A DNA stretch of 64,000 nt from Squalus acanthias (Eukaryota): positions 49,354,001 through 49,418,000 of the forward strand of contig CM059432.1 in assembly GCA_030390025.1 (NCBI GenBank). The letters are read 5' to 3'. The notes beneath the pieces are model-generated. The model was not told the DNA's origin. It saw only the letters and a list, made by a program, of their open reading frames with translations, and made no database searches. The position numbers were made by a program, and so were the translations under genes. Shown here in pieces: positions 1 to 64,000 of this stretch. Position 1 is the stretch's first letter. Each line of letters starts with the position of its first letter.

Positions 1-725
1 CTCAAAGGCTGAGGGAACAGCGGACTGGCCCTGAATAAAAGCATCATGACTGCTGCCAGGATACTAGGCATTCACCATCATGATATGCTGAGCATGATCA
101 CACATCAACTGCACATTCCGCGAGTAGAAACCTTTGTGGTTGCGGTACAGCTCAGCATTTAGATGCGGTGCCCGCAAAGCCATGTGCGAGTAGTCGATGG
201 CACCCTGCACCATGGGGAAGTCCGCTATCCTGGCAAAGCAACGTGCACACTCCGTCTGCTTCTCTCTGTTGAGAGAGAAGACAATGAAGTCCCCTCTCCT
301 GGCATAAAGAGCGTCTGTCACCTCTCTTATGCAGCAGTGGACAGTGAACTGGGAGATGTTACCGATGTCGCCTGCTCCAGCCTGGAAGGGTCCCAACTCA
401 AAGAAATTCAGTGCCACAGTCACCTTCACAGCCACTGGCAGCGCTGTCCTTGCCCTGAAGTGAGGCTACAGCTCTGGTTGCAAGAGGTGGCAGAGTTCCG
501 TGAGCACCTCCTTCGTAAAGCAGGGACGCCTCACACACTGCTCCTAGCTCAGGCTGAGATAAGAGAATTGCTCCCGGAAAACCTTAGATGGGTAAGGCTT
601 CCTGCTAAGAGCCCTTCTCCCCCTCCTCCTCCTCCCTCTACGAGCAGCTTGTACTCTTCTTTGCTGCCTCTGCTCCATCGCCCTGTCATGCTGTAGGCCG
701 AGGGGGTGACAACTAGAGCACCCAT
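1..725 (-). pseudogene. Harbinger (HARBI1-like) DDE transposase pseudogene, N-terminal half
   Basis: Motifs KPYPSKVFREQFSYL, VAVKVTVALNFF, ISQFTVHCCIREVT, FPMVQGAID, RNHKGF..NVQLMCD and YPGSSHDAF are collinear with the transposase at 45397-46542. In-frame stops at 546-544 and 66-64, plus a frameshift near the start (ATG 725-723). Confidence 0.92.
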
Positions 726-1197
726 GACTGGGAGCAAGTGGTCTAACTAGAAACCTTAAAGTTAGAAGCAAGGCCTTCTCCCCTTGCAGCACCACTCCCC
801 GTCACCTCACCAACTTTAAACAACTGTAGAAAGCTCCAAACAGTTCCACAAACTTACACAGAGCCAGTAGAAATCACCAACTAACCTTAGAGTGGTTGCT
901 GATCCCTTTAAATATCACTAGTAGGCGGTCCTTGCTGATGCTGTGTGCGAGGTTAACACAGGGCGTTAGCTCCAGCGTTGACGACCAAAATGGCAGTGCT
1001 GGCGATTGATGTCACGATCTGCACACTCTGCATACTTCTGGTGCACGCTCCTAACGTCTGCCCTACCGCCCTCACCAAGATGGCACCCATCGCGGCCATA
1101 CCAGAAGTGTGCATGCGCGGTGCGCATGCCATTTTCGGCATAAAACAGCATCCATAGCACCGAAAAATCAGGTGCTACGGAGCCGAATTTGTCGCCC
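1..1197 (-). mobile_element. PIF/Harbinger transposon, transposase-side end (truncated by the window edge)
   Basis: Contains a transposase pseudogene. Ends in GAATTTGTCGCCC (1185-1197), whose reverse complement GGGCGACAAATTC matches the Harbinger TIR pattern of other elements here. TATTTAAA on - at 907-914 lies upstream of the transposase. Confidence 0.85.
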
Positions 1198-1753
1198 TAC
1201 ACTTTTATTTGCATTACATTAATGCAGAATTCAATAATGCAGATGCTGCTTCTGTGGATCTTGCAAATGCCTGATACCGATAAATCTCATGAGAATCAAT
1301 CCCCTTTTCCTTTCTAAGGCATTCCACTAAAATAAAGGCAGCAGTGTTCAGTCATACATATATAATTCTCTCATTTGCTACAGTTCAGATTTCTGTGGAG
1401 ATAAGAGTGGCTGCTTTAGGCACAATCGGGAAATTGCGCTGGTTAGGTTACAGTTCAAGTTTCCGCTAAAATTAATTTGCATAAACACAAACATAAAATC
1501 TTCCATGAACCAGTGTAATCAGGCAGCCTAATAGAACATAATCATTTTTTTTCTTTCCATTATAAAATATTCCTTGATGCATTTAAGTGTGGTAATCTGG
1601 TCTTGTTTTATTAATACAGCTGAAAATGGGTTTCTCAGCAAAAATAAGCTTTTTTAAATAAGGGTGTCCAGTCCTCCACATGTAAGTAACCCGATTTAAA
1701 ATCAGTGATAATGACTTAAAAAAAACTATACTGAACCATTTAATAGTTTCATT

Positions 1754-2618
1754 CGCTGGAATTTTGCCGGCACTCAGGGGGCGAGTTTGGAGGCGGGACA
1801 TCTGGCAAAATCGCAAGGATTGACAGCGGGCCGGAAACCCGCTGTCAACCCACCTCCAATCAATCTTCCCAAGTGTCGGGTCCCTGATTTGCGCATGGAC
1901 CCGACACCTAGCGGCGGGAAGAGGATTATAGGCACTTAACTGCTTGCTAACAGGCAGTTAACAGGCTTTTTCCAATTTTGACACTTCTACTGCGGGCTTC
2001 CCGATGTCCGGACACCACGCCAGGCAAGTGTGGCATGTTGTGAGTCTGCTGTCATGTTTCTGCATTGATGACAGCTGCAGAAGTGGTGTGAAGGATCCAA
2101 TGGTGCACTGGTGAGTTTCAGAGGTAAGAAAATGTTGGGAAATTCATTTTTAATGCATTTAGACTTTTCTGTAGGTAACAAGTTTTGAATTGTTTGTGTA
2201 GTCCCACCTCATTGGGAGAACCTCTCTCACTAGTGACAGATCGCTTCTGTAAGCTCACCTGCAGCTGCCATCTGTTCTAACCTAAGGAGGGAGTCACTAG
2301 AGAGCCTGGGTGCAAGAGCTCACCTTTGTACAATGATTGTCAGTGTTTGCAGCACCTCAATGCTGTCAAACACTGAAAAACCAACTGTCAAAAAAAATTG
2401 TCCTTGGTCCCTTTAAGAAAACCAGCAGATAATGCGTCATCAAATGACATCATCTGACACCGGCTTCCTCTTAATTGGCCGGCAAGCCCGCAGGGCGGGC
2501 TTAACAAGGCCAATTGACGTAAAATTACATCTGTGGGCTGGATGTAGTTGGGGCGGGACTGGCACCCGGAAGGCAGCTGACCCGCTCCCAAGCCACCTCG
2601 AAGCAGAAAATTGCGGCC
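1754..2618. mobile_element. Non-autonomous Harbinger-type element (MITE)
   Basis: Imperfect 12-bp TIRs CGCTGGAATTTT / AAAATTGCGGCC with ATT on both flanks (1751-1753, 2619-2621). Shares internal blocks (GGCAGTTAACAGGC, TCAGTGTTTG..CAAACACTGA, TAATTGGCC..GGGCGGGCTTAACAAGG) with 11212-12044 and 15940-16783. Confidence 0.8.
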
Positions 2619-3096
2619 ATTGTTTCTAGTCAGTTTCTTAGTAAATTAAGTATTTTTTGATATGCAAAAACTTTTAAAATGTGTCCACTAGTGTATGTGC
2701 GCCTAAGAAAATCCCGAACCAGCGTAAAAGATCGTGGAAAATACGAATGCTAGTGGTTTTTGGCGTAACTTATTTTTAAAATTCCCCGATCCTTTGCACT
2801 GGTTCAGCCGATTATGCTGGAATCTGGGTGCAAAGCTAACAGAAACAAGCAGAAACTACCCCATAGTCTTAAAAAATACTTGTTTAGAAGGACTCCATGC
2901 TTCGATAATCATATACACCACCGGAACAACAACTCGCAATAAACAAACATTACCACAAGAGGGTTATTAATTTTCCAAGCACCACACAATCAATTTTAGC
3001 ATCAAAACAAATTGTTCCTGGCAAACATTATACTTCTATTTATTCGGTGGCAACTGTGAAATTAAAAACTATTTTGATTTCATACATTTCTTTAAT

Positions 3097-3290
3097 TCAG
3101 ACAAAGCTGGAAATACACATTAGTTCAATCAACAACTAAAGAGAAAGGCTAACATTTCAAGTGTGACTGTCAGAACTGGTGAAAGATATCACCTGAAGTG
3201 TTAACCTAACTTTCTGTTACAAATGATGCTCAATCGGCTCTGCTTTTCCTGCATATTCTGTTATTATTTCAGATTTCCAGCAATGATGGT
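3097..3290. mobile_element. Degenerate Penelope-like terminal fragments, apparently an inverted pair
   Basis: 3180-3290 resembles the 3' part of the 34512-34909 insert (CCTGAAGTGTTAAC...TTCTGTTATTATTTCAG). 3097-3175 resembles its reverse complement. Confidence 0.45.
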
Positions 3291-5974
3291 TTCGCTTTTT
3301 ATATCTTTATTTAATTAATGATCAGTTTTAAAAACAGGCATATTCTAGAAGCTGCATGAGACATTTAGTATTGAAGAGGCTTATACTTCTTGCAAAAGTT
3401 CCAGGCAAAATTACAATTGATTTTCTGGCATATTAATATTGAGATGTCTTAACTTTTTATTTTAAAGCTCCTTCCTTTAACATCCCTTTTATTAGCCCTG
3501 ACAGGCCATACAACCCCTACCACCAACAGATGGGTGAGTGACTTACTCCAAGACTACTGCAGTCATGGCAACTGCTGGTAAGGAGTGTTCTGCCAATTTC
3601 ACCTCCCATTCACTGAGTGTCTTCCTGCATGATGCAGCTCAGTTTAGTATTGTGCATGGTTGGAAAATAAAGTCTACATCCAACTATTCCATAGTGCTCT
3701 GAATCGGTGCTTGAAACAACAATGCTATTGTACCACCTTATACATGCAGAATGTTTTATAAACAATTTTTCCATCAAAGATGATATGGTGATAGTCCCCC
3801 TTAGAACTTTGTTGTACTTTAAAGTCTGAAAACTTAATAGTCTGTAACTGTTTTTACCTTTCATGCTCATTTACAAGCCACATGTCATGGCACAGGCACA
3901 CCCTTTTCTGCCACGCAGGAGCCCCTCGTTGTGGTATGGTTCACAACTGGTATTTATTTATAAATTGTCTTGCATCAGTAATAACAATGGTCCACAATGC
4001 TGAAGCTTTCCAAGCACAAACTCCTGAATGAGGTAGCAAATTTGAGGGCTTTTTCCATGCTGTTTAGGCTCACCTCCACTGGCTAAGGCTGTCTGAACTA
4101 AAATCTCCCATGAACAACGTCTGGTCTGCACGTAGCTGGTGACACTGCAGATGGAAATGCAAGGTAAATGTAGTTGTTAAAGTATGTGGGCTAGATTTAT
4201 TGTTTAAAGTAAACTTTCAGCTTTTGAATTCATTAGTGTCATATGAAAATGAAATTCCACTCATAATCACTGAAATCCAATTGAGCAGGCTCCAAAATAA
4301 TTTCACAAAATAAAGAGAACACTGCACAGAAAATTGTTCATTAATTTTTCAGAACTGACAAGAGCAACCACTACTGAAATTATACCTAGTAGTAAAAGGC
4401 ATTGTTTCAGATTAGCACAACATCTTTCAACACATTACTCTGTCCAAAATAATTGGCGTGACTCTCATTGTTTATCCTTTCTTGCAGCACTGAAGCATAG
4501 TTTCGAGTGAAGTACCTTATCATCCAGTTTAAGTCTCCAAGGCATATAAATAAATGATTAAGGCATGGTGTGCTGCAAGTGTCGATTCCCTGGAGTATAT
4601 GAATGCCTGAAAATTTGAAGAAGGCTCTGTTTTAGGAGAATTAAAATCCTATATGGGTCATTTTCCACAAACAAGCCATCACATTTTTTATAGCTTACGA
4701 CAGACTATAAATGATTTATATATACCTTCTAAAGTGGGAGATCAGCAAAATGTTATTCCGCTGCACCAATGCTATCCTAATGGCATAAAATAGCATTGAC
4801 TATTTACAGGTTGAATATTTACATGAAGAAATTTTCAAACTGTTCTGCATTAATTTTTTTGGCAAGGTTCTTCTTACAATCACAAAGTATAACAAGTGGA
4901 TCGTATCCGCCGGCGTTATATTGCTTGCACCCACAATCTCACTACGATGTCAGTACATCCCAGAGTTTCTGATGATACAGCATATGTGAACACAGAGTAC
5001 AAACAAGTTCATGAAATGTTAAGAGCACAATAGAGTTAACATGGAATCCTAAGCACTTCTGAGTCTTTCATCTTTAGTCTACTAACAAAATAAAAAAACA
5101 TATTTTATATTCCTGACTTGAGATACAAGCAGGATATTTATCCAGATTCTATGGATATTTAAGATATTAATTTAATTATTATTTTTTAAAAACAGCAGTA
5201 ACTATGCCTGATAACTTTAGAGATTTGACCTTGATTTGAAAGATTCTATACAGAACAGCAGTCTCATGGAACAGCCTCACTCTTGGGTTATGAACTATAA
5301 TAGTGATATTGTAGAGTATAGCTGTGGCCCACTATCAATAATCTACATGCTGACAAGCCCAGAATAAGTGTTTTGTTTCAAACTGTGGATAAAACCAATG
5401 AACCAAACGAACTGTTCAAAAAGGACAGCTTAAGCAAAGATAGTAATATGGTTCAAACACATATAGGGGAGTACATCTGTATTATGGCACTGAGAAGGTA
5501 TCTAACATTAGAGAAGACACGTTTAGACTATTTGTAAGCAGATGTTTCAGGTGTCAGCTACCAACAAATCAATTTTTCAATATTTACAACTGATGAGATG
5601 ACTCGAGAGTCTCTGAACAGGCTCCTTCTCAGTCCCTCCAGATATATCTTAAAATTGTTTCCGGGGAGGGAAAGGGCCATGTTCACAGAGCAAGTGAAGA
5701 AAAGGTAGGGACAGAATAAAAATAAGCCAGGAGCGGTATGGTATTGAGCTTTTACTATGTTAAAAGTGCTATATAAATGCAAGTTGTTATTGCTGTTCTT
5801 GACTGTAACCAGATTAAGCATACAACATGCACACACAAATAGTAGCTTTAACATTGTAGGCTACATCAACAATTTGGAAAATAGGAAAAAAAACTGTCTA
5901 CACACCTGAGATGCGTGTGCATCTAAACTGAACACAAATGGACCTGACTCACTGCAATTTACATAAAAGCTATG

Positions 5975-6660
5975 GGGGGAAAAATTGGGTTGATATGCGC
6001 CTCTCGTTAATCCCCTAGCGTCCGGGCGCGGCGCCGCTAACACCTCCCGTGAAATTCAGCGGGAGGTTAGCGGCGGTGGTAGCCGGTAGCGCCCTGCGAT
6101 GCTGCGCCACCGGCTATGACGTCATCACCGTGCGCAGCGCCCCGGCCGCAAACTTCCATTGCGCCCCCTGACCTACCGCCGGACAATTATCTCCGACAGG
6201 GTCAGGGAGGTGTTTTTGCAGCGGCGGCAGTGCTAGTAAAAGGGGCAGGTGTTGGGCGGCCATTTTTTTTGGCCGACTGCCAGCACCTGCCCCCTTCCGC
6301 TTTTTTATTCGGGGTGCTGGCCGCGATCGCTCAGCCCGGCACTCCTCTTGACTGCCGGGCTGTTTTCCCGGCATCTCGCTCCCCAGTGGTCCAGCAGGGC
6401 CCCGGTGCACGCAGCGCTAGGCCCTCCCCTTTAATCAGTGGAGGAGGCCTGCAATGACGCGGCTCTACGTGCCGACGCGCGTGGTGCTGTTGCACGTAGC
6501 ACCACAATCTTCAGTTGTAGCGCCCCAAGAAGGAGGTGGAGCGCTTCCAGTAGTGCTTGGGGCGCCACTAATGAATTTCTGGCGGAGAGGCGTTAACTTT
6601 GTTGGGGTGCTAACCCGGCGACGTTAGCACCCCAAAAGGGGCGCCACCCAATTTTTCCCC
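5975..6660. mobile_element. GC/CpG-rich non-autonomous Harbinger-type element
   Basis: Perfect 15-bp TIR GGGGAAAAATTGGGT (5976-5990) / ACCCAATTTTTCCCC (6646-6660), with ATG at 5972-5974 and 6661-6663. Subterminal TAGCG/CGCTA motifs and TGACGTCA (6117-6124) as in the 42962 family. Confidence 0.85.
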
Positions 6661-6679
6661 ATGGCGTGTAATGGAATTA

Positions 6680-6780
6680 TAAGAACATAAGAAATAGGAG
6701 CAGGAGTAGGCCATTTGGCCATTCATGGCTGATCTTCTACATCATCTCCATTTTCCTGCACTATCCCCATATCTTCCTTG
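6680..6780 (-). mobile_element. CR1 LINE 3' tail fragment
   Basis: AAGAACATAAGAAATAGGAGCAGGAGTAGGCC is the reverse complement of the CR1 tail at 23365-23404. Confidence 0.85.
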
Positions 6781-7199
6781 ATGGTCCAGAAACTAGTCGC
6801 AAATTAGCATTATTTGTAGTTTTTCATGCACTGTACATTTTGTCAATTCCAAAATCATTACAGAGCTAGTTAATTACACGTTTTATCTCACAATAACAAG
6901 CGAATTGGGTAATTACCAACTGGTTAAGTGAATGATGGTAACTGGCTGCAGGTGTCTACTAGGACATCAGAACATAAAGTCTGGAGCAATAAAAGCCATT
7001 CAGCCCACTCCATCCAGAGTCTCTAGATAATTATTCTATCACAGACTTCTCCCAGCACTATCGCTTATACTCCCTTGCTTTAAGTAATGCAACAGTTTAT
7101 TTTGAATGGGTTTATCATCTTAGCTAAGAAGAATGTCAGGTAAACATGTTGACAGTTTGTCTGCTAATATTGGCAATGTTTTTTTTAGGCATAAGACCT

Positions 7200-7690
7200 T
7201 TCCCTATCTTCCCTGAATTTACCGCAAGCCTTTCTCTGAGAGTCTGTTCCACATATCCAATATCCTGTAAGGGAAATCTATAACCTTGATTGAGGCTGGT
7301 GTCCTCTAATCTTGTGCTCATCATCTAATGAAAGTGAAGTGGCTTGCTTGTTTCCCATTATTTTCAAGACCTGTATTGTTTCTCCTTTCAGTCTTTTCTC
7401 CAGCAAAATTCAGTTCAGTAACTTGAGCCTTTCCTCATAGCAGACTGGAATTGTCCTGGTCACTCTTCTCTGAACCCTTTCAACTGTAGCTTTATTCTGT
7501 TTGAGGTAGGGTGACCAAAACTGCATGTCATACTTCAAACTGACCATTGACCTGTACAATGCTATAATACCTTGCCCTGACTTCTAATCTAATGTCCTCC
7601 AGAGGCATCCCAGTACCTGATTTTACTTACTGGTAGTTGCTTCACATTGACCAGAGGCTTTCAGGGTATCAATGATCACCCCTAAGTTAT
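7200..7690 (-). mobile_element. Old degraded CR1-type LINE fragment
   Basis: Minus-strand similarity to the CR1 ORF2 C-terminal region (e.g. CCTTTCCTCATAG, GGTGACCAAAACTGCA); heavily mutated. Confidence 0.6.
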
Positions 7691-7768
7691 TTTCCTTTAC
7701 AGCCTCCACAATGAATATCCTTTCATGTTACACACCTGTTTATCATTATCTGTTCCTAAATGTATTCC

Positions 7769-8216
7769 CCATCCAGGACAAAGCAGCCCGCTTGATTGGC
7801 ACTCCATCCACCACCTTAAACATTCACTTCCTCCACCACCGGTGTACCGTGGCTGCAGTGTGTACCATCTACAGGATGCACTGCAGCAACTCGCCAAGGC
7901 TTCTTCGGCAGCACCTCCCAAACCCGCGACCTCTTCCACCTAGAAGGACAAGAGCAGCAGGCGCATGGGAACACCACCACCTCCAAGTGCCCCTCAAAGT
8001 CACACACCATCCTGACTTATATCGCCAATCCTTCATCGTCGCTGGGTCAAATTCCTGGAACTCCCTCCCTAACAGCACTGTGGGAGTACCATCACCACAC
8101 GGACTGCAGCGGTTCAAGAAGGCGGCTCACCACCACCTTCTCAAGGGCAACTAGGGATGGGCAATAAATGCCATTGCCAGCGACGCCCTGATCCCATAAA
8201 TGAATATAAAAATAAA
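7769..8216 (+). mobile_element. 5'-truncated poly(A)-tailed LINE ('family B') 3' fragment
   Basis: Near-identical to 15170-15625 and 36056-36511. Ends in AAGGGCAACTAGGGATGGGCAATAAATGC followed by an A-rich tail. Confidence 0.9.
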
Positions 8217-8264
8217 TTTACAGCACCCCAAAGAATGCAGTCAAGCATTTTTACAACTATGGGC

Positions 8265-8398
8265 ATTAGACTACTCTGCCTGTACTCTCCCTCACCAAGA
8301 TGGCGAAGAGCGTGGGCTATGCCGGAAGTGGGAGGAAGCGAGGCGGATGCCATTTCTTTTTTAAAACCGACCATAAATACCGGCCAAAATTCGTGGCC
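8265..8398. mobile_element. Solo Harbinger terminal fragment
   Basis: CCCTCACCAAGATGGC...GCCGGAAGTGGGAGGAAGCGAGGCGG..CCATTT...AAATTCGTGGCC matches the ends at 1068-1197 and 26710-26825. Confidence 0.7.
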
Positions 8399-9063
8399 AG
8401 TCGCTGTGGTGGTCGGAATCTCCTCTCCACCCCCTCCGCCGCCCCACAGAGGTTTACCCCAATGGAACAGCAGTTGAACATCCAGGCTACACCGTGAATG
8501 AAAAGTTACGCATATTTCCTGAAATGAAAGTTGTGGTATTGAATTCTAACACCCTGATGTTTCCTGCCCACCTAGCCCCACTGATTTTCTGCCTCTCCTC
8601 TGGAAACAGCACTATGGAAACACCAGCAACCTTGTATGGAGAGGGGCGCTGTCATTGTGGTCATGTCGGCCAATCGAAATAACCGTCCCAGGGCAGAAGA
8701 AATTAAGGCCTACCAATAACCATGTTCTGGATGAGAGCAGGGATCAGTCTGGTGCATCTCACTGTGCATGGCAGCGTTCTCAGCAATCACTCTAATGAAA
8801 TCAAAATACCCCTCACAACTGCTCCACAAAAACCTAGAAACTGCACTGAGACATGCTATGTCTCAAATTCATGCCAGAATTTTAAACTTCGGTGAAAGAG
8901 AAAAACTGCAGTTTCGCAGTGAATGGTGGTAGATGTTTGTTAAGTAAATATACGTGAAGTACATTTACCTGCATTGTGTATAATGCGGTTTCTAATAAAA
9001 TCAGTGCATGCGGCTAAAACAGTGTCGTCGGAGCCACACCTGAAGCTAGTCAACAATTTGAAC

Positions 9064-10484
9064 CAGGGGCTCTCAACCTTTTTGTTTCCGAGGCCCCCCT
9101 CCCATATTATAAAAATTCCACGGACCCCCGTATCACAACACAAGTATTTTTTCTATATAAAAATTAGTTATACAATTAAACAAAGAGTTGGCACAGACAC
9201 GATGGGCCGATTGGCTTCCTTCTGTGCTCTATGATTCTATGAAAGTTGATCTGTCACTTTTGTACAGTCAGAATATAAATGGTATCATCCTTCAAAGAGT
9301 TCACCTGGAAGAAAGACTCCCTTAGTACTTCATGTAACAATATCATGAATCCATTTATAAAGAGCAGGTATATGATTCTGGTACAAATGCACAGAATCCC
9401 CACCCAAGCTCCCCAGATATCTCAGATAGAAATGTGTGACCCAGAGACACCACCAGAATATTGGCTTTATTTAGTGATAGTTCTGGAACATTCCCCATGC
9501 CAGGCACCAAAATCTCCAGCAACAATAGATCTAAACAACTGCCTTCATTTTTAGATAGAGTTTATTTCCAAATAATATATAATTTACGCAAAGATTTGAC
9601 AAATTGTGGCACGTTAAGGTCAGGATGTACACATTGGGGAGGATTAACTGATCTGCAGCACAGAGTAATTTAACCATATTTATCATCTGTATGGTTTCAA
9701 ATTCCTAAAATTCACAAGTTTTACTTACAAATCTGTGTTGGAAGCAAGAGGTGATACTAACATGTTTGGCAGGGTTCTTAATGGTTGTGTTTATTTACTG
9801 AAAATATAGCACGCAAGCAACTAATGTCTTTAATAAATTCACTTGTCTTTGTAAACTTACCTGCACCAGTGTTATTAAGATAAACCGGGCTTATATGTGT
9901 ATTAGTAATCTGCAACTTTAAAATGGATGATAACTACCATACGACTATCAAATCTTCTTTCCCAAATAGATAAATATTTAAATCTCCACGCTTTGCGGTA
10001 GTCTCACAATGAACAAATTGGGAATCCGCTTCTCGCCACCGCAAACTTGCTGAAACACCAAACCAGGTGAACTGAACATCTCAACATTCAATGTTAATCA
10101 TTTTATTTAATAAGCTGGTTACTAGAGCGACATTCACTGCTCACCGAAGTCTGTCACAGTGTCATGGGATGCTGATAGGCAAAGGCGCGGCTGGACCACC
10201 CGCCCGGGCAGCAGGCTGCCTCTGTAAAAATGGGTCTCATCTATATACACACACTAAAATCTGTGAGACCTTCGTCCTTGACAGGGAGATTGTCAATCCT
10301 TTAAACCTCGCATCTGTCCACAGAAAGGTAATCGGTTCTAGGGAACCACGTCATCAACATTAATGCCCTGATGATCATCGAATATAAAGCAATAGGAAGT
10401 CAACGTGAAATAATTTAAAAAACAATCTGAAGATTTGGCGGACCCCTTGAAACCGTCTCGCGGACTCCTGGTTAAGAACCCCTG
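9064..10484. mobile_element. Non-autonomous hAT (Charlie-like) DNA transposon
   Basis: TIRs CAGGGGCTCTCAACC / GGTTAAGAACCCCTG (13/15), subterminal CGGACCCC motifs at both ends, degenerate 8-bp TSD ATTTGAAC / TATTGGAC (5/8). No transposase ORF inside. Confidence 0.75.
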
Positions 10485-11211
10485 TATTGGACAACACTGG
10501 TTTGGGGGCAATGCAATAATTGCAGTATAACTCAGAAGATCACCGAGTGTGCGAGAAATCTGAGGGCGTATCACACCAGTTTAAGTACCCAAAAGCATGT
10601 AGTATAAATCCAACCTTACATTATAATGCATCCAAAACTCCAACAAGACCTGCAGTGCCAAGTGGTTAATTATGTGATAAACTGTGAACTATCTAATAAT
10701 GTCCCATTCTCATTTTACTGTAGTCAAAATAAAGAGTTGTCCCTTACCAAGATGTCCTCAAATTATCAATTTGATAACAATTGCTTCCTCATTTTGTATA
10801 ACAAACCACAAGGGAATATGAACCATTCTCCTTAAAGAGTTAAGATGATCCTCAGCCGATATAATTTTCCATCAAGAAATTCTCATTGATTTTACTCAAT
10901 TTATCCTTCGGGAAAAAAACCTGTTTAACAATCGTGTTTCTGTAGCAGTACAAGGCTATTTCATTTGAGCTTTTTTGAATCGGTATTCTCCTACTAATTT
11001 CCTGAGCTAGGTACTTCTGGTCATAACTTAATGTCTTACAGCAGAGTTTTAATTAGATGCAAATCTGCTTCTCCAGACAAAACTGCTTTTTTGTTGTTGA
11101 TCCTTACCACATTTATCACTGGATGCATCACAGCCTCCTGTATCTTCATCATAATTTCCTGCAGTTCAGTATTCCAAAATTGCAACAGTCTGACAATTGA
11201 CAGAAAACACT

Positions 11212-12044
11212 GGGCTGGATTTTGAAGTTGGGGTCGGGTTGGTGTCGTGAATCCCACATTTTGGCTTGTACACCCGCCTCCATCGAGATGTGGCCAACCC
11301 ACTGTATTTTCCCTTGATTGACCTTGTTGAGCCCGCCCAGTGGGCTCAGCAGGCCAATTAAGGGCCACCCAGCAACAGGTGATGTCACAGATTGACATTT
11401 CATCTGTCAAGAGCTTTTGACAGATGAAATATCAGCGTTTGACAGCTCTGTGAAGCTGTCAAACACTGACAATATGATTTCTAACTTGAGTCCTTCCTCT
11501 CAGGCTGAGTTAGAAATCATTCCACCACAGAAAACAGAAGACTGCAGTTTTTGACAGTACCACGGCTTTTCTGCTTTCTGTGCCGGTGAGATTTCTGACT
11601 CCCGAGAACTGAAGGGCTGACACCTGCAGGAGGAAGTTAAGGTAAGTAAAACTTTTCCCCACACTTAGCACTTACCTTACACACTTACCTCTGCACACAT
11701 GCACCCATCACTCACCTGCCCACTGGACATACCGACCCCTCCAACCCCTGCAGACCCATGGTCCGCCCCGATAACTTGGCGTGGTTGCCACCTGTCGGGA
11801 AGCCCACATTTCACCTTTTAAAATAGGGATTAGGCAAAAAACTGCCTGTTAACTACCTGTTAACAGGCAGTTAATTGTCACTAATCCCTTCCCGCCTCGG
11901 GGAGTCGAGTCTCAGCACAGGTCGGGTACCCGCCGCCAGAGAAACTGGCATGGAGGCGGGATGGGGTCGGGACCCTCGAATCTGCAACTTTAACCCCCCA
12001 CACGCCTCCAAACCCGACTCCACGGGTCATTGAAAATCCAGCCC
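11212..12044. mobile_element. Non-autonomous Harbinger-type element with internal hairpin array
   Basis: Perfect 12-bp TIR GGGCTGGATTTT / AAAATCCAGCCC and exact ACT TSD (11209-11211, 12045-12047). Reverse-orientation relative of 15940-16783. Confidence 0.9.
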
Positions 12045-12461
12045 ACTGTCTCTGCTTGTTATATTACCTCAATTGAGCTAAGAAACAACAGCCAACATGC
12101 TCAGCAGCAGTACTTTCATTGAGACACTTTACGTCAGTTGTAAATGTATCCCTTTTTTCTGCAAACATTACTTATTCCAAGATTTGTACACAGGCTTCTG
12201 TTCAAAGTATACAGTAAGTTACAACTGCAGTGTACAGCAACTGAATATTAGCTAAAAAGATTGAACTGTTGAGATCCATTAGCAGTGAAAAACAACAGAT
12301 TGCTATATTATGACATTCTTCTCCCTAGTCACCTACCATTATATCCAGACATGAATTGCTCATGGAAAAAAAAAGAAAAATATATGCTAGATGAAACATA
12401 AAACCAGTTGAAAATTACTTTCCATCAAAAAATTACCTCGTTTCATGTATGTACACCATTA

Positions 12462-12628
12462 AAGAAAGAAGAAAGACTTGCATTTATATGGTATCTTTCA
12501 CGACCTCAGGACATCCTGAAGCACTTTACAACCAATGAAGTACTTTTTGAAGTATAGTCACTGTTGTAATGTAGGAAACGCGGCAGCCAAAAATGTTGCG
12601 CACAGTAAGCTCCTACAAACAGCAATGA
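12462..12628 (-). mobile_element. SINE or L2-tailed repeat, 3' fragment
   Basis: Reverse complement of an L2-type 3' end (..TATAAATGCAAGTCTTTCTT). The same repeat occurs in + orientation at 58463-58577. Confidence 0.7.
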
Positions 12629-14139
12629 CCAGATATAGGGTCAAAAATTGTGGTCGGCAGCGTAGCTATGGAGTACGTCGCCAACCTGCGAACTTACCTT
12701 GTGCGAGGCCCAAAACGGAAACTTTCTCTTCGGCGCTGCAGAGTTCTGCGCAGCGTCTGACGTCAGGAAGACCAGGAGCGCAGCGTACTGCCAATGCGTA
12801 AGGGAAGACACGCCCACAAAAGCTGTCAAAACTAAGCCATGCCCACAGAAATTTCTCTCAGTCTCTTCCATTGAAATGACATTCTAAAAGCTTCGAATTA
12901 AACTTGTACTTAGACTTAGTTCATATATCAGCATTTTGTTTTATTTTTTTCATCCAAACTCACAATTTATTAGTGCCTATGTATACAACTTCCTGTTTTG
13001 ATACTCAAAAAAGGTCTAACAATGTTTTATATCTCCTACAAGTACTGTTGTTGAACTTCAGAAAGAGATTCCCAGCCATATATTCAATGTTAATTTTTAG
13101 GATTAAAATGTATTATTCAGACCTCATTTAGACTGGTAATAGATAAATCTATTTTCCTAGTTACAGATGCATTATATTGCTACACACTAAGCCACAGCTG
13201 ACACTGTAAATGTTAATGTGACAGTATTTGAAAACAATATTTTTGTAAACCATACAATTGTAAACTTTTGCAATTTTCAGACCTCAGTGTCTGCTGTCCT
13301 TTATTTTGTTGATGTTGTGCTCGCACTATTAACATCAACATGCCCATCAATCCATACATTTTCATCGGTTTCATCAGATACTTGGGCGTAGACATGTAGA
13401 TAGAAGTCTACCAATGTAAAACACAAGTGAAGTTGGGATTTCTCCACATAGGTCGCAAAGCTGCACTGTGCATCATGATTGGGTTTTAGCAAGCCTTTCT
13501 TTTTGGTTTGCAGAGAGAAGAGAGCCAGAAGAGCAGTGCCTCACTTTTGTCATTATAATGTCAACCAGACAAAAATGTTTTGATGGACATTCTTTCATAT
13601 AGATTGTATTTTATCCAGACTCTAAGATGTACTTAACATCATGTTTAATGTTAATTTTAGATTACGTCAATGAAGGAGATGCCTGTGCATTCTTGAAAGT
13701 CACTCAGATGAATTTATATTCAGGAAATCTAAAACTTCTTACAGAGAGGATGTAAACTTTTTCCCTGTGGACAGAATACATGCTCCATAGCCTTAGGCAC
13801 TAACTGTTCTATTGACAAAAAGTGAATTCTAGACTCCCCGCACGCGAGTTAGGGCCAAAGGTCCAGCAAGGGCTTTTAAAAATATCCGATTTTCGAATCT
13901 ACTTTTCAATTACAAGTGGAGCAATCCACTGTGTAGGGCTGAGTACATTGCACTGTTTAAATAATATGCTTAAGGTATGGTAGTATACCAAATACCCGGT
14001 TTACAATGCCTAATTTGTATTGGAGCGAATCCACTCCACTCCAGATGAACTTAGTAGTGTTATACACTTTATCTGCTAGGGTCTTCTTGTCACAGTTATG
14101 GTCACAGTGACACAATAAATACTTCTTAGAGGGTATGGG

Positions 14140-14965
14140 GGGTGGGGGAGGTGAGTAATGAGTGTGGTCCCCCAGGGCTTGGTGTTGGGACCACTATTGT
14201 TCCTCATTTACATCTATGACTTCAACTCAGAAACTCAATGCAAATTGGTCAAATTTGCAAATGATACCAGACTAGTAGGGGCAGTGGAATTGGAGGAGGC
14301 AGCTCGTAAATTATAGAATGAGTTGAACAAAATATGTAAGTGGGCAGAATAGAGATAGATGAACTTTAATGCAGGTAGGTGTAAGGTATTACACATTGGA
14401 AGGAAAATTGGGTGGCACAAGTAATCCATGAAGGGGGAATTGAAAGCTAAGGATGAAGTTGAAAGAGACCTAGGAGTCTTAGTAGACTCGAGGTATAACA
14501 TACTCCTGCTCCTATTTCTTATGTTCTTATGTCCAGCCAATAGCCAATAGAATGTTGAACTATAAATAGGCAGAACAGTAGAATTTAAGTCAGAAAAAGT
14601 TGAGATTGAACTGTACAGCGGCTGCTCAGACCACAGTTCGAGTACTGTGTCTAGTTACTGTCACCAAAAGACATGGGAGACATTCAAGTGTTGGAGGTAG
14701 TCCAGAGAAGACCAATGAGGCTGATCCCTTGGCTGGGATTTCCCCTTTCTTTGCTCTCCAAGCTATCATTATCCATCCATTCGTTCATTTTAATGGGCAT
14801 CAAATTGTGGACTGGGGAGCACATGGAATGGATTTCCAGATATAGTGGAGGTGAATCTCTGGAATCATTTCAAGACCAATTAGATGCTGTAATGGGAATC
14901 GTTGGGGTCCGTATGGATGAACTAAGATGAGCCAAAAGTCCTTCCTCATCCATAATTAACTTGTG
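14140..14965 (+). mobile_element. Old CR1-type LINE fragment with a short young CR1 tail inserted at about 14500-14531
   Basis: Degenerate RT motifs (GGTCCCCCAGGG..GTGTTGGGACC, AAATTTGCAAATGATAC = K-F-A-N-D-T) with stops and frameshifts. The insert reads TACTCCTGCTCCTATTTCTTATGTTCTTATG. Confidence 0.75.
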
Positions 14966-15097
14966 ATTTTGTGAACCAATTTGACTTACCATATATGAGG
15001 CAATGGGAAATCTGTTGCTGACTGACACCCTTCATGCAATGTCACCAAATCCTGTCTATGCTCCCAGAAACCATTTGGACAAATTTGTGACTATATA

Positions 15098-15625
15098 AGT
15101 CAGTAGTGTGATGGAATACTCTCCACTTGCCTGGATGAGTGCAGCTCCAACAACACTTAAGAAGCTCGACACCATCCAGGACAAAGCAGCCCGCTTGATT
15201 GGCACCCCATCCACCACCTAAAACATTCACTCCTTCCATCACCGGTATACCGCGGCTGCAGTGTGTACCATCTACAAGATGCACTGCAGCAACTCACCAA
15301 GGCTTCTTCGGCAGCACCTCCCAAACCCGCGACCTCTTCCACCTAGAAGGTCAAGGGCAGCAGGCGCATGGGAACACCACCACCTCCAAGTTCCCCTCCA
15401 AGTCACACACCATCCTGACTTGGAAGTATTTTGCCATTCCTTCATCGTCGCTGGGTCAAAATCCTGGAACTCCCTCTCTAGCAGCACTGTGGGAGTACCT
15501 TCACCACACGGACTGCAGCGGTTCAAGAAGGCGGCTTACCACCACCTTCTCAAGGGCAACTAGGGATGGGCAATAAATGCTGGCCTTGCCAGCGACATCC
15601 ACATCCCATGAAGGAATAAAAAAAA
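15098..15625 (+). mobile_element. Family B LINE 3' fragment
   Basis: Near-identical to 35983-36511; ends in AATAAAAAAAA. Confidence 0.9.
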
Positions 15626-15939
15626 TGTTCCCATATTACAGCAATACAATGCAGCTGGCAATAATTGTGTAACCTATCATTTTAAAATGCAAACCAAATG
15701 CAAAGCCTTTCCCACTCTATTGACTCCATCCAGACCCAAACCAGTGGTATAGAGATGGAGTGGGGTTGTGTTGGCTCCAGTCTGCAGATGGAGCCAGAAG
15801 AATGTACCACAACTAGATGCACAACAGGTCATGAATTAGAACTGCATTTATACCTAGCTACCAGCATGAATCCAACCTCAAGTTGGTAAATAATTCTCTG
15901 GCAGGTCTGTAAAATATTCATACAACCAGATTACACTAT

Positions 15940-16783
15940 GGGCTGGATTTTGTCAGCCCCGAGGAGGCAGGTATGGAGGCGGGAGAGCCGGTAAAGTTGC
16001 AGAATTTGGGGGCGGGTGGCAAACCTGCCCCCAACCCGCCTCCGTGCCCTCTTGCCAGGAGGCGGGAAGCCGTCCTGTCCCGGGCCCCGTCTCCTCGAGG
16101 CGGAAAGGGATTAAAGCCTATTAACTGCCTGTTAACAGGTAGTTAACAAGCAGAAAATAGGATTATCCCCATTTTTCCTTCCGAAGTGCAGGCTTCCCGA
16201 CCTCATGGAACCCCGCCAGGGTGTAGGAGACGAGTAGGAGGTCTGCAGGGGTCAGAGGGGTCTGAAAGTGCGATGTAGACATGAGTGATGGGTGCAAGTG
16301 TGGAGTGGTAAGTATGTAAGGTGAGTGTAAAGTGTTAGAAAATGTTCACTTACCTTTGTTTCTGCCTACAGCCTTCAGTCGCTGTGGAGCCGGAGTCCCG
16401 ACATCTCCATTGTCGATATCACAGACTGGCTGTTGGATCCTCCAAACCAACAGCCAGGTGATTTCTGCAAAGTTGAAAGGTTTGATGAGTCCTGAACACA
16501 AGGACTCATCAAACTACACACAATGTCAGTGTTTGACAGCTTCACAGAGCTGTCAAACGATGACATTTCTTCTTTCAAAAGTTCTTGACAGATGACACGT
16601 CATACGTTGACGTGCTCCGTCACTGACTTCCCCCTAATTGGCCTGCTGAGCCCGCTGGGCGGGCTTAACAAGGTCAATCAGGGGAAAATCCCACTGGTTG
16701 GCCAGAAGCTGATGGAGGCAGGATTGAAAGCCGGCAAGCAGCAGTCTCGCCTCCAAAAGCTTCCCATTCAGAAAATCCAGCCC
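15940..16783. mobile_element. Non-autonomous Harbinger-type element
   Basis: Perfect TIR GGGCTGGATTTT / AAAATCCAGCCC with flanks TAT / AAT. Inverted homolog of 11212-12044. Confidence 0.88.
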
Positions 16784-19354
16784 AATGAGTGCCCAGCACT
16801 TTCTAACGCTCAAAGCATCACGTTGCAAGCACATACCTGTAAGCAAAGCTCGACTCACTATATACATTCTTGTGCAAGGATCATGGTACTCCTCGTGTGC
16901 AGACAATGTAATCTGGTCAATGCAACTGTGCCAAACATTATTCAAAGTTTTTTACTAACACCATCAGATTAATATTACAAAAGTGTAATTCCCATCTTCC
17001 CATACGCACCAAAAGAACTCTGGCTGTAATCTGAACACTCAGTCCCAGGTAAAACTAGTGCTGGCCTAGGATTTTCTCCCTTCCACATATCCAGGCAACA
17101 TATGAAAACCACTGTGCTAACTGTGATGTTCTTTCTAAGACATCACCCACCAGTGCAATTCTGTGTAGAAATTAACCATACTCCAGCATTAGATTCCAAT
17201 GCTGCAGATTAATGTCCTTCAGAGAAGGCATCCCGACCCAGTCTACCATGTGCTTGATTCTTAATGCCCTTTGAGGTGGCCGAGCAAGCTTCTCAGTTAT
17301 AAAACAAATGCTACAAAACAGAACAGTAAGAGAAATTTCGGATAGGCCCATCAACAATGACAGGGCTCATTATATCAACCCCACAGAATCAGAGAAATGA
17401 CAGCATAGGTGGAAGCCATACAGACCATCGTGCTAGCAATTCAACTATAATCCACCTCCTTTATTACCGATTCGACAACCAGTATAAATAATCTTTCACT
17501 ATTTATCCTCTCAAAACTTTTCATAATTTTGAAAATGTTTCACCAAGTTCCCATAAATTATACTTTAATGTTGACAAACATTGGTTTTTGCTGTGCAACA
17601 TGTCAACTGCTTGTCCTACAGGAAAAATATTGCTTGGATCAACTGAAAATAGTCAAATAAATAGTAAATATCTGAATCAGCCATGTTATCAATTAGTTTA
17701 CACTGCAGAAGGGCCTGCTGCTTCACAATTGACACTAATACCAAAGCTAGTGTTGGAATGGCAGGGTTATAAGATGCCTGTTGCGGTAACCAGAGATCAC
17801 AGGCCATTTTTTTTTCTTTAGGTACTGCAGTGAGCATAAAATATTCTGAATAAACCAGAGGAATATAAGGTAATATGGTTGTACTACAGCATGGGTGAGG
17901 CCATGGAAGAAAAACTCCAATAAGATTAAAACCTATTTAAAATATTTCCACATACAAAAGATTTCCACTCAGTGCAATGATTTCAAGGTTAAAGATAAAC
18001 TCAATAAGGTCAAATCTGAATGCATTTTTAGACTACAAATTATAGTCTACAATTATTTGAGATTAAATTTCTGTGCTACAATAATTTGCTAATCACTGCT
18101 GCACATCAGGTTTAATACTTTTCCCCCTTCTTTACTTTATTTTTCTTCTTCTTTAGAATAGATCCCCTGCACCATCTGTCATTCCACAACTGAATAAGGA
18201 AGCAGAATGCTCTCCCACATCTCTGCTTCTGTCCTTGTTGAGCTAACAACTAGAAGTGTGGGAGTGTGCAAGTTGACGTAATGTCTGATTTTCTTTCTCT
18301 GTGCGAAGAGCAATTTGTCTCTGCGAGGTGCTTCCCTTGGTAACAGATCAGCAACTCATCTCAATTCCTTGCTATAGTGCATTGGCACAACACTCAAACA
18401 GTTAGTATTGGAAGAGTAAAAAAAAACGTGTTTTTCTAATGTTTAGGTGAATGAAAGTGTTGCTCACATTTACATTAAAAGGGTGTTAAAAATTTAAGAC
18501 TCGTTTTTCAAAATGTCCTCCCTATTTTGTGTGAAATGCATTCAAACGTGCGATGCACTGCTGGAATAAGACCTCACAATGCACGCGTTTGTCGAAAACT
18601 ATAGGATGTGCTGTCAGTGAAAAGGCTGCAGGTGAACAGAAACATTAATCCATCTCCAAAATGGCACTGTTGGTGGTGCTGCTCCACTGATAATGTTAAT
18701 CGGACATGATCATCATGAAGCCTTTTCTGCATTTGTTTACAAACACCTAGCGTGGAAATAAAGTAACAATGAAATGCATCACACTTCACTTATCAAAATG
18801 CTGCCAAAAGAAAGAGAGAAATAGATTAGGCAGACCAATAAGAATGCAAGATTAAAAAGATTCCTGGGGAAAAACAATGAAAGCACTGTAATGTCACTGT
18901 ATAAACCTAAAATCTGTTGCCTAGCAATTTTGGAATACAACAGGGTGCTCAAGATCAATTTCAACTTGTAGATATACAATATTAGCTTTCAGCTGAGTCT
19001 AAGTAGCATGATGACATATAGGAAGTAGGAGCCAAAGTAATCTCTGTATCTGGAGGTAATAGGAAAAGCCAAACCATGACAAGTACGAAGATAATGTGCA
19101 ATTCACCAGACAAAAACAGGCCCAAATGTAGGGTTTGATATTGTAAGATGTGTTAGTTGCAAAATTGAAACTTCATGCAATTTTGATTTTCCACTGCTGA
19201 ATTTGACTAAAAGTTGCCTCTTCTATTTTATAACTAGAGAAATGTTGTGTCAAAAGAACAAGAATTAGTTGTATTTAAGTGCAACAAATTCATGTCAAGT
19301 TATAATTTTTCTTTATATAATCAATCCTTTATGTTTTTTTTAAATGACCCCAAC

Positions 19355-19631
19355 TCACCAGTGCAAAGCGTGGTGTGGTACTAGGCCATACAGATCAGGA
19401 AAATCTCAGATATGATCCCCTACACTGTGCAGAGTTAGCTGATTTTAGGCACGATGAAGGTAGGGGTACTATAATTTCCTGTGTCCCCAGGAGGGCGTGG
19501 GGTGCAGGGAGGGGGAAGTAATTAGCCAGAGTTCCTGCTCCTGAACACTATACAGTAATCTCTGCTGGAGATGCACAAATAAATATCAGATGAGGGCAGG
19601 ACTGGCCTCAGTTGTGATGCTTCATGGTCAA
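19355..19631 (+). mobile_element. Ancient tRNA-derived SINE resembling AmnSINE2
   Basis: Collinear blocks GCCATACAGATCAGGAA, CTGTGCAGAGTTAGCTGAT, AGCCAGAGTTCCTGCTCCTGA, CTGCTGGA and GCAGGACTGGCCTCAGTTGTGATGC match my recollection of the AmnSINE2 consensus. Needs an alignment to confirm. Confidence 0.55.
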
Positions 19632-19797
19632 GTTTCCTCCTCCTCGCTCCCAAACACTTTCTTCGACAGCACCTCCCAAGCCCATGACCTCCACCACCTA
19701 GAAAGACAAAGGCAGCGAGTACATGGGAACACCACCACCTCCAAGTTCCCCTCCAAGTCACACACTATCCTGACTTGGACATACATCGGCATTCTTT

Positions 19798-20187
19798 GGG
19801 CTGGAGAGAAACTTGGAGTGGGAGGGGGAGGATCCAGTTGTCGTGGTCCATGTTGGTACCAATGACATAGATAGGACAAGGAAAGAGGTTCTGCTGAGGG
19901 AGTTTGAGCAGCTAGGGGCCAAATTAAAAAGCAGAACCTCGAGGGTAATAATCTCTGGATTACTACCTGAGCCACGAGCAAATTTGGCTAGGGTAAATAA
20001 AATCAGGGAGTTGAATGCGTGGCTCAAAGACTGGTGTGGGAAAAATGGGTTTTGCTTCTTGGGACACTGGCACCAGTACTGGGGCAGGAGAGAGCTGTTC
20101 CGTTGGGACGGACTTCACTTGGCCAGTGCTGGGACTAGTGTCCTGGCAAATCGAATAACTAGGGCTGTGGAGAGGGCTTTAAACTAA
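19798..20187 (+). pseudogene. CR1 ORF1 C-terminal SGNH esterase-like domain (5'-truncated)
   Basis: VVVHVGTND (GxND block) and WDGLHL (DxxH block), typical of CR1 ORF1p. The N-terminus is missing. Confidence 0.88.
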
Positions 20188-20225
20188 TTAGTGGGGGGGA
20201 GGTTTCAAGAGAGCAAAAAATAAAA

Positions 20226-23168
20226 ATGACAACAGAGAGGGTCATAGACATAGGTAGCAGTAGGGGAATCACAAATCAGAGCGTGGCAGGAAGGGACAGA
20301 GTGTGTGGAGTAAAAGGTAAACTGGTAAAAAGTGAAAAAGCAGGAACTAAGTGCCACAAAGCATATTTGAAAGTTCTCTATCTGAATGCACGTAGCATTC
20401 GTAACAAAATAGACGAGTTAATGGCACAAATAACTACATATGGTTATGATATTGTGGCCATTACAGAAACATGGCTGCAGGGTGACAATGCCTGGGAATT
20501 AAACATACCAGGTTATTTAACGATCAGGAAGGACAGGCAGGAAGGAAGGGGAGGTGGGGTGGCTATGTTAATAAAGGAAGGAATCACTGTAATACAGAGT
20601 AATGATATTGGGTCAAAAAATCATGATAATGAAACAGTTTGGGTGGAGATAAGGAATAATAAGGGGAAAAAAACATTAGTGGGCGTAGTCTATAGGCCTC
20701 CGAACAGTTGCAACTCTATTGGACGGAGTATCAATCAGGAAATAGTTGAGGCATGTAATAAGGGAACATCTATAATTATGGGGGATTTTAACTATCATAT
20801 TAATTGGACAAATCAAATGGGGCAGGGCTGCCTTGAGGATGAGTTCATTGAGTGTATTAGGGATGGGTTTCTTGAGCAGTATGTAACTGAACCGACCAGG
20901 GGGCAAGCAACCTTAGATCTGGTCCTGTGTAACGAGACAGGATTAATTAAAAATGTCCTAGTAAAGGATCCCCTTGGAATGAGTGACCATAACATGGTTG
21001 AATTCCATATTCAATTAGAGGGTGAGAAGGTTGGATCTCAAACAAGCTTGAATAAAGGAGACTATGAAGGTATGCGAGCGGAATTGAGTAGAGTGGATTG
21101 GGAAAATAGATTAAAGGGTAAGACGACACATGATCAGTGGTGTACATTCAAGGAGTTATTTTACAACTTCCAAAAAAAATATATTCCACTGAAAAGAAAA
21201 GGGTGTAAAAGAAAGGACAGTCATCCGTGGCTAAGTAAAGAAATTAAGGATAGTATTCGACTAAAAACAAGGGCATATAAGGTAGCGAAATCTAGTGGGA
21301 GGACAGAGGATTGGGAAAACTTTAAAAGGCAGCAAAAAATAACAAAAAGATTGATTAAGAAAGGGAAGATAGATTATGAAAGTAAATTAGCAAAAAATAT
21401 AAAAACAGATAGTAAGAGTTTTTATAGTTATATAAAAAGAAAAAGGGTGGCTAAAGTAAATGTTGGTCCCTTAGAGGATGAGACCGGGAAATTAATGGTG
21501 GGAAATATGGAGATGGCAAAAACACTGAATGAATATTTTGTATCAGTCTTTACAGTAGAGGACACTAAGAATATCCCAACACTGGACAAACAGGGGGCTA
21601 TAGGGGGAGAGGAGCTAAACACGATCAAAATCACTAAGGAAGTGGTACTCGGTAAAATAATGGGACTCAAGGCGGATAAATCACCTGGACCTGATGGCTT
21701 ACATCCTAGAGTCTTGAAGGAAGTGGCGGTAGGGATTGTAGATGCATTGGTAATAATTTTTCAAAACTCCCTGGATTCCGCTAAGGTCCCGGCAGACTGG
21801 AAAACTGCTAATGTAACACCCTTATTTAAAAAGGGCAGTAGACAGAAGGCTGGTAACTATAGACCGGTTAGCCTAACATCTGTGGTAGGTAAAATTTTGG
21901 AGTCCATTATTAAGGAAACAGTAACAGGACATTTGGATAATCATAATTTAATAGGACAAAGTCAGCATGGTTTTACGAAGGGGAAGTCATGTTTGACAAA
22001 TTTGCTGGAGTTCTTTGAGGAAGTAACATATAGAGTGGATAAAGGGGAACCAGTGGACGTAGTGTATTTAGACTTCCAAAAGGCATTTGACAAGGTGCCA
22101 CACAAAAGATTATTGCTTAAGGTAAAAAATCACGGGATTGGGGGTAATATTCTGGCATGGATAGAGGATTGGCTATCTAACAGAAAGCAAAGAGTTGGGA
22201 TAAATGGTTCATTCTCAGACTGGCAATCAGTAACTAGTGGTGTTCCACAGGGGTCAGTGCTGGGTTCCCAACTCTTCACAATCTATATTAACGATTTGGA
22301 GGAAGGGACCAAGTGTAACATATCAAAATTTGCAGATGATACAAAGATGGGAGGGAAAGTAGTGAGTGAGGAGGACATAAAAAACCTGCAAGGGGACATA
22401 GACAGGCTAAGTAAGTGGGCAGAGATTTGGCAGATGGAATACAACACTGGAAAGTGTGAGGTGATGCACTTTGGCAGGAAAAATCCTAGAGCAATTTATT
22501 ATCTTAATGGCAAGAAACTGGAGAGTACTGAAGTGCAAAGGGATCTGGGGGTCCTGGTGCACGAAACTCAAAAGGTTAGTATGCAGGTGCAGCAAGTGAT
22601 TAAGAAGGCAAATGGAATGTTGGCTTTCATTGCTAGGGGGATAGAATATAAAAATAGGGAGGTATTGCTTCAGTTGTACAAGGTATTGGTGAGACCGCAC
22701 CTGGAATACTGCATACAGTTTTGGTGTCCTTACTTAAGGAAAGACATCCTTGCTCTCGAGGCAGTGCAAAAAAGGTTCACTCGGTTAATCCCGGGGATGA
22801 GGGGGTGGTCATATGAGGAAAGGTTGGGTAGATTGGGACTCTACTCATTGGAGTTCAGAAGAATGAGAGGCGATCTTATTGAAACATATAAGATTGTGAA
22901 GGGGTTGGATCGGGTGGATGCGGGGAGGATGTTCCCGATGACGGGTGAGACGAGAACTAGGGGACATAGTCTTAGAATAAGGGGCTGCTCTTTCAAAACT
23001 GAGATGAGGAGGAACTACTTCACTCAGAGGGTGGTAGGTCCATGGAATATGCTGCCACAAAAAGCTGTAGAAGCTACAACATTAATTAAATTTAAAACAG
23101 AAATAGACAGTTTCCTAGAAGTAAAGGGCATTAAGGGTTACGGGGAGCGGGCAGGAATTTGGACATGA
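20226..23168 (+). CDS. CR1 ORF2 apurinic endonuclease-reverse transcriptase, uninterrupted 980 aa
   Basis: APE motifs YLNARS, ITETWL, VYRPP, MGDFN and SDHN. RT motifs [38 protein letters not shown] and FADDTK. No stops. Confidence 0.95.
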   Translation: MTTERVIDIGSSRGITNQSVAGRDRVCGVKGKLVKSEKAGTKCHKAYLKVLYLNARSIRNKIDELMAQITTYGYDIVAITETWLQGDNAWELNIPGYLTIRKDRQEGRGGGVAMLIKEGITVIQSNDIGSKNHDNETVWVEIRNNKGKKTLVGVVYRPPNSCNSIGRSINQEIVEACNKGTSIIMGDFNYHINWTNQMGQGCLEDEFIECIRDGFLEQYVTEPTRGQATLDLVLCNETGLIKNVLVKDPLGMSDHNMVEFHIQLEGEKVGSQTSLNKGDYEGMRAELSRVDWENRLKGKTTHDQWCTFKELFYNFQKKYIPLKRKGCKRKDSHPWLSKEIKDSIRLKTRAYKVAKSSGRTEDWENFKRQQKITKRLIKKGKIDYESKLAKNIKTDSKSFYSYIKRKRVAKVNVGPLEDETGKLMVGNMEMAKTLNEYFVSVFTVEDTKNIPTLDKQGAIGGEELNTIKITKEVVLGKIMGLKADKSPGPDGLHPRVLKEVAVGIVDALVIIFQNSLDSAKVPADWKTANVTPLFKKGSRQKAGNYRPVSLTSVVGKILESIIKETVTGHLDNHNLIGQSQHGFTKGKSCLTNLLEFFEEVTYRVDKGEPVDVVYLDFQKAFDKVPHKRLLLKVKNHGIGGNILAWIEDWLSNRKQRVGINGSFSDWQSVTSGVPQGSVLGSQLFTIYINDLEEGTKCNISKFADDTKMGGKVVSEEDIKNLQGDIDRLSKWAEIWQMEYNTGKCEVMHFGRKNPRAIYYLNGKKLESTEVQRDLGVLVHETQKVSMQVQQVIKKANGMLAFIARGIEYKNREVLLQLYKVLVRPHLEYCIQFWCPYLRKDILALEAVQKRFTRLIPGMRGWSYEERLGRLGLYSLEFRRMRGDLIETYKIVKGLDRVDAGRMFPMTGETRTRGHSLRIRGCSFKTEMRRNYFTQRVVGPWNMLPQKAVEATTLIKFKTEIDSFLEVKGIKGYGERAGIWT

Positions 23169-23849
23169 GTCTAGGTTCGGATCGGTCATGGCCCTGTGGG
23201 TAGTGGAGCGGGCCCAGGGACTGTGTAGCCTGATTCTGCTCCTATTTCGTGTGTGCAATTCTGTTAGATGCAGGAGATGGTTCTGTGATAGATAGTACAT
23301 TGGCGGTTAGGATCAGATCAGCCATGATCTTATTGAATGGCGGAGCAGGCTCGAGGGGCCGATTGGCCTACTCCTGCTCCTATTTCTTATGTTCTTATGT
23401 TCTTTCATCATCGCTGTGTCAAAATCCTGGAATTCCTTACTTAACAGAGAGCATCTTCAATACACAGACAGCAGTAGTTGAAGAAGGTGCTCACCACCGC
23501 CTTCTCAACAAGGTATGTGACTAGGGATGGGCAATAAATGCTGGCCTTGCTAGTGATGCCCACATCACAAGAATTAATTTTAAACATCTTACTGTGCATG
23601 TTCACACTTGAAGCATGGCTACTTGGGCAAAGTGGTGCAAGCGGCTATGGAACTGTACTCAACATGAGTCACTGCTGTCAAGAGAGAAAATCTGGGGGGA
23701 TGGGGGCGGGGGGGGGGGTGCGGAAGGGGGAAGCTGCTGACAGTTACAATACATGTTTAAAGAGCTGCATCAACTGAACTCATGAGGTTTCCTTGCTTTA
23801 CCCAATTCTCACTCCCAAACACTTTCACTTGCAGATTTCTAATTACCTG

Positions 23850-23962
23850 TTTCACGGACAAGTATTCAGATTTATTGACTATCAATTTCACAACTTGCCA
23901 TGTTGGGATTTTAAATCAAAATGTGCTGGCTGTTAATCCAGTACCTTTACCGCTAGGCTACC
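23850..23962 (-). mobile_element. SINE head fragment
   Basis: Homologous to the head of the SINE at 31510-31623 (..AATTTCACAACTTGCCATGTTGGGATTTTAA..TCCAGTAC..ACCGCTAGGCTACC). Confidence 0.6.
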
Positions 23963-24654
23963 ATATCCCCTTCTTCTATGCTATTACTGCTCTAATGGGG
24001 TTCCCACAAATTTAGCTGCCCCTGCAGACTTCAAGTAGAAATGTGGCCAGATCTTGCCTAATAGCTGAGGAAGGTTCTTGCAGGCCTGTGATAGGAAAAG
24101 CCCATCATTGGACAGGCTGAGCGCACAGCTCATCCACAGCTGGAAAAATTGGTAGCAAGCGCGTGCTGACGGCTGCATTTACATTACTGCTTCAGTACTG
24201 ATGCCTCTGTTGATGCTGATGAAAACCATCTACTTAGGTGGGTCTCAGTGCTTTCAGCATCATTACTGCATTACTACTGAATTCAGGGCTGCTGATGGTG
24301 GCAGTTTTGTAAGATAATTGCACCACAAGACTTAACAAGACAAGGTTTAACATATTCATTTACACAACAAAAGACCTCCATTATCGCAGTATTACTCCAT
24401 GCTATTGTATCAACTAAATCCTGATGTGACATTCTTACATGTTAATCTAAATTTCTAATGCAATCAATGATTATCTAATTACTATATATTCAAATAGCTT
24501 CATACATCACATTCTTGAATTAGAATATGGATGTGCTATTAATATTTCATGTTATGCCATAATCAAAGAGGCAGGCATTGATGTTATATTTTAGAGATTT
24601 TGGATGTGTAGCTTAGCCAACTGTTACTCTAGGACTGATTTATGGATCGACAGA

Positions 24655-26825
24655 GGGGTGAAATTGGATAGCGCGAAAAAACAGGCGCAGACAGCGCGAT
24701 GCGAGATATGCCTGCGCCCATTCAAGGAGCGCAGGCAGCGTGTCAACTTCGTGCTGCCTGCTAATTATAATGATTGCAGTGCACAGCCTAGCGCTGAACG
24801 CATTGCTGACAGGCTGTGCGCTCAGCACGGGGCCAAAGTTCACTTTGTTTGAGTGAGGCTAACTTTACTTAAAGCTAACCTGTTCCTCTTTGCAGCTCAT
24901 AAAAGTGAGCTGCCTTCTGCAGATGAAAAATTCTAAAAGTGATTCAGCTCTAGGCAGTCTGCACCTTTTAAGGGGGGCTGCCTTCTGCTGATCAACAATG
25001 GTAAAAGTGCGTCAGCACTAACACAAATGGCTTAACAGGCCAGGGAAAGGGCACCCAGGGTCTTGCAAGCAGCACTCCAGCTTTGTGCAGGGGTTCAACA
25101 CTGAGAGAGAGGTCCTCTACCCACAGAAGCCAGGCGGCCCTCCAGAAAGAAGGAGGAGGGACCAGCTCGCCAAGGCCATCATTGTCACCCCCAGGACCTG
25201 GCTCGAGCGCCCAAAGAAGTTTCATGACCTCAGGTGAGTGGTCACGGAAAGTGAATGAATCTTCAAAAGCTGTCTCCTACCAACTGCATCACTAGCCTCA
25301 AACACTGCTCAATGCACGACACCCCTCCCCCAATCACTCACCTCCCAACAATCTCTACCAAACACAAGGCATACCTCACATTCCGAGCTTCACCGCAACC
25401 CCTTGGAGGAGACGGTGCTGGCCGTTCTTGGCAAGGGCATAGCTGAGCCCTTGGCAAGCGGCAGGGTTGAAAGAATACAAGATGCTGATATCCTCATACT
25501 TTATCCTCCTTCTCACATCCCACTTCCCCTTCATCCCACAATGTCTTCTGATTTACAAGCTGCACATGGTGTAAGCATGTACCTATTGCTTTACCCCCCT
25601 GCCCTCATCACAACTCTACCCTTTTGCCTTCCTCATTTGAGACACCCAAGAAATTCAGCCTGCCCAACCAGTGGTTGACCAAGAAGAGGGAGAGTAGAGT
25701 GAAGAAGAAGAAGCATCACCATCACTCGATTTCACACTCCCAGCCACCAGCTCCTCGAGGTCGTCCTTCAAGGCCAGCTGCAGTGAACCCCACTGAAAGT
25801 CAGCAGCCTTCCACCAGCCATGCTGCAGCCACTGGGGTAGCACTGCATAAGAGCACTAGGATTAGCAAAGGCACACGCAAGACACTCACTAAGGGAATGC
25901 ACAAGGGTGATTAGTGGATGCAAAAATGGATAAAGTTGGATTGGAAAGTTTGCTTTGTGGTGGCTTTTATTTCAGCACTGTGGCCAAGAGGACGGTGTCA
26001 TAGAATCATAGAAAGTTACAGCACGGAAGGAGGCCATTTCGGCCCATCGTGTCCGCGCCGTAATCGTGTGATGGTCAGTAACAGAGGGAAGGTAAGATGT
26101 GAGACAAATGTTGAAAGGGGAATTGGGGTTGTGTTCACTGGTACCACAGACGGATGATTTGATCCCGGATATCCCAGCAAGAACAGGGTTGTCTGGGTTG
26201 CCGCCTTCCTTCCGTATCCTCCTCTTCTGCTTCCTCCTCGAGCAGCTTGTCCCTTTGCTGCCTCTGCTCCATCTCCTTGTCATGCTGCAGCCCAAGGGGG
26301 ACTGCAACTAGAGACCCCAGGACTGGGAGCAAATGGTGTTCTCAGAAGCCTTCCTTTAAAAGCCAAAGCCTTGCAAACATTCAGCAGCACTCCCTGCACA
26401 CTTTAACAACTTTTATAAATGTATTACACCAAGCCACTACTTAAATAAAATGCAAAGAAACCAGTACAAAAGCAAAGATCTAAACTTACCTGAAAGTTGC
26501 GTGTGTCCCTTTAAGAAGAGCTGGTAGGGGGTCCGTCGTACTGCTGCATGCACGTTCTGCCGTGCGTGATTTGGAGAGGGCGTTAAAAGGAGCGGCAACA
26601 TCTAAAATACCAGATTGTGCGTCAATTCAGTGTTGCACACCGATTGACATCACGATTTGACTCATCTAAATATCTAAAGCGAGCGCAGGCAACGGCAGTG
26701 CTGCTGACCTGCCCATAAATGGCGGCCACCGCGTTCCGTGCCGGAAGTTGGCAGAAGCGAGGCGGCCACCATTTTTTTCCAAACAGGCCTTAACGGCTGG
26801 TGCCAACGGGCTGAATTTCACGGCC
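24655..26825. mobile_element. Internally deleted Harbinger transposon
   Basis: Termini GGGGTGAAATTG / GAATTTCACGGCC with AGA on both flanks. Degenerate Myb gene on + (about 25027-25914, CCCAGGACCTGG..AAGAAGTTTCATGACCTC). Transposase remnant on - (26135-26332). Confidence 0.85.
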
Positions 26826-26996
26826 AGAAGCTCTTCCTAGAAAATGATGACTACTTCGTGTTCCAAAGACGTTTCATCTTTACAAAAGCATTTCTAACTT
26901 TCTCATCTTACATCAATCCAATATGTTTCTGTAATATTTGAATGTCACTTTAAAAAATATTAGTCTGATTTTCAATTGGTCTGAGTTGGGAATAAT

Positions 26997-27738
26997 GGCC
27001 CAAAAATTTGTGTTGATACGCGAGAGTACGCACTGTGTACTCTCGCGTATTCTGTCTCCAATTGCTGGTTTTCTGCATGCACTGCGCATGCGCTGAAAAC
27101 CGGCACTTGGTGAATGGAAAAGGGGGCGGTTCCTAGGTGAACCGCGTGCGCGCTACAGGCTGCGCGCATGCAGTGCACTTAGTGGTTTCAACGCGCAGGT
27201 AAGTAGGGAAGATTTTACACATAAAAAAAGGAGGAGTAAGACCCACTTTTAACAAGGTAAGTAGTGAATTAAGTATTATTTTGAATTTTTTTTAACAGGT
27301 ATATCTTTTTTAGAGACTTTAAAGACAGGTAAGTTTATTTTTATAACTTTTTAAAAGATTTTAAATTTTTTCAAAAATTTAATTTTTTATTTAAAATGGT
27401 TAATTTATTTAACTATACTTATTTTATTAATGTGATGTTTTTTTTTAAATTTAATTGAGGTTTAGCTGTTCTTTTGGGGGGCTATAGTATTCATAGCTTT
27501 CACAGCACTTATGTGAAAGTTATGAATGGAAGATGGTGTGCTGCCATTGGCTCTAACTGAGTCACGTGATCCCACAGCTCGCACGAATTAACTACGCCTG
27601 TGGGATACGAAAGCACTGCACAGCAGCTGTCCAGAACATCAAGTTCGTGCGAGCTGGAACTGAAAAAGCCAACGCGCAGTGAGAGATCGCGGGGAAGCCT
27701 TACCCTCGCACGAAGGCTTCCTCACGAATTTTTGGGCC
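26997..27738. mobile_element. Non-autonomous Harbinger-type element (GGCCCA-TIR family)
   Basis: TIR GGCCCAAAAATTTGTG / CACGAATTTTTGGGCC (15/16) with flanks AAT / ATT. Highly similar to 38235-38954. Confidence 0.88.
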
Positions 27739-29934
27739 ATTGAATTTATTGCACATTCATAGAATAAACATATTTTGCTGCAAGTCACACGTCGATTCCT
27801 ATTTGCTCCAACTATTTGCCATGAAGCGTTGAATTTTTTGTGCCTCACTAAGGATGATCCATAGGCAATGCAAATACCCGAGCTGCTATCAACAGAAAAT
27901 TGGTACATTATTAGGTAATGTGTCTGCCATGACCGCCCAAGGCAATATGCTCCACTGTCAAGTGGGGCACATGGTGTGCATTGCTGCTAAATTTACTTTT
28001 AATGAGATTTTGTTAACTTACCTGACCGATGGGTCAGGTGTTGCAAAACTTCAGCTTTTAGTACTTCCCAGGGAGAAAATGGCTTCTGTACTTTCTATGG
28101 ATAACGTGAGGCCATTTCCACCCAATGCCCCAATGCAATTTCAGTGCCTGACCTGGAGGGGTACCAGAAATATATTACAATTAGCTCATTAATATTGATT
28201 CCACAATGATAAACTCTGCTTTGCACTACTGAACAAACTACCAGTTTTAGTTTAAGACAAAATTCAGGCAATTATCTGTGAAAGCATGCAGTGATTCATT
28301 AAAAAAAAATGAAAATAAAGTTTTTTAAAATCAAAATCAATTTTAAATATATTGGTTAGATAAATACTTGAAATCCAGTAATCTACAATACATTTCATAG
28401 TATATAATTTAATAATAAATCTGTTTCAGTTCACTGAACTACTGGTGTCACATTACAAACTATACAAACACATGCTTGTGCAAGTTCACTATTGGGCAGC
28501 AACGGCCTGCTGACCAGAGGGTCATGGTTGCAACAGGTTCTATCCCCATAGCTGCCTCTCAGTTAAATCCTAAATTGATTATGCTTATTAGCTCAATGCC
28601 ACTACATGAAATATAATACAAAGATAAGTTGTTTTATTTGTTGGGTGGTGGTGGGGTGGAGGAGGATGGAGGAAAAGCTGACCCACATTGTCAGCCTTGC
28701 CTTGTTTGGATGATAGATCCTATTGGCTTACGACAAAAAAGAATGAAACATAATTATAAAGACATTAATAACTTGGATCCCCTCCTCTCCAAAGAGGATT
28801 AAAATGGTATTAAGCAGTCCACAAGGGGAAACATTGGAGGGAATACTGTTATTTTTTTTAATTGTCATTGATAGCACTATTACCCCAGTAGTTTGCATTC
28901 GTTTATACTCTAGTTGCCCAGGATTAGAGAGGGGTGTGCTAAGATGTTTTTAAAACATTTCCTTTCAGCTCCTACATATATATATATACACACACACGTA
29001 CATACATACACTGACAATGTTACAAAATGTGTATGTGATCTCAATACATAATTCATGTAAAACAGCCATGAAAATTTCCTAATAAAAAAGTTTAAAAATT
29101 AGTAAATATATAGCATTAGTATTGATAATAATAATTGCTAATTAATTGCTAAGGGCAAGCATTTTTATACAGAGATGGTGCAGGATTACACTACATGCAG
29201 CTATGACCTGTGAACCTTGAATTCCTGTACCATTCTATCTGCACAGTAGGAGTTAACCTCAATAAAGCAGCATTTTTCAATTTATTTTCCTATTTTCTGT
29301 GAAATTGTAAGCATTTATTTGTGAGATGTTACTGTAATGGCAATATTTTTCTTTTAGCATTGTGCACATAAAATAAATTACAAATTCCAATTACAGTCAA
29401 AAATTAAATTAGTGATTCCATTTATATTGTTATGATTTAGTTTGTGCGATTTATAATTTAAATGTATTCCAACTCACTTCCAACAAATATAGTCTATTTA
29501 TTCAGTCACCACTGTACATCACAATCTAATGCCTCATTAGAAAATGCCAACTTCTGTTTTCTGTCTATTTAAAGACAGTTATTTGTACTTAAATGTACTT
29601 GGTAGAAACACTTAACAGCTTCATAAAAGCAGTCCTTTTCTATCATATCATTCCAACTAGCAACTTAAAATACACGTCTTTGCAAAAGCAGCAATGTCCC
29701 TGTTTACATTCTTTCTTGAAACTCAAGTCACATTTAATTATTTTACCACTATCTACAAGTTTGCATTAAAATTGTGGCAATAAACTGAGGAGTACTGAAA
29801 TAGACTAAAAAATAACAGCTACAATCGAAGAAACCATGGCAGGTTCGGAATGCATGAGCAGGATAGTTTAACCAGTACACAAAAATGTCATACAACTAAT
29901 GAATGGGTTTTGCCCAACAAATGGAAAAAAGATT

Positions 29935-30682
29935 GGCCCAGAATTTACGGTCCTGATGACGGCGATCTGGCAGCATTCACCATCATATCGCTTTGAAACT
30001 GACCGCAACTTCAGGATTTAGCGCATGCGCAGCCTAATGCTGAAATCCTGAAGTTGCGGTCTGTCATTCACTGCTCCTCCACAGGCTGCGCTCTGCCACC
30101 CGCACCCCACCCCTTCCCCACCCCCGCCACCCACCTCAGAGCCAGCAATCAGTGTAATCTCTCAAATTATGGAAACTGACTGGGTTGTTAAATACCCCAT
30201 TAAAAGTTAGACCCAAAGGGATTACTTGTAACTGGGGTTTTAACAGCGTATGACTGCTAAACAAAGGTTATGGCCCTGAAAAACTAAATTTAATTTGGTG
30301 CAGTGTCAAATTTATCAACTTTAGTAAAAAATTTAAATTAAGAAACTTTTAAAAGTTTGTTCATCTTTTTCAGGTTTGCCTTTTCCCCATGTGAGAGCCC
30401 CAATCTTTGTTTTGCTCTCTTTAATATTTAAAAAAAGTTAGAATTTAAAGAGCTTTCTGGTTTGCTGTCTATGAGAATTCTGCATTTTGATTGGCTGCTT
30501 AGACAGCTTGTTGACCTCACAGCAGCTCGCACTAGGGGATCCCCACTATACTACTTTGATTTGAATTACTCGTCAGAAAACCCAAACTTCTCGACACAGA
30601 GATCGCGAGATCTTTGTGCGAAGCTTACGTCAGGGCCGGTGGCAAACGCCTTCGCTTCGCCGCTGACCGCAAATTCCGGGCC
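29935..30682. mobile_element. Non-autonomous Harbinger-type element (GGCCC-TIR, different interior)
   Basis: TIR GGCCCAGAATTTACGGTC / GACCGCAAATTCCGGGCC (16/18) with flanks ATT / AAT. Confidence 0.85.
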
Positions 30683-31234
30683 AATAAGTTAAACAATAAT
30701 GTTATTGTAAGCAAATTTTTTTTGTGAATAAATGAAGTTTATTAAAGCAGCAACATAGAATGCAAAAACAAAAGATTAATTCTCCGCAAAGCACAGCATG
30801 ACTTGACTCAACTATTATATACTTGTCAAGCTCTGTAGCATCACATCTGCTGTGATACAGTGAAACCTGTAAATTAGGGACACCTAAGGGACTTGCATCA
30901 GATGTCCTTTATTTGCAGGTGTCCTTATGTTCAAAATGGTCATTGTATGTATAGTAAACTGGATGAGCCAAATATCCTGGGATTGCCTGTATCTTCTGCA
31001 GCATTCCTTCTTTTTTTCGCTCTCATCTAGGATCGTGCCTAATTCTGGAGCCCTGCCAGCGAAATGTGATTTCAGTTCTATTTTCTGTTCATTGGGTTTC
31101 CCAGTTCATTGCCATCCTGGAGTCCTTTTCCATTGAGGGAGGGATCTCCTACATTGGCAGCCTGCACTGTTGTGCGAGAAGGTCCAAGAACCAGGAGACC
31201 ACCCGTGAGCAGGCGAAGAGGGGAAACCGAGAAT

Positions 31235-31623
31235 TTTTTTTTAAGTCATTCACAGGATGTGGATGTTGCTGGCAAGACCAGCATTTATTGCCCATCCTAA
31301 TTGCCCTTATCTGAGTGGCTTGTCATTTCAGAGGGCAGTTAAGAGTCAACCATATTACTATGGGTCTGGAGTAACATATAGACCAGACCAGGTAAGGACA
31401 GCAGATTGCCTTCCCTAAAAGACATTAGTGAACCAGATGGGTTTATACGACAATCCGATAGTTTCATGGTCACCATTACTGATAATAAATTCATCTGGAA
31501 TAAAAAGCTGTTAACTGAAGTTAAATTTCGCCAGCTGCTGTGGTGGTATTTTAACCCATGTCTCTGGATCATTAGTCCAGGCCTCTGGATTACTAGTCCA
31601 GTAACATAACCGCTAAGCTAGCG
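31235..31623 (-). mobile_element. tRNA-derived SINE whose tail matches the family B LINE 3' end
   Basis: On - it has a tRNA-like head with A/B-box-like segments. Its tail AAGGGCAATTAGGATGGGCAATAAATGCTGGTCTTGCCAGC...AAAAAAAA matches 36437-36511. Confidence 0.82.
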
Positions 31624-32034
31624 TTCACTATTACAGCACAGGAGGAGGTCTTCAGCCCCCGGTGCTGGGGGTCTCTCCTGTAACCCCCCAGATCCTTTCA
31701 TATTCCTCCTTTTCAGATATTTATCCCCCTCCCTTTCATATTAAATATTAGCTTCTACCTCAATAGCCACATGTGGTGAAGGATTCCACGGTCTAATAGC
31801 CCTCAGTTTAAGATAGTTCATTCTCCCTTCCTGCTTGGTTTTTCCACTTTACTGGCTGCTCTTCTCAGTGCTGCTTCCACTCCATGTTGTTGCTGCTGCT
31901 CCTGGCTCTGCAGCAAAACATGGTGCCCACCTGAGCAACCCCCCACCCCTGCTTGAGCCCCAATCTCCCGCAACTAGTCCCCTTATATTCCCCTTCTCCT
32001 TTGCTCCCCGAGACCCCATTCCTCATCTCTTACA

Positions 32035-32165
32035 CCACCCGATTTCAAAGCCCCCCCTCCGAAATTCAGAGGCCCCCCTCCGAATTTCAGAGGCCCATCT
32101 CCCTCCGAAATTCAGAGGCCCATCCCCCTTCGAAATTCAGAGGCTATCCCGAATGCTGAGACCAC
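32035..32165. repeat. Minisatellite, about 21-25-bp unit CCCCCTCCGAAATTCAGAGG, 4 good copies plus degenerate flanks
   Basis: Directly visible tandem units. Confidence 0.85.
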
Positions 32166-33067
32166 CCCATATCAGACCCCTCCTGAATGTCAGCGCCCAC
32201 GATTCCCGACCCTCCAGCCCCCCTCCCACTGTGGGGGGGAGGAAGTGTGCACTGCGGCATGAAATTTAATCCAATGATCGTCACATAAATAATCTAGAGG
32301 CAGCGCCTTGGAGACCCATCCTCCTTTTCGCGAGAGTACCGGTCATTTCGGTGTAGTCCTCAGCTTTTGTGGAATGGGGAGTTCTTTACCCAGCATCCGT
32401 AGTGGCAGAGAAACCCCTCTATCCCTGGGATAGAGCTGTGCAAGCATTCATTCCCAAAGATAGAGTGGTTTCTCTGCCACTATGGATGCTGGGTAAAGAA
32501 ATCTCCATTACACAAAAGCCGTTTTTTTTCACCCATTGCCGCCTCACAGTTATCTGCGTGTCCAGTGTTTCGAGTTGCAAACGGACTTGGTGATTTGAAG
32601 GCTGTCTGTAGTTCGTAAGTTGCAAGTGTCCATGGTTTCAAGGTGCTGATTATATTGTAACTGTTATAACGCAAGTTATTTTGGACTCTCAGTAAGTGTC
32701 CGCTTTTTGCAAGTGTCCGTTTGTGCAGGTTTTACTGTAGTTGTGAAGTCTTAATTTCTGCTACAACGTGTATTCCAAGGAGAGGGGGAGGGATGTAGTT
32801 TGCTCATCCAGACACTAGAATTGAGAACTGAGAGTTTTCATAGCTGAGCAGCATTGTGTAACTTAAAAGGATCAAGTACTAATCCTGGAAAATAAGTAAT
32901 CAGTTTCAGCAGTGAATTGGCTCCCTTGAAAGCTGCGGGATTCTTCAGGATTCTCACGGAAAAAAGGGGATGCTGATAATACAGCATTACAGCATTATGG
33001 AACCATTCTTGGAGGCACTTGGAAAATCTGGCCAGTCCATCTCTGATCAGTGTTTATAAAAGCACTA

Positions 33068-34040
33068 TGGGCAAAGAAAGAGAGAGCCCGCAAAAAAAAA
33101 AACAAGAGGAGAGAGTGAGAACGACAGAGGCAAGGAGAGAGTGGGAACAAGTGAGAAAGTGAGAACAAAAGATGGCAAAGCTGTGAGAGAACAACAAATG
33201 GTAAGAGCCAAAGAGAGAAATGGAATGAATAAAAGAGGGCGAGAGAAAGAAATTGAGAACAAGTGAGCGCAGGGAAGAGAGAGAACAAACGAGAGAATGA
33301 GGACAAAAAGAGAAAGGAGAGAGAGGAAAAACAAAAGGGCAAGGGAAGATAGTGAGAACAAAAGGGGGTGAGGGGAGAAACAGAGCAAACAAAAGATGGT
33401 AAGGTGGAGGGAGAGAGAGAGGGAGAACAAAAGAGGACAAGAGAAAGAGAATAAGGAGCGAGAAAGGTCAAAAGAGGGTGCAGAAGAAGAGAATAAAAAG
33501 GGTGAGGGGAGAGATTGTGAGGAGAAAAGAGGTTGTGGAAAAGAAAGAAGAGTGAGAGCAAATGAAAGGCGTAGGGAGAATGAGAAGACAAAGAATGGGA
33601 GAGAAGGCTGGGACAGACAGAACAAGGGGTGATATAAAACAGTAGAGGGTGACGGGTAGACTGAATGAGAATATAATGGGGAGGAGTCAAAGCAAAAGGT
33701 AAGGGGAAGAGAATTAGAATAAAAGAGGGCGATTGGAGAGAGAAAGAAAGAACAAGAGGGCAAGGGAGAGAAAACACAGAGGGTGGCAGGTAGACAGAGA
33801 GAACAAAAGAGAATGAGGGAGAGAGAACAAAAGAATGGGAGAATGGTAAGAGAGTGAAAGAGAGAAGAGAGAGAACAAAAGGAAAATAGAAAATGTGGGA
33901 ATAAGAGAAAGGGCAAAGAGAGAAAGAAATAGGCAAAGAATAGAGGGAGAAAAGAGGGGAAGAAAGAAAAAGTGAGGGGGAAAGAGAAAGAGGATGGCGC
34001 TCAGGATCCGCACCAGGAAGAGAGCAGAGGGGAGGATCAG
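33068..34040 (+). repeat. About 1-kb polypurine (GA-rich) low-complexity tract
   Basis: Overwhelmingly A/G on the + strand, with recurring GAGAACAAAAG-like words and no strict periodicity. Confidence 0.92.
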
Positions 34041-34511
34041 GCTGTATGTATAGATATACTCATTGGCCTGCCACTCAAAAAATACTGCATTAAAAATTGT
34101 AGCAAGCAACCTTGTAGTTTAGTGATTACAGTAGTACCCCACTAGATGATGAGTGGATTGTTATGTAAGTCCTTGGGAAGCACTTGACAAGTGTCAATCC
34201 ACAAATTTAGGCCTACAATTAGGAAGGAATGGAATGTAACTCAGTGCGACCAAAGTAGAAGCCTGATCACAAGGACACAAGAATTTTACAGCAGAAAAAC
34301 AAGCCATTCGGCCCAACGGGTCTATGCCGATGTTTATGCTCCACCCGAGCCTCTTCCCAACTTGCTTCATTTTCACCCTATCAACATATCCTTCCATTCC
34401 TTTCTCCCTCGTCTATCGTTCTAGCTTCCCCTTAAACGCATCTATGCAAATCACTTCAACTACTCCATGTGGCCGCGAGTTCCACGTTCTAACCACTCTC
34501 TGAGTAAAGAT

Positions 34512-34909
34512 TTCAACAATTTCAGATCATAACCCCGGCCCCTACCACATATATATACACATTTTATCCACCCTTTTGGTTCGTACCTTTTCCCTTTTTT
34601 TCTCTCTCTCCCCCTATGGCAGCTGTCTCTCATTCTGCCAGCATTTCACACCTCACCTTTTGTTTCTTAACCTGTCCCATTACCAATTCGTCTTGCCTTG
34701 AGCATCTCTTAATGTCTCTACTTACCATAGACCACCCCTTTTGTTCCTTTATTCCTCCCCCCAGCCTCCCCCTTGCATTTTTATCTGTTTAATTTCCTGC
34801 TCTTCTCTCAGTTCCGACGAAGGGTTTCAACCTGAAACGTTAACTCTCTTTCTCTCTCCACGGATGTTGCCTGGCCTGCTGAGTTTTTCCAGCGTTTTCT
34901 GTTGTTATT
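34512..34909 (+). mobile_element. Penelope-like element 3'/pLTR fragment
   Basis: Exact 13-bp TSD TCTGAGTAAAGAT (34499-34511, 34910-34922), pyrimidine-rich body and a hammerhead core motif near the 3' end. Confidence 0.75.
34810..34845 (+). ncRNA. Minimal type I hammerhead ribozyme motif (U4C variant)
   Basis: Stem I AGTT/AACT, core CCGACGA, stem II AGG/CCT, GAAA, palindromic ACGT stem III, putative GUU cleavage triplet (34839-34841). Confidence 0.65.
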
Positions 34910-35462
34910 TCTGAGTAAAGATGTTTCTCCTGATTTCCTTACTGGATTTATAAGTGACTGTTTTATATTTATGGATCCTAGTATTGGAATCCCCCACAGT
35001 TGGAAACACCTTTTCTGTGTCTACCCTATCGAACTCCTTCATCATTTTAAAAGACCTCTATCAGATCGCCTCTCAGTCTTCTCTTTTCTAGAGAAAAGAG
35101 CTCCAGCCGGTTCAGTCTTTCCTGATAGTTATACCCTCTCAGTTCTGGGATCATCCTTGTAAATCTTTTTTGCACTTTCTCCAGTGCTTCTTTTTGTAAT
35201 ATGGAGACCAGAACTGTGCACAGTACTCTAAGTGTGGTCTAACCAAGGTTCTATATAAGTTTAACATAACTTCTCTGCTTATGAATTCTATTCCTTTAGA
35301 AATGAATCCCAGTGCTTTGATTGCACTCTTTATAGCTTTGTTAATCTGCGTTGCTACTTTTAACGATTTGTGAATCTGTACCACTAGATCCCTTTGCACC
35401 TCTATCCCATTAGATTCTTATTTTCTAAGGAGTAGGTGGCCTCCTTATTCCTCCTACCAAAA

Positions 35463-36511
35463 GATGGTTGTGGTGGTTGGAGGTCAATCATCACAGCACC
35501 AGGACATCGCTGCAGGAGTTCCTCAGGGCAGTGTCCTAGGCCTAACCATCTTCAGCTGCTTCATCAATGACCTTCCCTCCATCATAAGGTCAGAAGTGGG
35601 GATGTTCGCTGATGACTGCACAGTGTTCAGTGCCATTCGCAACTCCTCAGATAACGAAGCAGTCCATGCCCGCATGCAGCAAGACCTGGACGACATTCAG
35701 GCTTGGGCTGATTAAGTGGCAGGTAACATTCGCACCACACAAGTGCCAGGCAATGACTATCTCCAACAAGTGAATGTCTAACCACCGCCCCTTGACATTC
35801 AATGGCATTACCATCGCCGAATCCCCCACCATCAATATCCTGGGGGTCACCATTGACCAGAAACTTAACTGGACCAGCCACATAAATACTGTGGCAACAA
35901 GAGCAGGTCAGAGGCTGGGTATTCTGTGGCGAGTGTCTCACCTCCTGACTCCCCAAAGCCTTTCCACCATCTGCAAGGCACAAGTAGGGAGTGTGATGGA
36001 ATACTCTCCACTTGCCTGGATGAGTGCAGCTCCAACAACACTCAAGAAGCTCGACACCATCCAAGAAAAAGCAGCCCACTTGATTGGCACCCCATCCACC
36101 ACCTTAAACATTCACTCCCTCCACCACCGGCGTACCGTGGCTGCAGTATGTACCATCTACAAGATGCACTGCAGCAACTCGCCAAGGCTTCTTCGGCAGC
36201 ACCTCCCAAACCCGCGACCTCTTCCACCTAGAAGGACAAGGGCAGCAGGCGCATGGGAACACCACCACCTCCAAGTTCCCCTCCAAGTCACACACCATCC
36301 TGACTTGGAAGTATATCGCCGATCCTTCATCGTCGCTGGGTCAAAATCCTGGAACTCCCTCCCTAACAGCACTGTGGGAGTACCTTCACCACACGGACTG
36401 CAGCGGTTCAAGAAGGCGGCTCATCACCACCTTCTCAAGGGCAACTAGGGATGGGCAATAAATGCTGGCCTTGCCAGTGACGCCCACATCTCATGAACGA
36501 ATAAAAAAAAA
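35463..36511 (+). mobile_element. Family B LINE (CR1-group RT, poly(A) tail), 5'-truncated and frameshifted
   Basis: GVPQGSVLG and MFADDC RT motifs, LGVTIDQKLNW, AATAAAAAAAAA tail. Inserted at CCAAAA^TGCACC of the host CR1. Confidence 0.92.
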
Positions 36512-38234
36512 TGCACCACCTCACACTTATCTATATTGAAATGAATTGTCCATTGACACGGTTATTCTGCAAGTTTGTTAATGTCTTGTATTTTGTCGCA
36601 TTCTTCCTCAGTATTAACCATGCCCCCGCCCCCAATTTAGTGTCATCCACAAATGTTGATATTGTATTTCCGATTTCCGAGTCCAAATGTAAATGGTGAA
36701 CAACCGTATTGATCATGGCTAGTGATTTTATGGCACAAAATAGTTAATATATAAACTCCCAAACTGGTTCCTCTACAATCTTATTTTGAACTCCAGTTAA
36801 ACTAATGCCACTATTTGGTGAAACAAATTCCAAATGCTTAAAGCTAGCCCATTCCTTCACTGATTCAATGGTATTACGACACACTGCTCATCACTACAAA
36901 GAATTTGTCTGACAGCTGTTCTTTCTCCAATTTAATTCTGGGTTGTGTCAAACTCTGTGCTCATAGCCTTTGTGGCTTGAGTCCTTGCTTTCTGTAGACA
37001 AATCCCTGACATTAACTGCAGCCCGAAGCATCACAAGCAGTATCTGCTGATGTCCTTGACTTACAAGTTTAACACCATCCCAATCCATCGGATTAGTCAA
37101 TTAAACTATTATCCCCGAGATGTTGGCATTAAACATACTGGATTTGTCCAAGAGCACTATCAACAGAGTTCAGTCGTCATTTTTAGTGTTTGATTCTGCT
37201 CCAGGTTGTGGATTAGACTTTATGTTACACTTCACAAATTGCTATTCTTCTAATTGTATTCTACTCATGTCACCATTGTCATTTCTGGAAACTCTCTGCT
37301 TTTGGAAAGTGCAATGGGAACTTAAAGGGCTGCCATTTGTGAACCAAATGATATTTATCCCTTCCAGCAGAGATGTTCAAAATAAATAAAACTGTACTCA
37401 GCAGTCATGGATCACTGGTCAAAAGGTGAGAAACTATATCATTACTGATGTGATAAATGTCCCAGACACAGTGCATGGAAAGAGGTATGATGAAAGTTTC
37501 ACACTCAGAAATACTCAACAAAGAAAATGGCCATGCAAGGGACAAGGGACAGGGTGTGGCGCCTGTTCACATGGGAATAGGAACCATGTAAAATTGGTGC
37601 TGGGACCTCATTATAATGGTCAGGCGTGCAGCCAGCGCTACCTGTGTATGCTTATTGGCTGCACGCCTGTTTGGGAGGGTTGGGAAATTGGGCGTCTCTG
37701 ACGCTACTTAAAGGCAACCTGCATCTCTTAAAGGGGAGGTGCACTCTGGCAGCAGACAGAAGGAAGCGCTTCTGAAGAGTAAAATGGCTGCAAGAGTTGC
37801 AGATCAGGCCCCCAAGTACTCCTCTGATGCCCCTTTGGGTGCCCTGGTCCAGGTGGTGGACTGGAGGAGGGGGATCCTGTTGGGTGGGCAGAGCAGAAAG
37901 CCCTTCAGGGAACACCTCTATCACCAGTAGGAACAGGTGGCTGGAGTTTAAAGCAAGGAGCTTAGCTCCCAGGACATGGCTTTACTGCCGAAAAAAGTTT
38001 AATGAACTCCACAGAGTTGTCAAGGTAAGAATCCTACCTCTTATCTCAATTACTCTCTCCTCACACCTACAGCCTCACTACTCACACCATTCCCCTCCCT
38101 GTTTCCATTCACTCTCCTACAATAACTGCACCACACTTCACTCCACCTCCTTCTTCTACTCACATACTCTTCACCTCCTACTCTCAGCACTATTGCAAAC
38201 CTCACTTTCCCACACCTCACATCTTACACACAAT

Positions 38235-38954
38235 GGCCCAGAAATTCGGCCGAATACAGGAGAGTAAGCACTGTGTACTCACCCGTATTCGGTCCCGAAG
38301 TGCCGGTTTCCTGCATGCACTGCGCATGTGCGGGAAACCGGCACTTCCGATATTGCCGCATCGGCAGCACACTGAGGTTTTTTTTCAGGTTTGAACGCGA
38401 GGGTAAGTATGGAAGATTTTACACATGAAAAAAGGAGGCGTAAGACCCCCTTTTAACAAGGTAAGTAGTTAATTAAGTATTATTTTAAATTTTTTTCAAC
38501 AGGTTTATCTTTTTTAGAGACTTTAAAGAAAGGTAAGTTTATTTTTATAACTTTTAAAAAGAATTTAAATTTTTTCAAAAATTTAAATTTTTGTTTAAAA
38601 TGGTTAATTTATTTAACTATAGTTATTTTATTAATGTGATGGTTTTTTTTTAAATTTAATTGAGGTTTAGCTGTTCTTTTGGGGGCAAGTTGTATTCATA
38701 GTTTTGACAGTTCTCCTGTCAAAACTATGAATGAAAGATGGTGTGCTGCCATTGGCTCTAACTGGCCCACGTGATCCCAGAGGTCGCATCGAACTAACTG
38801 CGCCTCTGGGACACGCACACACTGCGCGCCGGCACCAGGGAGAGGCCCAGGACCAGAAGTTCGTGTGGGCCCAAACCATAAAGGCAGGCACGGTAGGTAA
38901 GATCGCGCCGGATCCTTACCCCCGCGGCAACCATCTAAGTCTAATTTCTGGGCC
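38235..38954. mobile_element. Non-autonomous Harbinger-type element (GGCCCA-TIR family), nested in the Myb intron of the older element
   Basis: Perfect TIR GGCCCAGAAATT / AATTTCTGGGCC with an exact AAT TSD. Confidence 0.9.
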
Positions 38955-39101
38955 AATATCTACACGATGCAACCATGTCAGATACATACTCAAAACAGCT
39001 CACAAGGCTGTCACTAACACACTGTTCTTTCTTGCACGAGGTTGTGCACATGAGGCAGCAACTGAAGAAACCAGAGGCCACCTCCACACCCTAGGGTAAC
39101 A

Positions 39102-39969
39102 GGGGGAGAAATTCGGTATCGCCCCGTTTGGGGCGCAATTATCGGCCGGGCGCAAAGTTTAGCGCCTGGCGCTAATTATCGCCTCCGACTGCAAACTTGG
39201 CTTCTATCGCCCCTGGAGGTGATTGGAGCGCTAAATCAGGCGCTACACACCTCTCTTAAGGCGCTAACGCCGAGGAGCGAGGCGCTATCTCAGAGTGCTG
39301 GCGAAGCTCATGTGATAGTCAGCAATGGAACACAGACACACTGGCGCTGGCCAGTTCTTAAAGGGGAGGGTCGATCTTGCTCTCCATCCACACCTTGCTC
39401 ATTGCAGCCTTGAATCTCGGCCTGGAGAGACCTGTACATCAAATCTGCTGGAAAGAACAATGGAGAGGCCCAGGGAAAGACGTCAGAGTGCAGCTCCCAT
39501 AGTCTCTTCTAAATTGATGCAAGGAAGATCAAATCAAAATGAACCTGCAAAGTGCTGCTCAGTACCCAAAACTCCTCAACACAGTGTTGAATATCTCCAG
39601 AAGTCTCTCTCTCTCACTCAGAATGCGTGGTGCTAAAATGTCGCCAAAAAAAAAGGCAGGAACCGGTTGCCTTTAAATAGCACTCCCCCAGTCCCTTCCC
39701 GACTACAAAACGTTCCCCTCAACCTGTCGTTACTAGCGGCAGGCGGTAAGGCAGGGGGCGCCACTCAATATCCGGTCCGGGGCTCGACTGACGTCACAAT
39801 CTGCGGGCGCAGGAGATCGTGGCGGTAGTGTTTAGCGCTGCCGCAAAATGTCTGGTCAATTTCGTGAGCGGCGCAAACATCGCCGCACCCAGGCGCTAGT
39901 TGCTTTGCGCTCCATTAGCGCCCTCTTAAGGCGCTAACAGGAGGCGCAAACCAACCGAATTTTTCCCCC
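39102..39969 (+). mobile_element. 868-bp deletion derivative of the 42962-47051 Harbinger family
   Basis: TIR GGGGGAGAAATTCGG / CCGAATTTTTCCCCC (14/15). Both arms align to the ends of the 4.09-kb element. Flanks ACA / ATA. Confidence 0.93.
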
Positions 39970-40165
39970 ATAGAGTCATAACAGCACAGGAGGTCATTCG
40001 GCCCATCGAGTCTGTGCCAGCTCTCTGTAGAGCAATCCAGTCAGTCCCATTCCCCTGCTTTATCCCCGTAGCCCTGCAAGTTTATTTCCCCCAAGTGCCT
40101 ATTCAGTCTCCCCTTGAAAAGATTGAGTGTCTCTGCTTCCACCACTTCTGTCAGCAGCGAATTCC
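39970..40165 (-). mobile_element. CR1-type 3' tail fragment
   Basis: ATAGAGTCATAACAGCACAGGAGGTCATTCGGCCCATCG..., homologous to the tails at 50305 and 56608. Confidence 0.7.
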
Positions 40166-41274
40166 ATCGGCAGCGAATTTTCACAAGGAGTATGTGCTGG
40201 ACATCATAGGCAGGGTCAAGTCATGGCCATAGGAAGAGACTTTTCACAGAGTTTCTTCACACCGTTCCATCTTTTTCCCCATTTCACTTCTATCTCACCC
40301 TACACACTCTGCAGCTGCTTTCAGCAGCAACTCATCTCTCTTTGCTCTCACTCCACACTAAAAGCTCACCCAGTCCCTCTGTTGGTGCACTGGGGGTGGG
40401 ACAGATGGTTCAGGTGAAGCGCTCTTGGATCAGTTGCTCACAGAACTCTGGCAGCTAGTGGCACTAGTGGGTGATGCTGCTCCTGCTCTTCATGCTGCTC
40501 TTCCTCCTTCTCGTCCTCTTGCTGCCCAGGTGGTGGTAAGGGCTGGGTCTTCCGTATATGCACCATGTAACACATGACTACAAATCTGGAAACACAGTCA
40601 GGGGTGGACTGCAGAGCTCTTCCCGTAGTCGAGGCAGTGGAAGCATTGCTTGAGCGCACCGCTGGTCTGATGAATGATATTCCTGGTGGCGGCATGGCAC
40701 TCATTGTAGGCATCCTCCGCGTCTGTGCCCAGGTTCCTGGCAGGAATCATGAGGAGAGGATATCACTTGTCGCCAACTAGCCAACCTGTGACCTGACGGC
40801 TTGGTTGGAATAAAAGCTGCACAGAGGATGAATAAATCATTGACTGCTGCCAGGAAACTGGACACAGACTTGCAGAATCTCTATGTCAGTATTTATATAT
40901 AAACATTCTTTAACAAGCCAACTGGTTATTAACATATTCAAATATTAAAACAAAACCAACAAAACTAAGGTTGGTCATTATCAAAATTAATTACTGCCAA
41001 GGCAAAGTTACTTTTTGCGTGTAATTCCAATTTTGGTTCAACATTTAGTTTTATGCAATTATTCAGAAGTTTAAGCCAAGGGATAATCATGCGTTGCTCT
41101 AGGCAGCTGCTTTGTTGAGCTAATGAATGTCCTGTCACACTTCTATATGTAGTAACACAAAAAAGTAATTAATTGAATGGAAGGAAACAAAGAGAAAAAT
41201 GAACCTGTGCAGCTGGACCAATGTAACATTTGAGCCCCAGATTCATGTTCAGACATCCTGGGTTTGAACTCTAT

Positions 41275-42668
41275 GGGGACATTTTCTGACGTCGGAGGAG
41301 ACGGGTTTGGAGGCGGGAAAGGCAGAAACAATGAGGGCGGGTTCGGAACCCGCCTCCAACCTGCCTCCGCAGGATTTTGCCGGTGCCGGTTCTGGAGGGT
41401 GGGAAATGGTCCCGCCTCCAGCTGGCCATAGCGCTAGTTAAGATCATTAAATGCTTGTTAAGGGCCTCTCTAAGCCTATTTTGAGAGGCCCACATGATTT
41501 TTAGAGCATTTTGGCGTGTTCCAAGACCCTCCTAAACCACACCAGCGAAACCTGGCGATTGACTCGTGGGTGGTCTCCTCACAGCTGCAGGTCCAACAAT
41601 AAATTGTTTATTTCATCAAAGATTACGTGCAGGTGCCAGAACTTTGCTTTAAAAGGTCTTTGAGCACTTTTAGCAGGCCTTCTGAAGTCGGAGGTGCTGC
41701 AGCTTGAATCTATCAACTGTGGGACCTCCTTGGAAGACCCTCTCCCCGCTTGCAATGAGCGCTTCCCCAACGGAGGCATCTGCAAGCAGCATGGGAACCA
41801 TTCGTTTTCTTTCTCCATGGACCTCAGATGAGGATGAGAAGGAGGAGGATCTGGAGGAGGAGGAGGAGCAGGAGGAGGTCAGAGAGCCGGTGTATCGACC
41901 AGCAGCAGCAGCAGCACGCGAGAACATGGCTGACCGGGACGCAAGGGATGAACTTATCCTGGCCAGATTTGCATAGGTTGCCCAAGTTGGCACATGTCCT
42001 TGGCTCCATCCTAAGACATCATTAACAATGGACATGACTCTCTGGCTTACTTTCACTCAGGCCACCAACCTGACAATGCAAGTGTGGCGGAGCCTGCAAT
42101 GTGGAGTTACCTAAGGCGAAATAACAGATGCCATAACGCCAACATTTTGGCATCAAATCATTTTAATGCTTTCCAACAGGGATGGCATTTCATCAATACA
42201 CAGAAACATTCTCCCAATCTGCACACAGATCTGGAGGTTATATCCCTTGCCAGCTGTACCCACACAGCCTTGGTTTCTTTGGGAGGCCTCTTCCTCCCAG
42301 ATGAATGGAAGAGCACCTCCCTGCTAGCTGTCACCCCCTCAAACAACATTTGCAGCGCCTCATCCGAGAGCCTCGGGGAGGCCCTTGCCTTGGAATTGGT
42401 CATAGTGGTTTCTCAGAATATGTTGCAGGTGGTGCAGCATAGGCAAAAATCCTGTGGAATGAGCCATAAAATCAGACTGGAAAAGTGTGTCAGCAGAGGT
42501 GGGTTTCAGTCCCAAAACACTCATTGACCAAGGGCATCCCACACCTCTGAAATCAAGTGGCCAATCAGGGGAAAATCTCAATTTTTTGAAAACTATCAGT
42601 GGAGGCGGGTTTCAAACCCACCCAAACCGAAACCCGCCTCCATCTCGCCTCCAGTGAGAAATTCGCCC
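41275..42668. mobile_element. Internally deleted Harbinger transposon
   Basis: Termini GGGGACATTTTCT / AGAAATTCGCCC with GGAGGCGG/CCGCCTCC subterminal repeats. Myb remnant on - (42158-42403, ARASPRLSDEALQML..REVLF..RKRPP..VWVQLA). Transposase remnant on + (41791-41976). No clear TSD. Confidence 0.8.
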
Positions 42669-43322
42669 GCTAAGTGTTGTGAAGATTACTGGTAGGCCAG
42701 AGGATTGGGAAATTTTTTAAACCAGCAAAGGATGACTAAAAAAATAATGAAGAAGGAGAAGATAGATTATGAAAGTAAACTAGCAAAAAATATAAAAACA
42801 GACAGTAAGAGCTTCTACAAGTATATAAAAGGGAAGAGAGTAGCTAAAGTAAATGTTGGTCCCTTAGAGGATGGGACTGGGGAATTAATAATGGGAAACA
42901 GGGAAATGGCAGAGACTTTGAGCAAATATTTTGTATCAGTCTTCACGGTAGAAGACACTAAGGGGGAAATATTCAGTATCGCCCCGTTTGGGGTGCCATT
43001 ATCGGCCATGCGCAAAGTTTAGCGCCTGGTGCTAATTATCGCCTCCGACTGCAAACTTGGCTTTTATCGCCACTGGAGGTGATTGGAGCGCTAAATCAGG
43101 CGCGACACACCTGCCTTAAGGCGCAAAGGCCGAGGAGCGAGGCGCTAACTCAGAGCGCGGGCGCAGCGCAAGTGCTGTCAGTTAGCGATGGAACAGAGAC
43201 ACACTGGCACCGGACAGTTCTTAAAGGGGAGGGTCGATCTTGCACTCCAGCCACACCCTGCTCATTGGAGCCTTGAATCTAGGCCTGGAGAGACCTGTGC
43301 CTAAATCTTCCAGCCAAGGACT

Positions 43323-45084
43323 ATGGAGAGGGTGAGAGAACGAGCTCAGCGCTTCAGCGAGCGGGCCTTGGATGCTCTGGTTGGCACGGTGGAGCGCAGA
43401 AGATCTATACTCTTCCCTGAGAGTGGCAGGAGGCCTTTGCCCCGCGAGTACAGAAGAGTGTGGAGAGAGGTGGCTCAGAGCGTCTCCTCCAGGAGCATGG
43501 TGCCCAGGACCCATACTCATTGTCGAAAAAAGTTCAACGACCTCACTCGGGTCGTCAGGGTGAGTGGACTTTTTTCAATACCTCTCCATCCCTCCATCTC
43601 AACCTCACTCTATGGCCAGAGGGTCTTAAAACCCCAATGCCCAACACTCATCCAACACCTATGGCCCTCTCATGAAACACACACGCACATTCCACACTTT
43701 GCATACAGTAAGGGCTATTCACCTATGGGAGTCACATCAGGCAAGACCATGGCTGTATATTTACTCAGATGCCGTCCTTTTTCTTGCAGGCCAAGCTATC
43801 TCATAATAGGAGACAGCAGCAACGGACGGGTGGAGGGCGGCCTCAGCTGCAACCCCTCAGCGATCTGGAGGCGCGCGTCCACAGGATTGTGGCAAGCCAG
43901 GTGATCGGTCCCATCGCCCTTGGAGAGGCTGACCCCGTTCTGGACAGCAATGGAAAGGTCATCACCTTTTTCTCCTCTCTCCTTCCACTTGTCCCTCACA
44001 ACACCAGCCTTTGACACATTCAATCCAACTTACTAAATCGCTGCACTCATTCCTCCCTTACTGCCCCCCTGTCCTCATGCTAAAGCCACTCTTGTACCTC
44101 CCTGCTTTCAGATGGTGATTCACCAGCTGAGGAGATGGGCCCTCAAGCTGCCAGTGGGAGTGAAGCTGCAGGCGAGGAGGAAGATGAAGCCGGAGAATCA
44201 GCGTCACCCTCTCCCAAGGAAGCCCATGCCCACACTGGGAACACGCCGTCCCTGGAGGGGAGCAGGGGGCGTCTGATGAGGGTGAAGTTCCAGGACCCAG
44301 TGGGCTGCAGCAACGTGATGGGGGTAGGGAAGCTCGGGGGCCTTCGCCCCGGAGGGAGAGTATGCCAGCGAGTCCTGCTGCACTGGATGCAGAGGAGGAG
44401 CGGCTCATCGCTGAAATGAACACCCAGGCGGTGGACATGCACACTGAGCTCATGGGTGCAGTGAGAAGGGTGCCCGAATGCATTGAATCACTGGCAAGGA
44501 GTGTGGAGCACTTCGCTGTAGTACAGGCAGATGCCACGCTAAAGCTTAGTGCTGCAATTCAGTCACTGGCTGCCATGACCCCATCTCAGACTGCTCTCAT
44601 GCAGACTCAGATTGAGGTCACGCAAGCACTGACTGCTGCCATTCTCGCTGGTTCGGACACATTTCTCCGGGGCTCTCACCGCGCCGCAGCAGGCCAGCAA
44701 TCTGTGCTCCAGCAGATTGCTCCGGATGCTGAAGTGCTGCCCCGTGGGAGTGCCAGTGTGTCGGTCGAGCAGGGAGTTGCTGTCCTCTCTCAAGATGACA
44801 GCATTCCTGCTGCCACCACTGTCACTTCTCCATTGCACTTGCCACCGCCTGTAGGCCAGACTGCTGCCGCCCATGCAGAGTTGGTGCAGTCTGTAGCCGG
44901 GCCCTCCAGGCCCAGAGCTGGTCGAGGCCGTCCTTCAAGGGCATCTGCAGTCTCATTTTCTGACAATCAGCAGCCTTGCACCAGCCTTGCTGCAGCCACT
45001 GGGGCCCCATTATGGAGGAGCAGTAGGGTGGGAAGGGGGGAAGTGCGCAAGGGAAGGAGATCACCCTCGAAGGGCAAAAAGTAG
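43323..45084 (+). pseudogene. Harbinger Myb/SANT-like DNA-binding protein gene, 3 exons (43323-43559, 43790-43952, 44112-45084), probably disabled
   Basis: Exon 1 MERVRERAQRFSERALDAL..VWREVA..RTHTHCRKKFNDL ends at a phase-0 GTGAGT donor. Acceptor TTCTTGCAG leads to AKLSHNRRQQQRTGGG. The exon 2 donor reads GAAAGG instead of GTAAGG. Exon 3 needs a 1-nt frameshift near 44257-44260. Confidence 0.85.
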
Positions 45085-45396
45085 GAGGTGTGACAAAATG
45101 TTTGTCAATTTTTTATTAAAGGCCGAGTTTCGTGGTCAAACTTTTGTTTAGTGTTTTGGACATTATCTCCAGGTTGTGAGAACCAGTTATGTTAATGACT
45201 GGTTTTTTTGTGTTTCTTTCTATTAGTTTGTCATGAAGAAATGACACACACAGAGTTTGTAAAATAAATAATTTTTTGGATTCAAAATGTACATATTTGG
45301 TCTTTGGAATCATTGTTGCCTTGGTCGGCTTAGGGGTTGCGGGTTGGTTTCATTCATGTTGTTCTCAATGGCAGAAGCCATTTCCTCAGCAGGGGC

Positions 45397-46542
45397 CTAG
45401 AAGCGGCTTGCTATCAGCCATTGACGGACGGCCCTTCCAGTTTCAACATTGTAGGCCTCCCTCCCACCTTGGTGCTGCTGCTGATCATCCTCCTCCTCTT
45501 CCTCCTCCTCCGGTGGTGCTCTAAGGCCTGGTGACATTGGCTGGGTCCTGAGGATTGCCAGGTTATCCAGCATGCAGCACACAACTATGAAGGGGGAGAC
45601 TCTCTCAGGCGAGTACTGTAGGGCTCCTCCTGAGTGGTCCAGACAGCGGAACCGTTGCTTGAGCACGTCGATTGTGTGCTCAACGATGTTCCTGGTGGCG
45701 AGATGGCTCGCATTGTACCGCAGCTCAGCAGGGGTGGTAGGGGTATGGAGCGGTGTCATCAGCCAGGTGCACAGTGGATAACCCTTGTCCCCGAGAAGCC
45801 AACCACTTGGGTGATGCGGTGCCTGGAAAAGGTCTGCCATAGTAGTCTGGCGTAGGATGAATGCATCGTGGCTGCTGCCAGGATAGCGGGCATTGACATC
45901 GAGTATCAGCTGTCTGTGGTCACAGACCAACTGGACGTTTAGGGTGTGGAATCCCTTTCGGTTGCGGAAATCCTCTGCATTCTCATGCGGTGCACGCAAT
46001 GCCACATGCGTGCAGTCAATGGCACCCTGCACCATGGGGAAGCCCGCTATCCTCGCAAAGCCCAATGCGTGTTCATGCTGTTTGGCCTGGGTTATCGGGA
46101 AAGAGATGTACTGTCGTCTCCTTTTATAGAGGGCATTTGTGACCTGACGGATGCAGCAATGGACAGCGAACTGGGAGATATTGGCGATGTCCCCAGTAGC
46201 TGCTTGAAAGGAGCCGGTGGCATAAAAGTTCAGAGCCACTGTGATCTTCACTGCCACCGACAGAGACGTCCTGGTCCTCAGTTGAGGCTGCAGATCTGGC
46301 TGCAGCAGGTGGCAGAGCTCAGTGATAACCTCCTTGCTGAAGCGCAGCCTTCGCAAACACTGCTCCTCAGACATATTAATGTAGGAGAATTGTTGGCGAA
46401 ATACCCTGGGAGGGTAAGGTCTCCTGTACAGAGGCCTGTTGGCCCTCCTCCATCTGGCCATGATTGCCACTCTCTCTCTGCGTCTCTGCGGCCTCCGAAT
46501 CTGCCGGCGCAGGATGACGCCCCCAATCAGTGCAGCCCCCAA
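45397..46542 (-). CDS. Harbinger DDE transposase (HARBI1-like), open for 381 aa, homologous start codon reads TTG
   Basis: GAIDCTH, RNRKGFHTLNVQLVCD, YPGSSHDAFI, LLGDKGYP, RNIVE and LKQRFRCL motifs, no internal stop. The homologous start is ATG at 39500-39498 in the derivative copy. Confidence 0.88.
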   Translation of the reverse strand: MGAALIGGVILRRQIRRPQRRRERVAIMARWRRANRPLYRRPYPPRVFRQQFSYINMSEEQCLRRLRFSKEVITELCHLLQPDLQPQLRTRTSLSVAVKITVALNFYATGSFQAATGDIANISQFAVHCCIRQVTNALYKRRRQYISFPITQAKQHEHALGFARIAGFPMVQGAIDCTHVALRAPHENAEDFRNRKGFHTLNVQLVCDHRQLILDVNARYPGSSHDAFILRQTTMADLFQAPHHPSGWLLGDKGYPLCTWLMTPLHTPTTPAELRYNASHLATRNIVEHTIDVLKQRFRCLDHSGGALQYSPERVSPFIVVCCMLDNLAILRTQPMSPGLRAPPEEEEEEEDDQQQHQGGREAYNVETGRAVRQWLIASRF

Positions 46543-46734
46543 AGTCTCTTGGCAATCAAAGTAATGAAGGTCAAAAACAAAAGTACCTGCAAAGTGATGC
46601 TCAGTAGCCAAAACTACTTCACACAGCGTTGACTCTATGCAGAAGTCTCTCCTTCTCTCTCTCAGAATCTCTCTCTCTGTCAGAACGAGTGGTGCAAAAG
46701 TGTTTACCACAGAAAAAGCCAGGAAGAGGCCGCG

Positions 46735-46878
46735 TTTAAATAGCGCCCCCCAACCCCACAACAACTGGGAAATGTTCCAGTCGACCTGTCGTTGCTTGCG
46801 CCAGGCGGAAAGGAGGGGGGCGCCACTCAATATCCGCTCCGGGGCGCCACAAGTGCGTTGCACGCTCGAATGACGTCA
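46735..46878 (-). promoter_or_regulatory. Putative transposase promoter: CRE (TGACGTCA 46871-46878) and TATA-like TATTTAAA (46742-46735)
   Basis: Both motifs are conserved in the same order in the derivatives (39789-39796 / 39672-39679 and 62755-62762 / 62892-62899). Confidence 0.55.
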
Positions 46879-49214
46879 AGATCTGTGTGCGCAGGAGATC
46901 GGGGCGGTATTGTTTAGCGCCGCCGCAAAATGTCTGGTCAATTTTGCGAGCGGCGCAGATATCGCCGCGCCCGGGCGCTAGTTGCTTTGCACCCCATTAG
47001 CGCCCTCTTAAGGCGCTAACGGGAGGCGCAAACCAACTGAATTTTCCCCCCTAAAAGCATCCCAATAATAATTGATAATCAAGGGGCTATAGGGAGGGAG
47101 GAACTTAAAACAATGACTATCACGAGAGAAAAAGTACCAGGCAAACTAATGGGACTAAAGGCTGACAAGTCCCCTGGACCTGATGGCCTACATCCTAGGG
47201 TCTTAAAAGAAGTGGCTGCAGAGATAGTGGATGCGTTGGTTGTAATCCACAAAAATTCCCTGGATTCTGGAGAGGTCCCAGCGGATTGGAAAACCACAAA
47301 TGTAATGCCCCTATTCAAGAAAGGAGGGAGGCAAAAAGCAAGAAACTATAGACCAGTTAGCCTAACATCTGTCATTGGGAAAATGCTGGAATCCATTATT
47401 TAGGAAGTAATAGCAGGACATTTAGAAAATCAAAAGACAATCAAGCAGAATCAACATGGTTTTCTGAAAGGGAAATCGTGTTTGACAAATTTACTAGAGT
47501 TCTTTGAGGATGTAACGAGCAGGGTGGATAAAGCGGAACCAGTAGATGTAGTGTATTTGGATTTCCAGAAGGCATTCGATAAGGTGCCACATAAAAGGTT
47601 ACTGCACAAGATAAGAGCTCATGGGGTTGGGGGTAGTTTATTGGCATGGATAGAGGATTGGCTAACTAACAGAAAACAAAGAGTCGGGATAAATGGGTCA
47701 TTTTCCGGTTGGCAAACTGTAACTAGTGGGATGCCACAGGGATCAGTGCTGGGGCCTCAACTATTTACAATCTATGTTAATGACTTGGATGAAGGGACCG
47801 TGTGTATTGTAGCCAAATTTGCTGATGATATAAAGATAGGTGGGGAAGCAAGTTGTGAGGAGTACACAAAGAGTCTGCAAAGGGTTATAGATAGGCTAAG
47901 TGAGTGGGCAAAAATTTGGCAGATGGAGTGTAATGTGGAAAAATGTGAGGTTATCCACTTTGGTAGGAAAAATAAAAAAGCAAATTATTATTTAAATGGA
48001 GAGGCTACATAATGCTGCGGTACAGAGGGATCTGGGGGTCCTCGTACATGAAACACAAAAAGTTAGCATGCAGGTACAGCAAGTAATTCGGAAGGCAAAT
48101 GGAATGTTGGCCTTTATTGCAAGGGGAATGGAGTATAAAAGTAGGAAAGTCTTGCTACAACTGTACAGGGCGTTGGTGAGACCACATCTGGAGTACTGCG
48201 AACAGCTTTGGTCTCTTTATTTAAGGAGGGATATACTTGCATTGGAGGCAGTTCAGAGAAGGTTCACTAGGTTAATTCCTGAGATGAAGGGGTTGTCTTA
48301 TGAGGAAAGGTTGAGCAGGTTGGGCCTATACTCATTGGAGTTTAGAAGAATGAGAGGTGATCTTATTGAAACATATGAGATTCTGAGGGGGCTCGACAGG
48401 GTAGATGCTGAGAGGATGTTTCCCCTCGTGGGAGAATCTAGAACTAGGGGGCAGTTACAGGATGAGGGGTCGCCCATTTAAAACGGAGGGATTTCTTCTC
48501 AGAGGGTCGTGAATCTTTGGAATTCTCTACCCCAGAGAGCTGTGGAGGCGGAGTCATTGAATATATTCAAGGCGGAGATAGACATATATTTGAGCTACAG
48601 GGGAGTCAAGGGTTATGGGGAGCGGGCGGGAAAGTGGCATTGAGGCCAAGATCAGATCAGCCATGATCTTATTGAATGGTGGGGCAGGCTCGAGGGACTG
48701 AATGCCCTACTCCTGCTCCTATTTCTTATGTTCTTAGTACATTAAATTGGTTCTCAAGCAACATTAAATAGATTAGTAGTTCTCCCATTGTATTGCTCAG
48801 TTTCTGATGCTTATCATGGTCCTATGAGAACCAAATGCAGATAAAGTCTGCAAGGAAGCCACCAGAGGCAACACTCATCTTGACCTGGTAATCCCTAATA
48901 TCCCAGACAATGAACAGCACCCTGGGGGACAATGACCATAGAATGATCAAGTTCAACAGAATCTGGGATTTAAAAATACCCAAGACCAGAATTCTGCTAT
49001 ATAAAACTTTAAAGGACTAAAGGTAAAGAAATGAGTGTAAAACAAAAGGTAATGGATTGGAGTAGGTTGCTCAACAACACATCAGTGAAGAGAATTTGAA
49101 CATCTCTGCCCTCAACCCTGGTGGAGCCCAGCATGTCAGTTTAGCAGACAAGGTATTATAGTTAATGGTATTGGACTAGCAAGCTAGAAGTCATGGGTTT
49201 AACCGGCCCCCAAT

Positions 49215-49820
49215 TGATGTTAATCTGACAAGTCTTAGTTACCTGGTTTCTCCCTCCCTTCTTAAATAATGGAGTGACCGTTGCAATTTTCAAATCCAAA
49301 GGCACAATTGCTGAAAATAATGACTGATGCAACTGCAATTTCCCCACTTCGTCTTTTAATACCCTGAGGTGGCAACAATCAGGTCTTGGAGATTTGTGTA
49401 TCTTAAGTCCCATTATTTTCACCAGTACCAATTTTTTTAATATAGTAAATCCACTCCTCGACTTATTTTTAGGTTCTTGTCTTTTTCCTCCACCGTGAAA
49501 ATGGATGTAATATGCTCATTTAACAAGTTTTCTATTTTCTTATTTTCCATTGTAGTCTCAGCTGGATCGGTCTTTAATGCACCCACATTCCCCTTTATCA
49601 CTCTCTTTATCTTAATATAGTTTTAAAAACATTTGCAGTTAGCTTTGATATCCCTTGCAAGTTTTTTCACATTTGCTTTCGGCATCTCTTATTACTTTCA
49701 TTATATTTCTATGCTGCTTTTTATAGCTCTCCCAGTCTGCTGGATTTCCACTTTTACTTGCATTAGTGTAAGCCTTTTCTTTTAGCTTGATACTGTCTCT
49801 TAGCTCATTTGTTGACAAGG
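49215..49820 (-). mobile_element. Degraded CR1 ORF2 fragment
   Basis: Minus-strand KIMGLKIHKSPRPD..LRVLK and ATVTPLFKKG. Confidence 0.8.
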
Positions 49821-51479
49821 AACCTTTAAAATTTTTAAAAATTCACACTTACCTAGGCCTCCTGGGACTCACGCCACCATTTTCCAGGCGGTCCTGGGGA
49901 GTGACAGTAAGAGGTGCGGACTAAGGGAAATCTACGGAAACCAGGTTTCAGCCCCCTCTGACACTTCCATACATCAGACAGGGGAGGGGCAGCTAGAGGC
50001 AGTCCCAGCAGGGGCAGAAGGAAAGATGTTCTTATGAGTTACAGGCTTTAAGATGAACCCATGGAGCTGATAATTGGAATAATTATATTTAATATCTCTT
50101 TAAATTTATGCAGATTGCTTTATGTTTTCACATTCCTTTATTATGTGCCAGTTGCGGAATGAACTTTGAAACAATTATTCAACCACTTTCCCAAGTATCA
50201 GCTGAGTATCAAATATTCAAAATGTCAAATTTTTAATTAAATTAGATGAGCTTTTACTGAATGTGTTGCCCTGTGCATATTTTGAGTCAAACTCTGTATC
50301 TAATCAGAGAATCATAGAATGATACAGCACAGAAGGAAGACAATCGGCCCATTATGCCTGTGCTGGCTCTTTGGTAGACCTATCCAATTAGTCCCACTCC
50401 CTTGCTATTTCCCCATAGCCTTGTATTTATCTAATTCGGTTTTAAAAGTTGCTATTGAATCTGCTTCCACCACCCTTTCAGGCAGTGCATTCCAGATCAC
50501 AACAACTCATTGAATAATTTTATTTCCTCTTGTCGCCTCTGATTCTTTTGCCAGTCACCTTAAATCTGTGTCCTCTGGTTACTGACCCTTCTGCACTGGA
50601 AACCGTCCTTGAAACCCTGCATGATTTTAAACATCTCTATTAAGTCTGCTCTTAACCTTCTCTACTCTAAGGAGAACCCAGCTTCTCCAGTCTCTCCACA
50701 TCCCTGGTACCATTCTAGTAAATCTCTTCTTCAACCTCTGACATCCTTCCTAAAAAGTGTGGTGCCCAGGATGGAACACAATACTCCAGCAGCGGTCTAA
50801 CCAGTGTTTTATAAAGATTTAGCATAACTTCCTTGCTTCTGTACTCTACGTCTCTATTAAAAAAGCCAAGGAACCCATATGTTTTCTTAACAGCCATCTC
50901 AACTTGTCCTGCCACATTCAAAGATTTATGTACATACACCCCCAAGTCGCTCTGCTCCTGCACCCCCTTTAAAATTGGACCATTTAGTTTATATTGCCTC
51001 TCCTCATTCTTCCTACCAAAATGTATCACTTCACACTTCTCTACGTTAAATTTCATCTAAATTTCTGAGTTTCGTGTCATCTGCAAACTTTGAAATTATG
51101 CCCTGTATACCCAATTCCAGTCATTAATAGATATCAAAAAGAGCAGTGGCCCCAACACCGACCTCTGGGGAACACCACTGTGTACTTCCCTCCAGTGTGA
51201 AAAACAACCAACCATTCACTACTACTCTCTCCTTTCTTTCCCTTAGCCAATTTTGTATCCATGCTGCCACTGTCCCTTTAATCCCATGGACTTGATTTTG
51301 CTAATAAGTCTATTACGTGGTACTTTATCAAATGCCTTTTGAAAGTCCATATACAGTACATCAACTACACTACCCTCATCAACCCTCTCCATTACTTCAT
51401 CAAAGAACTCAAATAACTTGCCTTTAACAAATCCATGTTGACTTTCCTTTATTAGCCCATACTTTTCCAAGTTCCAATT

Positions 51480-53530
51480 AACAACAACTTGTGGGGGTCC
51501 TTGTACAGGAATCACAAAAAGTTAGCTTGCAGGTACAGCAAGTAATTAGGAAGGCAAATGGAATGTTGGCCTTTATTGCAAAGGGAATGGAGTATAAAAG
51601 TAGGGAAGTCCTGTTACAACTGTACAGGGTGTTGGTGAGACCACACCTGGAGTACTGCATACAGTTTTGGTCTCCTTATTTAAGGAAGGATATACTTGCA
51701 TTGGAGGCAGTTCAGAGAGGGGATCTTATTGAAACATATAAGATTCTGAAGGGGCTTGACAGGGTAGATGCAGAGAGGATGTTTCCCCTCATGGGGGAAT
51801 CTAGAACTAGGGGCCATAATTTCAGAATAAGGGGAAACCCTTTTAAATTAGAAAGGAGGAGGAATTTCTTCTCTCAGAGGGTCGTGAATCTTTGGAATTC
51901 TCTTCCCCAGAGAGCTGTGGAGGCTGGGTCATTGAATATATTTAAGGTGGAGATAGACAGATTTTTGAATGATAAAGGAGTCAAGGGTTATGGGGAGCGG
52001 ACAGGGAAGTGGAGTTGAGGCCAAGATCAGATCAGCCATGATCTTATTGAATGACGGTGCAGGCTCGAGGGGCCAAATGACTTACTCCTGCTCCTATGTC
52101 TTATGTTCTTATGTTTGTATTGGTATAACGCTTTTAATGCAGTAAAACGTCCCAAGGTGCTTCACAGGAGTGTTATCAAACAACATTTGACACCGAGCCA
52201 CATAAGGAGAAATTAGGGCTGATGACCAAAAGCTTGGTCAAAGAGGTAGGTTTTAAGGAGCGTCTTAAAGGAGGAAAGAGAGGCGGAGAGGTTTGGGCAG
52301 GGAATTCCAGAGCTTCGGGCCTAGGCAGCTGAAGTTGAGCAATTAAAATCAGGGATGCTCAAGAGGCCAGAGTTAGAGGAGAGCAGATATCTCGGGGGGT
52401 TGTGGGGCTGGAGGAGATTACAGAGATAGGGAGGAGCGAGGCCACGGAGGGATTTGAAAACAAGAATGAGAATTTTAAAATCGAGGCGTTGCTTAACCGG
52501 GAGCCAATGTAGGTCAGCGAGCAAAGGGGTGATGGGTGAACGGGACTTGGTACAAGTTAGGACACAGGCAACCGAGTTTTGAATGACTTCAAGTTTATGT
52601 AGGGTGGAATGTGGGAGGCCAGCCAGGAGTGCGTTGGAATAGTCAAGTCTAGAGGTAACAAAGGCATGGATGAGGATTGCAGCAGCGGATGAGCTGAGGC
52701 AGGGGCGGAGACGGGCGATGTTACGGAGGTAGTAATAGGCGGTCTTAGTTATGGCATGGATATGTGGACGGAAGCTCATTTCAGTGTCAAATAAAACACC
52801 AAGGTTGCGAGCAGTCTGGTTAAGCCTCAGACAGATGTTAGTGAGAGGGATGGAGTCAGTGGCTAGGGAACGGAGTTTGTGGTGGGGACCGAAGACAATG
52901 GCTTCGGTCTTCCCACTATTTAATTGGAGGAAATTTCTGCCCATCCAGTACTGGATGTCGGACAAGCAGTCTGACAATTTAGAGACAGTGGAGGCGTTGA
53001 GAGAAATGGTGGTGAGATAGATCTGGGTGTTGTTAGCATAACATGTGGAACCTGATGCTGTGTTTTCGGATGATTTCGCCGAGGGGCAGCACGTAGATGA
53101 GAAATAGGAGGGGGCCAAGGATAGATCATTTTGGGACACCAGAGGGAATGATGCGGGAGCGGGAAGAGAAGCCATTGCCGCTGATTCTCTGGCTACAATT
53201 AGATAGATAAGAATGGAACCAGGCGAGTGCAGTCCCACCCAGCTGGACAACGGTGAGAAGCGTTGGAAGAGGATGGAGTGGTCAATCATGTCAAAGGCTG
53301 CAGACAGGTTGAGAAGGACGAGGAGGGATAGTTTACCTTTGTCACAGTCACAAAGGATATCATTTGTGACTTTGACGAGAGCCGTTTTGGTATTATGGCA
53401 GGGGCGGAAACCTAACTGAAGGGATTCAAACATGGAGTTCCGGGATAGATGGGCATGGATTTGGGAAGCGACAACATGTCAAGGACTTGAGAGGAAAGGG
53501 AGGTTGGAGATGGGGCGGTAGTTTGCAAGG
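51480..53530 (-). mobile_element. L2 LINE 3' portion, with its tail split by a CR1
   Basis: [38 protein letters not shown] and LHWLPVKQRLDFKIL. L2-type 3' end at 52115-52170 and (GTT)n terminus at 51480-51492. Confidence 0.9.
51493..52114 (+). mobile_element. Young short CR1 3' fragment
   Basis: ORF2 C-terminus open to the stop at 52018, (TTCTTATG)n tail, TTGT duplicated at 51489-51492 and 52115-52118. Confidence 0.92.
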
Positions 53531-55425
53531 CCCTGGTACGTCTCTAAAAGTTTCCCCACCACAGACCATAAGCTGACTGGCCTTTAGTTTATCCCTCCCC
53601 CATTTTTTGCAATATTTCCAGTCCTCTGGCACCATCCCCATATCTAAGGAGGATTGGAAGATTGTGCCAGAGCTTCCGCAATTTTCACCCTTACTTCCCT
53701 CAGTAATCTAGGATGCATGTCATCCGGACTAGGTGACTTTTCTACTTTGAGTACTGCCAACCTTTTAAGTAGCTCCTCTTTATTTTTATCTTATCCAATA
53801 TCACTACTGCCTCCTCTTTTACTGCTATATTTGCAGTATCCTCTTCTCTAGTGAAAACAGATGCAAAATACTCATTTAGTAACCTCAGCCATGCCCTCTA
53901 CCTCTGCAAGATCTCTTTTTGGTTCCTAATCGGCCTCACCATTCCTTTGACTACCCTTTTACTACTCATGTTTATGTAAGACTTTTGGATTCACTTTTAT
54001 GTAGCCGCTAATCTATTCTCATACTCTCTCTTTGCCCCTCTTATTCCTTTTTAGATCTCCTCTATACTTTCTGTATTCAGCTTGGGTTCTCTACTGTATT
54101 ATCAACCTTAGATTTGTCATAAGACTCCTTTTTCTGAATCATTTTAGTCTCTATATCTTGTCAACCAGGCAGCTCTAGATTTGGATGCCCTTCCCTTCCC
54201 CCTCATTGCAATGTCTCTATTCTGTACCCAAACCATCTCCTCTTTGAAGGCCTCCCATTGTTCTATTACTGTTTTACCATCCAATTTTTGATTCCAATCC
54301 ACCTGGGCCAGATCCCTTTTCAATTAGCCTCCTCCAGTTTTTTTACACTTGTTTGTTCCTTGTCCTTTTCCATAACTATTATAAACCTAATGATATTATG
54401 ATCACTGTTCCCCAAATGCTCCCCCACTGAAACATGCTCCACTTGCCCCACTTAGATCCCCAGAACTAAATCTAGCACGGCTTCCTTCCTCGTTGGGCTG
54501 GAAACACACTGATCAAGAAAGTTTTTCATTTCAGGAATTCCTCCCACTCTTTGGCCTTTACACTGTTACTATCTCAGTCTATATTAGGATAATTGAAGTC
54601 CCCCATTATCACTATGCTAGTTTTTGCATCTTTCTGTAATTTGCCTGCAAATTTGCACCTCTATCTCTTTCCCACTATTTGGTATACACCCAGTTGCATA
54701 ATAACTCCTCCACTGTTCCGTAATTTTAACCAAATAGATTCTATCTTTGACTCCTTAACTACATCATCCCTTTCCAGTGCTATAATAGTTTCTTTGACCC
54801 TCCTTTTTTCCTTCCCTTTCTTTCCTGAACACCTTGTAACCAGGAATATTAAGTTCCCAACCCTACCCTTGTTTGAGCCAAGTCTCTTTATTGCCACTAT
54901 ATCATAGTCCCATGTAGCGACATGCCTGCAAGTCACCAACCTTATTTACCATGCTATGTGCATTTACACACATGCACTCCAAACCCACCTTAGACTGCTT
55001 TGCATTTGCCCCTCATCTGATCCCTCCTATTTCTGAACCAATCATTACTCTAGTGCTAGTTGTCTCTCCCAGGCCTCTGTACACCTTGTTTCTCATTTCT
55101 AATGTTTCATCCTGGTGCCCAGCCCCTACCAAATTAGGTTAAACCCTCCCTCACAAGGGAAGAATGTACCTCTTTCTAAAAGCCTTTGTCATAAATATTA
55201 AGAGCTGACACTTTTCATATTAATCTGAAAATATCTCCTTGCAGATATTTAATAATTTTAGTTTCTTCATAACACATCTACATTTGTTATAGAATCTTCA
55301 GCCAAAATGAATGGCTTTGAAATTTGACCCACAATTTTTATTTGTGAAGGCAGATGTGAAGAAATTATTTACTGCTATCTACATCTCATCTTTCTATTGC
55401 TTTCTAACCTTTTCTAATACCCATT

Positions 55426-55591
55426 GGGGGTGAAATTCCACTGGGGCTATCCCAATCATCCGTCATAACTTTGGCGGAAGAGCCGTGGAAACGTCATAGA
55501 AATGGTATAAACTCTTTCTCCATTGCATCTGCTGCTCCACCACTGAAGTTACGACAGACAAGTGAGAGAAGCCCCACGGAAATTCAACCTC
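55426..55591. mobile_element. 166-bp fold-back MITE of Harbinger/Tourist type
   Basis: GGGGGTGAAATTCC..GGGGC / GCCCC..GGAAATTCAACCTC, exact ATT TSD, inner arms also complementary. Confidence 0.8.
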
Positions 55592-55637
55592 ATTATTCCT
55601 AACTGATAAATAACAACAGATGTAAGCTAAACATTGT

Positions 55638-56386
55638 GGGGTAGGAATTCCCCTGGTTTGTGCCTCCCATTAGCGCCTCCGGGGGAGCGATAATGGGCTG
55701 TTACCGGCTTTGCGACCGGGCGTGGCGAGACTACCGACGCCAGCGAAGTTACCCTGCAGGTTAGCAGCAGCGGTAAACCTGAACGCCACGATCTCCTGCG
55801 CCCTGGAGATCGTGACCTCATCCGCTGCGTAGCACCCTGGTACCGCCCCGGATGCGAACTTGGCTTCCGTCCCCTGCAGCATCGCCGGACGTCAACACCA
55901 GCAGCTATAGGAGGCATTGTCACCGCAGATGGCCGCTTGGGGAGCGGTAGTTATAGGGAATGCTGGTGAGGTAGGCGAACATTTTTTCATCAAGACTCTG
56001 TGCATTTTTTTTTATTTTTCGGGTGCCTCGATTGATCAGCCTGCATTCTGTAAGAGTGCTTGGGGCTGATCGGCGCCAATCGGAGGTGCCGTCGGCGATC
56101 AGGGGATTCGTTTTCTTGCAGAGCCTGCAGCAATGGGTCTTCCCTTTAAGGGAGGGAAGGAGACTCTAATCCCGGCAGCGCTGCACTGGACATTGTGTAG
56201 CGCTCTGCTGCTAACGCCCCTCTTGCGTGGTTTACCGCTTCAAGGGAAATGGTAACGCTTGATTTAGCGCTCCACTTCCCTCCTGGAGTGCAAAACCGGA
56301 AGTTCACATCCGTTAGAATTGGGTAATGCCCGGCGATACTTTTGCACTCCCGCAAAAGGCATCGCCCCAAACCCAATTTCTCCCCC
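55638..56386. mobile_element. CpG-rich non-autonomous Harbinger-type element
   Basis: Termini GGGGTAGGAATT / AATTTCTCCCCC with an exact TGT TSD (55635-55637, 56387-56389). TAGCGCC-type subterminal motifs. Confidence 0.85.
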
Positions 56387-56607
56387 TGTCTAACTTTGAA
56401 ATAAATTGTGGAAATTAATACTTCGAGTATATGCTTCATTTACTTGATCATATCCTGAACTTAGAGTATCAGGGGAACTGTTGGGGGAAAATTAGGTCAA
56501 TTTTGAGCAGACTGAAATGAATTGAGGACTTCATTAAAAACAGCTGGTAACAGAAACAGAGTAATGTATAACAGAAAAGATCATAGCAGTCCAACTGCCA
56601 GTCTAAA

Positions 56608-59545
56608 ATCATAGAAGTTTACGGCACAGAAGGAGGCCTTTCAGCCCATCATGTCCGTGCCGGCCTAAAAAGAGCTATCCAGCCTAATCCCAATTTCCAG
56701 CTCTAGGTCCGTAGCCTTGTACGTTACAACACTTCAGGTAGTGAGTTCCAGACCCCAACACCCTCTGGGTGAAAACATTTCTCCTCAACTCCCTTCTAAT
56801 CCTTCTACCAATTACTTTAAATCGATGCCCCCTGGTTATTGACCTCTCTGCTAAGGGAAATAGGTGATTCCTATCCACTCTATCTAGGCTGCTCATAATT
56901 TTATACACCTCAATTAAATCTCCCATCAGCCTCCTCGGTTCAAAAGAAAACAACCCCAGCCTATCCAATCTTTCCTCATAGCTAAAATTCTTCAGTCCTG
57001 GCAACATCCTTGTGAATCTCCTCTGTACCCTCTCTAGTCCAATCACTTCTTTCCTGTAACGTGGTGACCAGAATTGTACGCAGTACTCTAGCTGTGGCCT
57101 AACTAGTGTTTTATACAGTTCTAGCATAACCTCCCTGCTCTTATATTCTATGCCTCGGCTAATAAAGGAAAGTATACCGTATGCCTTCTTAACCACCTTA
57201 TCTAACTGTCCTGCTACCTTCAGGGATCTGTGGACATGCACTCCCAAGTCCCTCTGTTCCTCTACAGTTCTCAGTATCCTACTATTTATTGTGCATTCCC
57301 TTGCCTTGTTAGCCCTCCACAAATGTATTAACTCACACTTCTCTGGATTGAATTCCATTTGCCACTGTTCTGCCCACCTGACCAGTGCATTGATATCTTC
57401 CTGCAGTCTACAGCTTTCTTCCTCGCTATCAACCACACGGCCAATTTTTGTATCATCTGCGAACTTCTTAATCATGCCCCCTACATTGAAGTCTAAATCA
57501 CTGATGTATACAAAAAGCAAGGGACCTAGTAGTGAGCCCTGCGGAACCCCACTGGAAACAGCTTTCCTGTCACAAAAACATCCACTGACCATTACCCTTT
57601 GCTTCCTGCCACTGAGCCAATTTTGGATCTAACTTGCCACTTTCCCTTGGATCCCATGGGCTTTTACTTTTCTGACCAGTCTGCCATGTGGGAACTTGTC
57701 AAAAGCCTTGCTAAAATCCATGTAGACTACATCAAATGCGCTACCCTCATCAACCCTCCTTGTTACCTCCTCAAAAAATTCAATAAAGTTAGTCAGACAC
57801 AACTTTCCCTTAACAAATCCATGCTGACTTTCCTTGATTAATCCATGCCTTTCTAAGTGACAATTAATACGGTCCCTCAGAATTTTTCCAATAATTTTCC
57901 CACCACCGAGGTTAGGCTGACTGGCCTGTAATTACTCGGTCTATAACTTTCTCCCTTCTTAAACAATGGTACAATGTTAGCAGTCCTCCAGTACCATGCC
58001 TGTAGCCAGAGAGGATTGGAAAATGATGGTCAGAGCATCTGCTATTTTCTCCTTTGCTTCTCTTAGCAGCTTGGGATACATTTCAACCTGGTGATTTATC
58101 TACTTTCAAAGATGCCAAACCCCTTAAGGTTTCCTCTCACTATGTTGATCGCATCTAATATTTCACACTCCTCCTCAACTACAATGTCTGCATCGTCCCC
58201 ATCTTTTGTGAAGACAGTCGCAAAATATTCATTAAGAACCATCCCCACATCTTCTGCCTCCACACACAGGTTACCTTGTTGGTCTCTAATAGGCCCTACT
58301 CTTTCCTTAATTATCCTCTTGATCTTTATGTATTTATAAAACATCTTTGGGTTTTCCTTGATTTTACTTGGCAATATTTTTTCATGCCCTCTCTTTGCTT
58401 TCATAATTTCCTTTTTAATTTCAACCCTGCACTTTCTATACTCCTCTAGGCTTTCTGCAGTATTACAACATTACAACAGTGACTAAACTTCAAAAAGTAC
58501 TTCATTGGCTGTAAAGAGCTTTGGGATGTCCGGTGGACATGAAAGGTGCTATATAAATGTCTTTTTTTCCTTCTTTTATTGAGCTCTCGGTATCTGAGAA
58601 AAGCTTCCCTTTCATTCCCCCTTATCCTACCCTGTAAGCTCCTTGACATCCAGGCTCTAAATTTGGGAGTCCCACCCTTTTCTTTGTGGGAACATACTTG
58701 CCCTGAACCCTCACTATCTCCTCCTTGAGTGCCTCCCACTGTTCTGACAATGATTTACCTTCAAGTAGCGGTTTCCAGTCCACTTTTGCTAAATCGCATT
58801 TCAGCTTAGTAAAATTGGCCTTTCCCCGATTGAGAACTTTTACTCCTGGTCTATATTTGTCCTTTTCTATAACCACACTAAATCTAACTGAATTATGATC
58901 ACTACCACCAAAATGTTCAGAACTGCCCCCTTTCTTTTTGGGCTTGCTACATACTGACTAAAAAAGTTCTCCTGAATGCATTTTAAGAACTCTGCACCCT
59001 CTATACCTTTACACAGATTCTATCCCAGTTAATATTAGGGTAGTTGAAATTCCCAACTATTACTGCCCTATTGTTTTTGCACTTCTCATAAATTTGCTGA
59101 CATATTTACTCTTCAATCTCCCTCTGACTATTTGGGGAACTACAGTACACTCCTAGTAGTGTGATTGTCCCTTTTTTGTTCTTCAGTTCAACCCATATGG
59201 CCTCATTTGATGATCCTTCTAACATATCATCCCTCCACAAAGCTGTAATATTTTCTTTAACCAATATTGCGACCTCCCACCTTTCTTATCCCCCTCTCTC
59301 ATCTGAAAACCATGTAACCAGGAATGCTGAGCTGCCATTTCCGGCCTACTTTAAGCCATGTTTCAGTAATAGCTATGATATCATACTTCCACGTGTCTAT
59401 CTGTGCCCTCAGCTCATCTGCCTTATTCACTAGACTCCTTGCATTGAAGTATATACCATTAAGCACTGCCAAACTCCTTTGTTGTCTATTTTCTAGCCTT
59501 TATTTTCTCTGCCTTCCAAACTCAGTTACTAATTTTCTGCCTGCC
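56608..59545 (-). mobile_element. CR1 LINE covering most of ORF2, degraded
   Basis: 302-aa open segment 56684-57592 with GVPQGSLLGPLLF and KFADDTK. Upstream endonuclease and linker remnants are frameshifted. Confidence 0.92.
58463..58577 (+). mobile_element. SINE or L2-tailed 3' fragment inserted in CR1
   Basis: Reverse homolog of 12462-12628, with TATT on both sides. Confidence 0.7.
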
Positions 59546-60879
59546 AAGGTAGTTCACAAAATACCGTGCAATAATCTATCTCTTTATACCCTCAAATGCT
59601 TCTTTCATCAGAAATAACTATCGAGCCCTGTGCGAATTCACTGCCGCTATCCACTTTCACCGTTTCCCTGGGCAGACTGCTCCACACACTCTTTATTCTC
59701 TGTTTAAATCTACATTTTTTGAGTTGGAGTTCATGCTCCTTGCTTACAGAATTTGTTGCTGCATCAAACAATTTCTTAGCATGCAGTTTATCTATATCTC
59801 TTCGAGTCTTAGAAAGTTTGCTAAGTTCTCCTTGATCCTTTTCACCAGTATTGACATTCCCAGTTAACAGCCTCTTCTCATAACTCAGCTGCCTGATCCC
59901 CAGTATCATTTATCCAGCACCCTTATCCCAATGACAGATTCGTAGACAACAAAAATGTAGATGTATGATCCCGTTCTCAGGATAGAGAGTTGGTTTTCAC
60001 ATTGTAAACATGGAAGTTGGTACATGAACATCTCTCTCCTGAGATCGAAAGTACAAGCAGCGGCAAATCTAAAATCAACTTTTAATTGCTGCCGTCTGTA
60101 CCCTTCCTAAAGCTTTGGTGGTCCATTGTAGTATGGTGATAAGCATATGAGGGAGCAGGGAATAGAGGGTTATGCTGATAGGAAAGACAAAAGACAGGAG
60201 GAGGCTTGAGTGGAGCATAAGTGCCAGCATTGACTGGTTGGGCCGAATGGCCTATTGCTGTGCTGTATATCCTATGTGATACTAATCCACCAGTGCCCCA
60301 AATATCTGTCTCCTATGTCTTGCAGCCCACTAGTGTTCATCTTCATCAGTCTCATCACCTTGTTTTTTCCAACATTAATCATCTACTGTACCTGATTTGA
60401 CATTGAATTCAATATTCTAACAGACCCTTCCTGGTTCAGACTCTGTGCTGCTCATAACGATTTTTCAATCTGATTGGTTAAATAGACAGAGTTGCTTGCC
60501 CTGTTCACACAGGTCCCAGATACTCTGTAGAGGGCATTGTGCTGTTTGTATAGTTGGCTGACAGGAACTTCCAGTATGGGTGAGTGCAGGTTTAACGAAC
60601 AGCGTAAAATCCAGCCCATAGACATCCTGGCTCAGAGCAGATTCAAGAGGACGCCCAGGACATGTTAGAGGCTTTAAATGGCTACCCTGCCCCAGTCTTT
60701 ACTCCTGCGCTCAGTTATTATTAATGCAGTGTGTAGTTGCCATGAGAGTTGTTAGTGTTCAAATAGATGCATATCTGATTTTGCAGAGAATAAGGGACCT
60801 TAAATGAGTTTGAGCTGCTGATTCAGATGGCATTTTACCCGAGGTTGCTTAAAGAAATAGGAGCTGAGCTACGTACACA

Positions 60880-61475
60880 AGAGCATAAGAAATAGGAGCA
60901 GGAGTAGGCCATTTGGCCCTTCGAGCCTGCTCCACCATTCATCAAGTTCATGGCTGATCTTCTACCTCATCTCCACCTTCCCGCACTATCCCCATATACC
61001 TTGATTCCCATAATATTCAAAAATCTATCGATCTCTGTCTTGAATATACTCAATGACTGAGCCTCCACAGCCCTCTGGGGTAGAGAATTCCAAAGATTCA
61101 CAATCCTTTCAGTGAAGAAATTTCTCCTCATCTCAGTCCTAAATGGCCGACCCTTTATTCTGAGACTGTGAACCCTAGTTCCAGACTTCCCAGCCAGGGG
61201 AAACGTCCTCCCTGCATCTACCCTGCCAAGCTCCTTAAGAATTTTATATGTTTCAATGAGATCACCTCTCATTTCTTCTAAATTCTAGGGAATATAGACC
61301 TTCTCTCCTCAATCTCTCCTCACAGGACAATCCCCCATCCCAGTAATCAGTCTGGTGAACCTTCGTTGCACTCCCTCTAAAGCAAGTATATCCTTCCTTA
61401 GGTAAGGAGACCAAAATTGTATTCCAGTACACAGTACTCCCGGTGCGGTCTCACCAAGGTCCTATATAATTGCAG
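60880..61475 (-). mobile_element. CR1 3' fragment
   Basis: MRGDLIETYKIL...IFKTEIDRFL, with the tail reverse complement at 60880-60920. Confidence 0.9.
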
Positions 61476-61477
61476 TG

Positions 61478-62582
61478 AGCCCCTTGCTCATATTTTCAAT
61501 AGTTCTTTGGAGTTGGGTATCATTCCGGATGACAGGAGGGAGCGTCATGTTGTACCAATATTTAAAATGATAGAACTGGGACTCTGGGATTTGTTAAAGG
61601 CAAATCGTGTTTGACTAACTTGATTGAGTTCTTTGATGAAGTAATTGAGAGGGTTGATGAGAGTAGTGTGTTTGATGTTGTGTATGTGGACTTTCAAAAG
61701 GCATTTTATAAAGTACAACATAATAAACTTGTTTGCAAAATTGAAGCCCATGGATTAAAGGGGCAGTGGCAGCGTGGATACAAAATTGGCTAAGGGACAG
61801 AAAGCAGAAAGTAGTGGTGAGCGGTTGTTTTTCACACTGGAGGGAAGTGTGCAGTGGTGTCCCCCAGGGGTCGGTGTTGGGACCACTGCTCTTTTTGATA
61901 TGTATTAATGACTGGGATTTCGATATACAGGGCATAATTTAAAAGTTTACAGATAACACGGGGGCGATTTTCCCAGCCCCAAGGAGGCTGGTTTGGAGGC
62001 GGGATATTTGGCATAATCGCAAAATGTGAGGGCGGGTTCGGAACCCGCCTCCAAGCAATTTTGCCAGAGGCGGGTTTCATGGGTGCGATTCGGTCCCGCC
62101 TCCATCAGTCGGGGGAGGTAGTTAAGACCCTTAAATAGTCGTTAAGGGCCTCTATAATCCTATTTTGACAGGCCTTTGTTATTTTGCCACATTTTGTGCA
62201 TGTTGCACGACCCTCCTAAACCACGCCAGCTAATCCTGGCGGGTTGACAAGTGGGTGGCCTCCTCACAGCTGCAGCTCCACCATTAAAACGGAGCTTTCA
62301 TCAGGGAAACATAGAAGATCGGAGCAGGAGTAGGCCATTTTTGACAGATGAAACGTCATACGCTGACGTTCTCTGTAACCGGTTTTCCCTTAATTGGCCT
62401 GCTAAGCCCGCTGGGCGGGCTTAACAAGGTCAATCAAGGGAAAATAGCGTGGGTTGGCCAGAAGTTGATGGAGGCGGGACTAAAACCCGACAAGTGGGAG
62501 TCCCGCCTCCAAAAGCTCCCCATTGGCAAAATCCAGCCCGTAGTAAACAGTGAGGTGGATAGTAACAAACTTCAGGAAGACA
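61478..62582 (+). mobile_element. Degraded CR1 RT fragment interrupted by a Harbinger-type element
   Basis: [30 protein letters not shown] and KFTDNT. Resumes at 62540 (GTAGTAAACAGTGAGG..CAGGAAGAC). Confidence 0.82.
61960..62539. mobile_element. Non-autonomous Harbinger-type element, apparently chimeric
   Basis: Termini GGGGGCGATTTT / AAAATCCAGCCC. The left arm resembles 41275-41600 and the right arm resembles 16585-16783. No TSD. Confidence 0.8.
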
Positions 62583-63479
62583 AGGGGAAAAATTCAGTTG
62601 GTTGCGCCTCCCGTTAGCGCCTTAAGAGGGCGCTAATGGGGCGCAAAGCATCTAGCGCCCAGGCGCGGCAAAGTTTGCGCCGCTCGCGAAATTAACTAGA
62701 CATTTTGCGGTGGCGCTAAACACTACCGCCACGATCTCCTGCGCCGGCAGATTGTGACGTCAGTCGAGTGCGCAATGCCCCGGTATCGCCCCGGAGCGGA
62801 TATTGAGTGGCACCCCCTGCCTTACCGCCTGACGCTAGCAACGACAGGTTGAGGGGAGCGTTCTGCAGTCATGAAGGGAAAGGGGGAGCACTATTTAAAG
62901 GTGACCGCTTCCTGCCTTTTATTGTTGGTGCCATTTTTGAATTACGCATTCCGAGAGAGAGAGAGAGAGAGAGACTTCTGGAGAGATTCAACGTTGTGTG
63001 AAGGAGTTTTGGGTACTGAGCAGCACTTTGCAGGTTCATTTTGATTTGCCATTCCTTGTATCGATTTAGAAGAGACTGTGGGGGCTGCACTCGGAGCTCT
63101 TTGCCTGGTACTCTCCATCGTTCTTTCCAGCAGATTTGATGTGCAGGTCTCTCCAGGCCGAGATTCAAGGCTGCAATGAGCAGGATGTGGATGGAAAGCA
63201 AGATCAACCATCCCCTTTAAGAACTGGCCCGTGCCATTGTGTGTGTGTTCCATTGCTGACTGACATTACATGAGCTTCGCCAGCGCTCTGAGGTAGCGCC
63301 TCGCTCCTCGGCCTTTGCGCCTTAAGACAGGTGTGAAGCGCCTGATTTAGCGCTCCAATCACCTCCAGGGGCGATAAAAGTCAAGTTTGCAGTCGGTGGC
63401 GATAATTAGCGCCAGGCGCTAATCTTTGCGCCCGGCCGATAATTGCGCCCCAAATGGGGCGATACTGAATTTCTCACCC
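62583..63479 (-). mobile_element. 897-bp deletion derivative of the 42962-47051 Harbinger family, reverse orientation
   Basis: Reverse-complement homolog of 39102-39969. TIR AGGGGAAAAATTCAGT / ACTGAATTTCTCACCC. Confidence 0.93.
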
Positions 63480-63482
63480 ATA

Positions 63483-63892
63483 GAGTGGACCTGAGCGGCA
63501 GCGAGAAGAGGAGCGGCGGCATAAATACAGCAGGAGAGAAGGCCTCAGGTACAGCGGACCTGAGCGGTAGCACATTCGAATTCAAAAACAACAAAAAAAT
63601 CAAGGAGTGACATCATGGGCCAGCAGGTTGGTGACTGGTTGGTGAGTATTACAGCTCTTTTGCTCTCTAGGTTAAGTAAGTGGATTAAATTCAGAACTAG
63701 GAGAGTATTAACTATTATAACTTTATTGAACTAATAATTTAAACTAAATTAACTAATTCAAATTAAAAATTAAAACTAAAATAATCATTTGAATAAAATC
63801 TGTAATTAATGATATAAATAAAATAATGTTAGATAGAGATGGCAGTGCAGGTGGTGTGTCGTAACTGCAGCATGTGGGAGTCGGTGGAGTCA
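63483..63892 (+). mobile_element. Probable CR1 5' UTR and ORF1 start
   Basis: ATG 63839 gives MAVQVVCRNCSMWE, the CxxCxMW zinc-finger start typical of CR1 ORF1p, preceded by an AT-rich leader. Confidence 0.6.
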
Positions 63893-64000
63893 GTGCATTC
63901 CAAATTCTAACTCGCTGCGTAATTTTTTTTTTCTTATGTCGCCTCTGGTTCTTTTGTCAATCACCTTAAAACTGTGTCCTCTGCTTTTCGACCCCTTTGT

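Follow-up and report, generated by a model that had tools for sequence, protein, structure and literature searches.

Compensatory base changes in the two arms of a hairpin are usually taken as proof of a working RNA structure. The locus described here raises the question of why the palindromes of a non-coding DNA transposon should change in the same way. The window, by which we mean the whole 64-kb stretch of vertebrate DNA analysed, is rich in CR1-type LINEs and Harbinger transposons, and has an RVT/endonuclease ORF at 20163-23168. Copy 1 of the element is a non-coding Harbinger-type sequence of 742 bp (26997-27738, plus strand) with 12-bp TIRs at both ends, the left one being GGCCCAAAAATT (26997-27008, plus strand) and the right one lying at 27727-27738 (minus strand). 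Its sister, copy 2 (38235-38954, plus strand, 720 bp), is 81% identical to it over the aligned columns and also has 12-bp TIRs; the TIRs of both resemble other Harbinger ends in the window. Copy 1 has no ORF of at least 120 aa, and tblastn against the window's transposase and Myb domain gave no match to it. The two copies are non-autonomous PIF/Harbinger elements (MITE-like), with short TIRs, no coding sequence and a high copy number. Harbinger3N_DR from zebrafish and Harbinger-N12A_XT from Xenopus are likewise non-coding, with short TIRs, 3-nt flanks and high copy number, and, like here, there are autonomous two-gene Harbingers in the same genome.

A near-complete autonomous Harbinger of 4090 bp with TAA/TAA flanks was found at 42962-47051, harboring a DDE_Tnp_4 transposase (45397-46875, minus strand) and a Myb_DNA-bind_5 gene (at 43305, plus strand). 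Its TIRs are related to those of copy 1, yet different, and a cognate autonomous partner with the ends of copy 1 was not found within the 64-kb window. Deletion derivatives of this Harbinger are present at 39102-39969 and 62584-63479. Copy 2 is situated some 200 bp downstream of the decayed Myb-like exon of a Harbinger (37769-38027) and was probably inserted in an intron of that decayed gene. A related family with the same TIR type is found at 29935-30682 (plus strand). The 3-nt flanks are AAT/ATT in copy 1, AAT/AAT in copy 2 and ATT/AAT in the related family, while the target site duplication expected for PIF/Harbinger is 3 bp, according to the part of PMC9179366 available. In two of the three elements with this TIR the flanks are mirror images and not direct repeats (26994-26996/27739-27741 and 29932-29934/30683-30685), which could be due to point changes, to mixed ends or to symmetrisation extending past the TIR.

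At least seven local inverted repeats are present in copy 1. Stem 1 (27016-27050) has perfect 14-bp arms and a 7-nt spacer, GCACTGT, and its symmetry carries on inward to a 1-nt centre at 27033. Further out, at 27010-27056, an extension of it is paired in copy 2, and the family variants 27054C and 27055A restore part of the pairing. Stem 2 (27059-27109) has 15-bp arms, one T.G in its inner part (27063-27105) and a 21-nt spacer, which contains TGCGCATGCGC (27083-27093), a candidate motif that we take to resemble the NRF1 site. Two small stems follow: one has 7-bp arms (27126-27145), in a segment missing from copy 2, and the other 8-bp arms (27146-27169), made perfect by the family variant 27169C (71-100%). 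Towards the right end there are stem 3 (27489-27527), with 16-bp arms and a 7-nt spacer that differs between the copies at 4 of its 7 positions, a stem with 8-bp arms (27570-27605) and, just inside the right TIR, a stem with 15-bp arms and two transition mismatches (27687-27727), whose register is lost in copy 2. The stems of copy 2 are located at 38250-38292, 38297-38347 and 38694-38732. Spacers are mostly 5-8 nt long, and those of 7 nt recur. A preliminary description of this DNA had reported two tandem hairpins, 27016-27050 and 27063-27105, with counterparts at 38250-38292 and 38297-38347, and all of these were confirmed in the sequence. The two hairpins are not special, as palindromes run through the element and many Harbinger-type ends in the window; the extension of stem 2 to 27059/27109 and the covarying stems at 27489-27527 (two double changes) and 27570-27605 (one) had not been reported. 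In copy 1 the outer arms (27010-27056) and the pair 27062/27106 are mismatched, but the variants 27054C, 27055A and 27106A fit the left arms, and copy 1 may be a join of arms from two subfamilies.

The AT-rich core of copy 1 (27185-27480, plus strand; 38389-38684 in copy 2) is 94% identical between the copies, with 20% GC over 27231-27480. Non-CpG divergence between the copies is 14-29% at the element ends versus 5% in the core, and the element looks like a mosaic, with ends turning over faster than the core. Judged by sequence, the ends look promoter-like, with CpG at 0.87-1.12 observed/expected versus 0.44 in the window, NRF1-, CCAAT- and E-box-like candidate motifs, and donor-like motifs downstream. 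The second and third of these are ATTGG and GTCACGTGA (27546-27569), which we presume to correspond to a CCAAT box and an E-box. Three GGTAAG donor-like motifs lie inside the AT core on the plus strand (27198, 27256 and 27328); one more was seen at 27699 on the minus strand.

Stems were found by algorithm on one copy only and then compared with the other copy. Eight double Watson-Crick changes were detected in 83 pairs versus 1.63 expected (p=0.0002), two of the eight falling in the right end, where alignment is poor; six in 87 pairs versus 1.39 expected (p=0.0006) were counted when the reference was the other copy. Across the element, the palindrome arms of the two full copies compared have changed together beyond chance expectation. 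Double changes are found at 27021/27045 (C-G to G-C) in stem 1, 27059/27109 and 27072/27096 (the latter T-A to C-G) in stem 2, 27497/27519 and 27501/27515 in stem 3, and 27575/27600 (C-G to G-C) in the stem at 27570-27605. Most are isolated single pairs, not blocks. Five of the eight are transversion-type, for which no G.U step is possible, and CpG decay was rejected as their source on that account. In four named helices, all five doubly changed pairs remain paired, versus none in six slid controls, and 12 of 500 shuffles reach that result, this being a weak control with two sequences. The preliminary description had said that both arms changed together. This is correct for the pairs that it quoted, 27021/27045 and 27072/27096, but does not extend to stem 1 overall, where 10 of 14 pairs are kept, one is swapped and three are broken; one of its five changes is a double, and taken by itself stem 1 does not reach significance (p=0.13).

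The same stretch, whole or in part, was found in 20 of 24 listed public runs, under six organism codes and other labels. Contigs mapped to 276 bp of it (26985-27260) numbered 3886, 800 and 158 in three runs, a measure of depth and not of copy number, and the element family is very abundant; a fourth run, of raw reads, gave no alignments and carries no weight. At family level, both partners of the stem-2 double change are variable in three organisms, 27072C having shares of 22, 22 and 44% and 27096G of 35, 47 and 60% in the three runs (unphased, with unequal shares). Inside stem 1 there were no variants at 4% or above in the three mapped runs, and its double change is known from copy 2 alone. 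The segment 27016-27183 has 25 variable sites. Unpaired positions account for 11 of them; five restore a pair with the other arm of copy 1, two are the stem-2 partners, two match one side of double changes in the window and one is mismatched either way. The last four, 27130G (which reaches 36% in one run), 27150A, 27152A and 27153G, disrupt pairs and have no partner among the listed variants. When variants in paired and unpaired positions were compared by Fisher tests, p was 0.002 for those that break pairs, 0.03 once the junction cluster was removed and 0.08 for the full set of variants; we do not rely on these figures because 27053-27055 were scored as unpaired though part of the outer stem. 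Summed depth over stem 2 exceeds that where the AT core begins by a factor of about 4-12 in all three runs, which, depth not being copy number, suggests that the stem-2 module is common to more families than the core. A pattern scan for further copies gave none in viral contigs, metagenome contigs and prokaryote genomes. Two viral loci found with a shorter pattern were dropped as chance matches, as they share only a 19-26-nt motif with the element.

Other families in the window add to this picture. The related family has a 19-bp stem (30001-30061) that we regard as the counterpart of stem 2 from its equal distance to the TIR and 10/16 identity per arm. Compared with copy 2, it shows six double changes in 16 aligned pairs, all six paired and five of them transversion-type. 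Its spacer matches the stem-2 spacer of copy 1 better when reversed (score 24, versus 11 forward; 13/13 letters). The reversal is also explicable by unequal decay of a fully symmetric ancestor, and such a symmetric form exists at 1098-1141. This is at the end of another Harbinger (1098-1197, minus strand), which has a stem inside its TIR and is continued by a transposase remnant (609-1, also minus strand); the order there is TIR stem, stem-2-like palindrome and then YY1-like candidate motifs at 1077 and 987. A three-base block has changed with pairing kept in another family (1820-1848 versus about 16004-16032), which, like the reversed spacer, may be read in other ways. A second Harbinger-type family has rows of palindromes (11212-12044, 15940-16783, 1777-2618 and 61960-62539), and arms at matching positions can differ entirely and still be paired (16480-16514 versus 11474-11520). 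Same-subfamily comparisons in a third family, made of closely related copies, gave no double changes in six of six rows (101 pairs); such copies show one-sided decay only. Of 34 TIR-like ends, chosen by eye and some perhaps not true ends, 17 have an inverted repeat above shuffle level no more than 80 nt away, versus one of 40 CR1 controls. The remaining 17, the right end of copy 2 among them, have no such stem. Between families the arms turn over wholly, and the stem inside the TIR persists.

A few coincidental double substitutions, picked post hoc, could look like covariation. The result for stem 1 taken alone would suit this reading, as would the second, more diverged family, in which p<0.05 was reached in only 2 of 10 comparisons. 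Against these stand the element-wide p values of 0.0002-0.0006, obtained with stems defined on one copy, the six of six doubles that are paired in the comparison with the related family, and the variation of both stem-2 partners in three organisms. We therefore find it hardly credible that chance produced the pattern.

The explanation that we prefer, with confidence that stands about even, is that DNA-level re-symmetrisation by template switching keeps the arms matched. A change in one arm would be copied onto the other by polymerase template switching, in lineages that are still amplifying. Since symmetry differs between subfamilies and only decays within them, it would be made or kept in such copies and not in inserted ones. 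Excerpts of PMC8604942 and PMC8794818 give spacer inversion and arm homogenisation as outcomes of template switching, along with one-step double changes of any type and mirrored blocks. The preliminary description attributed the symmetry to selection or to conversion within the element; active upkeep is supported, and among its options arm-to-arm copying, in the form of template switching, is the best fit. Classical gene conversion between arms was rejected, the arms being only 8-19 bp long.

The starting point is a non-coding, very abundant element of local palindromes, with arms that covary between subfamilies and families. One-sided breaks, the only kind seen in close copies, show that symmetry is not kept after insertion. 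The ends may derive from the CpG-rich promoters or subterminal parts of autonomous Harbingers, in which protein sites of palindromic form would seed the symmetry; the stem-2-like palindrome upstream of the transposase remnant, with YY1-like motifs after it, is a parallel to the element ends. Replication or post-excision gap repair could offer repeated chances for quasi-palindrome correction, and every new source copy would spread its re-symmetrised form as a subfamily. Selection for mobility might filter which versions spread. Any effect of the symmetry would act at the DNA level, with stems 1 and 2 upstream of any inward transcription start. In the portion of PMC11269187 available, NRF1 sites show a preference for positions upstream of start sites and YY1 sites for positions downstream, which would put stems 1 and 2 outside an inward transcript. 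Template switching at promoters is described in the accessible text of PMC13100816, and gap repair with template switching has been proposed for the birth of MITEs (PMC3814204, from an extract). In yeast, quasi-palindrome correction occurs during break repair, at the low rate of about 2-7 per million repair events (bioRxiv 2023.08.09.552703, partial text), and a purely neutral process may therefore be too slow. Further points against template switching are the absence of the stem-1 double at family level (at least 4%), the pair-breaking variants with no partner, the weak second family, the predominance of isolated single pairs among the doubles, the 27062/27106 mismatch left unrepaired in copy 1 and the unequal shares of the stem-2 partners.

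For the first 134-136 nt, either strand of either copy folds with z of -6.2 to -7.6, and none of 200 shuffles was as stable. A structured RNA transcribed from the element, either a small-RNA precursor or a 5' leader, would be in keeping with such predicted folding (z about -7) and with pairing kept by double changes, as well as with the 51-65% of the element's words in runs guessed to be RNA and with the variant 27094G, by which the plus strand gains a U.G pair. However, both strands fold alike, the doubles are mainly transversion-type, the spacer is reversed in the related family, and Rfam gave no match at gathering score for the window and none up to E=1 for the element. No raw RNA reads contained the stretch. 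Among one-sided mismatches, G.T and A.C occur in similar numbers (1 and 2, or 3 and 3), mostly as a reflection of decay. For a Drosha-type precursor, stems of 14-19 bp would be short. A structured RNA, which the preliminary description had put forward, thus has no positive support; we hold it to be very doubtful, and the least likely when set beside dyad protein sites and extruded hairpins.

Protein binding is the second alternative. A dimeric protein, the Myb-like partner or a host factor, may need two half-sites in mirror arrangement and a set distance apart, both of which would have been altered stepwise as subfamilies adapted to different partners. The Myb-like protein of Harbinger3_DR binds a 9-bp subterminal motif in the available section of PMC9710019, and that motif, like the stems, is short, symmetric and placed just inside the TIR; the comparison is by description only, and the stem arms here differ in not being repeated at both ends. 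Stem 1 is symmetric down to its 1-nt centre, which is impossible for a hairpin to close, and ends far more diverged than the core (14-29% versus 5%) are as expected if they had been fitted to different partners. The recurrence of 7-nt spacers is also consistent with dyad sites. So is the spacer core GCACTG(C/T), identical in both copies and present four times in copy 1, at both ends, which is a better candidate protein site than the stem arms. In contrast, arm 8-mers are confined to the two arms, with 2-3 occurrences at the left end, and 11 of the 12 tested are missing from the right, while the autonomous Harbinger (42962-47051) repeats one 8-mer, a candidate Myb site, 7 and 5 times at its ends. 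The many distinct stem sequences would require as many distinct proteins, and complementarity is not needed once a base departs from the preferred one. The idea of palindromic Myb sites is thereby weakened for the stem arms, and we consider dyad sites unlikely as the source of the covariation. The Harbinger3_DR motif, in the form that we assume for it, has an 8-of-9 match to stem 1, the sole such match in the window.

Pairing itself may also be selected, if cruciforms or single-strand hairpins are extruded during transposition or gap repair. Variation at 27016-27183 lies mostly at unpaired positions or restores pairs (25 sites), a pattern that extrusion fits as well as template switching does. 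Spacers of 5-8 nt predominate, arms are replaced completely between families yet the stem inside the TIR stays, and the core of 20% GC adjoins the stems and could aid extrusion. On the other hand, the same pattern is predicted by template switching with no need of selection, 17 of the 34 TIR-like ends are stemless, including the right end of copy 2, and GC-rich stems with a 21-nt spacer, such as stem 2, extrude poorly. Harbinger transposition is of the cut-and-paste type, with no structure step in the portions of the literature searched. Extrusion under selection is accordingly rather improbable. A bolder form of it is a Harbinger clan in which shape, not sequence, would be the cis signal. Rows of extrudable hairpins, a number of them with a common GCACT(G) tip and placed beside an AT-rich unwinding core, would then be selected for pairing in cut-and-paste transposition or gap repair; we see this as a long shot.

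Template switching, the reading that we favor, brings together two subjects that are each known in part. The internal repeats of Harbinger-N12A_XT are described as palindromic in the available text of PMC12676858. Unlike that element and Harbinger3N_DR, the present one has at least seven separate stems and not a single foldback, and covariation of arms between subfamilies is unmentioned in the accessible accounts of those two. The works on quasi-palindrome correction (PMC8794818, PMC8604942, PMC13100816 and bioRxiv 2023.08.09.552703, in the parts available) share with our data the homogenisation of arms, changes that look compensatory, possible inversion of the spacer and inverted repeats at promoter-like sites. 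Their subjects are genes for rRNA and miRNA, yeast genes and promoters, and reporters, whereas here we deal with a DNA transposon in many copies and with a mechanism that is proposed; the string 'transpos' is absent from the text of PMC8794818. Covarying internal palindromes in Harbinger elements were not described in the literature covered, which leaves most subscription papers and Repbase outside. Palindromes in a vertebrate Harbinger MITE and homogenisation by template switching are therefore known already, and covariation in Harbinger palindromes appears undescribed. If true, the usual reading of compensatory changes as RNA structure would have a clear counter-example in a huge transposon family whose covariation has causes at the DNA level, and the family's thousands of copies in several species would be a natural data set for template switching in the vertebrate germ line. 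Should the pairing itself be under selection, Harbinger transposition would gain an unknown structural step. No role of the palindromes for the host genome is indicated.

A long hairpin was also observed at 32363-32519, outside any recognised TIR element, with arms of 61-72 bp and a loop of 13-35 nt. Near it, at 32329, an 11-nt stretch is shared with one arm of stem 1.
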